Shown one piece after another: positions 1 through 64,000 of a DNA stretch of 64,000 nt. Origin of the DNA: Candidatus Babeliales bacterium (lineage in GTDB: Bacteria; Babelota; Babeliae; Babelales; JANWKD01). Below the pieces are notes generated by a model. That model saw only the letters and a list, made by a program, of their open reading frames with translations, had not been told where the DNA came from and ran no database searches. Both the position numbers and the translations under genes were made by a program. The first letter of the stretch is position 1; every line of letters starts with the position of its first letter. The stretch spans positions 288,001 to 352,000 of the forward strand of contig CAVXJH010000003.1 in the NCBI GenBank assembly GCA_963762115.1, written 5' to 3'.

Positions 1-704
1 CTAACAAAAATATTACAGGATTCTTTGCAATTGCTACCCCTGCAGCGCAAGCCATGAGTGCTCTTGAAAAAGAAAAGCCTATTTTTATTGCCGCGGTAAC
101 TGACCCCAATGCTTTAGGGTTATTACATCCAACAACAAATGTATGTGGTGTTAAAGATATGATTAATGTTAAAGCTGAAATAGAAATGCTTACTCAATTA
201 ATACCTCATGCAAAAACAATTGGTCTCATCTACACTTCAGGAGAAACAAATTCAATTGCTTTAACACAACAAATGCAGGCGGAACTTGAAGCACAAGGAT
301 TAAACCCTGTTAGTTTTGCAATAAGCAATGAATCAGACATACAAGCCATAGTTGAGTTAGCATGTAGAAAAACTGATGTTATCTTGGCTCCGACGGACAA
401 CACCATCGCGTCGGCTATTAGCCTCATTGCAGAAATAACAATCAAAAACAAGAAGCCTTTAATAGTGAGTGATAATATGCTCGTTAAATTTGGCGCACTC
501 GCTGCACGAGGGGTTGATTATAAAGCAAGTGGCAAAAAAGCAGCACAAATCGCTTATGAAGTACTCGTTAACAAAAAAAAGCCACATGAGCTACCCGTTG
601 AACAAGCACAAAGCGAACAAATAGTTATTAATAAAAATACTCTAAAAACTCTCGAATTAACCATTCCTGAGTCTTTAAAAAAACATATTACTTTAATTTC
701 GTAA
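1..704 (+). CDS. ABC transporter substrate-binding protein, Trp/Tyr-binding type (5'-truncated by window edge)
   Basis: Frame is open from the window start (…FAIATPAAQA…); motifs PIFIAAVTDP, APTDNTIAS, GVDYxxSG; paralog of the next gene. Confidence 0.88.
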   Translation, partial: NKNITGFFAIATPAAQAMSALEKEKPIFIAAVTDPNALGLLHPTTNVCGVKDMINVKAEIEMLTQLIPHAKTIGLIYTSGETNSIALTQQMQAELEAQGLNPVSFAISNESDIQAIVELACRKTDVILAPTDNTIASAISLIAEITIKNKKPLIVSDNMLVKFGALAARGVDYKASGKKAAQIAYEVLVNKKKPHELPVEQAQSEQIVINKNTLKTLELTIPESLKKHITLIS

Positions 705-712
705 GGAAAAAT

Positions 713-1672
713 ATGAATTATAAAAAAATTGGATTAATCATTCTAACTCTTATAGCAGTAACAAGCGTTACGCTAGTGATCAGAAAAAAACAACCTACCA
801 TAAAAAATGGTATTACCATAGGCATACTACAAACAGCATCACATCCCTCTCTAGATGAAGCTCGAGAAGGATTTGTTACCCTCATCAAGAAAAAATTAGG
901 GAATAATATTAATTTCATAATTCAAAATGCTCAGGGATCGATTGCTAATGCTCATTCAATTGCTCAGCGCTTTCATGCAAGCAATGGTATTAAAGCCATT
1001 TATGCTATAGCAACTCCTGCCGCACAAGCTATCGCTGCCATTGAAAAAGAAAAACCAATTGTTATAGCAGCCGTAACAGACACAACTCTGTTGCCTAATC
1101 AGTCAAATATTTGTGGTATCAGCGATATGATTGATATACAAAAATTAATTGACATGATACATCAACTCGCACCAAACTTAAAAACTGTGGCACTCCTCTA
1201 TAGTAATGGGGAAGCAAATTCTCTTGTGCAAATTAATCTTATCAAAAATGAGCTAAAAAAAATTAAAATAGATGCACTTGAAATCGGCATTGCACAGGAA
1301 AGCGATATACCAACTGCAGTTTCTATGGCATGTCGTAAATCTGATGCATTGATTTGCCCTGCTGACAACATGCTTGCTTCAGCTATGGAACTTATAGCCT
1401 CTATTGCACTTACCAATAAAAAACCACTTTTTGCCTGCTATAACCAAGCAGTTGTTCAAGGTGCCTTAGCAGCGTATGGAGTTGATTATAAAAATAGCGG
1501 TGAACAAGCAGGAGAAATTACTCTTGCAATACTTACAAAAAACAAAAATCCACGTGATTTTCCACTAGAAAAATCAAAAACTAACAAAATATATATTAAC
1601 AAAAATACGTTAACAACACTTGAATTAACCGTTCCAGAAACATTAAAAAAAGACGTTATTATTTTTGTATAA
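713..1672 (+). CDS. ABC transporter substrate-binding protein (ABC_sub_bind, TrpX/CD0873-like)
   Basis: N-terminal TM anchor; QTASHPSLD, NAQG, IATPAAQA, GVDY motifs; AAGGA RBS. Confidence 0.9.
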   Translation: MNYKKIGLIILTLIAVTSVTLVIRKKQPTIKNGITIGILQTASHPSLDEAREGFVTLIKKKLGNNINFIIQNAQGSIANAHSIAQRFHASNGIKAIYAIATPAAQAIAAIEKEKPIVIAAVTDTTLLPNQSNICGISDMIDIQKLIDMIHQLAPNLKTVALLYSNGEANSLVQINLIKNELKKIKIDALEIGIAQESDIPTAVSMACRKSDALICPADNMLASAMELIASIALTNKKPLFACYNQAVVQGALAAYGVDYKNSGEQAGEITLAILTKNKNPRDFPLEKSKTNKIYINKNTLTTLELTVPETLKKDVIIFV

Positions 1673-1684
1673 AGGAGAAATAAA

Positions 1685-2530
1685 ATGATTGAATTACTAC
1701 AAATAACACAAGGTATTATTGAACGCGGATTAATTTTCGGCATTATTGTTGCAGCGGTGTATCTTGCATCACGGCTTATTAATTTTGATAATTTAGCAGT
1801 TGAAGGCGCTTTTGGACTTGGCGGCGCCATCACTGCTTTCATAATCAGTTATGGAATTAATCCTTGGATTGGCCTCATTGGAGCATCAATTGCTGGTGCC
1901 CTATCAGGCATAGCTACCGGTTTGCTCAATACTAAATTAAAATTGAATGCATTAATAAGCGGCATCGTTGTTACCACAGGATTATTCTCAATCACCTTAA
2001 AAATAGCAGGATCAAACATGACCTTAGGCGGTAACTCAACTATTTTTAAACTCTTGCCTTCCCTATTAGATCCATATGCATCATTACTCCTTTTAACACT
2101 CATATGCATCATATTATTTTCTCTTATTAATTGGTTTTTAAAAACAGAAGTTGGATTCTTGCTGCATGCAGTTGGTGATACACCGCAAATGCTTACTAAC
2201 GTTGGTAAAAGCATAGATGGTTATACAATTTTAGGACTAACGCTCTCTAACACATTAGCAGCATTAAGCGGCGCATTGTTTGTTCAATATGCCGGTTATT
2301 TTTCAATTTGGGCCAGCGTTGGCGTTTTAATTATCGGATTGGCTGGCATGATACTAGCCCAAACCTTCAGTGCAAGCTTTGGAGTTGCCATTCTAATCGG
2401 CTCCATTGCCTACCAAGCAATTATTGCACTTACTTTTGAATTACAACTTGATCAAGATTGGAACAAATTAATTACAGCATTACTTATTGTTCTCTTACTC
2501 ATAATAAAACAACAACTCAATAAAAAATAA
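1685..2530 (+). CDS. ABC transporter permease (BPD_transp_2 type)
   Basis: Multi-TM protein; FDNLAVEGAFGLGGA; GLTLSNTLAALSGALFVQ; in operon with SBPs and ATPase. Confidence 0.9.
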   Translation: MIELLQITQGIIERGLIFGIIVAAVYLASRLINFDNLAVEGAFGLGGAITAFIISYGINPWIGLIGASIAGALSGIATGLLNTKLKLNALISGIVVTTGLFSITLKIAGSNMTLGGNSTIFKLLPSLLDPYASLLLLTLICIILFSLINWFLKTEVGFLLHAVGDTPQMLTNVGKSIDGYTILGLTLSNTLAALSGALFVQYAGYFSIWASVGVLIIGLAGMILAQTFSASFGVAILIGSIAYQAIIALTFELQLDQDWNKLITALLIVLLLIIKQQLNKK

Positions 2531-2540
2531 GGTAATAACC

Positions 2541-3290
2541 ATGTTAAAACTTAAAAATATTAATGTATCATTTGGCAATAACCATATTTTACGTAATCTT
2601 TCTTGCGATGTGCAACCAGGCGATTTCATTGTCATTGTAGGAGCCAATGGCGCAGGGAAAAGCACTTTTTTTGATACCATTGCCGGTAAAATCAAACCCA
2701 AAAATGGCTCAATCACCCTTGATAATGCTGATATAACTCAATTAAATGAGCAGCAAAGATCTGGTATGATTACCCGCATTTTTCAAAACACACGCTTAAA
2801 TTCAGTAGGATCATTCACCGTAAAACAAAATCTTGCTATAGCACAATATAGCCGCCGCAATGCACGCCTTGTTAACGGCATGCAAGCAATGCCCAACGAG
2901 CGAGCAGAACAATTAATACTAAATCTCGGTATGGATCCTTCCATTTTAGAAAAACCTATGAATGCACTATCAGGCGGCCAAAGACAACTTATTGCCTTTG
3001 TGATGGCAACGCAACTCACCCCTAAAATACTCTTACTTGACGAGCCTACTGCAGCCCTTGATCCTCAAGCTGCTACAAAACTTCTTCACTATGCCGCACA
3101 ATTTATTAAACAACATCATATCACTACCTTATTGATAACTCATGATCCACATATTGCCCTAAATATAGGTAATAAAATTTGGATTTTAGAAAATGGTACA
3201 ATTTCCAGACAATTTTCATCAGAGGAAAAGAAAAATTTAAATCCTGATAAACTTATTGGCCAAATTGATTATGAAAAAATTGCTCAATAG
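2541..3290 (+). CDS. ABC transporter ATP-binding protein
   Basis: Walker A GANGAGKS, signature LSGGQ, Walker B LLLDEP, H-loop ITHD. Confidence 0.95.
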   Translation: MLKLKNINVSFGNNHILRNLSCDVQPGDFIVIVGANGAGKSTFFDTIAGKIKPKNGSITLDNADITQLNEQQRSGMITRIFQNTRLNSVGSFTVKQNLAIAQYSRRNARLVNGMQAMPNERAEQLILNLGMDPSILEKPMNALSGGQRQLIAFVMATQLTPKILLLDEPTAALDPQAATKLLHYAAQFIKQHHITTLLITHDPHIALNIGNKIWILENGTISRQFSSEEKKNLNPDKLIGQIDYEKIAQ

Positions 3291-3408
3291 AGATAAAACG
3301 TGTTTTTATAATATTTAACGTCAATTTGAAACATTTGTTACAATTTTTTATTTTTATGGTGCTATTTTAATAGTAGTTATTTATTTATTACTTTATAAGG
3401 AGTTAATC

Positions 3409-3561
3409 ATGTTATCCAACATGCAAACTAATAATTTCACTCAATCCCCCCAGGGGTCTTCTCAAAGATCTTTACGTGCTTTCCCTGCACTTTTTTCCCC
3501 TTCAATCATCACCCCTGATTCTAGCTTTTATTACCTATCTTTTTATTATTATTGCGTCTAA
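3409..3561 (+). CDS. Unannotated 50-aa peptide with Tyr/Phe-rich C-terminus (leader peptide or precursor candidate)
   Basis: TAAGGAG RBS 7 nt before ATG 3409; MLSNMQTNNFTQSPQGSSQRSLRAFPALFSPSIITPDSSFYYLSFYYYCV*; below ORF-track size cutoff. Confidence 0.55.
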   Translation: MLSNMQTNNFTQSPQGSSQRSLRAFPALFSPSIITPDSSFYYLSFYYYCV

Positions 3562-3747
3562 CGCAATAATAATCTCACAAATTACTAAATATTTATTTTT
3601 AAACATTTTTAGATTTATCCAATATTTCTTTATAACAATTTTGCATCATCTAAAAAAATAATATTTTTTAGTAAATTTATTTTTTATAATTACCATTTTT
3701 CAAATTTATTTTAACTATAAAATTTAAACCTAATAAGGAAGCACTTT

Positions 3748-4764
3748 ATGCATTTAAAAAATATTTTTATATTAGTATTAATAGCTATTTCTATCTTGAG
3801 TTGTTTTCATAGCTATAAAAAAAGAAATAACAAAAACACACTTGCTCAGAAAATCTATACGATATTTGAACAGCACTTAGTCACCTATGATATTGATGAG
3901 CGGAGTATTAGCGCGAATGTAGATACAAACGACCAACCTATATCAGGACAACAACTTTTTATCAATCAGATTTGCAAGCATATGCAGACACACAAACCAA
4001 TTACAATGCTCTTAATTGGATTTCCTTTCAAAGCCGTTAATACTGAAAAAAAAGTTATTAGTAGATTACCCGATATGGCAGAACGAAGATCACTTGAATA
4101 CCTACAAACGATGCTGGATAAGATCAAGTTGGTTTATGAACCTGGTGCACAAATAACAATTTTTTGTGATGGCGTTCAATTTGCCGAATTTTTTGAAATA
4201 CCACTCGAAGATGTAGAGCATTATGAACAAACACTAAAAATACTCATAAAGGACTTACCGAATATTAAGCTTTACTGCTCAGCAGAATTTATCGAAGATA
4301 ACAATCTAAATCATGCATCAGAAATTAATACTGTTATCGATCAATATGACCCTAGTACCGAAAATTTCAAAAAAAATTTACCACCAATACTAGAGCTTGC
4401 CAAAAGGCGCATTAGTTTGGATTTTGATTGCAAAAAAAGCAAAAAAGTCTTGGAACATCATTCGCTTGATTCTATTGTCATTGATTTATTAGCACGTGAA
4501 GCAAGGTTACGCAATTATATTACTAAAATGTTTCCAGCTGAAAAATTCATTCGTCTAACCGTACATTTCTCTCAGGATATAAGCAAAAAATTTGGCATAA
4601 AAGTTTCACCTTCGTCATACATTACGCCTTATCATGGAGTACTTGTACAAGACAAAAATAACAATTGGAAAATTCAATTTAAAAAAGATGTTGACACGAC
4701 TAAATACAAAATAACATCAACAATGATTAACGGCATTCGATGCCCATATTTTATAGAAATTTAA
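3748..4764 (+). CDS. PvcA/Dit1-family (Tyr/Trp) isonitrile synthase homologue with N-terminal signal/anchor
   Basis: Family motifs GFPFKAVN, RLPDMAE, IFCDG, IRLTVH, TPYHG. Confidence 0.82.
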   Translation: MHLKNIFILVLIAISILSCFHSYKKRNNKNTLAQKIYTIFEQHLVTYDIDERSISANVDTNDQPISGQQLFINQICKHMQTHKPITMLLIGFPFKAVNTEKKVISRLPDMAERRSLEYLQTMLDKIKLVYEPGAQITIFCDGVQFAEFFEIPLEDVEHYEQTLKILIKDLPNIKLYCSAEFIEDNNLNHASEINTVIDQYDPSTENFKKNLPPILELAKRRISLDFDCKKSKKVLEHHSLDSIVIDLLAREARLRNYITKMFPAEKFIRLTVHFSQDISKKFGIKVSPSSYITPYHGVLVQDKNNNWKIQFKKDVDTTKYKITSTMINGIRCPYFIEI

Positions 4765-4799
4765 TTTTTATTTTTACCATTAAAGTTAAGGAAATAATC

Positions 4800-6065
4800 A
4801 TGCTTTGTTTTAAAAAAATTCATATTATTATTACATCTCTACTTATTACTTCTTCATCACTTATTGGCATGGAAGATGGATTTTCCGACCAGACCACTAT
4901 TAAACAATTCGATCAAGAAAATTTTAACTTCCCCCTCATACATCCCATTCCACAACAATTAAGAAACCTTCCAGAAGCATTCATGCGTTATGTTAACCAA
5001 CTTCCACGCATAACCATGGATAATGGTTCTATTGAAATTGAAAGCACTATCACTGAATTTATTTGTAAATTTAGCAATAGCCATAATCCTATAACAGGCA
5101 AAGAAGTACTTATAGAAAAAATAAGGCGTAACATTAATCAAGGATCGCCAATCTCATTCATGCTTTTAGGATTTCCCATAAAATCCCCTAATTCTGATAG
5201 CAAAGTAATTGCCCCATCATTAGATATGGCAGAACTTTGTGCACTTCTTACGCTTAACCATATTGCTAAAGAAATCGAAACTGTGTACTCATCTGGCGCT
5301 CAAATCAAACTTTGTACAAGAGAGCCGTTCATATTTGATTTCAATAATGCAGCAAAAAAAGGCGGGGGCATCGAACTTTTCTCAGAAGAAAAAGTTGAAA
5401 AATACCAGAGACAACTAAAAAGTCTTGTTGACTATTTTTTTCCCACTTTGCAAATAGATAATATAAGTGATATTAGGCAACTCTATAATGAAAAATATGC
5501 TCATGAACCCGCAGCAATTAATAAATCTGATAAGGCTAACTATAGTGTGTTTATGCAAGAAGAAATTAGATATGAAGCCTTTTTAGATTCGCTAAGAACA
5601 GAAGTATTGGCTAATAATGATATGGTTAGAGCATCTGTTAATAAAAAATTTAAAGAGGCGCAAGGTCATAATTTCATGAGTATGAAACAACATTTTGATC
5701 TCAGTACAATAGAAAAAATAAAAAAACTCATACCCATCAACGCTGAAATTAAAAAAATTGCCGAAGCCCTTAGCGTTCATGCTGCTCTTGGGGCCATACG
5801 AATGCGCAAATTAATTGAAGAAAACTATGCCACTGAAAATTATATACGCCTTTCGATTCATCCAAGCAAAGACGGTGATGTAAGTCAAAAATTAGGAATC
5901 AATCTTATTCCAGGATCAACATTAACACCTTGGCATGCGGCAGCAGTGGTTACCCGCGAAGGCATGGTTACTTTAAAACACACAAAAGAAGTTAAAAAAA
6001 AGGCGGTAAAACATTACACTACAGCCCATAACCTTAATCTTGCGTACCTAGAGGAAAACTTATGA
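4800..6065 (+). CDS. Second PvcA/Dit1-family homologue with signal peptide
   Basis: GFPIKSPN, LDMAE, IRLSIHP, TPWHA; start moved to ATG 4800 (AAGGA RBS, MLCFKKIHIIITSLLITSSSLIG signal). Confidence 0.78.
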   Translation: MLCFKKIHIIITSLLITSSSLIGMEDGFSDQTTIKQFDQENFNFPLIHPIPQQLRNLPEAFMRYVNQLPRITMDNGSIEIESTITEFICKFSNSHNPITGKEVLIEKIRRNINQGSPISFMLLGFPIKSPNSDSKVIAPSLDMAELCALLTLNHIAKEIETVYSSGAQIKLCTREPFIFDFNNAAKKGGGIELFSEEKVEKYQRQLKSLVDYFFPTLQIDNISDIRQLYNEKYAHEPAAINKSDKANYSVFMQEEIRYEAFLDSLRTEVLANNDMVRASVNKKFKEAQGHNFMSMKQHFDLSTIEKIKKLIPINAEIKKIAEALSVHAALGAIRMRKLIEENYATENYIRLSIHPSKDGDVSQKLGINLIPGSTLTPWHAAAVVTREGMVTLKHTKEVKKKAVKHYTTAHNLNLAYLEENL

Positions 6066-6138
6066 CCTTCCCATTCACCACAAAACGGGTTAGACTACGT
6101 TAAAAAAAGTAGGTATACATTAAAAAAGTGAGAAATAC

Positions 6139-7686
6139 ATGAAGCACAAAAAAATCATATCGATAATCACAACGCTTTTATTTAGCTTATTTTTATCAGT
6201 ACAAGCTGATAACAGCTTTGATGATCATCGGGAAACATTCGGAAAAACTTTTTTCAATCCACGCTCACCAAGCTTAAATAAAGCACAAGAATCATCCGGC
6301 GTTGCTCGCTTTATGTGGCCTTCGCAAGATTGCACTATTAACGGATTTGCTTCAGTAGCTTCTGAATTTGCTATTTCTTTCAACAAGAATGCCGTTGGGC
6401 AATATATTTTTTTCAATGGTTCAAGCACCATGAAAACAGGAACCGCTGCAGGACCAGGTGTTGATATTTTTGGCCCAAACTTTTTACTCAATGATAATTT
6501 TACCGATGCCATCACTGCACGGCCACAAGTAAAAACAGAGGTCATAGATTTCAGTTTTTATGCACAATTAGATTCAATTTTAGATGGTCTCTATATTATT
6601 GCTCATGTACCCATATGTTGGGCTCATTGGGGAGTTGATTTAATTGAAAGTAACAGTTTTGTCGGAACCACAATTGGAGCACAAGAACTTGGTAATCCAA
6701 TAGCAACACAAGCACCCTTTAATTCTTTAATCGATGCTTGGAATGGACAAGCAACTTTTTTTGACGTCAAACAACCTATGAACTATGCACGAATTGATGG
6801 CATACAAAAAAAATTCAAAGGCGGCGATGTTGAAGTCGCTCTTGGTTACACTTTCATACAAGATGAATGCAATTATATTAGCTTAAATGCCCGCGGAATA
6901 TTCCCCACCAGCAACAGACCTGAAGCTATCTTTTTGTTTGAACCATGCACAGGAAATTTTCATCATTATGAAGTCGGGTTTGGCATTCTTGCTGGATCAG
7001 AGTTATGGTATTGCGATAACAACAAAACATTACATGGATTTGTTAATGCGAATCTCTATCACTCCTGCAAAACACGACAAAAAAGAACATTTGATTTAAA
7101 AGAAAATGGCCCTGGAAGTCGTTATTTACTCTTTAAAAAATTTGATAGCACCGGACACTATGCAGGAGAAATCGTCCGCGGACCAAATATACTCACTCTT
7201 GATATAAATACCCATAATATGGCGCATGGCGATGCGGTATTTATGCTTGATTATAATCAAAAAGGATTCAACTGGAACATTGGTTATAATATTTGGGGGC
7301 GAACACGCGATGAAATTACCCTGAATCAAACCATACCCGAAGCAACCTATGGCATTGCAGGGCTAACCGGAACGGATCCCGCTAAGGATAGAAATAGAAC
7401 TGCCAGCAAAACAACAATAAGTGGCGAAAATGCCTCTGATCCTGATGGTGGCACAATGGGCTCATTTCTTAATAATGTTTACCTCACCACTGATGATATC
7501 AATATCAGGTCTGCAGCCCATCCTGGGTGCTTTACGCATGGTATTTTCACCTATGTTGGCTATGTTTGGGACTGCTTTGCCCTGGCTCCTTTTATGGGCA
7601 TTGGCACTGAAGTCGAGTTTTCAGGTTCAGGAAACGATGCTTTCAGAATGTGGCACGTTTGGGGAAAACTGGGTTTAAGCTTTTAA
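6139..7686 (+). CDS. Exported protein, probable outer-membrane beta-barrel
   Basis: Signal peptide ending VQA; alternating aromatic strands; C-terminal WGKLGLSF; GGD…FPT motif shared with 39371..40636. Confidence 0.6.
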   Translation: MKHKKIISIITTLLFSLFLSVQADNSFDDHRETFGKTFFNPRSPSLNKAQESSGVARFMWPSQDCTINGFASVASEFAISFNKNAVGQYIFFNGSSTMKTGTAAGPGVDIFGPNFLLNDNFTDAITARPQVKTEVIDFSFYAQLDSILDGLYIIAHVPICWAHWGVDLIESNSFVGTTIGAQELGNPIATQAPFNSLIDAWNGQATFFDVKQPMNYARIDGIQKKFKGGDVEVALGYTFIQDECNYISLNARGIFPTSNRPEAIFLFEPCTGNFHHYEVGFGILAGSELWYCDNNKTLHGFVNANLYHSCKTRQKRTFDLKENGPGSRYLLFKKFDSTGHYAGEIVRGPNILTLDINTHNMAHGDAVFMLDYNQKGFNWNIGYNIWGRTRDEITLNQTIPEATYGIAGLTGTDPAKDRNRTASKTTISGENASDPDGGTMGSFLNNVYLTTDDINIRSAAHPGCFTHGIFTYVGYVWDCFALAPFMGIGTEVEFSGSGNDAFRMWHVWGKLGLSF

Positions 7687-7885
7687 TTCATTACGTATAC
7701 CATTTTTCAAAATCTAATCATTTCAGGGTATTTACAGCCAAAAACATTTCAGATTGAATAGAATAATTAAAAAAATATTGATTTTTAGATTCTAATTGTG
7801 CAATACTGAGAATTGTCCATACAAGCGTACGTTGTAGCGGACATATGTAGTAAAAACAATTTAACCTTTATTAAAGGAGAATCTA

Positions 7886-8155
7886 ATGAAAAAGCTTTTA
7901 TTAGTTACCTTATTTACCCTAGGTTTAGGCTTAGCGGTTGTTGATGCAGACGCTCGTTATAGAAATTCAAACTGTGGTACATGTGCAAGATCATGTGAAA
8001 CAGCTTGTGAAGTTATTGAAGAACCACGCCCAACTCCACCTTGCTGTTTAACAGCGGTCGAAGTTCCTGCTAAAGCAGTTAAACACATCAGCTGGTCATA
8101 TTACTGTCCTAAAGGTTGTAGATCAACCGGCGGAGAAAGTAGCTTCATGGAGTAA
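7886..8155 (+). CDS. Small exported cysteine-rich protein
   Basis: AAAGGAG RBS; signal peptide ending ADA; 8 Cys in the ~66-aa mature part. Confidence 0.75.
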   Translation: MKKLLLVTLFTLGLGLAVVDADARYRNSNCGTCARSCETACEVIEEPRPTPPCCLTAVEVPAKAVKHISWSYYCPKGCRSTGGESSFME

Positions 8156-8190
8156 TTTGTGCTCTTAGAGCATATTTATCTAGTATCTTA

Positions 8191-8226
8191 AAAATAGCGT
8201 CGAGAAATCGGCGCTATTTTCTTTTA
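8191..8226 (+). terminator. Intrinsic terminator
   Basis: AAAATAGCGTCGA-gaaa-TCGGCGCTATTTT hairpin followed by T-rich tract. Confidence 0.75.
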
Positions 8227-8291
8227 AAAAAATCTATTTTATCTTTCGCACTAAGGCGTTATACTATAAAAAACATTAAAAAAATCTCAAA

Positions 8292-9668
8292 ATGGAACAT
8301 CATTTTATGGCAGACAACGTCGGTTATCAATCAAAAACGTGGCATTCAACATCGCCTCACAAAAGCCTTGAAGAAGTTCATAAATCAATAACCATTAACA
8401 AAAACGCTTCATTTTTTAAAAAACTATTAGCATTCACGGGACCAGGTTATCTCGTTGCGGTGGGTTATATGGATCCTGGCAATTGGGCAACCGATTTGGC
8501 CGGTGGATCAAAATTTGCTTATTCATTGTTATCAGTCATTTTAATGTCAAATTGCATGGCAATTATTTTGCAATATTTGGCACTCAAATTGGGAATTGTC
8601 ACCGGACGCGATCTCGCGCAAGCATGTCGTGATCATTATTCTCGTCCACTCTCAATTTTCTTATGGATTTTAGCTGAAATAGCAATTATCGCGTGTGATC
8701 TTGCTGAAATTATTGGCTCAGCACTTGCATTAAATCTTCTCTTCAACATACCTCTTGTTGCAGGTGTCACGGTAACTGCATTAGATGTTTTCTTGTTATT
8801 ACTGCTACAACATCGCAGTTTTCGTTACTTAGAATGCATTGTTATCATATTGATTTTTACCATTTTAAGCTGCTTTGCAATCAATATCTTTTTATCATCA
8901 CCTTGTTTATCCGAGCTAATGCTTGGTTTCATACCAACAACACAACTCATTACTGACCCTGAAATGCTGTATATTGCCGTGGGAATTTTGGGCGCAACGG
9001 TCATGCCTCATAATCTTTACTTACATTCTTCAGTTGTTCAAACACGTTCATATGAAGAAAATGATGGAGCAAAAAAAGAGGCTATTTTTTTTAGCACAAT
9101 TGATTCAACCGTTGCTCTCTGTTTAGCTTTTTTAGTAAATGCAGGAATACTCATTGTTGCTGCAGCTGTTTTTCACACGCGAGGCATGCATGAAATTGCC
9201 GAAATTCAAGATGCTTATCAATTATTAACCCCTCTTCTAGGCACACAAACGGCAAGCATCGTTTTTGCCCTCGCCTTATTAGCTTCCGGACAAAATGCTA
9301 CCATAACGGGCACTTTAGCTGGTCAAATTATCATGGAAGGGTTTACCAAAATTCATATGCACCCTTGGCTGAGAAGATTCATCAGCAGAAGCTTGGCAAT
9401 CGTACCTGCCATCATTGTTGTTTGGTATTTTGGACAAAATGGCTTAGCACAATTACTACTTTTTAGCCAAGTCATTTTAAGTTTACAACTACCCTTTGCT
9501 GTTTTTCCTTTAGTAAAATTCACCAGCCAATCTGATAAAATGGGCATTTTTGCCAATTCAACCCTATTATATATAACTGCTTATTGCATTGCTTTTATCA
9601 TTGCTGCTTTAAATATATGGTTATTGTATAGCACATGCATTATTTTTCTCCCTCAATTATTGCAATAA
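8292..9668 (+). CDS. mntH: Nramp-family Mn2+/Fe2+ transporter
   Basis: YMDPGNW (TM1) and ATVMPHNLYLHS (TM6) signatures. Confidence 0.95.
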   Translation: MEHHFMADNVGYQSKTWHSTSPHKSLEEVHKSITINKNASFFKKLLAFTGPGYLVAVGYMDPGNWATDLAGGSKFAYSLLSVILMSNCMAIILQYLALKLGIVTGRDLAQACRDHYSRPLSIFLWILAEIAIIACDLAEIIGSALALNLLFNIPLVAGVTVTALDVFLLLLLQHRSFRYLECIVIILIFTILSCFAINIFLSSPCLSELMLGFIPTTQLITDPEMLYIAVGILGATVMPHNLYLHSSVVQTRSYEENDGAKKEAIFFSTIDSTVALCLAFLVNAGILIVAAAVFHTRGMHEIAEIQDAYQLLTPLLGTQTASIVFALALLASGQNATITGTLAGQIIMEGFTKIHMHPWLRRFISRSLAIVPAIIVVWYFGQNGLAQLLLFSQVILSLQLPFAVFPLVKFTSQSDKMGIFANSTLLYITAYCIAFIIAALNIWLLYSTCIIFLPQLLQ

Positions 9669-9753
9669 ATAAACCCCACCTTAGGCTTTAGACCAAAGAT
9701 GAGGTTTATTTAATCAAAATAATGGATCTTACAAAAAAATTATTATGAATATA

Positions 9754-10152
9754 TCAAAGACAAGCTAAACACGCAGCATAAACAATAGACATTACTGCAT
9801 AATTCTTCGATGTACTCGGATTTTGTTTTAATTCTTCATTTAATAGTTGTTGGAATAAATTAAACGTATTTTTTAAAGCATCATCTTTTAAAAATTGAGC
9901 TATATCCGCACCAATCTCTGCTAAAATTTCCTTAGCTTGCGGTGTATTTACAAAATTTGGATCAATAACACATTGATCGGCAAGTGTTTTACAACTTTGC
10001 AAATACTGCTGAAACAATGCAAGCTCGGAACTGGTAAGATTAACTGATGCGCACCAAGCATTAATTTTTGCATAATCAATAATAGGATCACTTGCTTGCA
10101 TTTTCATATGCATAGAAAACACAACGAGTGAAATGTATAATAAACGCTTCAT
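9754..10152 (-). CDS. Hypothetical exported protein
   Basis: AAGGAG RBS before ATG 10152; signal peptide ending MQA. Confidence 0.6.
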   Translation of the reverse strand: MKRLLYISLVVFSMHMKMQASDPIIDYAKINAWCASVNLTSSELALFQQYLQSCKTLADQCVIDPNFVNTPQAKEILAEIGADIAQFLKDDALKNTFNLFQQLLNEELKQNPSTSKNYAVMSIVYAACLACL

Positions 10153-10183
10153 AACAATATTCTCCTTCATTTGAATAACGATT

Positions 10184-11011
10184 CTACCAATTCAAATCTT
10201 TTTCATACCCTAAATCAATTAAAAGCTGCCCTGCAACTTTTTTAAAGGCAACCTTATGTTTTTCCAGAAAATATTCTTTCCAAGAACCTATTTTACCCTC
10301 CCGAAAAGTTAATGTTCCACCAAATAACAAATTAGCAATAACCTTTGCTTCAGATAATGATAAGTTTTTACCAATATGAAAAGCTATATTAATTATCTCG
10401 TTAAGCTGCACTTCATCACTACCACCACCTTTAGCACCTATCAATTTTTCAAAAGAGGTAACATATACATTGGGTTCAAATCGCCAAGGCAAATAAAGAT
10501 TATAAAATGAAGTTATATTTTCTAGATTTTTCCAAGGCTCATCAGACAAAAATATTGTTGACCAAATAGAACTACCACCAGAAATTAATTCATCAATAAG
10601 CTCTTCTATACTCCATTCACTTTCCGAAACTCGTGGTATTGTTTTTATCCAAAAAGCTGCTGAAACAATTTGATCTCGAGGATCCCTATAAATAAATATC
10701 TTTTTTATAGAATCATCTGCTAATTTACTACTATTTTCATTATTATAAATTGCATGTGATAATAATATAAGTCGTTGATTTTTAATAAAACTATTAATTA
10801 TTTCTTCATCTAACAAAAAAAACCGCCTACGACCGGTAACACCAATAAAATCATCCGTAGCAAGTATTAATTTTAACAAAAGATGCGTGCCACATTTTGG
10901 CATTGAAACCAATGCAACATGATTTGAAGTGGTATATGAAAAAAAACATGTATTAATAACTATAAAAAAAGTAGCAATTAATATTTTTTTTAAATTTTTC
11001 ATACATTTCAT
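10184..11011 (-). CDS. PAPS-dependent sulfotransferase family protein
   Basis: 5'-PSB motif SMPKCGTHLL, 3'-PB motif YRDPRDQIVS, C-terminal FREGKIGSWK. Confidence 0.85.
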   Translation of the reverse strand: MKCMKNLKKILIATFFIVINTCFFSYTTSNHVALVSMPKCGTHLLLKLILATDDFIGVTGRRRFFLLDEEIINSFIKNQRLILLSHAIYNNENSSKLADDSIKKIFIYRDPRDQIVSAAFWIKTIPRVSESEWSIEELIDELISGGSSIWSTIFLSDEPWKNLENITSFYNLYLPWRFEPNVYVTSFEKLIGAKGGGSDEVQLNEIINIAFHIGKNLSLSEAKVIANLLFGGTLTFREGKIGSWKEYFLEKHKVAFKKVAGQLLIDLGYEKDLNW

Positions 11012-11046
11012 CTTAGTATATCACCATGCTAAACATTAAAAACTAT

Positions 11047-11072
11047 AGGTAGAAGGCATATGCCTTCTACCT
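11047..11072. repeat. Perfect 26-bp palindrome (probable terminator or RNA-processing hairpin)
   Basis: AGGTAGAAGGCATATGCCTTCTACCT equals its own reverse complement. Confidence 0.8.
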
Positions 11073-11116
11073 CAATCAAAAAAATTATTGCATTATTAAC
11101 ACTATTGCTATTCTTA

Positions 11117-11992
11117 TTAACATGGGCCAATCGGAAATATAGTCTTTAAAACACAGTTACTATTTCCAGCAAGACCATTTAAGTTTGCTAATGGACCCTC
11201 TAAAAAGCTAAGTTCCTGACTAATAGTTACAAGTAAGTCTGTCATAGTAGCACAACAGATAGCAAGCTGACTTCCAGCTAAATTAAAACAACTACCAATA
11301 AGTATCTCCAAATTTATTAATTCATTTAAATAATTATTTAAACCAACATTAATACTAAATCCGTTATACAAAATACTATAAGTACTATTAAAACCAACAC
11401 TTAATACTGAAAAAGTACCATTAAAATCATTTACAATACTATTACAACATGCAGTAAGTGTATTTTTTATATCAAATAATGTTGTAAAGGTACTATTAAA
11501 TCCAACAGTATTAGCGTTACAACAACTTACAACCAATGAATGTACTTTTTCATGTAAAAAATTAGCGACTGCAGACAAATCACAATGCATATTTTCCGCC
11601 CAAGGCTGACCTATATTAATACGCAATGCTTCCGATTGCGCTTTTTCTAGGGCATGTTCTAAATCGGGAAAAGCACTTATGAGATCCTCCGTTAAAAATA
11701 CATTCTTATCATAAATTATGTTTTCATAGCATTGTAATAACCCAGGAGATAACTTATGTACTACACCCTCTTGCAATGCATTTTCAACAACCGCTACTAC
11801 AAACAATTTAAAGTGTTGATCATCAATTACAACAGATAATGGTGCCAGATTTTCTATATATTCATCCTGCGTAATACAACTCACATTCTCTTCCTGTTTA
11901 TTTTGCTCATGAAAAATTTCGCTTGCACCTAAATTCATCACAAAGCTCATATAAAAAATTAAAAACAACCTCAAGCTATTCGTTACCTGCAT
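11117..11992 (-). CDS. Exported Cys-Cys/FNxTF repeat protein, paralog 4 of 4
   Basis: Signal peptide; CDLS, CC pairs, FNGTF repeats, C-terminal FPIGPC. Confidence 0.75.
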   Translation of the reverse strand: MQVTNSLRLFLIFYMSFVMNLGASEIFHEQNKQEENVSCITQDEYIENLAPLSVVIDDQHFKLFVVAVVENALQEGVVHKLSPGLLQCYENIIYDKNVFLTEDLISAFPDLEHALEKAQSEALRINIGQPWAENMHCDLSAVANFLHEKVHSLVVSCCNANTVGFNSTFTTLFDIKNTLTACCNSIVNDFNGTFSVLSVGFNSTYSILYNGFSINVGLNNYLNELINLEILIGSCFNLAGSQLAICCATMTDLLVTISQELSFLEGPLANLNGLAGNSNCVLKTIFPIGPC

Positions 11993-12044
11993 ATCTATAC
12001 TCCTTTTTTTATTATTTTATATCATAAATTTTCATTACCACGAA

Positions 12045-12905
12045 TTAGCAAGTTGTTAAGGGGAAATTAAAATTAAGTATACAATTAGTTTGAGCCTCAA
12101 TATTATGCAACTGACCTACTAATACGGTAGCGTTTGCAACAGAACTTTGAAAAGCACTTAGTATATTCGTAACTTGAGTACAACAGCTCTCGAGATCCGC
12201 TATAAAATTCTCACAAAAACAATTCGTAAAAGTGACTATCGCACTGTTACTATTAATTGCTTCAATTATAGTGAAGGTTCCATTAAAATTTACGTCTAAT
12301 AAAGAAAAAGTACTATTAAACCCAAAGTTTAAGGCCGAAAATGTTCCAGCAAATTCTGTTGCAACAAAGGCACAACAATCAGTTAAAGTATCTTCGAGAT
12401 CACCCAATGCAGTAAATGTCGCATTAAATGCAGCACTGTTGTTAGCACAACATTGAGAAAGCAATTCAAACAATTCTCTTACTAATCTATTAACCTCAGA
12501 GAGATCACATGTAGTTGGACCTACCATGCTTTCCATTAAACTTGGTCGTGGTGCTTTTGTTTCTAAAATAGTTAATCCATACATTAATTCAGGCAATATC
12601 TGCTTAATATGCTCCACCGAAAAGGTATTATCGCCTTGGCATACTTGCTCATAACAAGTAAGAAGATCATTTGAAAGGTTATATAAATAACCTTTTTCTA
12701 TCGCATCTTTTACCAATTCAATAACAAACAATTTGAAATGTGGACTGTCAATTGTTATTTCAATCAAATTACCCTTCTTTACTATCTCAGACTCTATCAC
12801 CAAATCTAATTCACGCAATGATTCGGAAAAAGTTTGCCCTTTCAAAAAAAACACACACGGTATTTGCATTATAAAAAATAGAGTAAAAAAATATTTTATA
12901 TTCAT
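12045..12905 (-). CDS. Exported Cys-Cys/FNxTF repeat protein, paralog 3 of 4
   Basis: Same motifs (KAPRP…VGP..CDLS, CC, FNGTFT, FPLTTC); AAGGAG RBS. Confidence 0.75.
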   Translation of the reverse strand: MNIKYFFTLFFIMQIPCVFFLKGQTFSESLRELDLVIESEIVKKGNLIEITIDSPHFKLFVIELVKDAIEKGYLYNLSNDLLTCYEQVCQGDNTFSVEHIKQILPELMYGLTILETKAPRPSLMESMVGPTTCDLSEVNRLVRELFELLSQCCANNSAAFNATFTALGDLEDTLTDCCAFVATEFAGTFSALNFGFNSTFSLLDVNFNGTFTIIEAINSNSAIVTFTNCFCENFIADLESCCTQVTNILSAFQSSVANATVLVGQLHNIEAQTNCILNFNFPLTTC

Positions 12906-12928
12906 ATTCGTAGCTCCTTAAAAAAGTT

Positions 12929-13801
12929 CTAACAAGGTCCAATAGGAAAGCTTATTCTTGCAATACAATTACTAGCATCAATATATGGGTCTAATCGAAC
13001 TAATACATCATATACATTAGTTTGAAAATTGTTATAAAGAGCACTAGACGTTGCTATAAGCTGAGTACAACAATTATTAAGTTGTGTAGTTAAACTATTA
13101 CAGCAATTATTAATCGCGTTAACAAGGCTATTATTTCGCGTTTCAAGGTTGGTCAATACAGTAAATGTTCCATTAAACTCTAGAGTTAAATCAGGATACA
13201 AACCACTAAAAAAATGATTTATAACGGTAAATGTTCCATTAAATTCATTAGTTATATTGGCACAACATTCAATAATAGTGTTTTTTATATCTTCAATTAA
13301 AGTAAAAGTGGCCTCGAAAGAGACTTCATTCTGACTACAACAACTGAATAATAATGATGATATTTTCTTTATAAGTCTCTCAACCTCACTAAGATCGCAT
13401 GGCAAAGGACCTACAAGAGCATTATTAGAATCTGACATATTGGGACGTGGCGCTTTAAGCGAGATTAGTTTCAACCCAAAAATCAAGTCTGGAAGAGCGT
13501 CCTGCAAATCTTCGAGCTTAAATGTATTATTATGGTGACCAATTTGCTCATAACATTTCAGTAATCCATTAGAGACATTGCGCAATCTGCCGTTTTTCAG
13601 GGCATTTTTTATGAGCTTTTTCACTAATAATTCAAAATGAATATTTTCGATTGTCATATATCGCGCATCATCACATTCAAAAACCGTTATACCATCAACA
13701 TCATCTGACAATGGCCATGATTCTATATTATTCCCTGCATGTAAAAAATGTATACTTATGCAGCCAAATAATACGAACCCTATAATATGCCTTATTTTCA
13801 T
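12929..13801 (-). CDS. Exported Cys-Cys/FNxTF repeat protein, paralog 2 of 4
   Basis: Same motifs; ends FPIGPC. Confidence 0.75.
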   Translation of the reverse strand: MKIRHIIGFVLFGCISIHFLHAGNNIESWPLSDDVDGITVFECDDARYMTIENIHFELLVKKLIKNALKNGRLRNVSNGLLKCYEQIGHHNNTFKLEDLQDALPDLIFGLKLISLKAPRPNMSDSNNALVGPLPCDLSEVERLIKKISSLLFSCCSQNEVSFEATFTLIEDIKNTIIECCANITNEFNGTFTVINHFFSGLYPDLTLEFNGTFTVLTNLETRNNSLVNAINNCCNSLTTQLNNCCTQLIATSSALYNNFQTNVYDVLVRLDPYIDASNCIARISFPIGPC

Positions 13802-13846
13802 AAACTTCCTTTTTCTAAGACGTTACTAAAAATATCAACCCAAAAC

Positions 13847-14740
13847 CTAAAAACAAAACGAAAGTGTTGGACACCCAGTTGTGGGATATGCTATTGCAAG
13901 TATACAATATGATGAACATTCATAATTAAATGCCCTAGTAGCTAAATTTGCAAGAGGACTTATCAGTGGCCCCAGAGTAGCAAGATCATTTATAATGGTA
14001 GTGCAACAATTACCGAGTGAAGTGGCAAGATTATTACAACTACCACCAAGAACGTCAGTAACAATAGTAATTTCAAGGTTAATTGCTTGAGCAAGAGTAA
14101 ACGTAATATCAAATCCGGTCCTAAAAGTAGTATAAGTATTCGTAGACCCTTCAAGCAATACCGAAAAGGTAGCATTAAAATCATTAATAATATTAGCGCA
14201 ACACGCCGTTAAGGTTCCCTTTATATCATATAATGCCGTAAAAGTGCCATTAAAAGCGATTGATGATTCTTGACAACATACAAAGAGCAAGTTGTAAATT
14301 GAATTCAATAGTGCGTTAACGTCTGCAAGATCACAATCTAGAGGCCCAACAATAGGATGAACTTCTCCAGGACGTGGCGCTTTCTCTTGCATTTTTACCA
14401 ATTCAGGCATCAAATCTTCCCATGCTTCTTTCAAATCTTCTGCAGCAAATACACAATCATTTTTACAACTTTGCTCATAACATTTAAGTAAACCATTTGA
14501 AAACGTATGCACTCTTCCTTCCTCTAAAGCATTTTCAACCACAGAAATAATAAAATTTCTAAAGCATGGATTAACAATCTTAACTCCAACATCATAATTA
14601 AATTTTTGCACAACAATATCTTCAATATTAGAATATTGCTTCTCTTCATGCATATTAATTACATCAGAAATTTCTATACCACTAATCAATGATATATGAA
14701 CCACCGAATAAAAAATTATACCCGCAAGATTTCGCATCAC
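13847..14740 (-). CDS. Exported Cys-Cys/FNxTF repeat protein, paralog 1 of 4
   Basis: Same motifs; AAGGAG RBS. Confidence 0.75.
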   Translation of the reverse strand: MMRNLAGIIFYSVVHISLISGIEISDVINMHEEKQYSNIEDIVVQKFNYDVGVKIVNPCFRNFIISVVENALEEGRVHTFSNGLLKCYEQSCKNDCVFAAEDLKEAWEDLMPELVKMQEKAPRPGEVHPIVGPLDCDLADVNALLNSIYNLLFVCCQESSIAFNGTFTALYDIKGTLTACCANIINDFNATFSVLLEGSTNTYTTFRTGFDITFTLAQAINLEITIVTDVLGGSCNNLATSLGNCCTTIINDLATLGPLISPLANLATRAFNYECSSYCILAIAYPTTGCPTLSFCF

Positions 14741-14914
14741 TTACTCCTTTTTTTAAATGATTATTATTTCTTAGTTTAAGATAGTAAGAACTAATAAAAT
14801 TAAACAATAATTTTGTAAGAATATGTAAAAAAAGAGCGAATAACCGGTCCTAGATAACTAAAAAAAATCGTACTAAGCATTATGAAAAATCATCATTAAA
14901 AATTAAAAAAAAGC

Positions 14915-14988
14915 TTGACAAATTCTATTTGCACGATCTGGCTATTTTTAATATAAATTGTTGACTATTTGTAATTTATAGGTATACT
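14915..14988 (+). promoter_or_regulatory. Sigma70-type promoter plus conserved upstream box (copy 1)
   Basis: TTGACT(14961)-16 nt-TATACT(14983); upstream TTGACAAATTCTATTTGCA; near-identical copy at 15979..16053. Confidence 0.7.
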
Positions 14989-15034
14989 GAGAATAAAGAA
15001 AGTTATAAAATACCTAAAAAAAGGGCTAAAACTT

Positions 15035-15892
15035 ATGAAATTTATAAAATTAAACCATATTGCACTGTTAACCATTTTTGTTGGTTCTTATTATTTCTTA
15101 TATTCACTTGGCACAACAAATAAAATTGCCCCTGTTATTCAAATTTCAAACAATGAAGTAATTAAGCCAAATCTTATTGAACGATTACATTTCAATCAAA
15201 TTTTAGAAAGTAACTCAAAGGAAACTATTATCGCTGAACTTGATAAGCAAGAAAACGAAATTTGGCAAAATCTAGAAAAAATTATTCATATTAATAAAGA
15301 AGAATGCAATAGACTAAAATCAAATGAGTGGGCAGAAACTTATTCAAAGACAGAAAAATCCTTAATTATGCAATATGAACACGTAAAAAAACTGTCAGAA
15401 AAGAATTATAACATTGCTTGTGAAGTGTTATCTGATTGTGGAATTAATCCGGAAACTATTACTATTACTTCATGGGATCATCCCTCAGCCGCAGCTGCAA
15501 CAGATAATGCATTATTTATTAATGAAGATATATTTTCTCCGTTATCACTATCAATTAAAAAATTTGCTCTTGCTCATGAAATAACTCATATGATTAAGAA
15601 AGATTATTCAACAAAATATATAATTGAAAAAATAAAAATCACCAATAAAATAGATTCTGATGAGCTAACTCACACACTTGCTTTATTAACACAATTTACC
15701 GAAGCAAGAGCTGATATCATAGCTACTTTGCGCAACTCAGAATATGCTCAAGGCCAAGTTCAGTTCATGATTAATCAATTAGAAACATTGGGAAACCCAG
15801 AATATAAAGAATACCCAACAAATAGTTTACGCCTTGAAATAGGCAAAAAAATTCTTGCTCTCCACACAACAAATCAACCCGTAGTAAGTTAA
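15035..15892 (+). CDS. M48-like zinc metalloprotease, membrane-anchored
   Basis: LAHEITH, EARAD, YP…R motifs; N-terminal TM. Confidence 0.75.
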   Translation: MKFIKLNHIALLTIFVGSYYFLYSLGTTNKIAPVIQISNNEVIKPNLIERLHFNQILESNSKETIIAELDKQENEIWQNLEKIIHINKEECNRLKSNEWAETYSKTEKSLIMQYEHVKKLSEKNYNIACEVLSDCGINPETITITSWDHPSAAAATDNALFINEDIFSPLSLSIKKFALAHEITHMIKKDYSTKYIIEKIKITNKIDSDELTHTLALLTQFTEARADIIATLRNSEYAQGQVQFMINQLETLGNPEYKEYPTNSLRLEIGKKILALHTTNQPVVS

Positions 15893-15900
15893 CATTAAAT

Positions 15901-15936
15901 AAAAGCCTGAATAATAAAAAAACTATTCAGGCTTTT
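15901..15936 (+). terminator. Intrinsic terminator
   Basis: AAAAGCCTGAATA…TATTCAGGCTTTT inverted repeat. Confidence 0.7.
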
Positions 15937-15978
15937 AGCCCTATTATTCTTTTTCCCTATCAAACCTGTAAATATACC

Positions 15979-16053
15979 TTGACAAATTCTATTTGCATGA
16001 TCTAAAAAGCATTTAAAATAAATTATTGACTATTTGTATTTTATGGGTATACT
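15979..16053 (+). promoter_or_regulatory. Sigma70-type promoter plus conserved upstream box (copy 2)
   Basis: TTGACT(16026)-16 nt-TATACT(16048); upstream TTGACAAATTCTATTTGCA. Confidence 0.7.
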
Positions 16054-16100
16054 GAGTATATAAAGTGAGAGAAAAAGTACCTAAAAAGGAGTAAAAACCT

Positions 16101-16940
16101 ATGAATTTTAATAATAAGAATATCATATTAATTATAGCCGCAATCATTGGTATTGTACCTGCCATCATATTTAATACCAAAAACAGAACAACTGCAATAA
16201 CCCCGAATTTGATTGCAACTATTCAACTTGATAAACATATAACAAAAAACGATTATTACACTGACATTTCGCCTAATCAAAACAAAGGTGATAAAGAAGC
16301 GTATCTTGCTTGGTTAAAACAAGAAGAAGAAGCTCTTTGGAAAGACGTAACAACATTAACTAACGTTACCTTTGATGCATGTAAAACATTACGACAAGAA
16401 TTTCAAGAAGCACATGACAAAGAAACAGCAGAATTAAAACAACAATTAAGCCTTGGCAAAGAAGTTGCACCACATATTAGAGAAGTTATTGAAAGTGTTG
16501 TGCGCGATTTAGGATGTCAGCCGCTTGAAATTATTTCATGTGAATATCCTGTTGCCGCTGCAACACATGGCCCCGTTGTTTTTGTTAATGAAGAAATATT
16601 CAATACAATGTCGACTCTCGCACAAAAATTCGTTGTTGCCCATGAAATTATACATATTTTATTGCAAGATGACGAAACGCGCTTTGTATTCAAAAATAAA
16701 GGTTTTTTCACGAATGATTCATCACTCGATTATGCAATGAACAAATTATATCGCTTTCAAGAATTACGTGCCGACATGCTTGCAGCACTCACTAATACTG
16801 ATTATGCTCGCGGTTACAATGAATATGTTCACAATGCGTTATCACGAAGAGACGGCGAAGAAATCACCGAATTATTTTATCCAACCTACGCACTCAGACA
16901 AACAACAAGTGAAAAGATTGAACAGTTATTAGTTGTATAA
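16101..16940 (+). CDS. M48-like zinc metalloprotease
   Basis: VAHEIIH, ELRAD, YP…R; AAGGAG RBS. Confidence 0.75.
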   Translation: MNFNNKNIILIIAAIIGIVPAIIFNTKNRTTAITPNLIATIQLDKHITKNDYYTDISPNQNKGDKEAYLAWLKQEEEALWKDVTTLTNVTFDACKTLRQEFQEAHDKETAELKQQLSLGKEVAPHIREVIESVVRDLGCQPLEIISCEYPVAAATHGPVVFVNEEIFNTMSTLAQKFVVAHEIIHILLQDDETRFVFKNKGFFTNDSSLDYAMNKLYRFQELRADMLAALTNTDYARGYNEYVHNALSRRDGEEITELFYPTYALRQTTSEKIEQLLVV

Positions 16941-16958
16941 AAAACCAAGGATTATCTA

Positions 16959-17804
16959 ATGAAAAAAGTAAATAATAAAAAAATTATTGCCCTATTTATC
17001 ATATTAGCTTGCACGATGCTATTCACTGTTTGCTACAGAGCTCAACAAATTACCAACAACAAAGACAATAGCACAATTCAACCAAATTTAGTTGATCGCT
17101 TTAATTTTTCTGATTTTGTTGATTGCACTTCACCAAAAGAGTACTTAACAATAGTCGATAAAAAAGACAAAAGCATATGGCACGCAATAGAAAGCGCTCT
17201 TGGCATTACACAAGAACAATTTATAGCTATGAAAAATGAAGATGCATGGCAAGAAAAATATAATGCAGTAATGAATGACATGGCATCACATTATGCACAA
17301 GCAAAAGAAATTTCAAAAGAAAACTATCAACTTGCCACAGAAATACTTAGCTTATGCGGCTTGGATAATAAAAATATTAAGATTATTGCTTGGGATGGGC
17401 CAGCTCCGGCAGCTTCAACAGATACTCTTTTGCTCATTAACCAAGAACTTTTTGAGCCGTTATCTCTTGAAATTAAAAAGTTCATTATAGCTCATGAAAG
17501 CAGTCATATAATTAATAAAGATCATTCGACAAGTTGCATGCTTGAAGATTTCAACGAACTTCAAAAAGATAACTCAAAAACTTTATCAAAGGTAATGAAT
17601 GAATGTTCACATTTTTGTGAGGTTAGAGCTGATATCTTTGCTACATCACACGGAATAGAATTTGCACAAGGTCACGTTTTGTTTGCTGAGCATGAATTAA
17701 AATTACTCGGCAACATAGTGCATCCACATTATCCATCAAATGGCGAACGCCTTGAAATTGGCCAAAAATTATTAGCAATGATTAAACAAAACAATAAAGT
17801 ATAA
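16959..17804 (+). CDS. M48-like zinc metalloprotease
   Basis: IAHESSH, EVRAD, HYPSNGERL. Confidence 0.75.
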   Translation: MKKVNNKKIIALFIILACTMLFTVCYRAQQITNNKDNSTIQPNLVDRFNFSDFVDCTSPKEYLTIVDKKDKSIWHAIESALGITQEQFIAMKNEDAWQEKYNAVMNDMASHYAQAKEISKENYQLATEILSLCGLDNKNIKIIAWDGPAPAASTDTLLLINQELFEPLSLEIKKFIIAHESSHIINKDHSTSCMLEDFNELQKDNSKTLSKVMNECSHFCEVRADIFATSHGIEFAQGHVLFAEHELKLLGNIVHPHYPSNGERLEIGQKLLAMIKQNNKV

Positions 17805-17827
17805 AAAATTAAATAAAAGGAAAAACA

Positions 17828-19285
17828 ATGAAAAAGATACTCTTAATAACAATTCTAAGTTTAATGGGAATGACATTTGCTATGGAACAAAAGCAAATTG
17901 GCTTTCGAGTGACTCAATCTCAAAAAAATATAGCTTTATCACAAGCAACAGTAAATAATAATGAGAATTATGTCCTACGATTATTAGCGATAGGCGCAAA
18001 TCCAAATACCATTACAGAACAAAAACTCGGGCCATTATCTTTGGTTGAAATAGCAGTTACACAAGGAAATTGCGGTACTTTGAAAGCATTAATTGAAGCT
18101 GGAGCAAATTTAGAAACAAGAAACCTTGAAGGCCACACACCACTTATTCGTGCAGCATATGCAAATATGACCGAAGTTGCGCAAGAACTTTTAAAAGGCG
18201 GAGCCGATGTTAATGCAAAAAGTTTGAGAAGTCAAAAAACAGCTCTTTATAATGCACATCAAAATAGAAATTATCATTTGATAGAGCTACTCATTGCTTT
18301 TGGCGCAAACCTTGAAGAATTTAATAGAAGCGAACGACAAGAAATTTTCTCTGTTCTTAATACAAAAGGATATACTGATTTACATCCAATGAAATTTTTG
18401 TTTGAAGCAACACAAAATAATCCTACTATTTTGTTAAGAAAAGGTAATGATCTTAAACCAGCTTTGCATTATCTTCTTGAATTATTTTATTCTGATGTTA
18501 ATGATATGCAACAACTTAAAGCTTTCTATGAAAATTTAGAAAATAACACTAGTGAAGTCCTTCAGTCTGCTAAGGGCAGAGTATTTCAATTAATTAATGT
18601 GCAGATTCAAAAAGAATTTAACATTGATAAAAGCGATACTAAAGCGCAAACTCCGTTATATTTCGCATTAGAAAATGCCGATGAACAAATGGTACATCGC
18701 CTACTCCATCGTGGCGTTTACCAACCTATGAAAAATGGAATAACCACCATTTTAGGCCATATGATGGTCCCAGGCGAAAGCTTAGCGAATCCTTTTCATT
18801 ATGTTCTTACACAATTAAAAAATAATTACCAACTCAGAAATCTTTATCCCAATTATGCAGCAAAATATGAAGCTTATCTTTCCATTTTTAAGCTTCTTTT
18901 AAAGTATAATGAAGATCTGGCTCACGTAAAACTTAATTTCGAATTAGGAAGGTCATATGAGACGATGACACCTAAAGAATTTGCAGAAAAATATACTCTA
19001 CATGAAGTTATTAATCTATTACCAGAAAAAAGAGTACCTTCATTAAAGAAATTAACAAGCAAAAAAATAATCTCTAATGTGTTACAAGCAGATGATTTTA
19101 ATGAAAGTAAAAAATATCTATCTAGCTTGTCAACAGACATACTTGCTTTATTATTAGAGGAAATTAATAAACAAACTACATTTTTAAGTTGTAAACATGA
19201 TCAGGAAATATACAAACATCAAGAAAAACTTACTAGCCTCAAAAACGTTATACATACCTTGATGAATTTCAATGTAGCTATTTAG
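17828..19285 (+). CDS. Exported ankyrin-repeat protein with C-terminal SOCS/BC-box-like motif
   Basis: GANPN, GHTPLIRAA, GADVNAK, TALYNA, TPLYFA repeats; RVPSLKKLTSKKI near the C-terminus. Confidence 0.85.
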   Translation: MKKILLITILSLMGMTFAMEQKQIGFRVTQSQKNIALSQATVNNNENYVLRLLAIGANPNTITEQKLGPLSLVEIAVTQGNCGTLKALIEAGANLETRNLEGHTPLIRAAYANMTEVAQELLKGGADVNAKSLRSQKTALYNAHQNRNYHLIELLIAFGANLEEFNRSERQEIFSVLNTKGYTDLHPMKFLFEATQNNPTILLRKGNDLKPALHYLLELFYSDVNDMQQLKAFYENLENNTSEVLQSAKGRVFQLINVQIQKEFNIDKSDTKAQTPLYFALENADEQMVHRLLHRGVYQPMKNGITTILGHMMVPGESLANPFHYVLTQLKNNYQLRNLYPNYAAKYEAYLSIFKLLLKYNEDLAHVKLNFELGRSYETMTPKEFAEKYTLHEVINLLPEKRVPSLKKLTSKKIISNVLQADDFNESKKYLSSLSTDILALLLEEINKQTTFLSCKHDQEIYKHQEKLTSLKNVIHTLMNFNVAI

Positions 19286-19529
19286 TGCGCAGACGATTAA
19301 TATTATCAACAGCTTCTTGCACCGTCTTAATATTTGCCGCTTCATCGTCATTAATTTCGATACCAAAGGTATCTTCAAATTTCATGATGATCTCAAGCAT
19401 ATCAAGAGAATCAGCACCAAGCAGCTCAAAAGATGATTGTGGCGTTATCGATGCTTTATCGATTGCCAAAGTATCAACAATAATTGCTATAACTTTTGCA
19501 TTGGTATCTTGTATATCAAATTGTGTCAT
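19278..19529 (-). CDS. acpP: Acyl carrier protein
   Basis: LGADSLD phosphopantetheine site; 83 aa, acidic. Confidence 0.95.
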   Translation of the reverse strand: MTQFDIQDTNAKVIAIIVDTLAIDKASITPQSSFELLGADSLDMLEIIMKFEDTFGIEINDDEAANIKTVQEAVDNINRLRTK

Positions 19530-19645
19530 AAAAATAACTCCTGCGAAACTAATTTTTTATTTCGAAATTATTAAAAAGGAATATCGTTAGTATACCGCAC
19601 AAAATACGAGTATCCAATATTTATAGAGAAATTTTAGAAATAATA

Positions 19646-20596
19646 TTACCGTGTGGATACAGACATTTCTGATACAACTTTTTTAAGTTCTTCAATATCA
19701 GAACGATTATTAACCGTGATAATTGGCTTATCAGGATACATATAACGAATTAACGGCGTTAATGTTTTTCCAGGACCGACTTCAACAATCAGATCCCAAT
19801 CGATGCAATGTTGTAAAACCTTTTTCCACAAAATCGGTGCATGCAATTGCTTCATGACACGTCGCTTGATAAGCTCACCTTTACTCACCACAGAACCATT
19901 GATACTTGCAATCAGAGGAACATTCGTATTTTTAAAATCAATTTTTTCAGAATATTGTTCTAAGATTGTCACAACCGGATCCATAAATGAGCTGTGCAAA
20001 CCAGCATCAACAGAAACTTCTTGCATAACACCATTTTTTTGATGCACCTTCTGCTCCAAAGCAGCAAACAACTCAGCAGAACCAGTCACCACATGTTCAT
20101 AATCATTATTATAAGCAGCAATTGAAATACTCAAATCACCCTTGCTTAATTCCGCACAAAAACGTTTAAGAAGCAAAGCGCTAATACCTTTTACCGTGAA
20201 TGCACGCACATTTAATTGTGGTAAAAGTTCTTTATAAAATAACGCATATTTTTGCAAAAAATAAAGACCATCGGGCAAGCTAATCCCATCAGCAGCACAT
20301 ATCGCACTCAATTCACCAATACCATAGCCTGCAACTGCTGCAATTGATATTCCTTCTTGCTTTACTAAAGCAGCAAAAGAAACACTTGTTAAAAAAAGCG
20401 CAACATATGCATTTTCAATTGATGATAATTCAGCATCAGATGAAGCAAAACAAAGTTTTACAAAATTAATCGAAAGGCAATTATACGCTTCTTCAAAATA
20501 TTCTTGCATGAGACGAGATTCATCATAGAGATCTTTTCCCATGCCCACAAACTGACTGCCATAATCAGGAAAGAGCAATCCAATCTTCATACGCAA
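19646..20596 (-). CDS. fabD: Malonyl-CoA:ACP transacylase-like protein with degenerate active site
   Basis: LFPDYGSQFVGMG, GLHS and EVGPGKTL are FabD-like; GHSxG is replaced by GYGIG. Confidence 0.8.
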   Translation of the reverse strand: MRMKIGLLFPDYGSQFVGMGKDLYDESRLMQEYFEEAYNCLSINFVKLCFASSDAELSSIENAYVALFLTSVSFAALVKQEGISIAAVAGYGIGELSAICAADGISLPDGLYFLQKYALFYKELLPQLNVRAFTVKGISALLLKRFCAELSKGDLSISIAAYNNDYEHVVTGSAELFAALEQKVHQKNGVMQEVSVDAGLHSSFMDPVVTILEQYSEKIDFKNTNVPLIASINGSVVSKGELIKRRVMKQLHAPILWKKVLQHCIDWDLIVEVGPGKTLTPLIRYMYPDKPIITVNNRSDIEELKKVVSEMSVSTR

Positions 20597-20603
20597 TATC
20601 CCT

Positions 20604-22034
20604 TTAAACGAGGAACACCTTACTGTGTGCAGAAAATTTTTGTAAACGCCGCAGTGTTTCTTCTTTACCTAAAAGTATCATCAATTCAACTATGCCAGGA
20701 CTTGCCGTTGTTGCGGTGAGCGCAAGACGAATTGGTTGTGCAAGCATTACCAGCTTTATAGCATATTGCGCACAAACATCCTTTAGCAATATTTTTAATG
20801 AATCGGTTGTAAATGCATCCAGATTTGAAATTCTTTCTTGTAGAATTGCAAGTTGTTCAATAGTGTTTGCAGTAACCCACTGAGCAACATCTTCTTTTTT
20901 TGGCACATCGTGAAGATCATGTAAAGATTGCAATACGTGCATTAATTCAACTAATGTTGTTGTTCTTTCTTTGAATAAACCTATACCCAAAAGAATCTGT
21001 TCATGCTGCCATCCATTCAATCGGGAAGGCCATGTTACATCAATATCATTCACTATGCATTCAAAAAGTTTTTCAGCTGTATACGCTCGCATATAAACAC
21101 TATTCACCCATTGTAATTTTTGATGATCAAAAATAGCTCCATGCTTCCCAATCGCTGCCATCGTGAAATAATCGATCAGCTCTTGGCGCGTAAAAATTTC
21201 TTGATCCCCATGCGCCCAACCCAACCGTACAAGATAATTACATAATGCATCGGGCAAAAATCCATTCTTTTTATATTCAAGCACTGAGGTTGCACCATCA
21301 CGTTTACTTAATTTTCCACCAGACGGTGATAGAATGAGTGGTAGATGAGCAAAGAGTGGCAGCTCAAATCCTAATGCTTTATACAACAAAATTTGACGCG
21401 GCGTATTAGGAATATGTTCTTCTCCACGAATGACATGAGTAATTTTCATTAATGCATCATCAACAACAACAACAAAATTATAAATTGGCGTTCCATCTGA
21501 ACGCGCAATGATAAAATCATCGATCTGATCAAGCGCAAAGGTAATTGGCCCGTGAATAAGATCATCAAACATAATTTCATTTTGTTCCCGGGGAACCTTT
21601 AAACGAATCACGTATGGTTGCTCAGGATCATTATTTTGTGGTGTCTTTAATCTGCATTGCGCATTGTATTTAAAATAATTTTCACCATCTGCCGCCGTTG
21701 ATTGCACCGGACAATAGCACCGATACGCTTTTCCTTCATGCACCAATTTCTTAATCATTTCTTTATGTTCTGCAATAAATTCTGATTGAATGTGCAACGT
21801 TTCATCGCTCACAATATCGGTCCATGCTAATGAATCAATAATTGAATGCACATATTCCGCTTTTGATCGAACAAGATCAGTATCTTCGATGCGAACAACA
21901 AAAACACCTTTATGGTGACGTGCAAACAAAAAATTAAACAATGCCGCACGCAATCCTCCAATATGCAAATGCCCCGTTGGAGACGGAGCAAAGCGCACAC
22001 GCACTAATGATTTTTTTTGATCGGAATGACTCAT
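20604..22034 (-). CDS. gltX: Glutamate--tRNA ligase
   Basis: RFAPSPTGHLHIGG, RIEDTD, KLSKR; start trimmed to ATG 22034. Confidence 0.95.
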   Translation of the reverse strand: MSHSDQKKSLVRVRFAPSPTGHLHIGGLRAALFNFLFARHHKGVFVVRIEDTDLVRSKAEYVHSIIDSLAWTDIVSDETLHIQSEFIAEHKEMIKKLVHEGKAYRCYCPVQSTAADGENYFKYNAQCRLKTPQNNDPEQPYVIRLKVPREQNEIMFDDLIHGPITFALDQIDDFIIARSDGTPIYNFVVVVDDALMKITHVIRGEEHIPNTPRQILLYKALGFELPLFAHLPLILSPSGGKLSKRDGATSVLEYKKNGFLPDALCNYLVRLGWAHGDQEIFTRQELIDYFTMAAIGKHGAIFDHQKLQWVNSVYMRAYTAEKLFECIVNDIDVTWPSRLNGWQHEQILLGIGLFKERTTTLVELMHVLQSLHDLHDVPKKEDVAQWVTANTIEQLAILQERISNLDAFTTDSLKILLKDVCAQYAIKLVMLAQPIRLALTATTASPGIVELMILLGKEETLRRLQKFSAHSKVFLV

Positions 22035-22066
22035 ATATTCCTTATGAACTAAGTAATGTTGAAAAA

Positions 22067-22738
22067 CTATGCTGTGTATTCTTTTAATTTTTCTTGCGCC
22101 AATACGGTCCAAGGCGATGAAGCAAGACCACCTTCAGGGAAAGCAACAATAAGCTGATTTAAAAGTTCTTGAGCACGATCCCCTGATCCTTGCATCGCAA
22201 AATAGTGTGCTAAATAATATAATGCTTGATCTCTATTTTTATTTTTTAAATTTATTGCCAATGCTTCTAGATCGCGCAATCCATTATTTTTTAATGACTC
22301 ATCATCACTATCAAGTTTCATGCGTGCAGCTTGAATTGCATAGGTAAAATATAATGGTGAGCTTTTTGATATCATGCCAACAACACGATCCAATGAGTTA
22401 ATCGCTTCATGTAACTTTCCTTGTCCAATCAATGATTGCACTTCAAGGGCAAGAAAATATGGCGCTAATGATGAACCACTATGTTGGCGATAACCTGTCA
22501 TCGCCGCTAAAGCAACGGTAGGCCACAAAGCAGGATTATGTTGAGCACCATTAAATTCTTGAATACAAGTGACAAAAGCAAGCTGAGCAGCCTCTTCTTG
22601 ATGATTACGATACAGCCAATAACCAAATGTTGCTGCAGCACTTAATCCCATAATGCCAACAACAATAATTATTCCTTTTGTATAACGATTAATAAATGAT
22701 TGTAAGTAAGGCAAAGATATATAATTTGTCATGATCAA
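22067..22738 (-). CDS. Membrane-anchored TPR protein (YfgM-like)
   Basis: N-terminal TM followed by helical TPR-like repeats. Confidence 0.6.
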   Translation of the reverse strand: MIMTNYISLPYLQSFINRYTKGIIIVVGIMGLSAAATFGYWLYRNHQEEAAQLAFVTCIQEFNGAQHNPALWPTVALAAMTGYRQHSGSSLAPYFLALEVQSLIGQGKLHEAINSLDRVVGMISKSSPLYFTYAIQAARMKLDSDDESLKNNGLRDLEALAINLKNKNRDQALYYLAHYFAMQGSGDRAQELLNQLIVAFPEGGLASSPWTVLAQEKLKEYTA

Positions 22739-22797
22739 TGTTTCTCCTATTATTAAATTTTGAATTTATCAAAACTTACCATACTCTGATGAAACAC

Positions 22798-23868
22798 TCA
22801 AGACGAACTCATCTCAAATGATAAGTCAAGATCGCGAACAGCAGTAATGGTAATCGATTGTTTTACTAATTGCTCTGATAACAAGGCGTTAAATTTTTTT
22901 ATTGTTTGTTTTTGCACAACAGAATGAGCAAAAAGAATTGCATTTTCAATTGCTTTAGCATTTGAGCAACCATGAGCAACAATGAGAGGATGATTCAACC
23001 CAAGCAATAATGCCCCACCCTGCTCACGATAATCAATTTTCTCTTTGAGTGGTTTCATCAAATTTTTACTTAATAACCCTAATAATTTCCCATACCACGA
23101 GCAACCATATGCTTGTTTCATCCAATCAAAAAGTGCTTGAGCTGTGCCTTGAACCGATTTTAATAAGATATTACCCACAAAACCATCACACACCAGCACA
23201 TCAGCAGCACCATTAAAAATTTCTCGCGCTTCAAGATTACCGATAAAATTAAGCGACATACTATTTTCTAATAATTCATATGCTTGCTTGACAGCTTGCG
23301 AACCCTTATAAGGTTCTTCACCATTAGAAAGCAAAGCGACACGAGGTTCAGAACACGCTGTTGTTTGCTGCACAAAGAGAGTGCCCATAAGAGCAAATTG
23401 TCTGAGATATTCAGCTTTGCAATCAGTGTTTGCACCAACATCAATAACAAAAACCGGATCTTTTTTGGTAGGCAAAAAGGTGCCAAGAGCAGGTCTTGCC
23501 AGCCCCGGCACCCTTCCTAATACCATAATTCCAGCAACAAGCGCCGCCCCTGAATTACCAGCGGAAACAACTGCTTGTGCTTTTTGTTCTGCAACTGCTT
23601 GAATTGCAGAAAACAATGAAGAATCTTTTTTTCGTAACAAATCTTTGGTCGGCTCATCACCCATGCCAACCACCGTGCGGCAATCAACAATTTTTATAGG
23701 TAAAGCACGCCAATATTTATCACATTCACCTAATACCTGTTCAATGACTTCTTGATGCCCAAAAAGCGTAATGGAAACCTTACTTGAGGTGTTCATTACT
23801 GCATTATAAGCACCCTGAACGACAACTTTTGGTGCAAAATCGCCGCCCATAGCATCAACAGCTATCAT
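22798..23868 (-). CDS. plsX: Phosphate acyltransferase
   Basis: IAVDAMGGD, SAGNSGA, DVGAN, VCDGFVGN, AHG. Confidence 0.95.
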   Translation of the reverse strand: MIAVDAMGGDFAPKVVVQGAYNAVMNTSSKVSITLFGHQEVIEQVLGECDKYWRALPIKIVDCRTVVGMGDEPTKDLLRKKDSSLFSAIQAVAEQKAQAVVSAGNSGAALVAGIMVLGRVPGLARPALGTFLPTKKDPVFVIDVGANTDCKAEYLRQFALMGTLFVQQTTACSEPRVALLSNGEEPYKGSQAVKQAYELLENSMSLNFIGNLEAREIFNGAADVLVCDGFVGNILLKSVQGTAQALFDWMKQAYGCSWYGKLLGLLSKNLMKPLKEKIDYREQGGALLLGLNHPLIVAHGCSNAKAIENAILFAHSVVQKQTIKKFNALLSEQLVKQSITITAVRDLDLSFEMSSS

Positions 23869-23871
23869 TTT

Positions 23872-24138
23872 TTATTCTTCTGATTGAGTATCGATTGGCG
23901 CTTCTTTGCTGCTTTTTGCTGATTTTGCTTGTTGCGATTCAACGCGCTTGATCCCACGTTCGATCTTAGTTTCAAGAACTTTTGCTCCCTTATAAAAACC
24001 ACAGCTTTTGCACACTTGATGTGGCGCTATTGCAGTTTTACACTGAGCGCAAGCAGTAAAAGCTTGAACTTTGATACCTTTATTAGCAAATCTTTTATCT
24101 CTGCGGGCTTTCGACCGCTTCCGTTTTGGTACTGGCAT
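23872..24138 (-). CDS. rpmF: 50S ribosomal protein L32 with C-terminal extension
   Basis: MPVPKRKRSKARR, CxxC…HxVCxxCGFY. Confidence 0.95.
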   Translation of the reverse strand: MPVPKRKRSKARRDKRFANKGIKVQAFTACAQCKTAIAPHQVCKSCGFYKGAKVLETKIERGIKRVESQQAKSAKSSKEAPIDTQSEE

Positions 24139-24249
24139 ACGTAATTACTCCGATAACTATAAAATAAGGCGTTTAAGCCAACGAATTTTACTAGTTACTT
24201 TACCAGATTTACCAAAAAAGACAATTTTTACCTTTTTTTTAAAAAAGAA

Positions 24250-24284
24250 AGAGTAGCTTTTTTCATGCTAAAAAAAGCTACTCT
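24250..24284 (-). terminator. Intrinsic terminator
   Basis: AGAGTAGCTTTTTT…AAAAAAGCTACTCT inverted repeat just after the stop at 24293. Confidence 0.65.
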
Positions 24285-24292
24285 CTTATTAC

Positions 24293-25513
24293 TCAGTATA
24301 ATACATGAAACCCTGGTTTTTCCTCAACTGAATGCCCACGCAATAAAACACTTGAGAGTTGATGCAAGGATCCCTGCAGCTCTATTAAAGATTTTTTAAG
24401 CATCTCTTCTTGTTGAGCTTTCAATAATACAGCTCTTTCACGAGCTTCTTGCTCAGCCTGTCTTCGCGCTGCTTCTTCGGCTTCTTTGAGCTTAGCATCT
24501 TTTTTCGCAGCTTTTCTTTGCATTTCAGCTTCGCGCTTCTGCTTTCTCTCTAAGGCAATTTTTTCAGCTTCTTGTCTTGCAATTTCACGTTGTTTTTCTT
24601 CTGCTAACATCTCGGAAGGAGATAGGAACTGAGATTCTTCTGCTTTTTTTTCTGGCAATGGCTCACCGGGAGCAAATGACGGAAACTCTACTTCTTCAGC
24701 AGCAACCGCTACCTCTTCCGGAACAGGTGGCAATTCTAGCTCTTCTTTTATGCGCTTTTCAATTACCGATGCCCCGAGTTCACGAGATTCTGATTCTTCT
24801 TTGGGCAAACCTACAAAAAATTCTTTAATAGTTTCAAGAATACCACTAGGTTCTTCTTTTTTTGCAATCGGCGAAACTGGCTTTAGTGGTTGTAATTTTT
24901 CTTCTTCAAGCACAGCCTCTTTAGCAAAAGCCTTTTTAATCTCTTCTGGGCTCAAGGGCGCACCCAAGCTTTTAGGACGAGGCCTAAAGAGTTTTTTTCC
25001 TGTAACAACTGGCTCTTCACGAGTTAAAACTGCAAATGGTTGCTCTGGTTGTGGTTTGCCTCCAGCTTGAGCACCACCTGTTTTTCTAAGAGACGATCGT
25101 CCCTCAGCTCCTATCACTGGCAAATTTATAGGTTGCCCTGGACGTTGATATCTAGCGCTTTCAACAGTCGGCTCACTAAATGTTTTTATTACTTCTCTTC
25201 CTTCAACAGGTTTGGGAGTAACTGAAATAGAAGGAATTGTTTTTTTACGTCGAGGACGCTTAAACGATCTTAATCGTTTTCCTGCTCGTTTTTTTTGCTC
25301 GCGGATCAAATTACTTTGTTCTTCTGCTACTATTTCAGACAACTCACCTTGTTGCTCGAATACAGCCCCAATTTCTCTTAATCTATTTTCAATCTGTTCA
25401 TCACTCAACACTGAATAATCAGGAGCACCTAGCTCTTCCATACCCCACAAAGAACCCGTGCTCACATTTAAGCACAGCGTAAATAGAAAAATTTTATACA
25501 ATTGCTTCATCAC
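24293..25513 (-). CDS. Exported low-complexity/coiled-coil protein with basic NLS-like segment
   Basis: Signal peptide; KKRAGKRLRSFKRPRRKKT; E/K/P-rich; C-terminal Leu helix. Confidence 0.65.
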   Translation of the reverse strand: MMKQLYKIFLFTLCLNVSTGSLWGMEELGAPDYSVLSDEQIENRLREIGAVFEQQGELSEIVAEEQSNLIREQKKRAGKRLRSFKRPRRKKTIPSISVTPKPVEGREVIKTFSEPTVESARYQRPGQPINLPVIGAEGRSSLRKTGGAQAGGKPQPEQPFAVLTREEPVVTGKKLFRPRPKSLGAPLSPEEIKKAFAKEAVLEEEKLQPLKPVSPIAKKEEPSGILETIKEFFVGLPKEESESRELGASVIEKRIKEELELPPVPEEVAVAAEEVEFPSFAPGEPLPEKKAEESQFLSPSEMLAEEKQREIARQEAEKIALERKQKREAEMQRKAAKKDAKLKEAEEAARRQAEQEARERAVLLKAQQEEMLKKSLIELQGSLHQLSSVLLRGHSVEEKPGFHVLY

Positions 25514-25583
25514 ACTTCTCCTTTAAAACTCATCTCAGCCTTTGATAAAACTAAAAAAAACGTTATTCGCTTTATTCACAAAT

Positions 25584-26639
25584 TTATACATACCTCAATG
25601 TATTAGCCAAATACAATAAAGCTTGCTGCAATTCTTCTAACATTTTTTTAAGCTGCATTTCATATTGTTTTTCCATTTCTTTTCGTTTTTCTCTTGCAAT
25701 AGGTTTTATTAATTGTTTGGATTGAGGAATTGATTTTTCTGGAGAAAATATTAATTCTTTTTCAAGTGATTGCTCAATAGCCGGAGAAATATATTTTTCC
25801 TTGAGCAATTTTTCTGCTCGTTTTTTCTCTCTTTCCGGTCTTTGTGCCTCATACTCTTCAACCGATTCAGCCCATCTTAATCTTTTTCCTGGCTTTAATG
25901 GCTCTACAGGAGCAAGTGGTTTTTTTGAAATTAATGGAGGTTCCTCAGAAAATCTCTCTGCAGGCAAAATAGGCTTATCACTAGGAAATCTCTCATTACG
26001 ATAAATTTCATAAATATAGGCCGGCGTTCTTTCGTCTTTTACTAATTTTATCATTTCATTATCAACATTTGTTAATGCTTCATTAACTTTCTGATAATCT
26101 TCATAATCAGTTTTATCTGGACTCATATCATTTTTTTTATTTTGCAACTGATGATAGCGCGCTAACATTTGTCGTAATCTTTTTTCAATTATATCAGGTT
26201 GCCACGCGGCTTGATAATATAAATCCGCTCGACTGGCTCTAGCAAGAAGTTCATGTGCAGGTATTTCTGGAATAGAAATACCTGCGAGACCTGCATCCTT
26301 TGACAATTCACCAACAAATTTCTCAAATTTTTTAGATTGTTTTTTTTTCTTACGTAATTCTTCAACTAATTTTTCTGTTTCTTTAGCAATTGCATCTCGT
26401 TCTTCCCACACAACATAAAATTGTTTTTCATCTTCTTCAGTTTTAAACGAATCATTATTCGCCTTATAAGCATTCAATAACTCTAAATATTTATCTTTTA
26501 TAAGCTCATATTGTTCTTCTAATTCATTCAATCGTAGTAAAATTGCTTTTTCTGAATTATAGATACTTCCCCGCTCTTCCATACATAACAATACTGAAAA
26601 ACAACAGAAAGCGATCATCACTAAAAGTTTTTTCATCAT
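25584..26639 (-). CDS. Exported coiled-coil protein
   Basis: Signal peptide MMKKLLVMIAFCCFSVLLC after AAGGGG RBS; C-terminal Leu helix similar to the neighbour. Confidence 0.65.
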   Translation of the reverse strand: MMKKLLVMIAFCCFSVLLCMEERGSIYNSEKAILLRLNELEEQYELIKDKYLELLNAYKANNDSFKTEEDEKQFYVVWEERDAIAKETEKLVEELRKKKKQSKKFEKFVGELSKDAGLAGISIPEIPAHELLARASRADLYYQAAWQPDIIEKRLRQMLARYHQLQNKKNDMSPDKTDYEDYQKVNEALTNVDNEMIKLVKDERTPAYIYEIYRNERFPSDKPILPAERFSEEPPLISKKPLAPVEPLKPGKRLRWAESVEEYEAQRPEREKKRAEKLLKEKYISPAIEQSLEKELIFSPEKSIPQSKQLIKPIAREKRKEMEKQYEMQLKKMLEELQQALLYLANTLRYV

Positions 26640-26739
26640 GCCCCTTTTTACCATGAATAATTTCATTATTAGTAAAAAGAGTAAAAAAGCTTAATGACGA
26701 AAGTCAATATAAAGATGGCAAACACATAACAGCAAAAAG

Positions 26740-27861
26740 TTATTGTGTATGCCACATACCCATAAAATTTTGTATAATTTTTCCTTCAAGTTGCAAATCA
26801 AACAATGCAGTTTGCAACTCTAAGAGAGAACGATTTGTTTTTTGTTCTAATTCATCAATTGAGATAGGATATTTACATAAGGAAAGCAACGGGTCAGCTA
26901 CAACAGCAGTTTCTGTTTCCGTTGGTATTGTTGTTTGTATGAACGCCTCGCCCGTAGTGCACACGTCATTATTTTGAGTAATATGCCCACATTCCTGCAA
27001 AATGTCTTGTGCCGATGTTGCTGCATGAGCACCCTGCTTGAGCAAGGCATGGCAGCCAGAACTCATGGGATCATCAAACTGACCTGGAACAGCAAAAACT
27101 TCTCTTCCTTGCTCTAAGGCAAATGATGCCGTAATCAGTGAACCACTTTTTTGTGCCGCTTGCACAACAACACATGCTTTGCTGAGGCCTGAAATAATGC
27201 GATTACGTGCGGGAAAATGGCCTGGCAACGCTTCTATTCTCATTGAAAAAGATGAAAGCAAGGTGCCACCGCGCTCAAGTACAGCAGAAAACAATGCTTT
27301 ATTTTGACGCGGGTAAAGATGCATTAATCCTGAGCCAAGCACCACCGTTGTTTGACCACCAGCCTGCAAAGTAGCTTGATGCGCTAAAGTGTCAACACCT
27401 AATGCACCGCCACTGACAATATGCCAACCTTGCTCTACTAACGGCGGAATAAACGCATCGACAACCTTTTTACCATACGCTGTTGCTGCGCGTGCGCCAA
27501 CAAAAGCAATAGCAGGAACATTATTGTACGGCGCTTGTCCTTTATAATAGAGAACAGCGGGCGGCATATAAATAGCGCGCAAAAGTGATGGATAAGCATC
27601 ATCCAAAACCGTAAGAATCTGCACATTTTCTTTTTCAATCAATGCACATTCTTGCTCAAGCACCTTCTGATCTTCTAATCCAGCAACAAGATCGAGTGCC
27701 ATTTGTAATGACAAACCACACTGATTCACAAAATCTGATGCCGACCACGCATACAGATCAGACAAATGATCAGCGGGAACGATTTCTAAAATGCGACTGA
27801 TAACAGCAGAACCTGCACCCTTCACTAATGAAAGGTGCAGCATACTTGTGCGATTACTCAT
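26740..27861 (-). CDS. dprA: DNA-processing protein DprA
   Basis: YPSLLRAI, VGAR, VSGGALGVD, FPARNRIISG, SGSLITA, GREVFAVPG; start trimmed to ATG 27861. Confidence 0.95.
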   Translation of the reverse strand: MSNRTSMLHLSLVKGAGSAVISRILEIVPADHLSDLYAWSASDFVNQCGLSLQMALDLVAGLEDQKVLEQECALIEKENVQILTVLDDAYPSLLRAIYMPPAVLYYKGQAPYNNVPAIAFVGARAATAYGKKVVDAFIPPLVEQGWHIVSGGALGVDTLAHQATLQAGGQTTVVLGSGLMHLYPRQNKALFSAVLERGGTLLSSFSMRIEALPGHFPARNRIISGLSKACVVVQAAQKSGSLITASFALEQGREVFAVPGQFDDPMSSGCHALLKQGAHAATSAQDILQECGHITQNNDVCTTGEAFIQTTIPTETETAVVADPLLSLCKYPISIDELEQKTNRSLLELQTALFDLQLEGKIIQNFMGMWHTQ

Positions 27862-27862
27862 G

Positions 27863-30463
27863 TTAGATAAAATCAATGCTTTCGTCAGAATCAACGCTTA
27901 TGTCTTCTTGATTTTCATTTTCAAGAGCATCAAAATCTGCAATTTGATCATCATAAGAATCAAACTTTATTGGCTTGTCGTTCTTTGGACCTTTTTGCTC
28001 AATACTATTTTCACCTTCTTCTTGAACTTCTTCAAATGAAACAACGGAAGACAATGTTTGATCATCATTCAAACGAATTAGGCGAACACCTTTTGCTTGG
28101 CGACCCATTGTGCGAATTTCTGTTGGGGAAAGACGAATAATTTTACCCGCCGTATCAATGAGCAACACATTAGCGATATCACTGACAACAGCCAAACCGA
28201 TAACATTACCATTTCGTTCTGTTGTTGGAATCGTTCTTACGCCATAACCGCCTCGATGTGCAACTCTAAAGTCATCTGCTTTCACGCGCTTACCAAAGCC
28301 ACGTTCTGTTGCAAATAAAATATCATTGTCATCATGAATAACTTCCATGCCGACAACATAATCTTTCGCCTTCAAACGAATACCCATCACGCCAGATGCT
28401 TGTCTGCCCATCTGACGAACTTCTGTCTCCTTGAAGCGAATACCTTGTCCTTTTGCTGTTGCAATAACAATTGAATCATCGCCAGAACTAAGGGCACAGA
28501 AAATTAAATGATCATTTTCGCGTAAGTTAATTGCACGAATACCAGAGCTACGAATTTTGGCAAATGCCATTGCATCAGTACGCTTAATAATACCCGCTTT
28601 GGTTAACATCACTAATGATTTACCTTCTAAATCACGAGCAGGCAATAATTTCACGACTGACTCATCTTGTGTCAGTGGCAACAAATTAACAATAGCACGG
28701 CCTTTTGCAATTCTTGAACCTTCAGGCACTTCAAAAACATTCAAACTATATACACGACCTAAGTTAGTGAAGAACAACAGTTCATCATGGGTTTTGGCTA
28801 CAAAAATATCCTGAATTAAGTCACCAGATTCATCCAAGGCAGTCATGCCCATTTTGCCCCTACCGCCACGATGTTGAACGCCGTATGTTTCTAACGGAAC
28901 ACGCTTGATATAACCTTTGCGGGTTAACGTTACAACAACTTCTTCATCCGGAATAAGATCAGCTTCAGTGAGAATATCGATTGGTCCTTCAATTCTTGTG
29001 CGACGCTTATCAGCATATTCACTTTTAATAGCAACCAATTCTGCTTTTACTTCAGCGCGCAAAATAGATTTATCAGCAATAATTGATTTATAATATTGAA
29101 TGGTCTTTTTTAATTCTTCCATTTCAGCATAAATTTTTTCTTGTTCGAGTCCAGTCAAACGCTGCAGACGCATTTCCAAAATTGCTTTACCTTGCTCAGG
29201 TGTTAATAAAAAGCGTTTGTTCAATTGAACAATTGCTTCATCGGCAGATCGTGATTGTTTAATTAAAGCAATGACTTCATCGATGCTGCTTAAAGCAATA
29301 ATGAAACCCGCAAGAAGATGCTCACGCATTTCTGCTTTTTTCAAATCATACACAGTACGTTTATAAATAATTTCATGACGATGCACGAGAAACTCATGCA
29401 ACAATTGACGCAAGTTAAATACTGAAGGCTTATTATCAAGCAATGCAAGCATTAAAATCGAAACGGTCGTTTGCAATGAAGTATACTTATACAGTTGATT
29501 CAAAATTACTGTCGGAATTTCGCCTTTCTTCAACTCAATAACTAAGCGCATTCCCTTTTTATCAGATTCATCACGAATATTTGAAACGCCTTCAATAATC
29601 TTATTCTTAACTAAGTCAGCAATTTTGATCGTTAATTCTGCTTTATTTGCTTGGAATGGCAATTCAGTAATAACAATTGCCGTACCTTTTTTGGTTTCTT
29701 CTGTTTCAACAACACCGCGCAAGATTAAGTTTCCACGACCTGTTTTATACGCACGAATAATACCGGCTCTACCACAAATAATACCGCCTGTTGGAAAATC
29801 TGGTGCGGGCACTAAGGTAAATAATGTTTCATCATCAAGAGATTCATTATCTAGATAGGCCAAACAAGCATCTATAATTTCACCTAAATTATGAGGTGGA
29901 ATAGAAGTTGCCATACCAACAGCAATACCAGCAGTACCATTAATTAATAAGTTAGGTAATCTGCTTGGTAAAATAACCGGTTCCACCGTTGAATCATCAA
30001 AGTTAGGAACAAAATCAACCGTTTCTTTATCTAAATCAGTCAGAATTTCAGCAGCAATTTTTGCCATACGAACTTCTGTATAACGCATTGCTGCAGCATT
30101 ATCACCATCAACTGAACCCCAGTTACCTTGGCCGTCGAGCAACGGATACCGTTTGGAGAAAAGTTGCACCAAACCAACCATACTGTTATACACAGCTTGA
30201 TCGCCGTGTGGGTGATATTTACCAAGAACTTCACCAACAACACGCACTGATTTGTGATAAGGCTTATTATGATAAAAACCAAGCTGTGCCATCGTATAAA
30301 GAACACGTCGATGCACTGGTTTTAGACCATCACGCACATCAGGAATTGCACGACTAACAATAACTGACATTGCATAATCAAGAAACGAAGTCTTTAATTC
30401 ATCTTCTATCAGGATCGGCTTAATGCCAAATTTTGCTATTTTTTCTTGATTATCAATTGCCAT
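27863..30463 (-). CDS. gyrA: DNA gyrase subunit A
   Basis: RAIPDVRDGLKPVHRR, YHPHGD, AAMRYTE, GyrA-box QHRGGRG. Confidence 0.98.
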   Translation of the reverse strand: MAIDNQEKIAKFGIKPILIEDELKTSFLDYAMSVIVSRAIPDVRDGLKPVHRRVLYTMAQLGFYHNKPYHKSVRVVGEVLGKYHPHGDQAVYNSMVGLVQLFSKRYPLLDGQGNWGSVDGDNAAAMRYTEVRMAKIAAEILTDLDKETVDFVPNFDDSTVEPVILPSRLPNLLINGTAGIAVGMATSIPPHNLGEIIDACLAYLDNESLDDETLFTLVPAPDFPTGGIICGRAGIIRAYKTGRGNLILRGVVETEETKKGTAIVITELPFQANKAELTIKIADLVKNKIIEGVSNIRDESDKKGMRLVIELKKGEIPTVILNQLYKYTSLQTTVSILMLALLDNKPSVFNLRQLLHEFLVHRHEIIYKRTVYDLKKAEMREHLLAGFIIALSSIDEVIALIKQSRSADEAIVQLNKRFLLTPEQGKAILEMRLQRLTGLEQEKIYAEMEELKKTIQYYKSIIADKSILRAEVKAELVAIKSEYADKRRTRIEGPIDILTEADLIPDEEVVVTLTRKGYIKRVPLETYGVQHRGGRGKMGMTALDESGDLIQDIFVAKTHDELLFFTNLGRVYSLNVFEVPEGSRIAKGRAIVNLLPLTQDESVVKLLPARDLEGKSLVMLTKAGIIKRTDAMAFAKIRSSGIRAINLRENDHLIFCALSSGDDSIVIATAKGQGIRFKETEVRQMGRQASGVMGIRLKAKDYVVGMEVIHDDNDILFATERGFGKRVKADDFRVAHRGGYGVRTIPTTERNGNVIGLAVVSDIANVLLIDTAGKIIRLSPTEIRTMGRQAKGVRLIRLNDDQTLSSVVSFEEVQEEGENSIEQKGPKNDKPIKFDSYDDQIADFDALENENQEDISVDSDESIDFI

Positions 30464-30716
30464 GAAAACGACCTTTCAACAGGATCAGAATTTAATTTTT
30501 ATTTGTTACAAAAAGTATAACGAAAATAGTTTTTTTAACAAGAATGTGACATGTATTTTCTTTTTTAAATCAAGAGATCTGCCTGAGTCAAGGAATATGA
30601 AAAAAATTTTGGAATTGTCATTCTGAACATAAGCGAAGCTCAAAACGATAAACTTTAAATTTAATACGCAAACGTAAATCAAAATACTCAAAATTAATGG
30701 TTTGTTATAACCCACA

Positions 30717-30853
30717 TGTCTTCCCGAGGCACATTGTGCCGTGGGGATCCAGATTATAATGTTCTGATAAATAAAATTCCTAAAAATGAACGGAAAATGA
30801 ATAGAATTTTATATGCTGGGTTGCCACGTCGACAATGTCGACTCGCAATGACA
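30717..30853. repeat. REP-doublet palindromic element, copy 1
   Basis: TGTCTTCCCGAGGCACATTGTGCCGTGGGGATCCAG…CTGGGTTGCCACGTCGACAATGTCGACTCGCAATGACA; homologous to 37214, 41324 and 59545. Confidence 0.85.
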
Positions 30854-30906
30854 TTTTGTGAGATTTTATTTATTTTCTTCGTTACTTACTAATATAATAG
30901 CCCCTG

Positions 30907-33003
30907 CTATTTCTCTTGAATTGTTTTTTCGCGTAGCTGAGTAATCTCTTGAATTGCTTCATATGCTTTCTGTTGTTCCGATAGTGGTTTTTCAAAAATA
31001 GAAGTAAGGGATTTTTGTTTTTTCTTAAGGCGTAAAGGTTTATTACTACGCATGATTCTGCTCTTTAGTTCTTTAAATTTTTTTTCATACTCTGATGCAT
31101 TAATTGGTTTGAAATTCCACCATTGAGGTTTAAATATGTCTGCTGCTTCCCAATGAAAGGCTTCATACTTATATTCCCACGCTGTTTTATTTATTTGAAA
31201 TCGTACTATTACAACCATGCCATATTCATCTTGTGTTTCAATGCTTACATTATATAAAACAACATGCTCTCCATCACCTGGCAATTCTTTTTCAAGAGGT
31301 TTTTCATGAGGATTATTTGCAATTGCTCGAGCTGCTTTTAAAATTAAAGAAATATCATTCGGCCCTTCTAACGTTTCAATATAAAAAGTTTTGAGTGTTG
31401 GCCTTTCGGTTAGATTGCAAAATGCATCCCGAAACGCCATAAATATACCACCCGACCCTTTAAAAGCATCGCCTTCAACAACTATTTTGCTCAAATATTG
31501 AGACGCATTGCCATGTGTCATTGAAATAATATTAGGATAAAGATATTGATTATCCTTTAATAATGCGCTATCAATTTTTTTGGTAAAGATAGACTGTTGT
31601 TTCTCTTCATCAAAAAATTTTTCATTACGCGTTATAATATCTGAAAATGTTGGCAAATTTTCCCATTGTCTTTTTGCTAGTTCTCGCAGATTAACATCTA
31701 AAGGAAGATGGGATGAACGCACTATAAGAGGTACATTAATTATTGGTGGATATACAAGCACATTCAACACATAGTCAAATTTTGGGTCATCATGCAGTTT
31801 TTTTGGATATACCTGAATAGGCCTATTTTCAAGTTCTGCAGTGCGTACTTTTACTTTACCAAGTACCATAACATTATTGCTAGAAGTGAATGATTGAATT
31901 TCAATGCCTCCAGGCAAAATAATTTGAGGAATATTAGTTTGAGCATGAATATCTTGGGATGTCTTATTAATTTCACCGAGTATACTCAACAAATTTTGAA
32001 GACTATGGTGCGTAGTGTTTTCTAAGTTTTGAGCAATATCAAAGATATTTGCAAAAAAGGATTTGTTTGTAAAAAAAGAAGTAGGAATATCACCCACCGA
32101 GTTAACTATAATGATAAAATCGAGTGGAAAAAAAATTTTATCATTATTTATATCATCTTTAAATTTAATGCTGCTTAAATTCTCTCCACCCAGATAACAT
32201 GAAGCTATAATTAAAACACCTATACGCATATAATTATTAAAAAAAGTAAGCAGCTCTTGCATTTCAATGGGCGTTAAATTTGCAATAACGGGATCGGGTT
32301 TTGGTGAACCATGGCCAGAAAAATAAATATCCCAAATTGGTCCTTCCCAGGCTTCTTGACGATGAATAGGAAGAGAACGCTCATCTTTGCTTGGAGGTAA
32401 GATCGTAGCAAATATTTTTTTAAGATCATGCGAAATCTCTTTTACCGTTTCTTTTGATATGATTTTTTCTTTTTCTGGTATGTCTTTTATAGTTGGTTTT
32501 AATAGTTCAAGCAATTGGGTATAGTCATTGCTTTCTTGAGTTGGTAGAATATCTAGTTTTTTTAGGGAATTAACATTAAAAACTGCTGATGTAAAAAGAT
32601 TTTTTTTAGTCTTGGGCAGAAGAAGATATAGCTGGTTATCATGAGCAAAATAATGCGTATTAATAGGAACATAAAGTTCCCATTCTTCATTTGGAATAGA
32701 AGTATCTTTAAGTAGTTGATTTTCGCGATGATTTGGATCATTCCAATTTTGTCTTCGATCTATAAAATTATAAAAAATTGCCCTACTAACTAAAATTGGA
32801 GCATTCCGTTCTAATATACCTATATTGAGATCTCGCGTATCAGGCCCCAGCCTATACATGGATAGAGTTTCATTGTCATCTTGCTCCATAATAAATATTA
32901 AGGGAACATGCATTCCTTTTTTATAGGTAACACTCTGTGAATGGCAAAACAGCGGGAAAAATAAGATGCAAACTATGTATACACATTTTTTTACAAACTG
33001 CAT
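30907..33003 (-). CDS. Large exported protein; candidate clan-CD (caspase-fold) cysteine protease
   Basis: Signal peptide; WDIYFSGHG and IIASCY motifs about 38 aa apart. Confidence 0.5.
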   Translation of the reverse strand: MQFVKKCVYIVCILFFPLFCHSQSVTYKKGMHVPLIFIMEQDDNETLSMYRLGPDTRDLNIGILERNAPILVSRAIFYNFIDRRQNWNDPNHRENQLLKDTSIPNEEWELYVPINTHYFAHDNQLYLLLPKTKKNLFTSAVFNVNSLKKLDILPTQESNDYTQLLELLKPTIKDIPEKEKIISKETVKEISHDLKKIFATILPPSKDERSLPIHRQEAWEGPIWDIYFSGHGSPKPDPVIANLTPIEMQELLTFFNNYMRIGVLIIASCYLGGENLSSIKFKDDINNDKIFFPLDFIIIVNSVGDIPTSFFTNKSFFANIFDIAQNLENTTHHSLQNLLSILGEINKTSQDIHAQTNIPQIILPGGIEIQSFTSSNNVMVLGKVKVRTAELENRPIQVYPKKLHDDPKFDYVLNVLVYPPIINVPLIVRSSHLPLDVNLRELAKRQWENLPTFSDIITRNEKFFDEEKQQSIFTKKIDSALLKDNQYLYPNIISMTHGNASQYLSKIVVEGDAFKGSGGIFMAFRDAFCNLTERPTLKTFYIETLEGPNDISLILKAARAIANNPHEKPLEKELPGDGEHVVLYNVSIETQDEYGMVVIVRFQINKTAWEYKYEAFHWEAADIFKPQWWNFKPINASEYEKKFKELKSRIMRSNKPLRLKKKQKSLTSIFEKPLSEQQKAYEAIQEITQLREKTIQEK

Positions 33004-33081
33004 AAGCCCCCTTTAATAAATCAATAGCTATATATTTCAATTTAGCAATTATTGCTTGAATTTTGCAACAATAATAAGCAT

Positions 33082-33921
33082 TTACGATTTAATGAGATGT
33101 ATGCGAGCGCATGTTTCTTTATAAAGAGAAGATTCTCTTGACGGCGATGGATAAAAAACACCTTCAACTTGAGAAATGAGCAAGGAAAAGAATGTTTCAT
33201 CTTTTTTTAATACGACAGGCTTGGCAATAACTTCATTACTATGTTCTGCTAGATACAGAAGAAAAGCTGCTAAATTCTTGAGCTCTAATGCTTTTGAATC
33301 CGCATAAGCAACATCAACAGAAACATCAATAGTTTTAGGCTGTGTTACAATAGAATAACGAGCAATAATATCTTCGTTATTTTCCCAAAATTGAACATCA
33401 TTTTTTCTTTTTTGCTGCAGCAGTTTATGGGCTCGTTCTAATCCTAAGAGTGGTAACGCTTTTCTAGCATAATCTCTTAGGCGTGATAAGGGCGTGTGTA
33501 ATAACGTGGTATAATTCAAAAAAGCATATTTGGTAATTACACTCATTTTTTTCAAAAGCTGTTTTTGTGTTTCATCCGTATGTAACATATATCTGACCTG
33601 TACTTTTGGTATTTCAAATTTTTTATGGAGAGTTTTTACCAAATGAGCAGAATTTTGTTCATTTTCTACTATATATTCCAGCTCGAGCTCTGGATTGACT
33701 CGTTTACAAGTTTGCACAAAGGTAACGGCTTCATCCATATCTTTTGCATAACCAATAGCATTAGAAACAATCTTTGCCTTAAGCTCTACAGGAACAGGAA
33801 TAAACATTGTTTTTTCAACAGCGTGTTCCATTGCCATACTATTCTTAAAAAAAGCTATGAGCAAAAGAAATAACAGCTTCAAGTATAGTCTATTCAAAGA
33901 GAGATCAAATAAAGAACTCAT
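33082..33921 (-). CDS. Exported protein with F-box-like N-terminal motif
   Basis: Signal-like hydrophobic stretch, then PVPVELKAKIV…CKRVN. Confidence 0.45.
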   Translation of the reverse strand: MSSLFDLSLNRLYLKLLFLLLIAFFKNSMAMEHAVEKTMFIPVPVELKAKIVSNAIGYAKDMDEAVTFVQTCKRVNPELELEYIVENEQNSAHLVKTLHKKFEIPKVQVRYMLHTDETQKQLLKKMSVITKYAFLNYTTLLHTPLSRLRDYARKALPLLGLERAHKLLQQKRKNDVQFWENNEDIIARYSIVTQPKTIDVSVDVAYADSKALELKNLAAFLLYLAEHSNEVIAKPVVLKKDETFFSLLISQVEGVFYPSPSRESSLYKETCARIHLIKS

Positions 33922-34118
33922 GTGATTACTTCTTTTTTATTTTTATACTCTTTAAATTTTTCACTCAATATCATCATAACAAATTTAATTATGGCAATAA
34001 TTAAACCAGAAACTACCCCCAAAACCACAGCACGAGTTACCGTAATATCCATAAAATAATTACTTAACCCCATAAATAAACCTATTATCAATCCGTAAAC
34101 TAATCCTGTATAATCCAT
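33918..34118 (-). CDS. Small two-TM membrane protein
   Basis: 66 aa with two hydrophobic helices; GAGGAAGGGG RBS; 4-nt overlap with the next gene. Confidence 0.6.
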   Translation of the reverse strand: MDYTGLVYGLIIGLFMGLSNYFMDITVTRAVVLGVVSGLIIAIIKFVMMILSEKFKEYKNKKEVIT

Positions 34119-34230
34119 AAATTAAGCCCCTTCCTCATGAATTTTATTAATTTTCCAAATTTTGCTATACTTATAGTATCATTTGACCAAGGAAAGATAA
34201 ACTATTTAAACCAAGTAGATCAAGAAATTC

Positions 34231-36054
34231 ATGGACATAAAAAAACAAAAATTACAGGATTTTACTCCTGATAAAATTAGAAATTTCTCTATTATTGCGC
34301 ACATTGATCATGGCAAATCAACGTTGGCTGACCGGCTCCTAGAATTCACCGGCACCTTAACTGATAGAAAACGCCATGAACAGTTCCTTGATAAACTGCA
34401 AGTAGAAAAAGAACGCGGCATCACCGTTAAAGCACAAACCGCCTCTATGTTTTATGAATACAAAGGTGAAACATACCTGCTCAACCTCATTGACACCCCC
34501 GGTCACGTTGATTTCACGTATGAAGTTTCACGGTCCCTTTACGCATGCCAAGGCGCCCTGCTTCTTGTTGACGCAGCACAAGGGGTCCAAGCGCAAACAA
34601 TGGCCAATTTCTACCTTGCTTTTGATCAAGATCTCACCATTGTGCCCGTCATTAATAAAATTGATATGGCCGCAGCAAATCCTGAAAGAGTTGCCCAAGA
34701 GTTAAAAAAATTATTTGATATTGAACCCAAGGAAAATGTCCTTGCCTCTGCAAAAAATGGTATTGGTATTGATCAAATTTTAGAAGCAGTTATCACTCGT
34801 ATGCCCGCACCAACATCACAAGCACAAGCACCACTCAAAGCACTGCTTTTTGACTCTTGGTTTAATGATTATAAAGGCGTTATTTGTTTAATTGCTATCA
34901 AAAATGGCACTATTGCAAAAGGCGATAAAATTACCTTGGCGCAAACAGGAGAATCATACGAAGTACTTGAACTTGGGTTAATGTATCCTGATGAAACCCC
35001 CATGGAAGCCTTATATGCAGGACAAGTTGGTTATCTTATTGCCGGTATGAAAACCGTTAAAGAAGCGCGCGTTGGTGATACGATTTTCCATTCAAAAGAA
35101 CCTGTTGAAGCTTTTCCTGGCTTCAAACCTTCAAAGCCTATGGTATTTGCCGGTATTTATCCTCTTGATACGTCAGAACTCGAGGCATTACGCGATGCAA
35201 TTGAAAAATTAACCCTTAATGATGCCAGCGTTACTGTTGAAAAAGAAACATCTATTTCACTTGGCCTTGGCTTTCGCTGTGGCTTTCTTGGCTTATTACA
35301 TTTGGATGTTTTTAAACAACGCCTTGAACAAGAATATAATGTTACCGCCATTATAACACCGCCAAGTGTATTATATCGAGTAAAAATGAAATACACGGGT
35401 GATATGGTTGATATTGAAAGCCCTGCTGATTTTCCTGAACCGCAAAAAATCGATGAAATTTTGGAACCCATGATCAATGCTACGATCATTTTGCCAAAAC
35501 AATATTTGGGAAACATCCTGAAATTATGTCAGGAAAAACGTGGCAAACAATTAGAAATGAATTTTTTAAATGAAGATAGACTCATTTTGCGCTACAAATT
35601 ACCTTTAAATGAGGTTGCTACCGATTTTTATGATAGTTTAAAATCACTGAGCTCTGGTTATGCAAGTTTTGATTATGAAGAAGCTGACTATGAACCTGCA
35701 GATTTAGTAAAAATGGATATTTTAATTAATGGTCGCCCTGTTGATGCGTTATCAGTCATTGTTCATAGTGATAATGCCTATTATATTGGGAGAGATTTTG
35801 TTGCCCGCTTACGAAAATTAATTCCTCGCCAAATGATTGAGGTTGCTATTCAAGCAGCTTTGGGCTCAAAAGTTATTGCTCGCGAAACGATTCAGGCTTT
35901 CCGTAAAGACGTTATTGCAAAATGTTATGGCGGCGATATCACCAGAAAACGAAAATTGCTTGAAAAGCAAAAAGAAGGTAAAAAGAAAATGAAGCAAGTG
36001 GGAAATGTTGAAATACCGCAAGAAGCTTTTTTTGCCGTTCTAAAAAAAGAATAA
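34231..36054 (+). CDS. lepA: Elongation factor 4
   Basis: IRNFSIIAHIDHGKSTLADR, DTPGH, NKID, KCYGGDITRKRKLL. Confidence 0.98.
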   Translation: MDIKKQKLQDFTPDKIRNFSIIAHIDHGKSTLADRLLEFTGTLTDRKRHEQFLDKLQVEKERGITVKAQTASMFYEYKGETYLLNLIDTPGHVDFTYEVSRSLYACQGALLLVDAAQGVQAQTMANFYLAFDQDLTIVPVINKIDMAAANPERVAQELKKLFDIEPKENVLASAKNGIGIDQILEAVITRMPAPTSQAQAPLKALLFDSWFNDYKGVICLIAIKNGTIAKGDKITLAQTGESYEVLELGLMYPDETPMEALYAGQVGYLIAGMKTVKEARVGDTIFHSKEPVEAFPGFKPSKPMVFAGIYPLDTSELEALRDAIEKLTLNDASVTVEKETSISLGLGFRCGFLGLLHLDVFKQRLEQEYNVTAIITPPSVLYRVKMKYTGDMVDIESPADFPEPQKIDEILEPMINATIILPKQYLGNILKLCQEKRGKQLEMNFLNEDRLILRYKLPLNEVATDFYDSLKSLSSGYASFDYEEADYEPADLVKMDILINGRPVDALSVIVHSDNAYYIGRDFVARLRKLIPRQMIEVAIQAALGSKVIARETIQAFRKDVIAKCYGGDITRKRKLLEKQKEGKKKMKQVGNVEIPQEAFFAVLKKE

Positions 36055-36073
36055 AAAAAGGAACCTTTGTATC

Positions 36074-37150
36074 ATGACAGAACAAAATGCAAATCAAATT
36101 TTTTCGGGAAATGTTTTTATATTTCAAGCTTTTGATATAGGCGAAGATATCAATCTTGATCACATTAAACAATCACATACGGTGATGGCACGCCCTCTTT
36201 CACTATCAAAATATTTTAAAAATTATCATACCCCCTTACCAATTGATTTACCGCATCCGCATGCAAACTCAAAATGCATTAGTGCAAACATTCATAGCTT
36301 TGGCGTCATCTCATTAATGTATAAAATCCCCTTTCGCGATACTCTAGAAAACTTAAGAAAACGATTCAATGCTCTTGATATTGAATTTCAAGAACAAGGC
36401 GTGGTAGATGCAGGATCAATTTTTAAGGAAATTCAACATGATATCAAACAGCCACGTTTTTTTCATTTAAGAACTTCTTATGCTGTTATTCAAGTTGATA
36501 CACTACCAGCACTTTCAACCGTTACTTTAAAAGATACGCATGGCGGCACTATCGTTTCATTGCTCCGTTTTGAAACTGAAAATTTAAGTGAATATCAAAA
36601 AAATGAAATCCTAGATTCAGCAATTGGGTATTATCGTGGTGATTTATTCATCATTGATACACAAGCTGCCTTTGTCTATGACGAAGAATATAGTGAAATA
36701 CTTGATCTCTTTGAATTTGCTAATATTCAACAATTAGAATTACAATATTTTGATCGCATGCTTGATCAACAACTCAATGTTGTCTATCAACGCGAGGTAC
36801 GCGCATTACCATTAAAAGCATATATGCCCTTTATTGGTTCGTTACCCAAAGATCAAGTTGGCTCATTAAATATTTTGAAAGTTGATATTTCTGTTATTAT
36901 CGAACGATTAAAAAGTAGTATCAAACTTGCTGGTGAAGAATATATTTCCGAACTTTATGCTTTACTTGTTGATCGCTTGGATATTGATAATTGGAAAGCT
37001 TCAATCGATGATAAATTACAAATCATTCAAGATATTAATTCCGTCTATCAGGCTAAAATTGATATTATTCGCGAAGACTCATTATCAGTATTGATTATTC
37101 TTCTTATTTTCATTGAATTGGTAGTGGGTATTTTGAATTATTTTAAATAA
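36074..37150 (+). CDS. Conserved hypothetical protein (RMD1/DUF155-like), C-terminal TM
   Basis: FEFANIQQLELQYFD, IDNWKASIDDKL, IILLIFIEL. Confidence 0.5.
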   Translation: MTEQNANQIFSGNVFIFQAFDIGEDINLDHIKQSHTVMARPLSLSKYFKNYHTPLPIDLPHPHANSKCISANIHSFGVISLMYKIPFRDTLENLRKRFNALDIEFQEQGVVDAGSIFKEIQHDIKQPRFFHLRTSYAVIQVDTLPALSTVTLKDTHGGTIVSLLRFETENLSEYQKNEILDSAIGYYRGDLFIIDTQAAFVYDEEYSEILDLFEFANIQQLELQYFDRMLDQQLNVVYQREVRALPLKAYMPFIGSLPKDQVGSLNILKVDISVIIERLKSSIKLAGEEYISELYALLVDRLDIDNWKASIDDKLQIIQDINSVYQAKIDIIREDSLSVLIILLIFIELVVGILNYFK

Positions 37151-37447
37151 CCAAATCAGATAAGTAAAAAAACGTAAATTTAGCTTAACGCAAAAAGACA
37201 TTAAAATCAGAATTGTCATTGCGAACCTACGAAGCTTCTAGCGAAGTAGGTGTGGCAACCCAGATAATAAAATTCTTTTTATTTTTCAATTAAATTCGAT
37301 TTACTATTTCAATAAAATTGAATTTAAGAAATTTTATTCATAAGAATATTATAATCTGGATCCCCACGGCACAATGTGCCTCGGGAAGACATTTTGGGAT
37401 ATTTTATTTATTCATAAGTCGATATTTTTTTCATCGAGTTCATGTTA
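37148..37447. mobile_element. MITE-like element with internal REP doublet, copy 2 (core 37214..37391, reverse orientation)
   Basis: TGTCATTGCGA…GTGGCAACCCAG and CTGGATCCCCACGGCACAATGTGCCTCGGGAAGACA; outer end reads TAACATGAACTCGATG on the minus strand. Confidence 0.7.
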
Positions 37448-37542
37448 AGTAATTACTATAATCAATATCTTGCAAAAATAAAGCCTAATGCACTAAACTT
37501 TTTATTATACGATTATTTAATGCTTCAAAATAGGAGTTTAAA

Positions 37543-37722
37543 ATGTTATTACATTGGGCTTTTTTGTTTCTTATTCTTGCCCTGGTCGCAGGCTTTCTAG
37601 GTTTTTTTGGCTTGGCAGCAGAAAGTGCTGGCATAGCAAAAATCTTATTCTTAGTTTTTTTAATTGTTTTTGTTATTTCATTTGTTATTAATTTATTGCG
37701 TGGCAAACAACCACCTGCATAA
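37543..37722 (+). CDS. DUF1328/UPF0391 (YtjA-like) small membrane protein, 59 aa
   Basis: [49 protein letters not shown]…; absent from the ORF track. Confidence 0.9.
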
Positions 37723-37744
37723 TTTTGAAACTACCTAAACCACT

Positions 37745-38038
37745 TTATTGAACTGCTTCCAATATTTTTCGTAAATAATCTTCATACTGCTGATCTAATG
37801 CATCCCATAATTTTTCAGCAGTAGTTACATCTAATATTTCTGCAGTTCGTGGAATATACGCAAAAAAAATGGGGTCATTGTTATAACGATATTCCTTTGC
37901 TACATACAACTCATCATCATTTTTTTTGAAAATAACCCATGCTTGGAATTCTTCTTTTTTAATGTCATCACCAAAAGTAGAAAGCATAATTTTTGGCAAA
38001 AGCAAACTGCATACTATCACAAAAAAAAATCGCTTCAT
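37745..38038 (-). CDS. Hypothetical exported protein
   Basis: GGGAG RBS, signal-like N-terminus. Confidence 0.55.
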   Translation of the reverse strand: MKRFFFVIVCSLLLPKIMLSTFGDDIKKEEFQAWVIFKKNDDELYVAKEYRYNNDPIFFAYIPRTAEILDVTTAEKLWDALDQQYEDYLRKILEAVQ

Positions 38039-38127
38039 AGTATTCTCCCGTACTATTACACTCTTTCTGATTAGTCAATGCCCATATTTCTATGGTTTAC
38101 TCTACTTTTTTTAAAAAAACAATTTTT

Positions 38128-38607
38128 TTATAGCAAATTCATAGTAATTAATTGTTGCTCAACAACATCAAAATTTTCACAATGAACACCTTTTATGCCA
38201 ACACATTCCGCAGCTTGCACATTTTCAAGCAAATCATCAATAAACACACAGTCTTTTGCCTCTAATTGAAACTGCTCTAAAAAATGTTCATATATTCTTC
38301 TATCAGGCTTTGCAAATTGAAGATTCCCCGAAATAACAACGCCATCAAAAAGATTAAAGATAGAAGAATATTCTTGTGTCAATGCGTGGAAATTTGGTGC
38401 TTTCCAATTTGAAAGAATATAGAGATTATGCAGCTTCTTTCCCTGTTCGTTCTGTTGAGCGTAACATTTTTTCAACATTTCAATGCCACGCTCCAAAGGA
38501 ATATACTCCTTTGCCGCTGGAAATTTACAATACGATTGAAATAAAACACCGCCAATATCAAAAATAATATTGGCGGAAATTCTTTTTTTATTTTCTTCAG
38601 AACTCAT
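38128..38607 (-). CDS. HAD-superfamily hydrolase (YihX-like, short cap)
   Basis: FDIGGVL, ILSN, KPDRRIY, FIDD…NV. Confidence 0.85.
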   Translation of the reverse strand: MSSEENKKRISANIIFDIGGVLFQSYCKFPAAKEYIPLERGIEMLKKCYAQQNEQGKKLHNLYILSNWKAPNFHALTQEYSSIFNLFDGVVISGNLQFAKPDRRIYEHFLEQFQLEAKDCVFIDDLLENVQAAECVGIKGVHCENFDVVEQQLITMNLL

Positions 38608-38627
38608 AGCAACTCACCTTTTCCACA

Positions 38628-39176
38628 TTACTGAGCAATACTTACTTGCGCTGGTCGAATAACCGAATCTTTAAAACGATACCCTTTTTGCAATACTTCA
38701 ACAATATTACCAGAAGGAATATCTGATGATTGCACCGTCATAACTGCTTCATGCAGTTGCGGATCAAATTCTGTTACTTCTTTAATTTCTTGTAAACCAA
38801 TACTCGTAAAATATTTTTGTAAGTCTTTATCAATTAAAATAATACCAGCAAACCAAGCTTGCAATTCAGCAGGAATTTCATCACTTTTCTTTTGCTTTAA
38901 TGCACGTTCAAAATTATCAACGATCGGCAATAATCCGGTGACCAATTCTGCCTGAGCATAACGAGTAACTTGCAAACGCGCTTTTTCTTCACGCCGTTTA
39001 AAATTTTCAAAATCAGCAGTTATTCGCAAACAACGCTCTTTCCACTCTTGTAATTGACTTTGGCATTGAAACAATTGATTTTGATCTTCGCCATGATTTT
39101 TTGTTTCTTGCGCAGCGCCCATTACAAAATCTTCTGGAGCACCATGCATGTCTTGTGTATATTCTGAACTATTCAT
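38628..39176 (-). CDS. grpE: Nucleotide exchange factor GrpE
   Basis: ADFENFKRR, LLPIVDNFERAL, FDPQLHEAV, QKGY…IRPAQV. Confidence 0.95.
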   Translation of the reverse strand: MNSSEYTQDMHGAPEDFVMGAAQETKNHGEDQNQLFQCQSQLQEWKERCLRITADFENFKRREEKARLQVTRYAQAELVTGLLPIVDNFERALKQKKSDEIPAELQAWFAGIILIDKDLQKYFTSIGLQEIKEVTEFDPQLHEAVMTVQSSDIPSGNIVEVLQKGYRFKDSVIRPAQVSIAQ

Positions 39177-39370
39177 ACTGTTATAAAACCTTTATTCTTT
39201 TGTAATGCTTGAGTATGGGTAAATTATGCGTTAAAATCATACCAAATTTAAGTATATCATATGATAAATACGTGACAAGCATAGTAGGTTGTCTTTCTTC
39301 TTATGCAATCTTTTTTGGCAAGTGACTCATAAAAAAATAACTATTCAACAGAGAAAGTAACACAAAGATT

Positions 39371-40636
39371 ATGAAAAAACGTTTTTTACCTATTTTTATA
39401 ACAGGTATTATTCTCTTCATAAATAATAATGCAATTGATAATCCTCATTTTTATCGAGCCAATTTTTTTTGGGGTGAACCTCGTTTTGAAAAATCATGGC
39501 TTACTACCCTTGATACAAGTCTTGCGGGCGGATCAACCACTAAAGCAAGAAACAATAAGGGACAAATAACGCCTCTTTTAAATATTTATGGCTTACAAAA
39601 TATGCGCGTTTTAGGCACCAAAGTTGCCAATTTAGACCCTGCAAATCCCCTTGACGCCATTCTCATACAACTTTCACAAACACCGCCACGAGATAATTTT
39701 GGTAAACTTGAATATTTTGGCCGCTTCTCTACCGTTGAAACAACGTTTAATTTCTACCAAAACATTATCAATGGATTTTTTCTCCAAGCATATTTGCCCA
39801 TTCGTTATTTACGCATTGGAAGCATCGATTTTGTTGACCAATCACCAACCGATGATATTTTTCCCAACAGCACAACCCCTGTATGGGTAGATTTTTTACA
39901 AAATTTCAATGCCATTCTTGCTCAATTTAACCTAACCCAAAAAAACACATCCGAATCAGGAATTGGCGATTTTTCATTTCTTGTAGGGTGGGTACGAAAT
40001 TATGAAGAAACCTGCTATATTGATTATATTGATGTTGATGCAAAAATAGGAGTGCTTTTTCCAACGGCAAAAAAACGAAATGAAGACGTGGTATTTTCAC
40101 TTCCCCTTGGTTATAACGGTCATTATGGCGTTCCCTTAAAATTTGATTGTTCTTTGGGCTATTGGGAATGGCTTACTGCGGGTATTCACCTAGGGGCCTT
40201 ATTCCTTATTGAAAAAAATCAAACAATTCGCATGAAAACCGCTGCTGAACAAAATGGTTTTTTTGATTTAGTTAAAGGAAAAGCAAAAATTGATCCTGGC
40301 ACCTTGTGGGAAGTAAGTAACTATATTAAAGCTGATCATTTTGCAAAAGGTCTTTCTTGTCTCATTGGCTATACCTACACAAGAAAAGACCTTGACTGCA
40401 TCAATCCTTTTGACACAACTCAATTTGATCCTCTTATCGTTAATAGAGATCAACGGTTTTTAGGTTGGAATATGCATGTTATTCATTTCATGGCCGAATA
40501 TGATTTCACCAAAAAATCATCCGACCTGGGTCCCCGCGTTGGTGTTTTTTATAACCTCATTGTTGGTGGTAAAAGAATTTTCAATACGGGCATCACCAAT
40601 GCTTATGTTGGCATCGATTGTTCATGGGAATTTTAA
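39371..40636 (+). CDS. Exported protein, probable outer-membrane beta-barrel
   Basis: Signal peptide; GIGD…FPTA motif; C-terminal YVGIDCSWEF; distant paralog of 6139..7686. Confidence 0.6.
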   Translation: MKKRFLPIFITGIILFINNNAIDNPHFYRANFFWGEPRFEKSWLTTLDTSLAGGSTTKARNNKGQITPLLNIYGLQNMRVLGTKVANLDPANPLDAILIQLSQTPPRDNFGKLEYFGRFSTVETTFNFYQNIINGFFLQAYLPIRYLRIGSIDFVDQSPTDDIFPNSTTPVWVDFLQNFNAILAQFNLTQKNTSESGIGDFSFLVGWVRNYEETCYIDYIDVDAKIGVLFPTAKKRNEDVVFSLPLGYNGHYGVPLKFDCSLGYWEWLTAGIHLGALFLIEKNQTIRMKTAAEQNGFFDLVKGKAKIDPGTLWEVSNYIKADHFAKGLSCLIGYTYTRKDLDCINPFDTTQFDPLIVNRDQRFLGWNMHVIHFMAEYDFTKKSSDLGPRVGVFYNLIVGGKRIFNTGITNAYVGIDCSWEF

Positions 40637-41133
40637 TGAAAACGGCATAAGAAATCATCCGACACTATAACTTCTTTATTATATTCTACTATGCGCTGCA
40701 GATTTTTTTTACTTTGCTCAACAATTCTTTGCAAGCATACCGCCACTGCATTATGAGATTTTGTTGCATATTTTTTTCGCCATTTTTTGAATTGTTGTTC
40801 AACTGACAAAAATAAATCAAGTAAATATGCATAATCTTCCGTTAAATAAATACGCACTTCCTCTTCATTTTCAACCAAATTACTTATCGCTTCTTGAAGA
40901 GCAATAAGTTGATCGGTGATATAAGAAGATTGTCGAATCCAAGTAATATTCACGGCAGAATCAAATTTCATAACCGTAAAGTCATTAATCACTTCTTTAC
41001 ACAATGTTTCTATTTTACAAAAATCTGAAGAGAGGTAATTGCCTCCTTGATCAGCTTTTACATACTGCAAAAAAAAGCAGGTACACAGGAAAAGAAGCAG
41101 GAAGCATTTGATAAAAAAACGAATAAAAAACAT
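40633..41133 (-). CDS. Hypothetical exported helical protein
   Basis: Hydrophobic N-terminus ending VKA; 166-aa ORF. Confidence 0.55.
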   Translation of the reverse strand: MFFIRFFIKCFLLLFLCTCFFLQYVKADQGGNYLSSDFCKIETLCKEVINDFTVMKFDSAVNITWIRQSSYITDQLIALQEAISNLVENEEEVRIYLTEDYAYLLDLFLSVEQQFKKWRKKYATKSHNAVAVCLQRIVEQSKKNLQRIVEYNKEVIVSDDFLCRFH

Positions 41134-41259
41134 TATCGAACCCTACTATGATTTTGGCATTGTCTCATAAGTAGGATGACAAATTTATATTCAACTTGTC
41201 AATAATATATTATTATTTGATTTTTATTGTTTCGCTTGTTGCTGTGACTTCTATTAACT

Positions 41260-41478
41260 TAACTTGAGCTCGATAAATTAAAAGCATAAACTTAACCTAA
41301 AGCAAGAGACATTAAAATCAGAATTGTCATTGCGAACCCTGCTTCGATAGCAGGGTGTGGCAACCCAGAATTTTGATACATTTCTTAAGGAACTCATTTT
41401 ATCTTCTGGGTTCCCACGCGTTCGCTCGGAATGACAACGGTGGTTATTTTGCTCATTTTAAACGTCAAGTTCACGTAA
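41260..41478. mobile_element. MITE-like element with internal REP doublet, copy 3
   Basis: Outer ends TAACTTGAGCTCGATA and (minus strand) TTACGTGAACTTGACG; GACATTAAAATCAGAATTGTCATTGCGAACC identical to copy 2. Confidence 0.7.
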
Positions 41479-41535
41479 ATAATTCTGTTAAAATAACAAT
41501 AGTGATCATTATGTTGCTTTATCAGATGAAGATTC

Positions 41536-43101
41536 TTAACTTAATACAATTTTAGATGGTTTATAAACAGGATAACCACCATACATATTAAGAGAAATAT
41601 CTTTCTGCCAAATGGGAATAGTAAAATTGAAATTTGGTAAAAATTTAAAAACTATCGGTATTGTTATCATACCACCAACGGCAAGCAATTTAGCCAAAAA
41701 CTCTGTATTGGCAATATCTTTTTTCATATCCTCATCAAAAACATGCCCTCGCCATTGAAGCCCTTTTACAAAACAATAAGCAGTTCCTCGCAATAATAAT
41801 TCAAGAGAAAAATTATTACTCCTTGAGGAACCCGTACTGCTTTGTGGCCCAAAAGTTCCCAATCCACAAAAACCGCCCAACGCAAACCCAAGACCCGCAG
41901 CTAAAGCAATTCTTTTGGCAAAAAACGGATAATGCATACGTTTTTCATATACATTAGGCTGAATTGATTGCTCAAGAACATTTATCGCTTCTTTGCTTAA
42001 ACAGCCTTTCGAAAAACTCAATATTCCTTCTTGTCCGGCCTTGAATGGCGAAATATATTCAATTGGATTATTGTTAAGTACTAATACAAAGCCATCAGGT
42101 AATTTTTTGGGCATTATAAGAGTTTTCATCTTCGGATTATTATATGCATACAAACATTTTAATTTTGGAAAAACTTTCAAAAGAGCATCAACATCAAGTT
42201 TTATAAGTTCATTACCGGAAATATTAACAAATTCCGTTATAGTAAGCTGATAGTGCAGAAGATTAGCCTCTTCATATTGAGCATTAATCTCTTTATATGC
42301 ATTAATACCATACAAAGTTTGCAATTTTTTATCCGCTAACCAAAGCACAAATACATCTTGATAAGGTGGACCATTGTAAATAGCAGGATCATTAATAATC
42401 GGACCCATTGGCAGAAGATGACCATACAAAATACGTACGCGACGATCTGCAGCACGATGAATGGAGCATTGATCTTTGTTATCTGTAGGGTTATAAAGGC
42501 GAATCATTCTGCTAGGAATAATTGCTTCTTTTAGACTTACAAGGGAATTACCGCCATATTCCAACATATATTTAGAAATAGCGGGATCATCATTTGCACA
42601 CTCTTCAAGTTGTGAGGCAATATATTGATTTCCTTCCTTTGGAATTTGAAAATAATCGGCAAGCGCCATTACCGCTTTCAAATGTTTTGTTTTTATTGAT
42701 TTTGGCCCCATTTGATTAGCGCAATTGACAACCATTTTAATAATTTTAGCCGTTGGTTCAATTGTATCGAAAGTTTTTGTATCAATAGGTTCTTTATAAA
42801 AATCTAAATCAGGAAGTACAGGTATAACTTCAATGAAATCAATTCCATCAAAGCTACCCTCTTTTACTACATCACCCAAGTCTTTAATCTTATCAGTTTT
42901 AAAACGTAATGCGCCTTTTATATATTCTGATTTTCTTGCAGAAGTAGTATGAAGTGAAAATATTTTTCCATTAAAATCTCTCACCGTTAACAAAGGCTTA
43001 TAAAAAAGAATATCATCTTCAGCATAATCAACATTCATGCCAAAACTAGAAAATACGGTCAAAAATAAGACAATCAAAAAAATATTGTTAATTTGTTTCA
43101 T
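41536..43101 (-). CDS. Exported BTB/Skp1-like plus leucine-rich-repeat protein with C-terminal hydrophobic segments
   Basis: DFNGKIFSL…SEYIKGAL…VMALADYFQI (BTB/Skp1-like); NISGNELIKL, LKCLYAYNNP, LVLNNNPI (LRR). Confidence 0.65.
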   Translation of the reverse strand: MKQINNIFLIVLFLTVFSSFGMNVDYAEDDILFYKPLLTVRDFNGKIFSLHTTSARKSEYIKGALRFKTDKIKDLGDVVKEGSFDGIDFIEVIPVLPDLDFYKEPIDTKTFDTIEPTAKIIKMVVNCANQMGPKSIKTKHLKAVMALADYFQIPKEGNQYIASQLEECANDDPAISKYMLEYGGNSLVSLKEAIIPSRMIRLYNPTDNKDQCSIHRAADRRVRILYGHLLPMGPIINDPAIYNGPPYQDVFVLWLADKKLQTLYGINAYKEINAQYEEANLLHYQLTITEFVNISGNELIKLDVDALLKVFPKLKCLYAYNNPKMKTLIMPKKLPDGFVLVLNNNPIEYISPFKAGQEGILSFSKGCLSKEAINVLEQSIQPNVYEKRMHYPFFAKRIALAAGLGFALGGFCGLGTFGPQSSTGSSRSNNFSLELLLRGTAYCFVKGLQWRGHVFDEDMKKDIANTEFLAKLLAVGGMITIPIVFKFLPNFNFTIPIWQKDISLNMYGGYPVYKPSKIVLS

Positions 43102-43193
43102 ACGACCAACGTTAAAATCAAAAAATACTATTACAACTCAACTATTATACATAAAACCAGCATTCATTCATACAAAATCGAAAGAATTAACGC

Positions 43194-44000
43194 TTAATTT
43201 GATACATAACGTATTTCAGTGCTCTCATCCTGTTCATCATTGAGAAACTGTAAATTAGTACAATATTCACGTAATTTTTTACTTGAAAATCTTAAAGTAA
43301 CGCATTGTTTATACAATTTTGGCAAGAGTATTAGTGATCCTGATAATCCAACACCAAGCATGGTGTATCCTAAAGACTTATTTTCTTCTTTTCTCAACAA
43401 AAAAGCACCTAACCCTACAACAATCGTAACATTCAAGCCGAGCAAACAAGTAGGAAAGAATTTCCAACATTTTCGTTCGAAATTCTTTTGCTCATTCCAT
43501 GTTTTTTCTTTTTCAACATTTCTTAAAAAATCGCGCAAAAGCCTAAAATTCATGGTCGTTAATTTATCTTGATGCAGCTTTGTAACAGCAATTGTTACAT
43601 TCTCATCATTTTCAAAAAAAGTTCGCGAAATATACTCATTGATACGAACATGATGTTCTTCTTTGCTCATCCGAAAATAAGTATCCTTAGATTCTTGATG
43701 AGCAATATATTCTCGAATAGTACCCATAGGAAGCTGAATGGGTAAATCTAAAAATTCTTTGGGATTTTTATCAAGTAATTGAGCTAAAGAACTAACATAC
43801 AAATTAGGCAAATTTTCAATTTGTTCATTCATTAATTGAATACGCTCAACAGGAACTTCCGGCGCATCTGACGATGATGCACCGCCAAACCACTGACCCC
43901 AAAGCGTTTTCTTTTGTCCGAGTTTCTTTTCCATTGCATGAGTAGTGCACTGTAAAAGCACACTACTTAGTATCATAAAAAAAATTTTCTTCATTACCAC
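43194..44000 (-). CDS. Exported protein with C-terminal two-helix hydrophobic hairpin
   Basis: Signal peptide ending THA; two TM segments joined by KEENKS; paralog of the upstream gene. Confidence 0.6.
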   Translation of the reverse strand: MVMKKIFFMILSSVLLQCTTHAMEKKLGQKKTLWGQWFGGASSSDAPEVPVERIQLMNEQIENLPNLYVSSLAQLLDKNPKEFLDLPIQLPMGTIREYIAHQESKDTYFRMSKEEHHVRINEYISRTFFENDENVTIAVTKLHQDKLTTMNFRLLRDFLRNVEKEKTWNEQKNFERKCWKFFPTCLLGLNVTIVVGLGAFLLRKEENKSLGYTMLGVGLSGSLILLPKLYKQCVTLRFSSKKLREYCTNLQFLNDEQDESTEIRYVSN

Positions 44001-44008
44001 ACTATTTT

Positions 44009-44722
44009 TTATTTATCTATAATTGTCCGACCATCCAAAGAATTCGACCAATTATTATATTTTTTCATATTTTTATTTGCTTCTGCGCATTTTACAGCAT
44101 GCTTTTTAAAACCTGAAACGCCTTGATATAATCCTAAACCGCCTGAAGCGACCGCTGAAAAACACAACAACTTATTACTTTCTTTATCAAAAAAAGATTT
44201 TAATCCCCAAAGCGTAGAAAAACTTGCTATGAAGCAAGAAAATAAAGAGCCAAGAACAAATCGATTATGCGACTTAATTTTTTGTTCGGCATTATTTCCC
44301 ATTTTTTCGACTTTTTCCTGCAAGTGCCTTCTGATTGGCTTCATAAAATCACTTTTTTGGTCAAGATCTTTTTGTGTCTCGAAATATTTCACTGCTTGTT
44401 CTATATTGCTTTCAGTCCTAAATACAAGAGTTAAAATTTGATTATCTAAGGCAACTTCCTCAAATTTTTCAGCATTTTTTAATTTCAGCAAACTCTGCAC
44501 TGGAAAAATAGCAGATATTTCCATCTCAAGAAACCCTTTTTTATCTTTTTCCAAAACATCCGCAAGCGCTTGAAGACCTTCACTCAATGTAATCACTCTT
44601 CCATATTTATGTTGCTCTTCAGCTGCTTGCGCAAATTCATTTGATTTTTGCGCAAGCTTTTTCATCGAATATAGAAAAGGGCTCACCGTAATCATGAGCC
44701 CAAAAATTATTTTTTTTACCAT
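44009..44722 (-). CDS. Exported protein with C-terminal two-helix hydrophobic hairpin
   Basis: LADVLEKDKKGFLEM matches LAQLLDKNPKEFLDL of the neighbour; TM-KESNK-TM. Confidence 0.6.
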   Translation of the reverse strand: MVKKIIFGLMITVSPFLYSMKKLAQKSNEFAQAAEEQHKYGRVITLSEGLQALADVLEKDKKGFLEMEISAIFPVQSLLKLKNAEKFEEVALDNQILTLVFRTESNIEQAVKYFETQKDLDQKSDFMKPIRRHLQEKVEKMGNNAEQKIKSHNRFVLGSLFSCFIASFSTLWGLKSFFDKESNKLLCFSAVASGGLGLYQGVSGFKKHAVKCAEANKNMKKYNNWSNSLDGRTIIDK

Positions 44723-44735
44723 TAATTTTTACCTA

Positions 44736-45260
44736 CTAAAATGGCAAATCATCTTGAAATGGTGGCTCATCTTTAAAAGCAAATTCGCCGGTATTTTCAT
44801 CAGATGATGATTTTTTTTTGCTTGATTTTACTCGACTTAGCATCGATTCCGCTGCTAACACGGCAGGATCAGAGCTAGGAACTGCTTGCGCATCAAGATC
44901 TGAAACTTCTGCTTCAGCACCAGCTTGTGCTGAACCCAAGAAGACTACGCGATCAGCGACAATTGAATGCTTGCTGCGTGTTTGGCCATCTGGTGATTGC
45001 CACGTATCAAATTTCAAGCGACCTTCAATTAAAACAGGACGACCTTTTTGCAAATATTGACGGCAACTTTCAGCTTGCGGACCAAAAACATCAATATCGA
45101 TAAAACAAACTTCTTGCACCATAGCGCCAGTTTGCTTGTTTTTGTATTGACGATTAACCGCTAACCCTAAACGACAAACTGCTTGCCCTGAGGGAAGTTG
45201 TTTATAATCTGGATCGCGTGTTAAATTACCAATTAATACAACACGGTTATAACTTGCCAC
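44736..45260 (-). CDS. ssb: Single-stranded DNA-binding protein
   Basis: NRVVLIGNLTRDP, C-terminal DDLPF. Confidence 0.97.
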   Translation of the reverse strand: MASYNRVVLIGNLTRDPDYKQLPSGQAVCRLGLAVNRQYKNKQTGAMVQEVCFIDIDVFGPQAESCRQYLQKGRPVLIEGRLKFDTWQSPDGQTRSKHSIVADRVVFLGSAQAGAEAEVSDLDAQAVPSSDPAVLAAESMLSRVKSSKKKSSSDENTGEFAFKDEPPFQDDLPF

Positions 45261-45304
45261 AATAATGACCTTTCAAAAAAAGAGTAATAATAATGAGCGT
45301 AACA

Positions 45305-45335
45305 AAAAAAACTGCTTTATTCAAAGCAGTTTTTT
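45305..45335. terminator. Intrinsic terminator (bidirectional-looking)
   Basis: AAAAAACTGCTTT-attc-AAAGCAGTTTTTT. Confidence 0.7.
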
Positions 45336-45364
45336 ATATAAAAATATTTTTATATAACATGATC

Positions 45365-46719
45365 TTAACTAATCAAACATGAGACAGTTTCAGTCAATTT
45401 TTTTTGATTGTTAATTAATTTCAACCCTTCGTCTATTCTTCTGTATAATAATAAAGGTTGTTTGAATGCTCCAATGCTACTTAATAATTTCTTTAAAACA
45501 ACCTCATTGTGTGTCGCTCTTGCTTTTTCAATGGCAAGTTTATACACCAATTTATCCAAGGTATTCATGGCTAATGTTTCTGGGCGCATCAAAAAAAACT
45601 GCTGTTCCCGATATCCCTCAGTGCGCACTAAACAATAGCAATCCTTCATCTTGGAAGTAATAATCATATTCGTAGGCAATGCATACTTATGCAATAATTG
45701 ACCATTTTTATTATATGAACAAAGATTATTATCAAAAACTGTCGTTATACAATTATCTTTGATTTCAACTATCTGACCCTGAATACTATAATCCTCACCA
45801 TTACAAAGCACTCGTGTTTTCGCACATAAATAATTCATACGCATAGCATCCTCAGTTGATATTAATATACCTCTTCTCTTTTTCTTACTTAATGCCACCA
45901 AAGCACTATCACGTGCAATGCCAATACTCGTTATCCCTTTAATGGGAATTTCTTCAAATACTCCTTCATCTATCATATATTTATATGATGGCTTATCTTT
46001 ACATCCTATAATTAAAAATTTATTATTTGGCGCAACAGCCAATGAAAGGATCATATTTGGTGCAGGCAATGCACACTCATATTGTTGAGGCTTCATAGAC
46101 CCATTATTGATAATGTTAGAAATTACCGTAATTGCAGAATTCGCAACAAATAACATTGGATTATCATGAAAAGAAAATGCCAATAAGCTTTCGTTAGCTA
46201 TTTTTAAAGTATGCAACAACTGCAAAGGAGCAGGGCCTGAATAAAGATACATATTTTGGTCAGATGCAGTTGCAAATAAAAGTGCTTTAGGAGCTCTCGT
46301 AAAAAACTTTATCGCTTCCCTATCATTATCATGAACATGATCTTTTTGATACGTTTCTTTTGTAAATAGATTTCTTATAAATATACCTCTTGAATCACAC
46401 CAAGCTAAATACGATGAGCCATCAAATTCAATAGATGTGGAAGAACTCATAAGCGGTAATTTCTCTTCAGAAAATTGCAGTGGCAAAGATTCATCAACTA
46501 CTTTAATTGTCTCTTGTTGCAGTTCTTCAGGAAGATCTATTAAATAACGGGTAATTTTTTTTATTTCTTGCGGCAAATCATCAAGATTGAAATCATCATA
46601 ATAATTTTTTTAAATGTCTGCAGACAAATATCTTTCAACGAAGGAACACGCATTGCAACAAGAGGAAAACTATATAGAGTCATACACAAAATCATAATAA
46701 CTATTTTAGTAAACTGCAT
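45365..46719 (-). pseudogene. Frameshifted gene: signal peptide + BC/SOCS-box-like motif + WD40-like propeller
   Basis: ATG 46719 encodes MQFTKIVIMILCMTLYSFPLVAMRVPSLKDICLQTFKK; one extra A in the A7 run (46605..46611) fuses it to the 403-aa ORF. Confidence 0.65.
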
Positions 46720-46733
46720 GACATATCTTTTCT

Positions 46734-47108
46734 TTAAACAACAACAACTTTTTTTAGTGCGACATGTTCATTACGAACCGTTATTGCACATTCATGACAT
46801 GAATTTTGCATCTTTTTTACACTATTCACATACTGTTGCAAATCTTGTTGCGATTTAGAAGAAAAAGAATTATTTTTTGACTGTTCCATAATTTCATGAA
46901 GATCATTCACAATTGTTTCCTGCACCGTTGCAAGTTCTTTTAATAGTTGTGTCGTTTCTTTTAAAAATTGACCATTAGTTGCAACAACATCTTCCTGCTT
47001 AATGCGTGGTTGTTTTTTAGCAGGTACCTTTTTTTGTATAAAACTTTCTGCGCTCAATCCAATAATAACAACAAGTAGAATCATAAAACTATATTTTATA
47101 ATGCGCAT
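46734..47108 (-). CDS. Hypothetical exported coiled-coil protein
   Basis: AGAGGA RBS; signal peptide. Confidence 0.6.
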   Translation of the reverse strand: MRIIKYSFMILLVVIIGLSAESFIQKKVPAKKQPRIKQEDVVATNGQFLKETTQLLKELATVQETIVNDLHEIMEQSKNNSFSSKSQQDLQQYVNSVKKMQNSCHECAITVRNEHVALKKVVVV

Positions 47109-47132
47109 ATAAATTCCTCTTTATACGATTTT

Positions 47133-47723
47133 TTATTCTGGTGCTTTTACAAATCGAATGGCGATTGAAATATAATGCAATAAACATGCTCCGCTCAATA
47201 CCGTTAATAACCCAAGCATAAAATAATAGGTTTTTACCGGCAACCAATTGAAAAAATAACAGGAAAAAAGCCATACAATAAAACAAATTTGTACAAACGT
47301 AGTCATTTTACCCAATAATGTTGGCTTAATTTCGATAAACCCTTTCATCAGATAAACCACCAATGAACCGCCAATCATGACTAATTCTTTAATAAGCACT
47401 AAAAAAACAAACCAACGGGGAATTGAAAATAAAGGTGAATGCACAAACGCCAATGTGGCAAAACAAGAAATTAAAAGTAATTTATCTGCTAAGGCATCAA
47501 GGCAAGCGCCCAAAAATGTTTTTGCATTACATAACCTAGCCAAAGCACCATCAATCATATCCGTGCTCGCTGCAGCAATAAAAAGATAAAAACTGAGCCC
47601 CCAATGTTGCTCAACCATGGTTACAACAATCCAAGGAACCAAGAAAATTCTCATAATCGTAAACAAAGTAGGAATAGTAATTCGCCATTCACGATGAGAA
47701 AGAGGATAAGAAAATAAATTCAA
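47133..47723 (-). CDS. CDP-alcohol phosphatidyltransferase (PgsA-like)
   Basis: TDMIDGALAR…GACLDALADK signature. Confidence 0.9.
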   Translation of the reverse strand: MNLFSYPLSHREWRITIPTLFTIMRIFLVPWIVVTMVEQHWGLSFYLFIAAASTDMIDGALARLCNAKTFLGACLDALADKLLLISCFATLAFVHSPLFSIPRWFVFLVLIKELVMIGGSLVVYLMKGFIEIKPTLLGKMTTFVQICFIVWLFSCYFFNWLPVKTYYFMLGLLTVLSGACLLHYISIAIRFVKAPE

Positions 47724-47812
47724 CAGTATTCCTAAAATTTTTATTAAGCTAAGTTGATGTATCAGTTTCTTTACTAGAATACCAGAAAATAGAGTAATGA
47801 AAATAAGGCTTT

Positions 47813-48871
47813 TTAGCTGGTTTTTTGAATTATACCGCTACCCAAGCAAATATTTCCCTCATACAATGCTGCAAACTGCCCTGGCGCGATTCCTTGATCA
47901 TGCTCTTTGAGCATAATTTGAGCTTTATCATCCTGAAAAATAATATGTGCCTCATGTTTATGCGGCCCATGGCGAAGCTTTACTGATAGATTTGTCTCAA
48001 TTGGTTGTTCGCCAGAAATCCAATTGAATTGACTCACCTCACACCGATTACGTTCTTTATCAGGGGCATAATATGATCGTGAAATATAAAGAGTATTCTT
48101 ATCAATATCTTTTGACACAACATACCAAGGCCCACCGGCTAACCGTAAACCCTGACGTTGCCCAATAGTATAATACCAAAAGCCCCGATGAGTACCCATG
48201 CTAATTCCTGTTTCAACTTCAATCATATCACCTGGCTTTTCCCCTAAGTGATAGTGCAAAAATTCATCAAACTTGAGCTTGCCAAGAAAACAAATTCCTT
48301 GACTATCTTTTCTGATTTTATTGGGTAAATCATACTGTTCTGCCAATGCCCTGACTTCTGATTTTTGCAAATGGCCAATGGGAAACAAAGCACGTGCTAA
48401 TTGAGCTTGACTCAAATGGGACAAAAAATATGTTTGATCTTTTATGGGGTCTGGCGCTTGAGCCAATTGAAAAGCTCCGTTTTTTTCGAAAACTTGTGCA
48501 TAATGACCGGTAGCAACCTTATCAAATTCATTGCCAATGAGATCATAAAAGGCACCGAACTTCACTTGTTGGTTGCAGAGCACATCAGGATTTGGCGTAA
48601 AACCAGCTTTAACTTGATTAATAGTATAAGAAACAACCCTATCCCAATATTCTTTCTGCATGGACACTATGCGCAAAGGAATATCGAGTTGCTCACAAAC
48701 GCCCTGCACATATTGCAAATCTTCCTGCCAAGGACAGGTACCCAAAAATGATAGCTCATCTTCAAGCCAAATTTTCAGATAAAAAGCGGTGAGTTCATGA
48801 CCCTGATTTTTGAGCAGTTGCAAAGCAACAGAACTATCAACACCACCAGAAACTAAAATTGCTATTTTCAT
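47813..48871 (-). CDS. mnmA: tRNA-specific 2-thiouridylase
   Basis: SGGVDS, TPNPDVLCN, ATGHYA, KDQTYFL, DSQGICF. Confidence 0.96.
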   Translation of the reverse strand: MKIAILVSGGVDSSVALQLLKNQGHELTAFYLKIWLEDELSFLGTCPWQEDLQYVQGVCEQLDIPLRIVSMQKEYWDRVVSYTINQVKAGFTPNPDVLCNQQVKFGAFYDLIGNEFDKVATGHYAQVFEKNGAFQLAQAPDPIKDQTYFLSHLSQAQLARALFPIGHLQKSEVRALAEQYDLPNKIRKDSQGICFLGKLKFDEFLHYHLGEKPGDMIEVETGISMGTHRGFWYYTIGQRQGLRLAGGPWYVVSKDIDKNTLYISRSYYAPDKERNRCEVSQFNWISGEQPIETNLSVKLRHGPHKHEAHIIFQDDKAQIMLKEHDQGIAPGQFAALYEGNICLGSGIIQKTS

Positions 48872-49032
48872 ACTTTTTCACATATTTTAAGAACATACAC
48901 TTTTTTAAAGTATATGCGCACTTTGAATAATTGTCTATTTGACTAAAAATAACAATATAGATTAACTTTTGTAAGTTAATTTGATTTTTGATAGTATTAT
49001 AAGAGGTAATATAACCCTTTATAAAGGATCTC

Positions 49033-49710
49033 ATGTTCAAAAAACTATTTTTTCTCTGTAGCATTTTCATAAATCTACCAATTGTCATAACAGCTTTTGA
49101 TTCAACAGCACCTCTTAATCCTGATCTAACTTATGAAAAAAAAATAGCAAAAGAAATTAGATTGAAAAAAAAGCTAGAAGCGATTGTACAAGATGATGAA
49201 TTTGAGATTCCAATTGAGGAACAAAAACAAAAAATACGAAAAATTCATGAAAAATTAAAAAAAATGGGCGAAAAGCACCTCTCACTTCTTGAAAACATTG
49301 CTGCTACTGAGTTAAAAATACCTAGCAGTGAAACCAACGAGACCACTTTTTATAAAATTCATCCTGGAATACTTCACAGAACGATTCCTGAAATTTTAGA
49401 ATTTCTAATTGTCGAACTTGGTTATCCAACAAAAAATGCCCTTATGCATTCACTGACGCAACTACATGATTTATATCTTACTCCAAATGTAGTTAAAAAT
49501 TTACAAATTTTAAAACAGTATTCAACATTAACCGAACTTGAAAACAAAAAAATTATTAAACTGTTACATTATCAAAAATTATATGAATGCAAAAAAACAA
49601 TAAGATGGAGCCCAATACAACGTAAAAGTGCAAAATATAACAGAGATTGTATTGCTTCAAAAGAAATCGAAAAAATATTTAAACCTAAACACCAAGATGA
49701 CAATCAATAA
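49033..49710 (+). CDS. Hypothetical exported protein
   Basis: AAAGGA RBS, signal peptide; no recognised domain. Confidence 0.55.
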   Translation: MFKKLFFLCSIFINLPIVITAFDSTAPLNPDLTYEKKIAKEIRLKKKLEAIVQDDEFEIPIEEQKQKIRKIHEKLKKMGEKHLSLLENIAATELKIPSSETNETTFYKIHPGILHRTIPEILEFLIVELGYPTKNALMHSLTQLHDLYLTPNVVKNLQILKQYSTLTELENKKIIKLLHYQKLYECKKTIRWSPIQRKSAKYNRDCIASKEIEKIFKPKHQDDNQ

Positions 49711-49774
49711 TTTTTGTATATGCTAAAAACCAGTATAAAAATAACAGTTTTCCTGCAATACATAGTGAATTTCC

Positions 49775-51430
49775 ATGACACAAAATCCTTTGAACAATCT
49801 TCGCCATAGTTTTTTTGAATATCTGACCACCTCATTTTCATCAACAAGTGAGTTATTCAATACAATAACTTTTGAACTCAATACTGATGAAAATAAAAAA
49901 GATTTTGGCGATATCAGCACCAATGCGGCACTCATTATTGCAAAGGCGCTCAAAAAAAATCCTCGTGAAATTGCTCAAACAATAAGCAAAGATTTTGTTC
50001 ATGCGCAAATAAAAAAAACAGAAATTGCCGGACCAGGATTCATTAATTTTTTTCTTACCCAAGAACTTTTTAGCACCCTTGCACATCTTCTTTTTGCAGA
50101 TCATACATCATTTTTTGCTGCAACGAGTTCACCAAAAAAACGTTATTGCATAGAATTTGTCAGTGCAAATCCAACAGGCCCTCTGCATTTAGGCCACGGA
50201 CGTGGCGGCATTATCGGCGATGTTTTGGGCACCATTTTGCGCTTTCTTGGTCATGACGTGACAAAAGAATATTATATTAATGATGCTGGCTCTCAAATTC
50301 TCAAATTAGGATTATCACTCAAAATTCGTTGTCAACAACAACTCGGCTATGAAGTTACCTTTCCTGAAGATGGGTATCATGGCGATTATATAAAAACCGT
50401 TGCTCAAGAATGCATTCAAGAATTTGGTGAATCAATTATCAACGAACCTGAAATCATTTTTGCTCAGTATGCACAAACAAAATTACTTCGCCTCATACAA
50501 AAAACCTTAGAAGAGTACGGCATCAAATTTGATGTTTGGTTCTCAGAAAAAACCTTGCATGATGCACAAGCGGTCAAAACAATTCTTGAACACCTCGAAA
50601 AAGGTGGTTTTACTTTTTTTCAAGAAGGCGCTCGTTGGTTTGCGTCCACGCGTTTTGGTGATGACAAAGATCGCGTACTACAAAAAGCAACGGGAGAATA
50701 TACGTATATTGCTGCTGATGTTGCTTATTTAGAAAATAAACTAAAACGTGGCTTTGATAACCTCATTATGATTTTAGGACAAGATCACCATAGTTATGTC
50801 ATACGGATGAAAGCACTTATGCAAGCATTAGGAGAAGATCCTTCACGCTTGGATATAATCCTCTATCAATTGGTGACGCTCAAAGAAGATGGTGAACTGT
50901 TACGTATGTCAAAACGCGCAGGCACTATGGTTACTTTGCAAGAAGTCATCGAAACTGTCGGAAAAGATGTTGCACGATTCTTTTATTTAAATCGTAAAGC
51001 TGATGCTCACTTAGAATTTGATATGGGATTGGCGCTCAAAAAAACTGAAGAAAATCCCGTTTATTACATTCAATATGCTTATGTGCGCATTTTGAGTATT
51101 TTGAAAAAATCCGATGACGAAGCTGCTCTGCAAAATATTTCATTACAAGATCTCACCGATCTTGATTCTGATGAAACTGCTCTGCTCAAAAAAATTATTG
51201 CACTCAAAACATTACTTGAAACAATTTCACAACACTATCAAACACATTTGCTTGCTTATTATACCATTGAACTTGCGCATACATTCCATCGTTATTACAG
51301 CAAAAATCGTGTTATTGATCTAAAAAATCCAGAAAAAAGTCGCATGCGATTGGCACTTATGCACACCTTACGAGACACAATCTTATTATGCTTGCGTTTA
51401 TTAGGCCTTAGTGCACCAGAAAGCATGTAA
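49775..51430 (+). CDS. argS: Arginine--tRNA ligase
   Basis: IAGPGFINF, EFVSANPTGPLHLGHGR, MSKRAG, YIQYAY, C-terminal APESM. Confidence 0.97.
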   Translation: MTQNPLNNLRHSFFEYLTTSFSSTSELFNTITFELNTDENKKDFGDISTNAALIIAKALKKNPREIAQTISKDFVHAQIKKTEIAGPGFINFFLTQELFSTLAHLLFADHTSFFAATSSPKKRYCIEFVSANPTGPLHLGHGRGGIIGDVLGTILRFLGHDVTKEYYINDAGSQILKLGLSLKIRCQQQLGYEVTFPEDGYHGDYIKTVAQECIQEFGESIINEPEIIFAQYAQTKLLRLIQKTLEEYGIKFDVWFSEKTLHDAQAVKTILEHLEKGGFTFFQEGARWFASTRFGDDKDRVLQKATGEYTYIAADVAYLENKLKRGFDNLIMILGQDHHSYVIRMKALMQALGEDPSRLDIILYQLVTLKEDGELLRMSKRAGTMVTLQEVIETVGKDVARFFYLNRKADAHLEFDMGLALKKTEENPVYYIQYAYVRILSILKKSDDEAALQNISLQDLTDLDSDETALLKKIIALKTLLETISQHYQTHLLAYYTIELAHTFHRYYSKNRVIDLKNPEKSRMRLALMHTLRDTILLCLRLLGLSAPESM

Positions 51431-51529
51431 CTGTCCATCTTGGTAAAAAGATTAGACTATATAAGATATTTTCTTTATACTAATTATGACAAATAAGAAA
51501 TACAGAATATTTTCGAGATTAATCTTATC

Positions 51530-52630
51530 ATGCATATCATAAAAAAATCATTTCCAAAATATAAAATATGGTTTTTGCTATTGCTCATAACCGCAATACA
51601 ACTTTCAGAAGCAGTAGTAGTCAAAAAAGACAAAATAATTAAGCAAAATAAGAATTATCCAAAACAAAAATTAATGCGCGAATTTATACAATCACGATTC
51701 TTTATGCCTACCTTAATTGGAAACACTGCTTTTGGTGTAATGTTTTTGGGCATGTATAAAGACAATGATAAGTTATTCTCTGGCGCCTTTATCACTGGTT
51801 TCTTATCTCTTTCACGAATGCTTTATATCTGTTTTTCAGAAATAATATACTTACAGGAAAAAAGTATTTATGCGACAAATCAATGTTATAAGCTAATGGA
51901 TCCTCACAACAAAGTCATACTTTCAACTACTCTCTTTAATACCTTATATAATAATCGATTAAAGAAAAAATCTTATATATTCACACCAAGAGAATATGAC
52001 CGCCTAGAAGACTATTATTCAGTATTTCAAGAACGAGGATTACCAGATAAAATTACCAAAAACATTTTAAAAGAAGCAAATATACTTTCTACTTCTAATA
52101 CACTTAAAAAAACTCCCGTCCAAACCAAACAACTCTGCAAACTATTAAAACATGCAGATTTAAAGCCCTTCAAATTTGATAACAAAAAGTATAAATTTTT
52201 ACTCTCTAACAAACCTAAAAAGAAGCTTTTTATTGATAATGAACAAGATAAAGAAATATTAAAAAAAATCTATACTGATTTAGGTCATTTTTATTGTCTC
52301 AAAAACTGTGGATGGATCCATTGCCGCAAACAAAAAAATAAGAAACGTTTGCTTTTTGATTCTCGGTATATCGATAAAACAAAAGAAGTTGATGGTAAAA
52401 AAATCCATCCTACTTATTTCAGCGAATTTGGATTCAAATTTTATGAAGTCATAAATCCTGATGAACAAAATGGATCTTTAGGTAATTTTTACAAATTTCA
52501 TGAAGATCCCGCTTTTATAAAAAAAGCAAGAAAAGAGCTTCGAAGAATCAAAATTATTCCCGGCTGCTCAGATTATCTAAAAAATCCTCGGCTTATCTTT
52601 GGTCTCACCACTGAAAGAAAATTAACATAA
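51530..52630 (+). CDS. Hypothetical basic membrane/exported protein
   Basis: 366-aa ORF; signal-like N-terminus and two further hydrophobic segments. Confidence 0.55.
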   Translation: MHIIKKSFPKYKIWFLLLLITAIQLSEAVVVKKDKIIKQNKNYPKQKLMREFIQSRFFMPTLIGNTAFGVMFLGMYKDNDKLFSGAFITGFLSLSRMLYICFSEIIYLQEKSIYATNQCYKLMDPHNKVILSTTLFNTLYNNRLKKKSYIFTPREYDRLEDYYSVFQERGLPDKITKNILKEANILSTSNTLKKTPVQTKQLCKLLKHADLKPFKFDNKKYKFLLSNKPKKKLFIDNEQDKEILKKIYTDLGHFYCLKNCGWIHCRKQKNKKRLLFDSRYIDKTKEVDGKKIHPTYFSEFGFKFYEVINPDEQNGSLGNFYKFHEDPAFIKKARKELRRIKIIPGCSDYLKNPRLIFGLTTERKLT

Positions 52631-52817
52631 AATTCAGATTTTAATCTGCTATTTTCATTTTTTCCAATAAATCCCTCACTTGCAAAAAATTCACATAGAA
52701 AATATTGTTGGTTTATACAATGACATAATAGACTTTAATTTGACGTAATTAGTAAAAAATAGTATTTTTATTTGAGAAGATATCGTCTAAAAATAGTAAA
52801 TAGAGAATGGAGAATTT

Positions 52818-53315
52818 ATGACTATTTCAAAAAAAATATTTATAGCTACCCTAATTTTTACCAATAGTTTCTTTGTCATACAAGGGAAATTGCCTGAATC
52901 ATGGCAAGAAGCAAAAGAAGCATGCAAAAAAACAGCGCATTCAGTAAAACACACATGGGACAATACCCTAAAAAATATATCTTTTGGGCAATCACATGCA
53001 GAAAAATATCCTGGCAGAACAGCGTTTGCACAATTCTGCTATGCTCATCCTATACTTTCTTCACTTGGTATTAATGGCCTTGGCTTTTTAACGCTTAAAC
53101 GATATACCCGACGAGTTTTGCGCAACTCAAAAGGTAATTTTGGTGTTTTACCATATGTATCAACAGGCATAGGCGCTTTGGGTATAAGTGAATGGGCACA
53201 TAATTATCTTCGTCTTACAAAAACACCTCATTATATGTCACCCTTTATCACGCGTTGCACAAAAGAATGTAAAAATACCAATAAAGAATTACATGATGCC
53301 GTGTTCAATAGATAA
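52818..53315 (+). CDS. Hypothetical exported/membrane protein
   Basis: TGGAGA RBS; signal peptide; two Gly-rich hydrophobic stretches. Confidence 0.6.
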   Translation: MTISKKIFIATLIFTNSFFVIQGKLPESWQEAKEACKKTAHSVKHTWDNTLKNISFGQSHAEKYPGRTAFAQFCYAHPILSSLGINGLGFLTLKRYTRRVLRNSKGNFGVLPYVSTGIGALGISEWAHNYLRLTKTPHYMSPFITRCTKECKNTNKELHDAVFNR

Positions 53316-53344
53316 GTGAATCAAATACTTTCAACACAATTTTT

Positions 53345-53374
53345 AAGGCCTAGTTTAAAAGCTAGGCCTTTTTT
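53345..53374 (+). terminator. Intrinsic terminator
   Basis: AAGGCCTAG-tttaaaag-CTAGGCCTT followed by T tract. Confidence 0.8.
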
Positions 53375-53385
53375 GTTACTTTGAA

Positions 53386-53497
53386 CCTGCTATTTTCGTT
53401 TTTATCAATAATCGAAAATAGCGGCATTCCTTATTTTCGTTGGTGAATATAAGAACGCTCCTTATTTTCGATTATTGCCATTTTCGAAAATAGCAGG
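53386..53497. promoter_or_regulatory. Nested inverted-repeat array of TATTTTCG boxes upstream of fic
   Basis: CCTGCTATTTTCG(53386)/CGAAAATAGCAGG(53485) and CAATAATCGAAAATA(53406)/TATTTTCGATTATTG(53463); five core copies. Confidence 0.55.
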
Positions 53498-53528
53498 TAT
53501 ACTTATTAGAATAAAACGAGAGGAAAAT

Positions 53529-54689
53529 ATGGATATTAAAAATTCTTCAGCGGGCAAAGTTATAAAAACACTTAAGGGGTACAATGCCTTTTTACCAAAC
53601 CCATTACCCCCCCACCTTGAATGGAATACTGATTTAGTCAATGCACTATCAAGAGCTGATTATATCTTGGGAAAATTATCTCGAGAAGGCAGCAAATTGC
53701 CTAATCCTCATTTATTAATTCGGCCGTTTATTACCCGCGAAGCTGTTTTATCAAGCAAAATTGAAGGAACACAGGCGACACTCGGGGAAATACTTGCCGG
53801 TGAAGTTGGTGCTCAAATTGATCGGAGTCCGGCAGACTTACAAGAAGTACAAAATTATATTATTGCCCTAGAATATGGCTTAGAACGCCTCAATGATTTT
53901 CCTCTTTCTCTCAGACTTATTAAAGAAATTCATGGAAAATTAATGCTGGGAGTCCGCGGAAGCCATGCCACTCCGGGAGAATTTCGCAGAACACAAAATT
54001 GGATTGGAACACCGGGATGCACTTTGGCAACAGCAAAATTTGTTCCGCCATCACCTGACAATCTCATGGACACGTTAAAAGATTTTGAATCTTTTTTATA
54101 TGATCAATCATTACCACCCCTTATTCATATTGCACTCTGTCATTATCAGTTTGAAGCTATTCACCCTTTTTTAGATGGTAATGGTAGAATTGGACGTTTA
54201 TTAATTACCTTATTATTAATGCAACATACTTTATTGCCATCACCACTTTTATATTTAAGTGCTTTTTTTGAAGCAACGCGAGAAGAATATTATAAACAAC
54301 TGTATAACGTCAGCTGCCATGGTGCATGGCAAGAATGGCTTATGTATTTTCTTAATGGAGTTGCACTTCAAGCACTTGATGTTTTATCTCGGGCTGAACG
54401 AATTAATACTTTAATTAATAATTGGCAAGATCAGGTAGGCGGTACAAACTCTGCAACTATGCATGAAATTGTTAGTTATTTTGCCGTTAATCCATTTTTA
54501 ACAACAAAAAAAATTGTTGAAAATTTAGGTGTTGCTTTTACAACAGCACAACGAGCAATTAAAAAACTTGAGGAGTTGGGCATTATCCAACAAATAAATG
54601 CAAGTAAACGAGATCGTGTATATTGTGTAACCGAAATCCTTGCTATTCTTGAAGAGCCTACAAAAATTGATACCACTCTCGAAGAATAA
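53529..54689 (+). CDS. Fic-family AMPylase (class II) with C-terminal HTH
   Basis: HPFLDGNGRIGR active site; inhibitory SSKIEG; GAGGA RBS before ATG 53529. Confidence 0.92.
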   Translation: MDIKNSSAGKVIKTLKGYNAFLPNPLPPHLEWNTDLVNALSRADYILGKLSREGSKLPNPHLLIRPFITREAVLSSKIEGTQATLGEILAGEVGAQIDRSPADLQEVQNYIIALEYGLERLNDFPLSLRLIKEIHGKLMLGVRGSHATPGEFRRTQNWIGTPGCTLATAKFVPPSPDNLMDTLKDFESFLYDQSLPPLIHIALCHYQFEAIHPFLDGNGRIGRLLITLLLMQHTLLPSPLLYLSAFFEATREEYYKQLYNVSCHGAWQEWLMYFLNGVALQALDVLSRAERINTLINNWQDQVGGTNSATMHEIVSYFAVNPFLTTKKIVENLGVAFTTAQRAIKKLEELGIIQQINASKRDRVYCVTEILAILEEPTKIDTTLEE

Positions 54690-54837
54690 TCAGAATACAA
54701 CATCAAGTTTTAATATCTTATGCAAACAACTAAGATCAGCAAGCCAATTTGCCCAATATCAACATTTTTGGCACACTAAGAGATATTAAAATAAATAGTA
54801 TACATATTTTTACTTATTCCCCTTCAGGAGTTTTTAC

Positions 54838-55434
54838 ATGACTAAAATAACCATGGATCTTATTCAACAATTAAGAGATCGAACCGGTCTTGGCATGATG
54901 GATTGCAAAAAGGCTTTAACAGAAGCAAATGGCGATATCGATAAAGCAATTGAGCTTTTGCGCAAAAAAGGTGCTGCGATTGCTGCAAAACGTTCTGGTA
55001 ACGCAACAGCTGAAGGCCTTGTTCATGCCTACATCCACCCAGGAAGCCGCGTTGGTGTTCTTTTGGAAGTCAACTGCGAAACTGATTTTGTTGCAAGCAC
55101 TGACACCATCAAACAATTTGCTGCCGATGTTTGTCTTCACATCGCGGCTATGAAACCGCTGTTTGTTAACCCTGAAGATGTTGATGCTGCAATAATTGCA
55201 AAAGAACGTGAAATTTTCACGGCGCAAATGGCAAATTCAGGCAAGCCAGAAAAAATCATTGAGCAAATTGTTCAAGGAAAAATTAACAAATTTCTTTCTG
55301 AAATCTGCTTAATACAACAGCCTTATATCAAGAATGATAAAATTACCATTGATGAATATTTAAAAGAAACTGTCGCTAAATTGGGTGAAAACATTAAAAT
55401 TCGTCGTTTTGCACGTTTTGAAATTGGTAACTAA
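54838..55434 (+). CDS. tsf: Elongation factor Ts (short form)
   Basis: LRDRTGLGMMDCKKAL, EVNCETDFVA, IRRFARFEIG. Confidence 0.97.
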   Translation: MTKITMDLIQQLRDRTGLGMMDCKKALTEANGDIDKAIELLRKKGAAIAAKRSGNATAEGLVHAYIHPGSRVGVLLEVNCETDFVASTDTIKQFAADVCLHIAAMKPLFVNPEDVDAAIIAKEREIFTAQMANSGKPEKIIEQIVQGKINKFLSEICLIQQPYIKNDKITIDEYLKETVAKLGENIKIRRFARFEIGN

Positions 55435-55459
55435 ATAAAGCAATTGCCAAAAGGAATTC

Positions 55460-56173
55460 ATGATAATGTCAGCAAAAAAAACAATTCTTTTGAAGCTCAC
55501 TGGTGAAATTTTTTTATCGCCCCTAACAAAAAACCTTGATAATGCAATGATTAAAAATATTGCAAAACAAATCAAGCACCTTTCGCCCCACTATTATTTT
55601 GGTATTGTTATTGGCGGTGGCAATTTCTTTCGAGGAAATGTGCAGGGCAAAGCATTAAATATAACAACTTCAGTGGGACATCAGATTGGCATGCTCGCAA
55701 CAATCATGAATGGGTTAATTATTAAAGATTTGTTTGAACAAGAAGAAATTCCTTCAACTGTTTTTTGCGCATTGCCATCTTCCGAAATCGGCACACCAAT
55801 TTCACAACAAGCAATTAAACAAACTATGGAACAAGGAACTTGTATCATATTTACTGGTGGAACAGGCAATCCTTTTTTCACCACTGATACAACAGCAATT
55901 GTGCGTGGTTTGCAAATACAAGCAGATGCAGTCTGGAAAGCAACTCATGTTGATGGCATTTATGATGCAGACCCACGACTCAACACTCATGCAAGCTTAA
56001 TAAAACGTATTTCTTTTCAAGATGCTTTAGATAAAGACTTAAAAATCATGGATGCAACCGCCTTTGCTCTTGCAAAAGAAAATAAATTAGCAATTCGTGT
56101 ATTTAACATTTTTCAACCAAATGCATTACTTAATGCGGCAGAATCGCATGATTTTGGCAGCATTGTTACCTAA
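55460..56173 (+). CDS. pyrH: UMP kinase
   Basis: LLKLTGE, GGGNFFRG, GTGNPFFTTD, DGIYDADP. Confidence 0.95.
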   Translation: MIMSAKKTILLKLTGEIFLSPLTKNLDNAMIKNIAKQIKHLSPHYYFGIVIGGGNFFRGNVQGKALNITTSVGHQIGMLATIMNGLIIKDLFEQEEIPSTVFCALPSSEIGTPISQQAIKQTMEQGTCIIFTGGTGNPFFTTDTTAIVRGLQIQADAVWKATHVDGIYDADPRLNTHASLIKRISFQDALDKDLKIMDATAFALAKENKLAIRVFNIFQPNALLNAAESHDFGSIVT

Positions 56174-56191
56174 AAAAATAAAGGATTTTAT

Positions 56192-56779
56192 ATGATAGAT
56201 CTCAAACTTACTGATTCTAATATTAAAGAATTTGAAAAAGCCCTTTCGAGCGAAATGGATAAAGCGGTCAAACATTTTGAACGTGAATTAACCAGTATTC
56301 GTACAGGGCGAGCTCATTCAGCACTTGTTGAAGGCATAAAATTTACCGCTTATGGCAACACCGCAATGTCAATCAAAGATGCCGCTTCTATTACCATTCC
56401 AGAAGCACGATTAATAGTAATTCAGCCATGGGACCAGGGCACCTTAAATGATATTGAAAAAGCTCTTTCTGCAACCGACACAGGATTAACACCAGTTATC
56501 GACGGTAATATAATTCGCATTCGCTTACCTGAAATGAGCACCTCTCGACGTGATGAATTGGTAAAAATTTTAGGAAAAAAAACAGAAGATTCTCGTATTG
56601 CAGTCAGAAACGTTCGTAAAGATTTTCAAAGTTTGATCCGTGATTCAGAAAAAAGTAAGGCAATTTCAGAAGATCATAGCAGAAGACTTGCTGATACTTT
56701 ACAAAAACTCACTGATAAATTTATAGTTACCATTGATCAAATGGCGCAAAAGAAAGAAAATGAAATAAAAATCGTTTAA
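56192..56779 (+). CDS. frr: Ribosome recycling factor
   Basis: IRTGRA, IQPWD, AVRNVR, KKENEI. Confidence 0.97.
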   Translation: MIDLKLTDSNIKEFEKALSSEMDKAVKHFERELTSIRTGRAHSALVEGIKFTAYGNTAMSIKDAASITIPEARLIVIQPWDQGTLNDIEKALSATDTGLTPVIDGNIIRIRLPEMSTSRRDELVKILGKKTEDSRIAVRNVRKDFQSLIRDSEKSKAISEDHSRRLADTLQKLTDKFIVTIDQMAQKKENEIKIV

Positions 56780-56857
56780 ACCCTTTTCTTTCTTTCTTAT
56801 TTTGCTACACTTTAAAAAAGTAATTGAAGTAAGAGATAACGCTATACATTATACGGA

Positions 56858-56933
56858 GGGCCGCTAGCTCAATTGGTAGAGCGACAGACTCTTAATCTGC
56901 AGGTTATTGGTTCGATTCCAATGCGGCCCACCA
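56858..56933 (+). tRNA. tRNA-Lys(CTT)
   Basis: 76-nt cloverleaf GGGCCGC…GCGGCCC-A-CCA, anticodon loop CTCTTAA, GGTTCGA T-loop. Confidence 0.95.
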
Positions 56934-57143
56934 TACTTCGCATAAAGCTTCGTATGGCAGGCCAGTTCTTCGACACTTGTTAAGAAGAATCAGTTTTTTT
57001 ACATTGAAATAAACTCAATAAACTGCAAAAAACAATGGGTGAAGCATTAAAATTGACATCATACAGAGTAAGTAGCGACGATGGACTGCTTTTTTAAAGC
57101 TATGCCTAGCGCAGCAAGCCTTCGTTCTTAAAGAAATTTAAAA

Positions 57144-57230
57144 GCAAGAGTGGCGGAATTGGTAGACGCGCTGGACTTAGGATCCAGTTCCCGAAAGGGA
57201 GTGGGGGTTCGATTCCCTTCTCTTGCACCA
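57144..57230 (+). tRNA. tRNA-Leu(TAG)
   Basis: 87 nt with long variable arm TCCCGAAAGGGA; anticodon arm CTGGA-CTTAGGA-TCCAG; encoded CCA. Confidence 0.95.
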
Positions 57231-57248
57231 AAAAAAGGAGAACGTACG

Positions 57249-58550
57249 ATGGCACAAATTAATCAAATCTTACAAGTAAACATTGATCAACAACATCCAC
57301 ATGTTTGCAAGGCGACAGTAATAATTCCGGAAAGCTTTGTAAACGTCTTATATCATCAAGCATCATTGGCACACCGAGGTATAGTTCATACCTATGGATT
57401 TGCAAAAGGAAATACACCTTTATCCTATGTCGAAAAAAATTATCGTTCCAGCATTCTTGTGCATGTTAAAGAATTTTTATTTAAATATTTTGTCATTGGG
57501 TTCTTGTATGAACAACTTTCACATCAAAAAATTGTTATTGCTGGAGAACCACGATTACTTGATATAATTCTGGAACCAAATCAAGCCGCAGAATTTCAGT
57601 TCGAACTATCACTCGGGCCCAAAATTAATTTAAAATCATGGAAAAACATTGTTTTTAAATCTCCAAAACGTAAAAATTATAAAGATATTGATCGTCAAGT
57701 TGAAACCTTCATTAAAGACGAACATGCAATAATGAAAAAGCTTACCACCAATTATGTTCGCATTGGTGATTGGGTTTGCTTTGATATTCATTTATTAACT
57801 GAGGATGCTGTTGCTCCCTTTGACAATTACCGAGAAAATTTATGGATACACATTGGCAATGAAGAAGCTGATGAGCCATTTCAAACACTTTTCCTTGGTA
57901 AAAAGAAAAATGAAACCTTTTGTACAAAGCAACAATGCATTCAGGAATATTTTAGTACTTCTATTGCCACCAATTATAATTTTTGTATTGAAATAAAAGA
58001 TATTGTTCATAATTCATTCTTCTCTCTTGATCATTTAAAACATCATTTTCGCTTAAAAACCAATAAAGAATTACAACAAAAATTAATTGAAGTATTCTCC
58101 TATCGAAATGATTTATCACTCAGAAGAGCAATTGTTGAAGAAGCACTTACTATGCTCATTAACAAACATGAATTTGATGTTCCTAATTATTTAATTTTAC
58201 GTGAACAACAAATAGTTTTAGAATCCGTTTTGACTAATCCTGATTATCATGTTTATAAAACGCAACCAAATTTTAAAGATTACATTCACAAACTCGCCGT
58301 CAAACAAGCAAAGGAAACATTGATTATTGATCAATTAGCCTATGAAGAAAATTTACTTGTTTCAACAGAAGATATTAAAAGCTTATTACATCTTACAAAA
58401 GCACCGCGAACAAAAGAATTTATTTACTTTAAATTACCATTAACTAAACTAGAAGCACAAGAAGTTCCTGTCGCTTCAGCATTTTTTAAACAAAGTTGCT
58501 TGCGTGAGAAAACATTAAATCATGTAATTTATCATTGGACAAAGAGATAA
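57249..58550 (+). CDS. tig: Trigger factor (divergent)
   Basis: GFAKGNTP resembles the GFRxGxxP ribosome-binding motif; classic position after tRNA-Leu; AAAGGAG RBS before ATG 57249. Confidence 0.8.
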   Translation: MAQINQILQVNIDQQHPHVCKATVIIPESFVNVLYHQASLAHRGIVHTYGFAKGNTPLSYVEKNYRSSILVHVKEFLFKYFVIGFLYEQLSHQKIVIAGEPRLLDIILEPNQAAEFQFELSLGPKINLKSWKNIVFKSPKRKNYKDIDRQVETFIKDEHAIMKKLTTNYVRIGDWVCFDIHLLTEDAVAPFDNYRENLWIHIGNEEADEPFQTLFLGKKKNETFCTKQQCIQEYFSTSIATNYNFCIEIKDIVHNSFFSLDHLKHHFRLKTNKELQQKLIEVFSYRNDLSLRRAIVEEALTMLINKHEFDVPNYLILREQQIVLESVLTNPDYHVYKTQPNFKDYIHKLAVKQAKETLIIDQLAYEENLLVSTEDIKSLLHLTKAPRTKEFIYFKLPLTKLEAQEVPVASAFFKQSCLREKTLNHVIYHWTKR

Positions 58551-59489
58551 ATGGTTACCAAAGAAAAAATTCACCCCGTTATCATACTCGGTGCTGGCCC
58601 GGCGGGTTTAACAGCCGGCATTTATTCGGCAAGGGCAATGCTCAATCCACTTATCATTGAAGGTAACAAGCCTGGTGGTCAACTTATGGGAACAACCTAT
58701 GTTGAAAATTGGCCCGGTGAAAAAAGCATTTTGGGACCTCAATTAATGATGAATATGCGTGCACATGCACAAGCGGCTGGCTGCACCTTTATGACAGGAG
58801 AAGTTATTTCTGTTGATTTTACCAAGCACCCTTTTTCTTTAATAACCAATAAAAACGTCACCCTTTTTGCCCATTCAGTGATTATTGCAACAGGCGCAAC
58901 ACCAAAAAGACTTGGTTGCCCAGGCGAAGATTTGTATTGGGGAAAAGGTGTATCAACGTGCGCAGTATGTGATGGAACTTTTTATAAAGATAAGCCAGTT
59001 ATAATTATTGGCGGTGGAGACACCGCTATGGAAGATACGTCGTTCATGACTAATTTTACGGATAAGATTACCTTAGTTCATATTGGTGATGCATTAACTG
59101 CTTCACCAAGCATGCAAGAACGCGTTATTGATAATGAAAAAATTAACATTATGTATAACAGTACCGTTACCGAAATTAAAGGCGATGGCAATCATGTTAC
59201 CAGTGTTATCATAACAAACCAAAAAACAAACGCTCAAAAAGAACTCGCCGTAGATGCTGCCTTTGTGGCAATTGGGCTCACACCCAACACGCAACCATTT
59301 AAAGGACAACTAGAACTTCAAAAAAATGGTTATTTAATGGTCAAAAATAACACTCAAACTTCGGTTCCAGGAATTTTTTCTGCAGGTGATGTTTCAGATT
59401 ATCGTTATCGACAAGCAATTACTTCTGCAGGTACCGGCTGCATGGCAGCTTTAGATGCAGAACGTTACATAAAAGAACAAAGTAAATAA
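58551..59489 (+). CDS. trxB: Thioredoxin reductase
   Basis: GAGPAG, GVSTCAVCDG, GGGDTAME, AGDV…YRQAITSAG. Confidence 0.97.
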   Translation: MVTKEKIHPVIILGAGPAGLTAGIYSARAMLNPLIIEGNKPGGQLMGTTYVENWPGEKSILGPQLMMNMRAHAQAAGCTFMTGEVISVDFTKHPFSLITNKNVTLFAHSVIIATGATPKRLGCPGEDLYWGKGVSTCAVCDGTFYKDKPVIIIGGGDTAMEDTSFMTNFTDKITLVHIGDALTASPSMQERVIDNEKINIMYNSTVTEIKGDGNHVTSVIITNQKTNAQKELAVDAAFVAIGLTPNTQPFKGQLELQKNGYLMVKNNTQTSVPGIFSAGDVSDYRYRQAITSAGTGCMAALDAERYIKEQSK

Positions 59490-59679
59490 CGCGAATTCGA
59501 TAAAAAAATTATCAACTGATCCAACGAGCAAAGTATCCCTGAAATGTCTTCCCGATGCACATTGTGCCGTGGGGATCCAGATTATAAAGTTCTAATTGAT
59601 AAAAATCCATATTAATTAGAAAGAATAAAAAAAGAATTTTATATGCTGGGTTGCCACGCCAACAATGTTGGCTCGCAAT

Positions 59680-60855
59680 TGTATGTGTTCAGAGTTTCGG
59701 TGAATAAAAAATACCCACAAAAGTAAATCAGAGTTAGAATTGAATACGCAATATTAACAATTTTAACGCAGGAGTTCTTTTGTGAGTATAAATACATCGT
59801 ATCCTACTTTGGTTAGCAATTCAATAAAGTACATGCTAAAATATGTAGAAGAATATGAGCTTGTTAAGGCAAAGAAGCACCCACAATTTAGGTTTGTTCG
59901 AGAATTTTTTGAAGCCAGGGAACTCTGTTTCCAGAATTTTTATAAACTTTATGGGCGTTATAAAGCAGCCCAGGGAATTCCCGAACTTCTACTGCCTATA
60001 AGGCGCGGCCCTAAACCAAAATTTGAAGAATTGCCACTTGCAGATGATAGCCTTGTAAAAAAAATTTTAGAATACCGAAAATCAGGTTTAAATAGGTATG
60101 TTATCGCTGCAGCTCTCAAGAAAAATCCTTCGATCAAAAAAGGTATTTCTGCAAGTTCAGTGTATCGAACTTTACGAAAATATGGTGTTTCTAAATTAAC
60201 TAAATTAGTGCAAGAGGAAAAAAGAAAGATTGTGAGAACATTTGCAGGATCATTAGCTCATATAGATTGCCATTACCTACCTAAGGGAATTGTACAATCT
60301 GAACCTAAAAAGAAATATTTTGTATTGGGTGTAATTGATGATTTTTCGAGAATAGTTTGGGTCGAAGTAATTGAATCTTTAAAGGCAATTGATGTTGCCT
60401 TTGCTATGATGGATATTATTTTACATATGAACCAACGATATAATATCACCTTTGATGAAGCTCTGACAGATAATGGTGCTGAGTTTTGTTCAACGCCAGA
60501 AAAATTAAAAAATCATCCTTTTGAACGATTGCTACTTCATTTTGCGATTAAACATCGAAGAACTTTGCCTTATAGACCACAAACAAATGGAAAAATTGAA
60601 AGATTTTGGCGTTCTTTTGATGATGAAGTTATTGAAGGATCCATCTTTAACACAATCGATGAATTAAAAGATGCTGTTCTTGGATATAATTTCTATCACA
60701 ATGAACATCGGCCGCATCAAGGTTTGAATGGCAAAGTACCATTCGAATTGTTGAAAGAAACCGGCATACCCGTTTAAGGAATTAAAAAACTTACAATTCA
60801 ACTTTGATTGCCACTTTGTGCAAAAAATTATTCACCGAAACTCTGAACACATACA
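59680..60855 (+). mobile_element. IS481-family insertion sequence, 1176 bp
   Basis: Perfect 28-bp TIRs TGTATGTGTTCAGAGTTTCGGTGAATAA; 5-bp target duplication GCAAT (59675-59679 and 60856-60860). Confidence 0.92.
59782..60777 (+). CDS. IS481-family DDE transposase (rve integrase core)
   Basis: HID, IDDFSR, LTDNGAEF, PQTNGKIERF, YNFYHNEHRPHQGL. Confidence 0.92.
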   Translation: MSINTSYPTLVSNSIKYMLKYVEEYELVKAKKHPQFRFVREFFEARELCFQNFYKLYGRYKAAQGIPELLLPIRRGPKPKFEELPLADDSLVKKILEYRKSGLNRYVIAAALKKNPSIKKGISASSVYRTLRKYGVSKLTKLVQEEKRKIVRTFAGSLAHIDCHYLPKGIVQSEPKKKYFVLGVIDDFSRIVWVEVIESLKAIDVAFAMMDIILHMNQRYNITFDEALTDNGAEFCSTPEKLKNHPFERLLLHFAIKHRRTLPYRPQTNGKIERFWRSFDDEVIEGSIFNTIDELKDAVLGYNFYHNEHRPHQGLNGKVPFELLKETGIPV

Positions 60856-60939
60856 GCAATGACAATGCTAATTTTAATATCTTTTCCCTTAGGCTAAATT
60901 CATGCTTTTTAACATATCCAATTCACATTAAATAAAATA

Positions 60940-61506
60940 TTAATAGCCAAGGTAAGACCACCAAGAACGGCCCCGATTTGATGATTCAACATCTTCTAAC
61001 TCTTCTCTAGGGACTAAATACCATTCTTTTTCAATTTCTTTTCGTTCTCTTTTAAGTTTTTGATAAGGATCTTCTTTTAATGCCTTATTTTCAGTCACCT
61101 CTTGCAAACTGCTATCTGCAGTCACTGTTGCACCATACTTCAATAAAAGTTGAATGACACGAGGTTTGCCATAATAAGCTGCAAAAGCAAGTGGCGTCAA
61201 TAAGCTTGAATCAGGCATATTAGGATTAGCGCCAGCTTCCAACAATACCGCTACAATGCCTTCACTTACATCAGTTACAGGAATTGCAATAGCAGCCATA
61301 AGAGCTGCTTTGTTTCTTTGTTGTGCATTCGGATTTGCTCCTTTATTAAGCAAATTTTTTACAGCATATAAATCACCCTTCTTAATAGCAGTAAAAAGTG
61401 GCTCAGTTAACTGTTCATTAAATAAACGTCTTGATAAAGGCAACGCTACAAAGGTAATGCTCAGCAATCCTACAAAAAAAATATATTTTATTTTGATACT
61501 ATTCAT
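60940..61506 (-). CDS. Exported ankyrin-repeat protein with LIR/AIM-like tail
   Basis: GANPNA, TPLAFAA repeats; EKEWYLV; start trimmed to ATG 61506 (AAAGGA RBS). Confidence 0.85.
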   Translation of the reverse strand: MNSIKIKYIFFVGLLSITFVALPLSRRLFNEQLTEPLFTAIKKGDLYAVKNLLNKGANPNAQQRNKAALMAAIAIPVTDVSEGIVAVLLEAGANPNMPDSSLLTPLAFAAYYGKPRVIQLLLKYGATVTADSSLQEVTENKALKEDPYQKLKRERKEIEKEWYLVPREELEDVESSNRGRSWWSYLGY

Positions 61507-61508
61507 AA

Positions 61509-62039
61509 TTAATCCTTTTCTAATATAACCCATTCTTCTTCAGGTTGTTTTTCAATCAAACCTTCTTCAAATTCTTCAATAAGCTTTTGAATTGCTAACT
61601 GCTTTTGTTGTCTATTTTCAGCTTCTCGCCTTTCATGGTGTTCAAAAATATAATCAAGGCCTCTTTTTCCAAAACCATCAACAGCATTGATATCGCCACC
61701 ACGAGTACCTAAAATACTATAATATTCCAAATCACGAGACAGAGCATACGTGAAAGGTGTCATTTGATTGCCTGCTATCTTATTTGGATCCGCTCCCAAT
61801 CTTAGGAGCAACCTAACTAAAGGTGTTTTATAAAGCTCAATCGCTTTCATTAAAGCTGACACACCATCTAACTCTGCATCTGGACTAACACCATCAACTA
61901 TCAATTGATTTACTTGAGTTTCATCGCCAACCTCGATAGCACTAAAAAGTTCACTAATACGTGAATCATGATTATTCGCCTGAACGAGAGTTGCAGCACA
62001 ACACATTGTCATGCCGATTAATAAATATAATTTTTTCAC
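61509..62039 (-). CDS. Exported ankyrin-repeat protein with LIR/AIM-like tail
   Basis: Signal ending VQA; GADPN, TPFTYA, GGDINAVD; C-terminal EEEWVILEKD. Confidence 0.85.
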   Translation of the reverse strand: MKKLYLLIGMTMCCAATLVQANNHDSRISELFSAIEVGDETQVNQLIVDGVSPDAELDGVSALMKAIELYKTPLVRLLLRLGADPNKIAGNQMTPFTYALSRDLEYYSILGTRGGDINAVDGFGKRGLDYIFEHHERREAENRQQKQLAIQKLIEEFEEGLIEKQPEEEWVILEKD

Positions 62040-62057
62040 AAGTACCCCTTAGGAAAT

Positions 62058-62603
62058 TTAATCAATCATAGTCCAAGGTTCTTCTGGTATATTAATTTCT
62101 TCAAATTCACCAGCAAGAAGATCTAACTCTGCATTTTTTCTTGCGTTTTCACGTTTTATTCTATCAAGATCACGTTGTTTAGGATCTACATTAAGATAAT
62201 CTTGCATTGTTTTACCAAATGCATCTTTCTTGCTTCCTTTACCGCCAAAACTAATTATCCGCTCCATTGCCGCTTCATTTCCAAGATCAGCAGCAAAAGT
62301 CAACGCGGTCATGCCATTACCAGCAATAAAATCGATTGCTTTCAAGGCGCTGGCTTTTTCAAGCAAATGTTCCAATGCCGCAATCTCTGCACGATAATTT
62401 GTATGTTCTATCTGATACATTATTGCTGTTTTTCCATTTTCTTGAGCATTCGGATTAGCACCCTTAAGTACTAAATCCTCAACCAATGTTGCACGATTTT
62501 GCACATTAGGCGTTCGAATAATTTTCAAAAGTTGATTATCAAGAACATTATTTGCTTGAATTCCTACAACAACAAAAAATATAAGTAAACTCAATCGTTT
62601 CAT
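62058..62603 (-). CDS. Exported ankyrin-repeat protein with LIR/AIM-like tail
   Basis: Signal ending IQA; GANPNAQENGKTA, GMTALTFAA; C-terminal GEFEEI and EEPWTMID. Confidence 0.85.
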   Translation of the reverse strand: MKRLSLLIFFVVVGIQANNVLDNQLLKIIRTPNVQNRATLVEDLVLKGANPNAQENGKTAIMYQIEHTNYRAEIAALEHLLEKASALKAIDFIAGNGMTALTFAADLGNEAAMERIISFGGKGSKKDAFGKTMQDYLNVDPKQRDLDRIKRENARKNAELDLLAGEFEEINIPEEPWTMID

Positions 62604-62813
62604 ACTAACTCCTTCATATAACTTTTATTTTAAGCATATCAAATTTATTATACAAATTGCAATTATTTTATATATACATATTTTTTATCTTTTCACATAG
62701 AGGCTAATACCAGTAAAAACCATCCAAAAACAATGATTTGAAAAAAAACCATTTTAGCCCTATACTTTATAGTAAATTTATACAAGCAATTATATATGCA
62801 AGGATTCCTAACT

Positions 62814-62948
62814 ATGTCAGTTACCTATAAACCAAGCCGTAGAAAAAGAAGCAGAAAACATGGTTTCCGTAAAAGAATGGCTACCAAAGATGGTAGAAAA
62901 ATTATTAACCGAAGACGCGCAAAAGGCAGAAAACGTCTTACTGTTTAG
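62814..62948 (+). CDS. rpmH: 50S ribosomal protein L34
   Basis: [44 protein letters not shown]; absent from the ORF track. Confidence 0.96.
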
Positions 62949-62954
62949 GGTTTT

Positions 62955-63299
62955 GTGATTACACAATCAACTTCTTTTCGATTGATGAGCAGTTTTAAAA
63001 AGAGCGAAATAAGAATGCTTTTTAAGACTGCTCGTACTGTTTACCATCAAAATGGGCTTACTATTAAACAAGCGCCAAAAAATGGTGAACATGCTCGAAT
63101 TTTGATAGTTACTCCAAGAAAATCGGGCAATGCTCCTCAACGCAACCTCATTCGTCGAAGATTAAAAAATATTTTTTATCTTGAAAAATTATTTAATCAA
63201 TCATGTGATTGGATTGTTTTGGTATCAAATGATGCAATCACCTTATCTTTTGATACCTTAAAAGAAATAATTCTCAGTACACAAGAAAAAAAAATATGA
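62955..63299 (+). CDS. rnpA: Ribonuclease P protein component
   Basis: RKSGNAPQRNLIRRRLK (RNR-like motif); follows rpmH. Confidence 0.9.
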   Translation: MITQSTSFRLMSSFKKSEIRMLFKTARTVYHQNGLTIKQAPKNGEHARILIVTPRKSGNAPQRNLIRRRLKNIFYLEKLFNQSCDWIVLVSNDAITLSFDTLKEIILSTQEKKI

Positions 63300-63493
63300 A
63301 TATTCTCAATCATATTTTAATTTTTATCGTGCAAATGATTCGCCCTTTTTTTGGACCTGCAACCTGTCAGTTCACGCTTACTTGTGGTAATTTTGCTTGC
63401 CAAGAACTTGCAACAAAGAATATCTTTGCAGCGCTTTGGTCAATCACCAAACGCATCTTTTCCTGCAATCCTTTTTATCGTGAAAAATTATAA
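63296..63493 (+). CDS. yidD: Membrane protein insertion efficiency factor
   Basis: CQFTLTC…RIFSCNPF; follows rnpA. Confidence 0.85.
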   Translation: MNILNHILIFIVQMIRPFFGPATCQFTLTCGNFACQELATKNIFAALWSITKRIFSCNPFYREKL

Positions 63494-64000
63494 TAACTGG
63501 CTTACTAAATTACTCAACTCACTGCGTTCACTACTTTCAAGGAAAACCATACCGAACAAAGGTTGACCTTTAAACTTACTACTTGCCACCACTAAACCAT
63601 TACTACTAAAATCCAAATAAGGTGTGTCAATTTGAAAAGGATCTCCGGCTAAAATTATTTTGCTGCCTTCACCAACACGACTAATCAACGTTTTTACTTC
63701 ATGAGGCGTTAAATTTTGTACCTCATCAAGAAGAATATATTGAAACGGTATTGATCGACCACGCATATAGGTTATTGCTTCAAGACTAATTTTTCCTTCT
63801 CTAATCAGATGATCCAAAGAATCCAAAGGACGATGTTGTTTTTTATGCTGCTTATGATTTTTTTGCTGCTTCTCATAATACTTACGACTCATGCCTTTTT
63901 TACCAGCATAAAAAGGTTCTTGTTGGTAATGTGATGAATCCCCTTCACGAGGAAATTCATTTGCCGCATGAGAAATAAATTCCATATTATCATACATAGG
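63488..64000 (-). CDS. PhoH-family ATPase (C-terminal part; begins beyond the window)
   Basis: ITYMRGRS, LDEVQNLT, SRVGEGSKIILAGDPFQID, SERSEL. Confidence 0.9.
   Translation of the reverse strand, partial: PMYDNMEFISHAANEFPREGDSSHYQQEPFYAGKKGMSRKYYEKQQKNHKQHKKQHRPLDSLDHLIREGKISLEAITYMRGRSIPFQYILLDEVQNLTPHEVKTLISRVGEGSKIILAGDPFQIDTPYLDFSSNGLVVASSKFKGQPLFGMVFLESSERSELSNLVSQLL

What the first reader, a model, noticed from the sequence alone, without database searches (positions are those of the whole stretch)
60940..62603. Three tandem exported ankyrin proteins each ending in an acidic W-x-x-(L/I/V) Atg8/LC3-interacting-type motif
Seen: despite low overall similarity, all three tails carry acidic residues followed by an aromatic-x-x-aliphatic core: EEEWVIL, EEPWTMI (plus GEFEEI) and EKEWYLV. 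They lie after a charged linker at or near the C-terminus. Known: AIM/LIR motifs are [W/F/Y]xx[L/I/V] preceded by acidic residues in disordered regions (p62 DDDWTHL, Atg19 WEEL). Inference: a cargo-binding ankyrin domain plus a LIR is the architecture of a selective-autophagy receptor, so these may be bacterial receptor mimics that route host targets to autophagosomes or recruit Atg8 membranes. LIR cores are short and often occur by chance; recurrence in all three is the main support.
Basis: partly seen in the sequence, partly recalled or inferred. Interest (0 to 1): 0.78.

Follow-up and report, generated by a model that had tools for sequence, protein, structure and literature searches.

The report
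Bacterial ankyrin proteins with Atg8-docking tails
A bacterium of a group that parasitises protists has three neighbouring small ankyrin genes whose products, predicted to be secreted, end in a conserved acidic tryptophan motif closely matching the strongest known binders of the autophagy protein Atg8/LC3, so they likely latch onto the host's autophagy membranes; binding is untested.

Summary
Three tandem minus-strand genes encode signal-peptide-type ankyrin proteins only 21-31% identical to each other. An acidic W-x-x-[LIV] lies in the last 50 residues of just 7 of 1,353 proteins of this Babeliales genome; three are these genes, and none of the 38 other ankyrin proteins has one. All 25 family members collected keep it, against 1 of 101 unrelated ankyrin hits. 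Substitutions follow LIR grammar: W/F exchange at position 0, always I/L/V at +3, acids upstream. Type A proteins carry tandem F- and W-motifs; type B carry one motif, then a helix, then an amphipathic end. Gene 2's EEEWVIL nearly copies the ankyrin-B LIR (EEEWVIV), and relatives carry EWEIL, the core of the screen-derived LC3B consensus. Gene 1's W-motif is predicted disordered. Two secretins and an excess of CaaX ends on exported proteins support host delivery. Best reading: PexRD54-like Atg8 adaptors (Atg8 binding about 0.65; bridging a second host protein about 0.45). No binding, host, cargo or complex model was obtained. No report was found in the open-access searches.

The parts
62058..62603 (-). 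Gene 1, type A: signal-peptide-like N-terminus, about 3 ankyrin repeats, long charged helix (res 141-168), F-type motif EFEEI, terminal W-type motif EEPWTMI
   Evidence: ORF; Pfam Ank_2; AF2 model; fold matches DARPins/ankyrins
62094..62105 (-). F-type LIR core FEEI of gene 1 (res 167-170); preceding E and the F aligned in 13 of 13 type A rows, core F-x-x-[IL] complete in 12 of 13
62064..62075 (-). W-type LIR core WTMI of gene 1 (res 177-180), in predicted coil with pLDDT about 47-49
61509..62039 (-). Gene 2, divergent type A copy (GTG start; long branch; no counterpart at this site in L039 or L011); F-core degenerate (EFEEG), W-motif EEEWVIL
61521..61532 (-). W-type LIR core WVIL of gene 2; EEEWVIL matches ankyrin-B EEEWVIV at 6 of 7 positions
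   Evidence: joint top of 10,424 cores under my ad hoc score (5 cores reach it)
60940..61506 (-). Gene 3, type B (188 aa from ATG 61506): signal-peptide-like N-terminus, ankyrin repeats, helix, EKEWYLV-P-REEL, second helix, amphipathic end
   Evidence: AF2 model
61012..61023 (-). W-type LIR core WYLV of gene 3 (res 162-165), with E at +7, L at +8 and a predicted helix from +5; aligns with the type A F-core
60943..60981 (-). C-terminal amphipathic segment of gene 3 (family pattern S-x-W-x-x-[IV]-K-x-Y-L-G), predicted membrane-binding helix
   Evidence: alignment; hydrophobic moments 0.30-0.69 in 12 type B tails, (no control set computed)

Best explanation
These are small ankyrin proteins of a Babeliales bacterium, predicted to be secreted into its protist host, whose conserved acidic W/F-x-x-I/L/V tails likely dock on host Atg8 while the ankyrin domain would hold a second host protein, making them adaptors in the manner of the oomycete effector PexRD54. 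Shown: the anatomy, the motif, its conservation and its rarity. Inferred steps: (1) Sec export, then release through the type II-like secretin system or outer-membrane vesicles. (2) The motif binds the two hydrophobic pockets of Atg8 as a beta-strand, with upstream acids on Atg8's basic patch. (3) Type A uses two motifs for avidity on Atg8-coated membranes; type B uses an ankyrin-B/FYCO1-like motif-plus-helix and an amphipathic end that would insert into the membrane. (4) The ankyrin face brings a host cargo or trafficking factor to Atg8 membranes, diverting membrane or nutrients to the bacterial compartment and displacing the host's own receptors. Atg8 binding alone: about 0.65; with a bridged partner: about 0.45.
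For: Motif in 25 of 25 family members of 19-92% pairwise identity (median 28%): W at 0 in 25; I/L/V at +3 in 25 (13/10/2); E/D at -1 in 20, E at -2 in 16, E at +1 in 14; E at +7 in 11 of 12 type B. Ranked by an ankyrin-only profile, 20 of 20 hits at or above 90 bits carry an acid-preceded W-x-x-[LIV] in the last 50 residues (15 of 15 without the 5 seeds), against 1 of 101 below the gap; with at least 2 acids, 13 of 20 against 0 of 101. Aliphatic residue at +3 in 20 of 20, at +4 in 0, at +1 in 2. F and W exchange at one homologous site (L012 type B has F there plus a second W-motif). Published strong LC3B binders are EEWEIL (screen consensus, about 60 nM) and ANK2 EEEWVIVSDEEI, with acids at -1..-3, E at +1 and +7 (bioRxiv 10.64898/2026.01.05.697675, section 7); family tails include EEEWVIL, KEWEILPSKEEL, EEWEII, and gene 3 WYLVPREEL. 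PexRD54's AIM is D-W-E-I-V at a disordered C-terminus after tandem repeats (PMC5025708 passages). Gene 1's W-motif is predicted coil with low pLDDT. Host context: closest genome records are Ca. Babeliales; G000 has 2 secretins, ATP/ADP-translocase-family genes and CaaX ends on 20 of 648 signal-peptide-type against 6 of 705 other proteins, p=0.003.
Against: No binding measurement, no known host and no cargo. LIR cores are degenerate, and the same paper found no model better than iLIR at telling binders from non-binders. Under my ad hoc score the window's gene 1 and gene 3 motifs are matched or beaten by 64 and 204 of 10,424 cores, and gene 1 has Pro at -1. In the AF2 models F167 of gene 1 and W162 of gene 3 sit at the end of a helix and would have to unwind. 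17 of 25 members also fit the FIR consensus. There is no general LIR enrichment among exported proteins. The family is narrow: 3 of 261 genomes of the phylum, so the 25 sequences are kin. How Sec substrates cross a vacuole membrane in Babeliales is unknown.
Confidence: 0.45

Rival explanations
1. Atg8 decoys: the tails bind Atg8 tightly and block host xenophagy by competition; the ankyrin domain is only a stable carrier or a localisation module and recruits no cargo.
For: Motifs sit at the high-affinity optimum and come in tandem and in several gene copies. The isolated PexRD54 AIM peptide suppresses autophagy broadly (PMC8382295 section 7). Known bacterial LIR effectors RavZ and Lem26 inhibit autophagy.
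Against: The two subfamilies keep distinct, strongly conserved ankyrin motifs (e.g. NGMTALTFAA nearly invariant in type A), more than a mere carrier would seem to need (inference).
Confidence: 0.2
2. The motif is a FIR/Atg11-binding motif: it engages the FIP200/Atg11 claw to start or misdirect autophagosome formation rather than, or as well as, binding Atg8.
For: The FIR consensus [DEST][DEST][FWYILV]xx[ILV] overlaps LIR (PMC7615515 passage); 10 of 13 type A and 7 of 12 type B fit it.
Against: Position 0 is aromatic in every member, whereas FIR tolerates I/L/V there; 8 of 25 lack the two acidic or hydroxyl residues upstream; the +7 acid and following helix are LIR features.
Confidence: 0.1
3. 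Another eukaryotic receptor of acidic-tryptophan peptides is the target (kinesin light chain W-acidic site, Arp2/3 acidic site, coat-adaptor ear domains; all recalled from memory).
For: Acidic Trp tails serve several receptors; 6 of 12 type B tails fit a recalled loose kinesin-light-chain pattern.
Against: 0 of 13 type A fit that pattern. The invariant aliphatic at +3 and the W/F exchange are not features of these motifs as I recall them.
Confidence: 0.12
4. The motif is structural or bacterial: it packs on the ankyrin domain, mediates A-B hetero-oligomers, or is a secretion or periplasmic signal, and the LIR likeness is coincidental.
For: The first motif ends a predicted helix. Type A and type B genes occur together in all four clusters read, which fits a complex.
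Against: Tail pLDDT is low in both models (47-68), and the spacer between helix and terminal W-motif varies from about 6 to over 20 residues. A general secretion signal should occur on many exported proteins, but is on 3.
Confidence: 0.1
5. Chance: acidic tails with a Trp give the pattern by accident.
For: 3-6% of shuffles of each tail give the motif.
Against: Invariant W, E-F and +3 columns amid variable neighbours; 20 of 20 against 1 of 101.
Confidence: 0.03

Closest known systems
PexRD54 of Phytophthora infestans (PMC5025708 passages; PMC8382295 abstract and section 7)
   Same: Secreted, non-enzymatic; tandem helical repeats followed by a disordered C-terminal AIM (D-W-E-I-V, against E-W-E-I-I/L here); bridges Rab8a vesicles to ATG8CL and antagonises the host receptor Joka2.
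   Different: Eukaryotic RXLR effector with WY domains and a single AIM, acting in plants. Here: bacterial ankyrin repeats, tandem motifs or motif plus amphipathic helix, protist host inferred; no homology.
Legionella RavZ and Lem26 (PMC8634866 passages; PMC12977470 abstract)
   Same: Effectors of a protist-adapted bacterium that use LIR/AIM motifs to reach Atg8 membranes; RavZ has tandem LIRs plus a membrane-targeting domain.
   Different: Both are enzymes (protease, ADP-ribosyltransferase) delivered by Dot/Icm. These proteins show only ankyrin domains and have Sec-type N-termini.
Extended LIRs of ankyrin-B/G, FYCO1 and FAM134B
   Same: Core, acid at +7 and following helix; EEEWVIL against EEEWVIV; WYLVPREEL against WVIVSDEEI and FDIITDEEL.
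   Different: Animal proteins; the match covers only the short motif, so convergence is the simpler reading (inference). Most type B members have an extra residue before the helix (P-[ST]-K-E-E).
Signal-peptide ankyrin proteins of Babela massiliensis and Chromulinavorax destructans (PMC4378268, PMC6561590 passages)
   Same: Same order and same general class: 79 of 126, and 78% of 98, ankyrin proteins carry signal peptides and are presumed host effectors.
   Different: No targets or motifs are assigned in the passages read; 'autophag' has 0 occurrences in PMC4378268, PMC4776705 and PMC12172432.

Membership tests
Ankyrin-repeat proteins | Ankyrin repeats by profile and fold | tested here: met
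   Pfam Ank_2 over cut-off in all three; Foldseek top hits are DARPins/ankyrins for gene 1
Canonical LIR/AIM | Core [WFY]-x-x-[LIV] | tested here: met
   3 of 3 window proteins; 25 of 25 family members
Canonical LIR/AIM | Acidic residues at -1 to -3 | tested here: met
   At least 1 acid in 20 of 20, at least 2 in 13 of 20; all three window motifs have 2 or 3
Canonical LIR/AIM | Lies in a disordered, accessible region | tested here: inconclusive
   Gene 1 W-motif: coil, pLDDT below 50. Gene 1 F-motif and gene 3 W-motif: end of a low-confidence helix. Gene 2 not modelled on its own.
Canonical LIR/AIM | Conserved in orthologues above the flanking sequence | tested here: met
   Type A columns E166, F167, W177 at 100%; type B E161 and P166 100%, W162 91%; mean tail identity 0.51-0.58
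Canonical LIR/AIM | Binds the Atg8 docking site, W- and L-pocket dependent | not testable with these tools
   Needs a binding assay; no complex model was obtained
Secreted host effector | Export signal and a route out of the cell | tested here: inconclusive
   Signal-peptide-like N-termini by heuristic; 2 secretins; CaaX excess in the same protein class; translocation not shown
Selective autophagy receptor | Binds a cargo and is degraded with it in an Atg8-dependent way | not testable with these tools
   No cargo known
PexRD54 / RXLR-WY effectors | WY-domain repeats | tested here: not met
   Only ankyrin families found: works like it, not a member
RavZ / Lem26-type enzymatic LIR effectors | Catalytic domain | tested here: not met
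   176-188 aa fully accounted for by signal, ankyrin repeats, helix and tail
FIR (FIP200 claw) motif | [DEST][DEST][FWYILV]-x-x-[ILV] | tested here: inconclusive
   17 of 25 fit; consensus

The most novel reading that the evidence does not exclude
A Babelota lineage has independently evolved a two-component set of bacterial selective-autophagy receptor mimics: type A (tandem LIRs) and type B (extended LIR plus membrane helix) coat host Atg8 membranes and use their ankyrin faces to deliver chosen protist proteins or organelle membrane to the bacterial compartment. They would be non-enzymatic bacterial counterparts of p62 or PexRD54 with near-optimal LIRs, and the first Babelota effectors with a named host target.
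Probability: 0.3. Interest if true: 0.88.

Novelty: new variant of a known kind. Interest (0 to 1): 0.7.

Why it matters
Babelota are obligate parasites of protists that carry up to about a hundred secreted ankyrin proteins with no assigned target in the papers read. This family gives a specific prediction that is cheap to test: a named host protein, named residues and a named binding site. The bacterial LIR effectors best characterised in the review and abstract I read are enzymes that shut autophagy down; a non-enzymatic repeat-plus-LIR adaptor was known to me only from an oomycete. If confirmed, it shows convergence of a bacterium, an oomycete and animal ankyrin-B on nearly the same peptide, points to Atg8 membranes as a pressure point in protist defence against intracellular bacteria, and suggests reading Babelota C-termini (LIR, CaaX, SOCS/F-box-like) as an index of effector function.

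Tried and rejected
No model of a tail-Atg8 complex was obtained, so docking is untested; a pass would in any case have leaned on likeness to solved LIR-Atg8 structures. The profile search of 1.84 billion representatives was swamped by giant poly-ankyrin proteins; none of the 150 listed is of family length. The single-sequence search with gene 2 found only itself. The ESM Atlas gave generic ankyrin clusters, and the PDB sequence search generic ankyrins and DARPins. Proteome-wide LIR enrichment in signal-peptide proteins: not found (that call's membrane filter dropped gene 3, corrected). Tail-only profiles found no further family member in G000. No Atg8 homologue in G000, or above cut-off in 261 genomes of the phylum (the controls did not ring either). 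Weaker hits in other Babeliales families (at most 74.5 bits) proved to be other ankyrin families: 3 of 60 crude ankyrin-like ORFs had an acid-preceded W-core, all three one paralogue set in G035. Promoter and terminator scans were at chance level. Public runs: one DNA run matches the gene 2 and gene 3 motif regions without differences but may be the source sample; a second holds a diverged relative; the RNA run has two 151-nt pieces in gene 1, which does not show transcription. Earlier scan findings: none.

Full report
Observation. The window ends in a housekeeping stretch (tsf, pyrH, frr, trigger-factor-like gene, trxB, rpmH, rnpA; names from reading the translations). Between trxB and rpmH lie an IS481-type transposase and three minus-strand ORFs: 62058-62603 (gene 1), 61509-62039 (gene 2) and 60940-61533 (gene 3; more likely start 61506). 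Each has Pfam Ank_2 above cut-off and a basic-then-hydrophobic N-terminus. Pairwise identity is 31%, 22% and 21%.

Organism. G000 is 1.53 Mb, about 34% GC, 95% complete. The two best loci in the named genome collection are titled Ca. Babeliales. G000 has 41 ankyrin proteins by my repeat profile, two secretins and ATP/ADP-translocase-family genes. [quoted passage not shown] The host of this organism is unknown.

Is it more than chance? In my ORF call of G000, W-x-x-[LIV] with at least two acids in the three preceding positions occurs in the last 50 residues of 7 of 1,353 proteins; three are these genes, and none of the other 38 ankyrin proteins has it (1 of 38 with a single acid). Tail shuffles give it 3-6% of the time. 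Without the positional limit, my ad hoc score puts gene 2's motif among the top 5 of 10,424 cores, gene 1's among 64 and gene 3's among 204. Only gene 2's motif is outstanding on its own; the argument rests on conservation.

Conservation. The same-genus genome G001 has three homologues at the same trxB-rpmH site, the same-family genome G003 has three at another site, and a metagenome contig has two at the syntenic site; all eight carry the motif. A profile search returned 168 proteins, 120 listed. To avoid circularity I re-ranked those 120 and the one hit with a profile of the ankyrin region only: 20 score 90-149 bits and the next 66. All 20 have an acid-preceded W-x-x-[LIV] in the last 50 residues (15 of 15 without the five seed sequences), against 1 of the other 101; with two acids, 13 of 20 against 0 of 101. 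The candidate list itself came from a profile that included the tail. In the 25 distinct members: W at 0 in 25; I/L/V at +3 in 25; +1 varies (E14, T7, Y2, V, I); -1 is acidic in 20. An aliphatic residue stands at +3 in 20 of 20, at +4 in none. Among other Babeliales ankyrin-like ORFs I fetched, 3 of 60 had such a core, all one paralogue set with W-G-N-I. The family is narrow: full-length matches in 3 of 261 genomes of the phylum (only 12 candidates scored per genome), not found in G004 (93% complete) or G002 (64%). The members are kin, so these counts show purifying selection, not independent origins.

Anatomy. The tree splits the family into type A (13) and type B (12) with support 100/99, and all four clusters read hold both. 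Type A: signal, ankyrin repeats, charged helix, E-F-x-x-[IL] (complete in 12 of 13; degenerate in gene 2), an acidic spacer of variable length, and a terminal E-E-x-W-x-x-I. Type B: signal, ankyrin repeats, helix, E-W-E-[ILF]-L-P-[STA]-K-E-E, linker, and an amphipathic S-x-W-x-x-[IV]-K-x-Y-L-G end. Profile alignment puts type A's F-core on type B's W-core, so one ancestral site has swapped W and F, as a LIR pocket allows; one G003 type B protein has F there plus a second W-motif. AlphaFold2 gives gene 1 a confident ankyrin domain, a helix at 141-168 and a coil at 169-181 with pLDDT under 50 around the W-motif. Gene 3 has a confident ankyrin domain and a low-confidence tail: helix 147-163, break at L-V-P, helix 167-177. 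The terminal W-motif is therefore predicted free; the first motif ends a helix and would have to fray, which counts mildly against it.

Match to measured binders. A display screen of about 500,000 human peptides found W at 0, acids at -1..-3, E at +1 and +7; its consensus peptide, with core EEWEIL, bound LC3B at about 60 nM, comparable to ankyrin-B EEEWVIVSDEEI (bioRxiv 10.64898/2026.01.05.697675, abstract and section 7; supplements not seen). Gene 2 reads EEEWVIL; relatives read QEWEILP, KEWEILP and EEWEII; gene 3's WYLVPREEL has E at +7 and L at +8 like ankyrin-B and FYCO1, and 11 of 12 type B have E at +7. A review describes the +7 acid and following helix as affinity-raising, and notes that the FIR consensus overlaps LIR (PMC7615515 passages); 17 of 25 members fit FIR. 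The screen paper also reports that LIR predictors remain weak, and these data are for human LC3B, not protist Atg8.

Do such proteins reach the host cytosol? Not shown. Indirectly, 20 of 648 signal-peptide-type proteins of G000 end in a CaaX prenylation box against 6 of 705 others (p=0.003), and Cys stands at -4 in 31 of them against 7-14 at the other nine terminal positions. CaaX is read by eukaryotic cytosolic enzymes (established knowledge), so this class of Sec substrates likely meets host cytosol.

Mechanism. Most likely the proteins are exported, bind Atg8 through the tail (avidly on lipidated Atg8 for type A; with a membrane helix for type B), and use the ankyrin face to hold a second host protein there. 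PexRD54 is the working model: repeats plus a disordered D-W-E-I-V end, bridging Rab8a vesicles to ATG8CL, while its isolated AIM blocks autophagy. I put Atg8 binding at about 0.65, split between adaptor (0.45) and decoy (0.2); claw binding 0.1; another acidic-Trp receptor 0.12; structural or bacterial role 0.1; chance 0.03. The proteins are not members of the PexRD54, RavZ or Lem26 families: no WY or catalytic domain.

Novelty. Searches of the open-access library for Babeliales with LIR gave 0 papers; searches listed none describing LIR-bearing ankyrin proteins in Babelota or in any bacterium (listings and abstract starts only; subscription journals are mostly absent). 'Autophag' does not occur in three Babelota papers searched for it. 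I class this as a new variant of a known kind, pathogen Atg8-binding effectors, and score interest 0.7: the sequence evidence is unusually clean and the test is simple, but nothing has been shown to bind.

Noticed in passing
G000 genome-wide (e.g. C3:515706-518288, C6:42247-44721, C6:400668-403451, C6:524308-525952): Signal-peptide-type proteins are enriched in C-terminal CaaX prenylation boxes (CIIS, CTLQ, CLIS and others): 20 of 648 against 6 of 705, p=0.003. No paper on CaaX in Babelota appeared in the listing.
   Followed up: partly
window 59680-60855: IS481-type element (rve_3 transposase at 59782-60777) with perfect 28-nt inverted repeats beginning TGT, between trxB and the cluster; absent at this site in L011 and L039.
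   Followed up: partly
L089:326-3546 (G035, another Babeliales family): Three tandem signal-peptide ankyrin proteins end in a helix plus two acidic tryptophans (EEEW...EGWGNIxQED); possibly an independent LIR-like, adaptor-ear or Arp2/3-type tail.
   Followed up: no
L088:814-6307, L113, L099, L111: Ankyrin proteins of other Babeliales end in LP-x-[DE]-L-x-x-I-V-x-x-Y tails that resemble SOCS-box or F-box E3-recruiting motifs (resemblance recalled, not tested).
   Followed up: no
L043-L079 (IMG/VR contigs, many labelled GVMAG): 37 viral-collection contigs match an Atg8 motif; most encode intact, intron-free Atg8-like ORFs with the terminal Gly (Pfam ATG8 confirmed for 2 of 2 tested). Viral Atg8 appears already mentioned in print (listing).
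   Followed up: partly
window 3748-6065: Two tandem DIT1/PvcA isonitrile-synthase-family genes, unexpected in a reduced parasite genome.
   Followed up: no
window 11117-17804: Run of seven similar-sized (279-297 aa) ORFs, six without a Pfam match and one with a weak Peptidase_M78 match; possibly an expanded paralogue family.
   Followed up: no
L104 (G094:C52): Array of small signal-peptide ankyrin proteins ending in a basic IKPAKR-like tail, a possible nuclear or membrane targeting signal.
   Followed up: no
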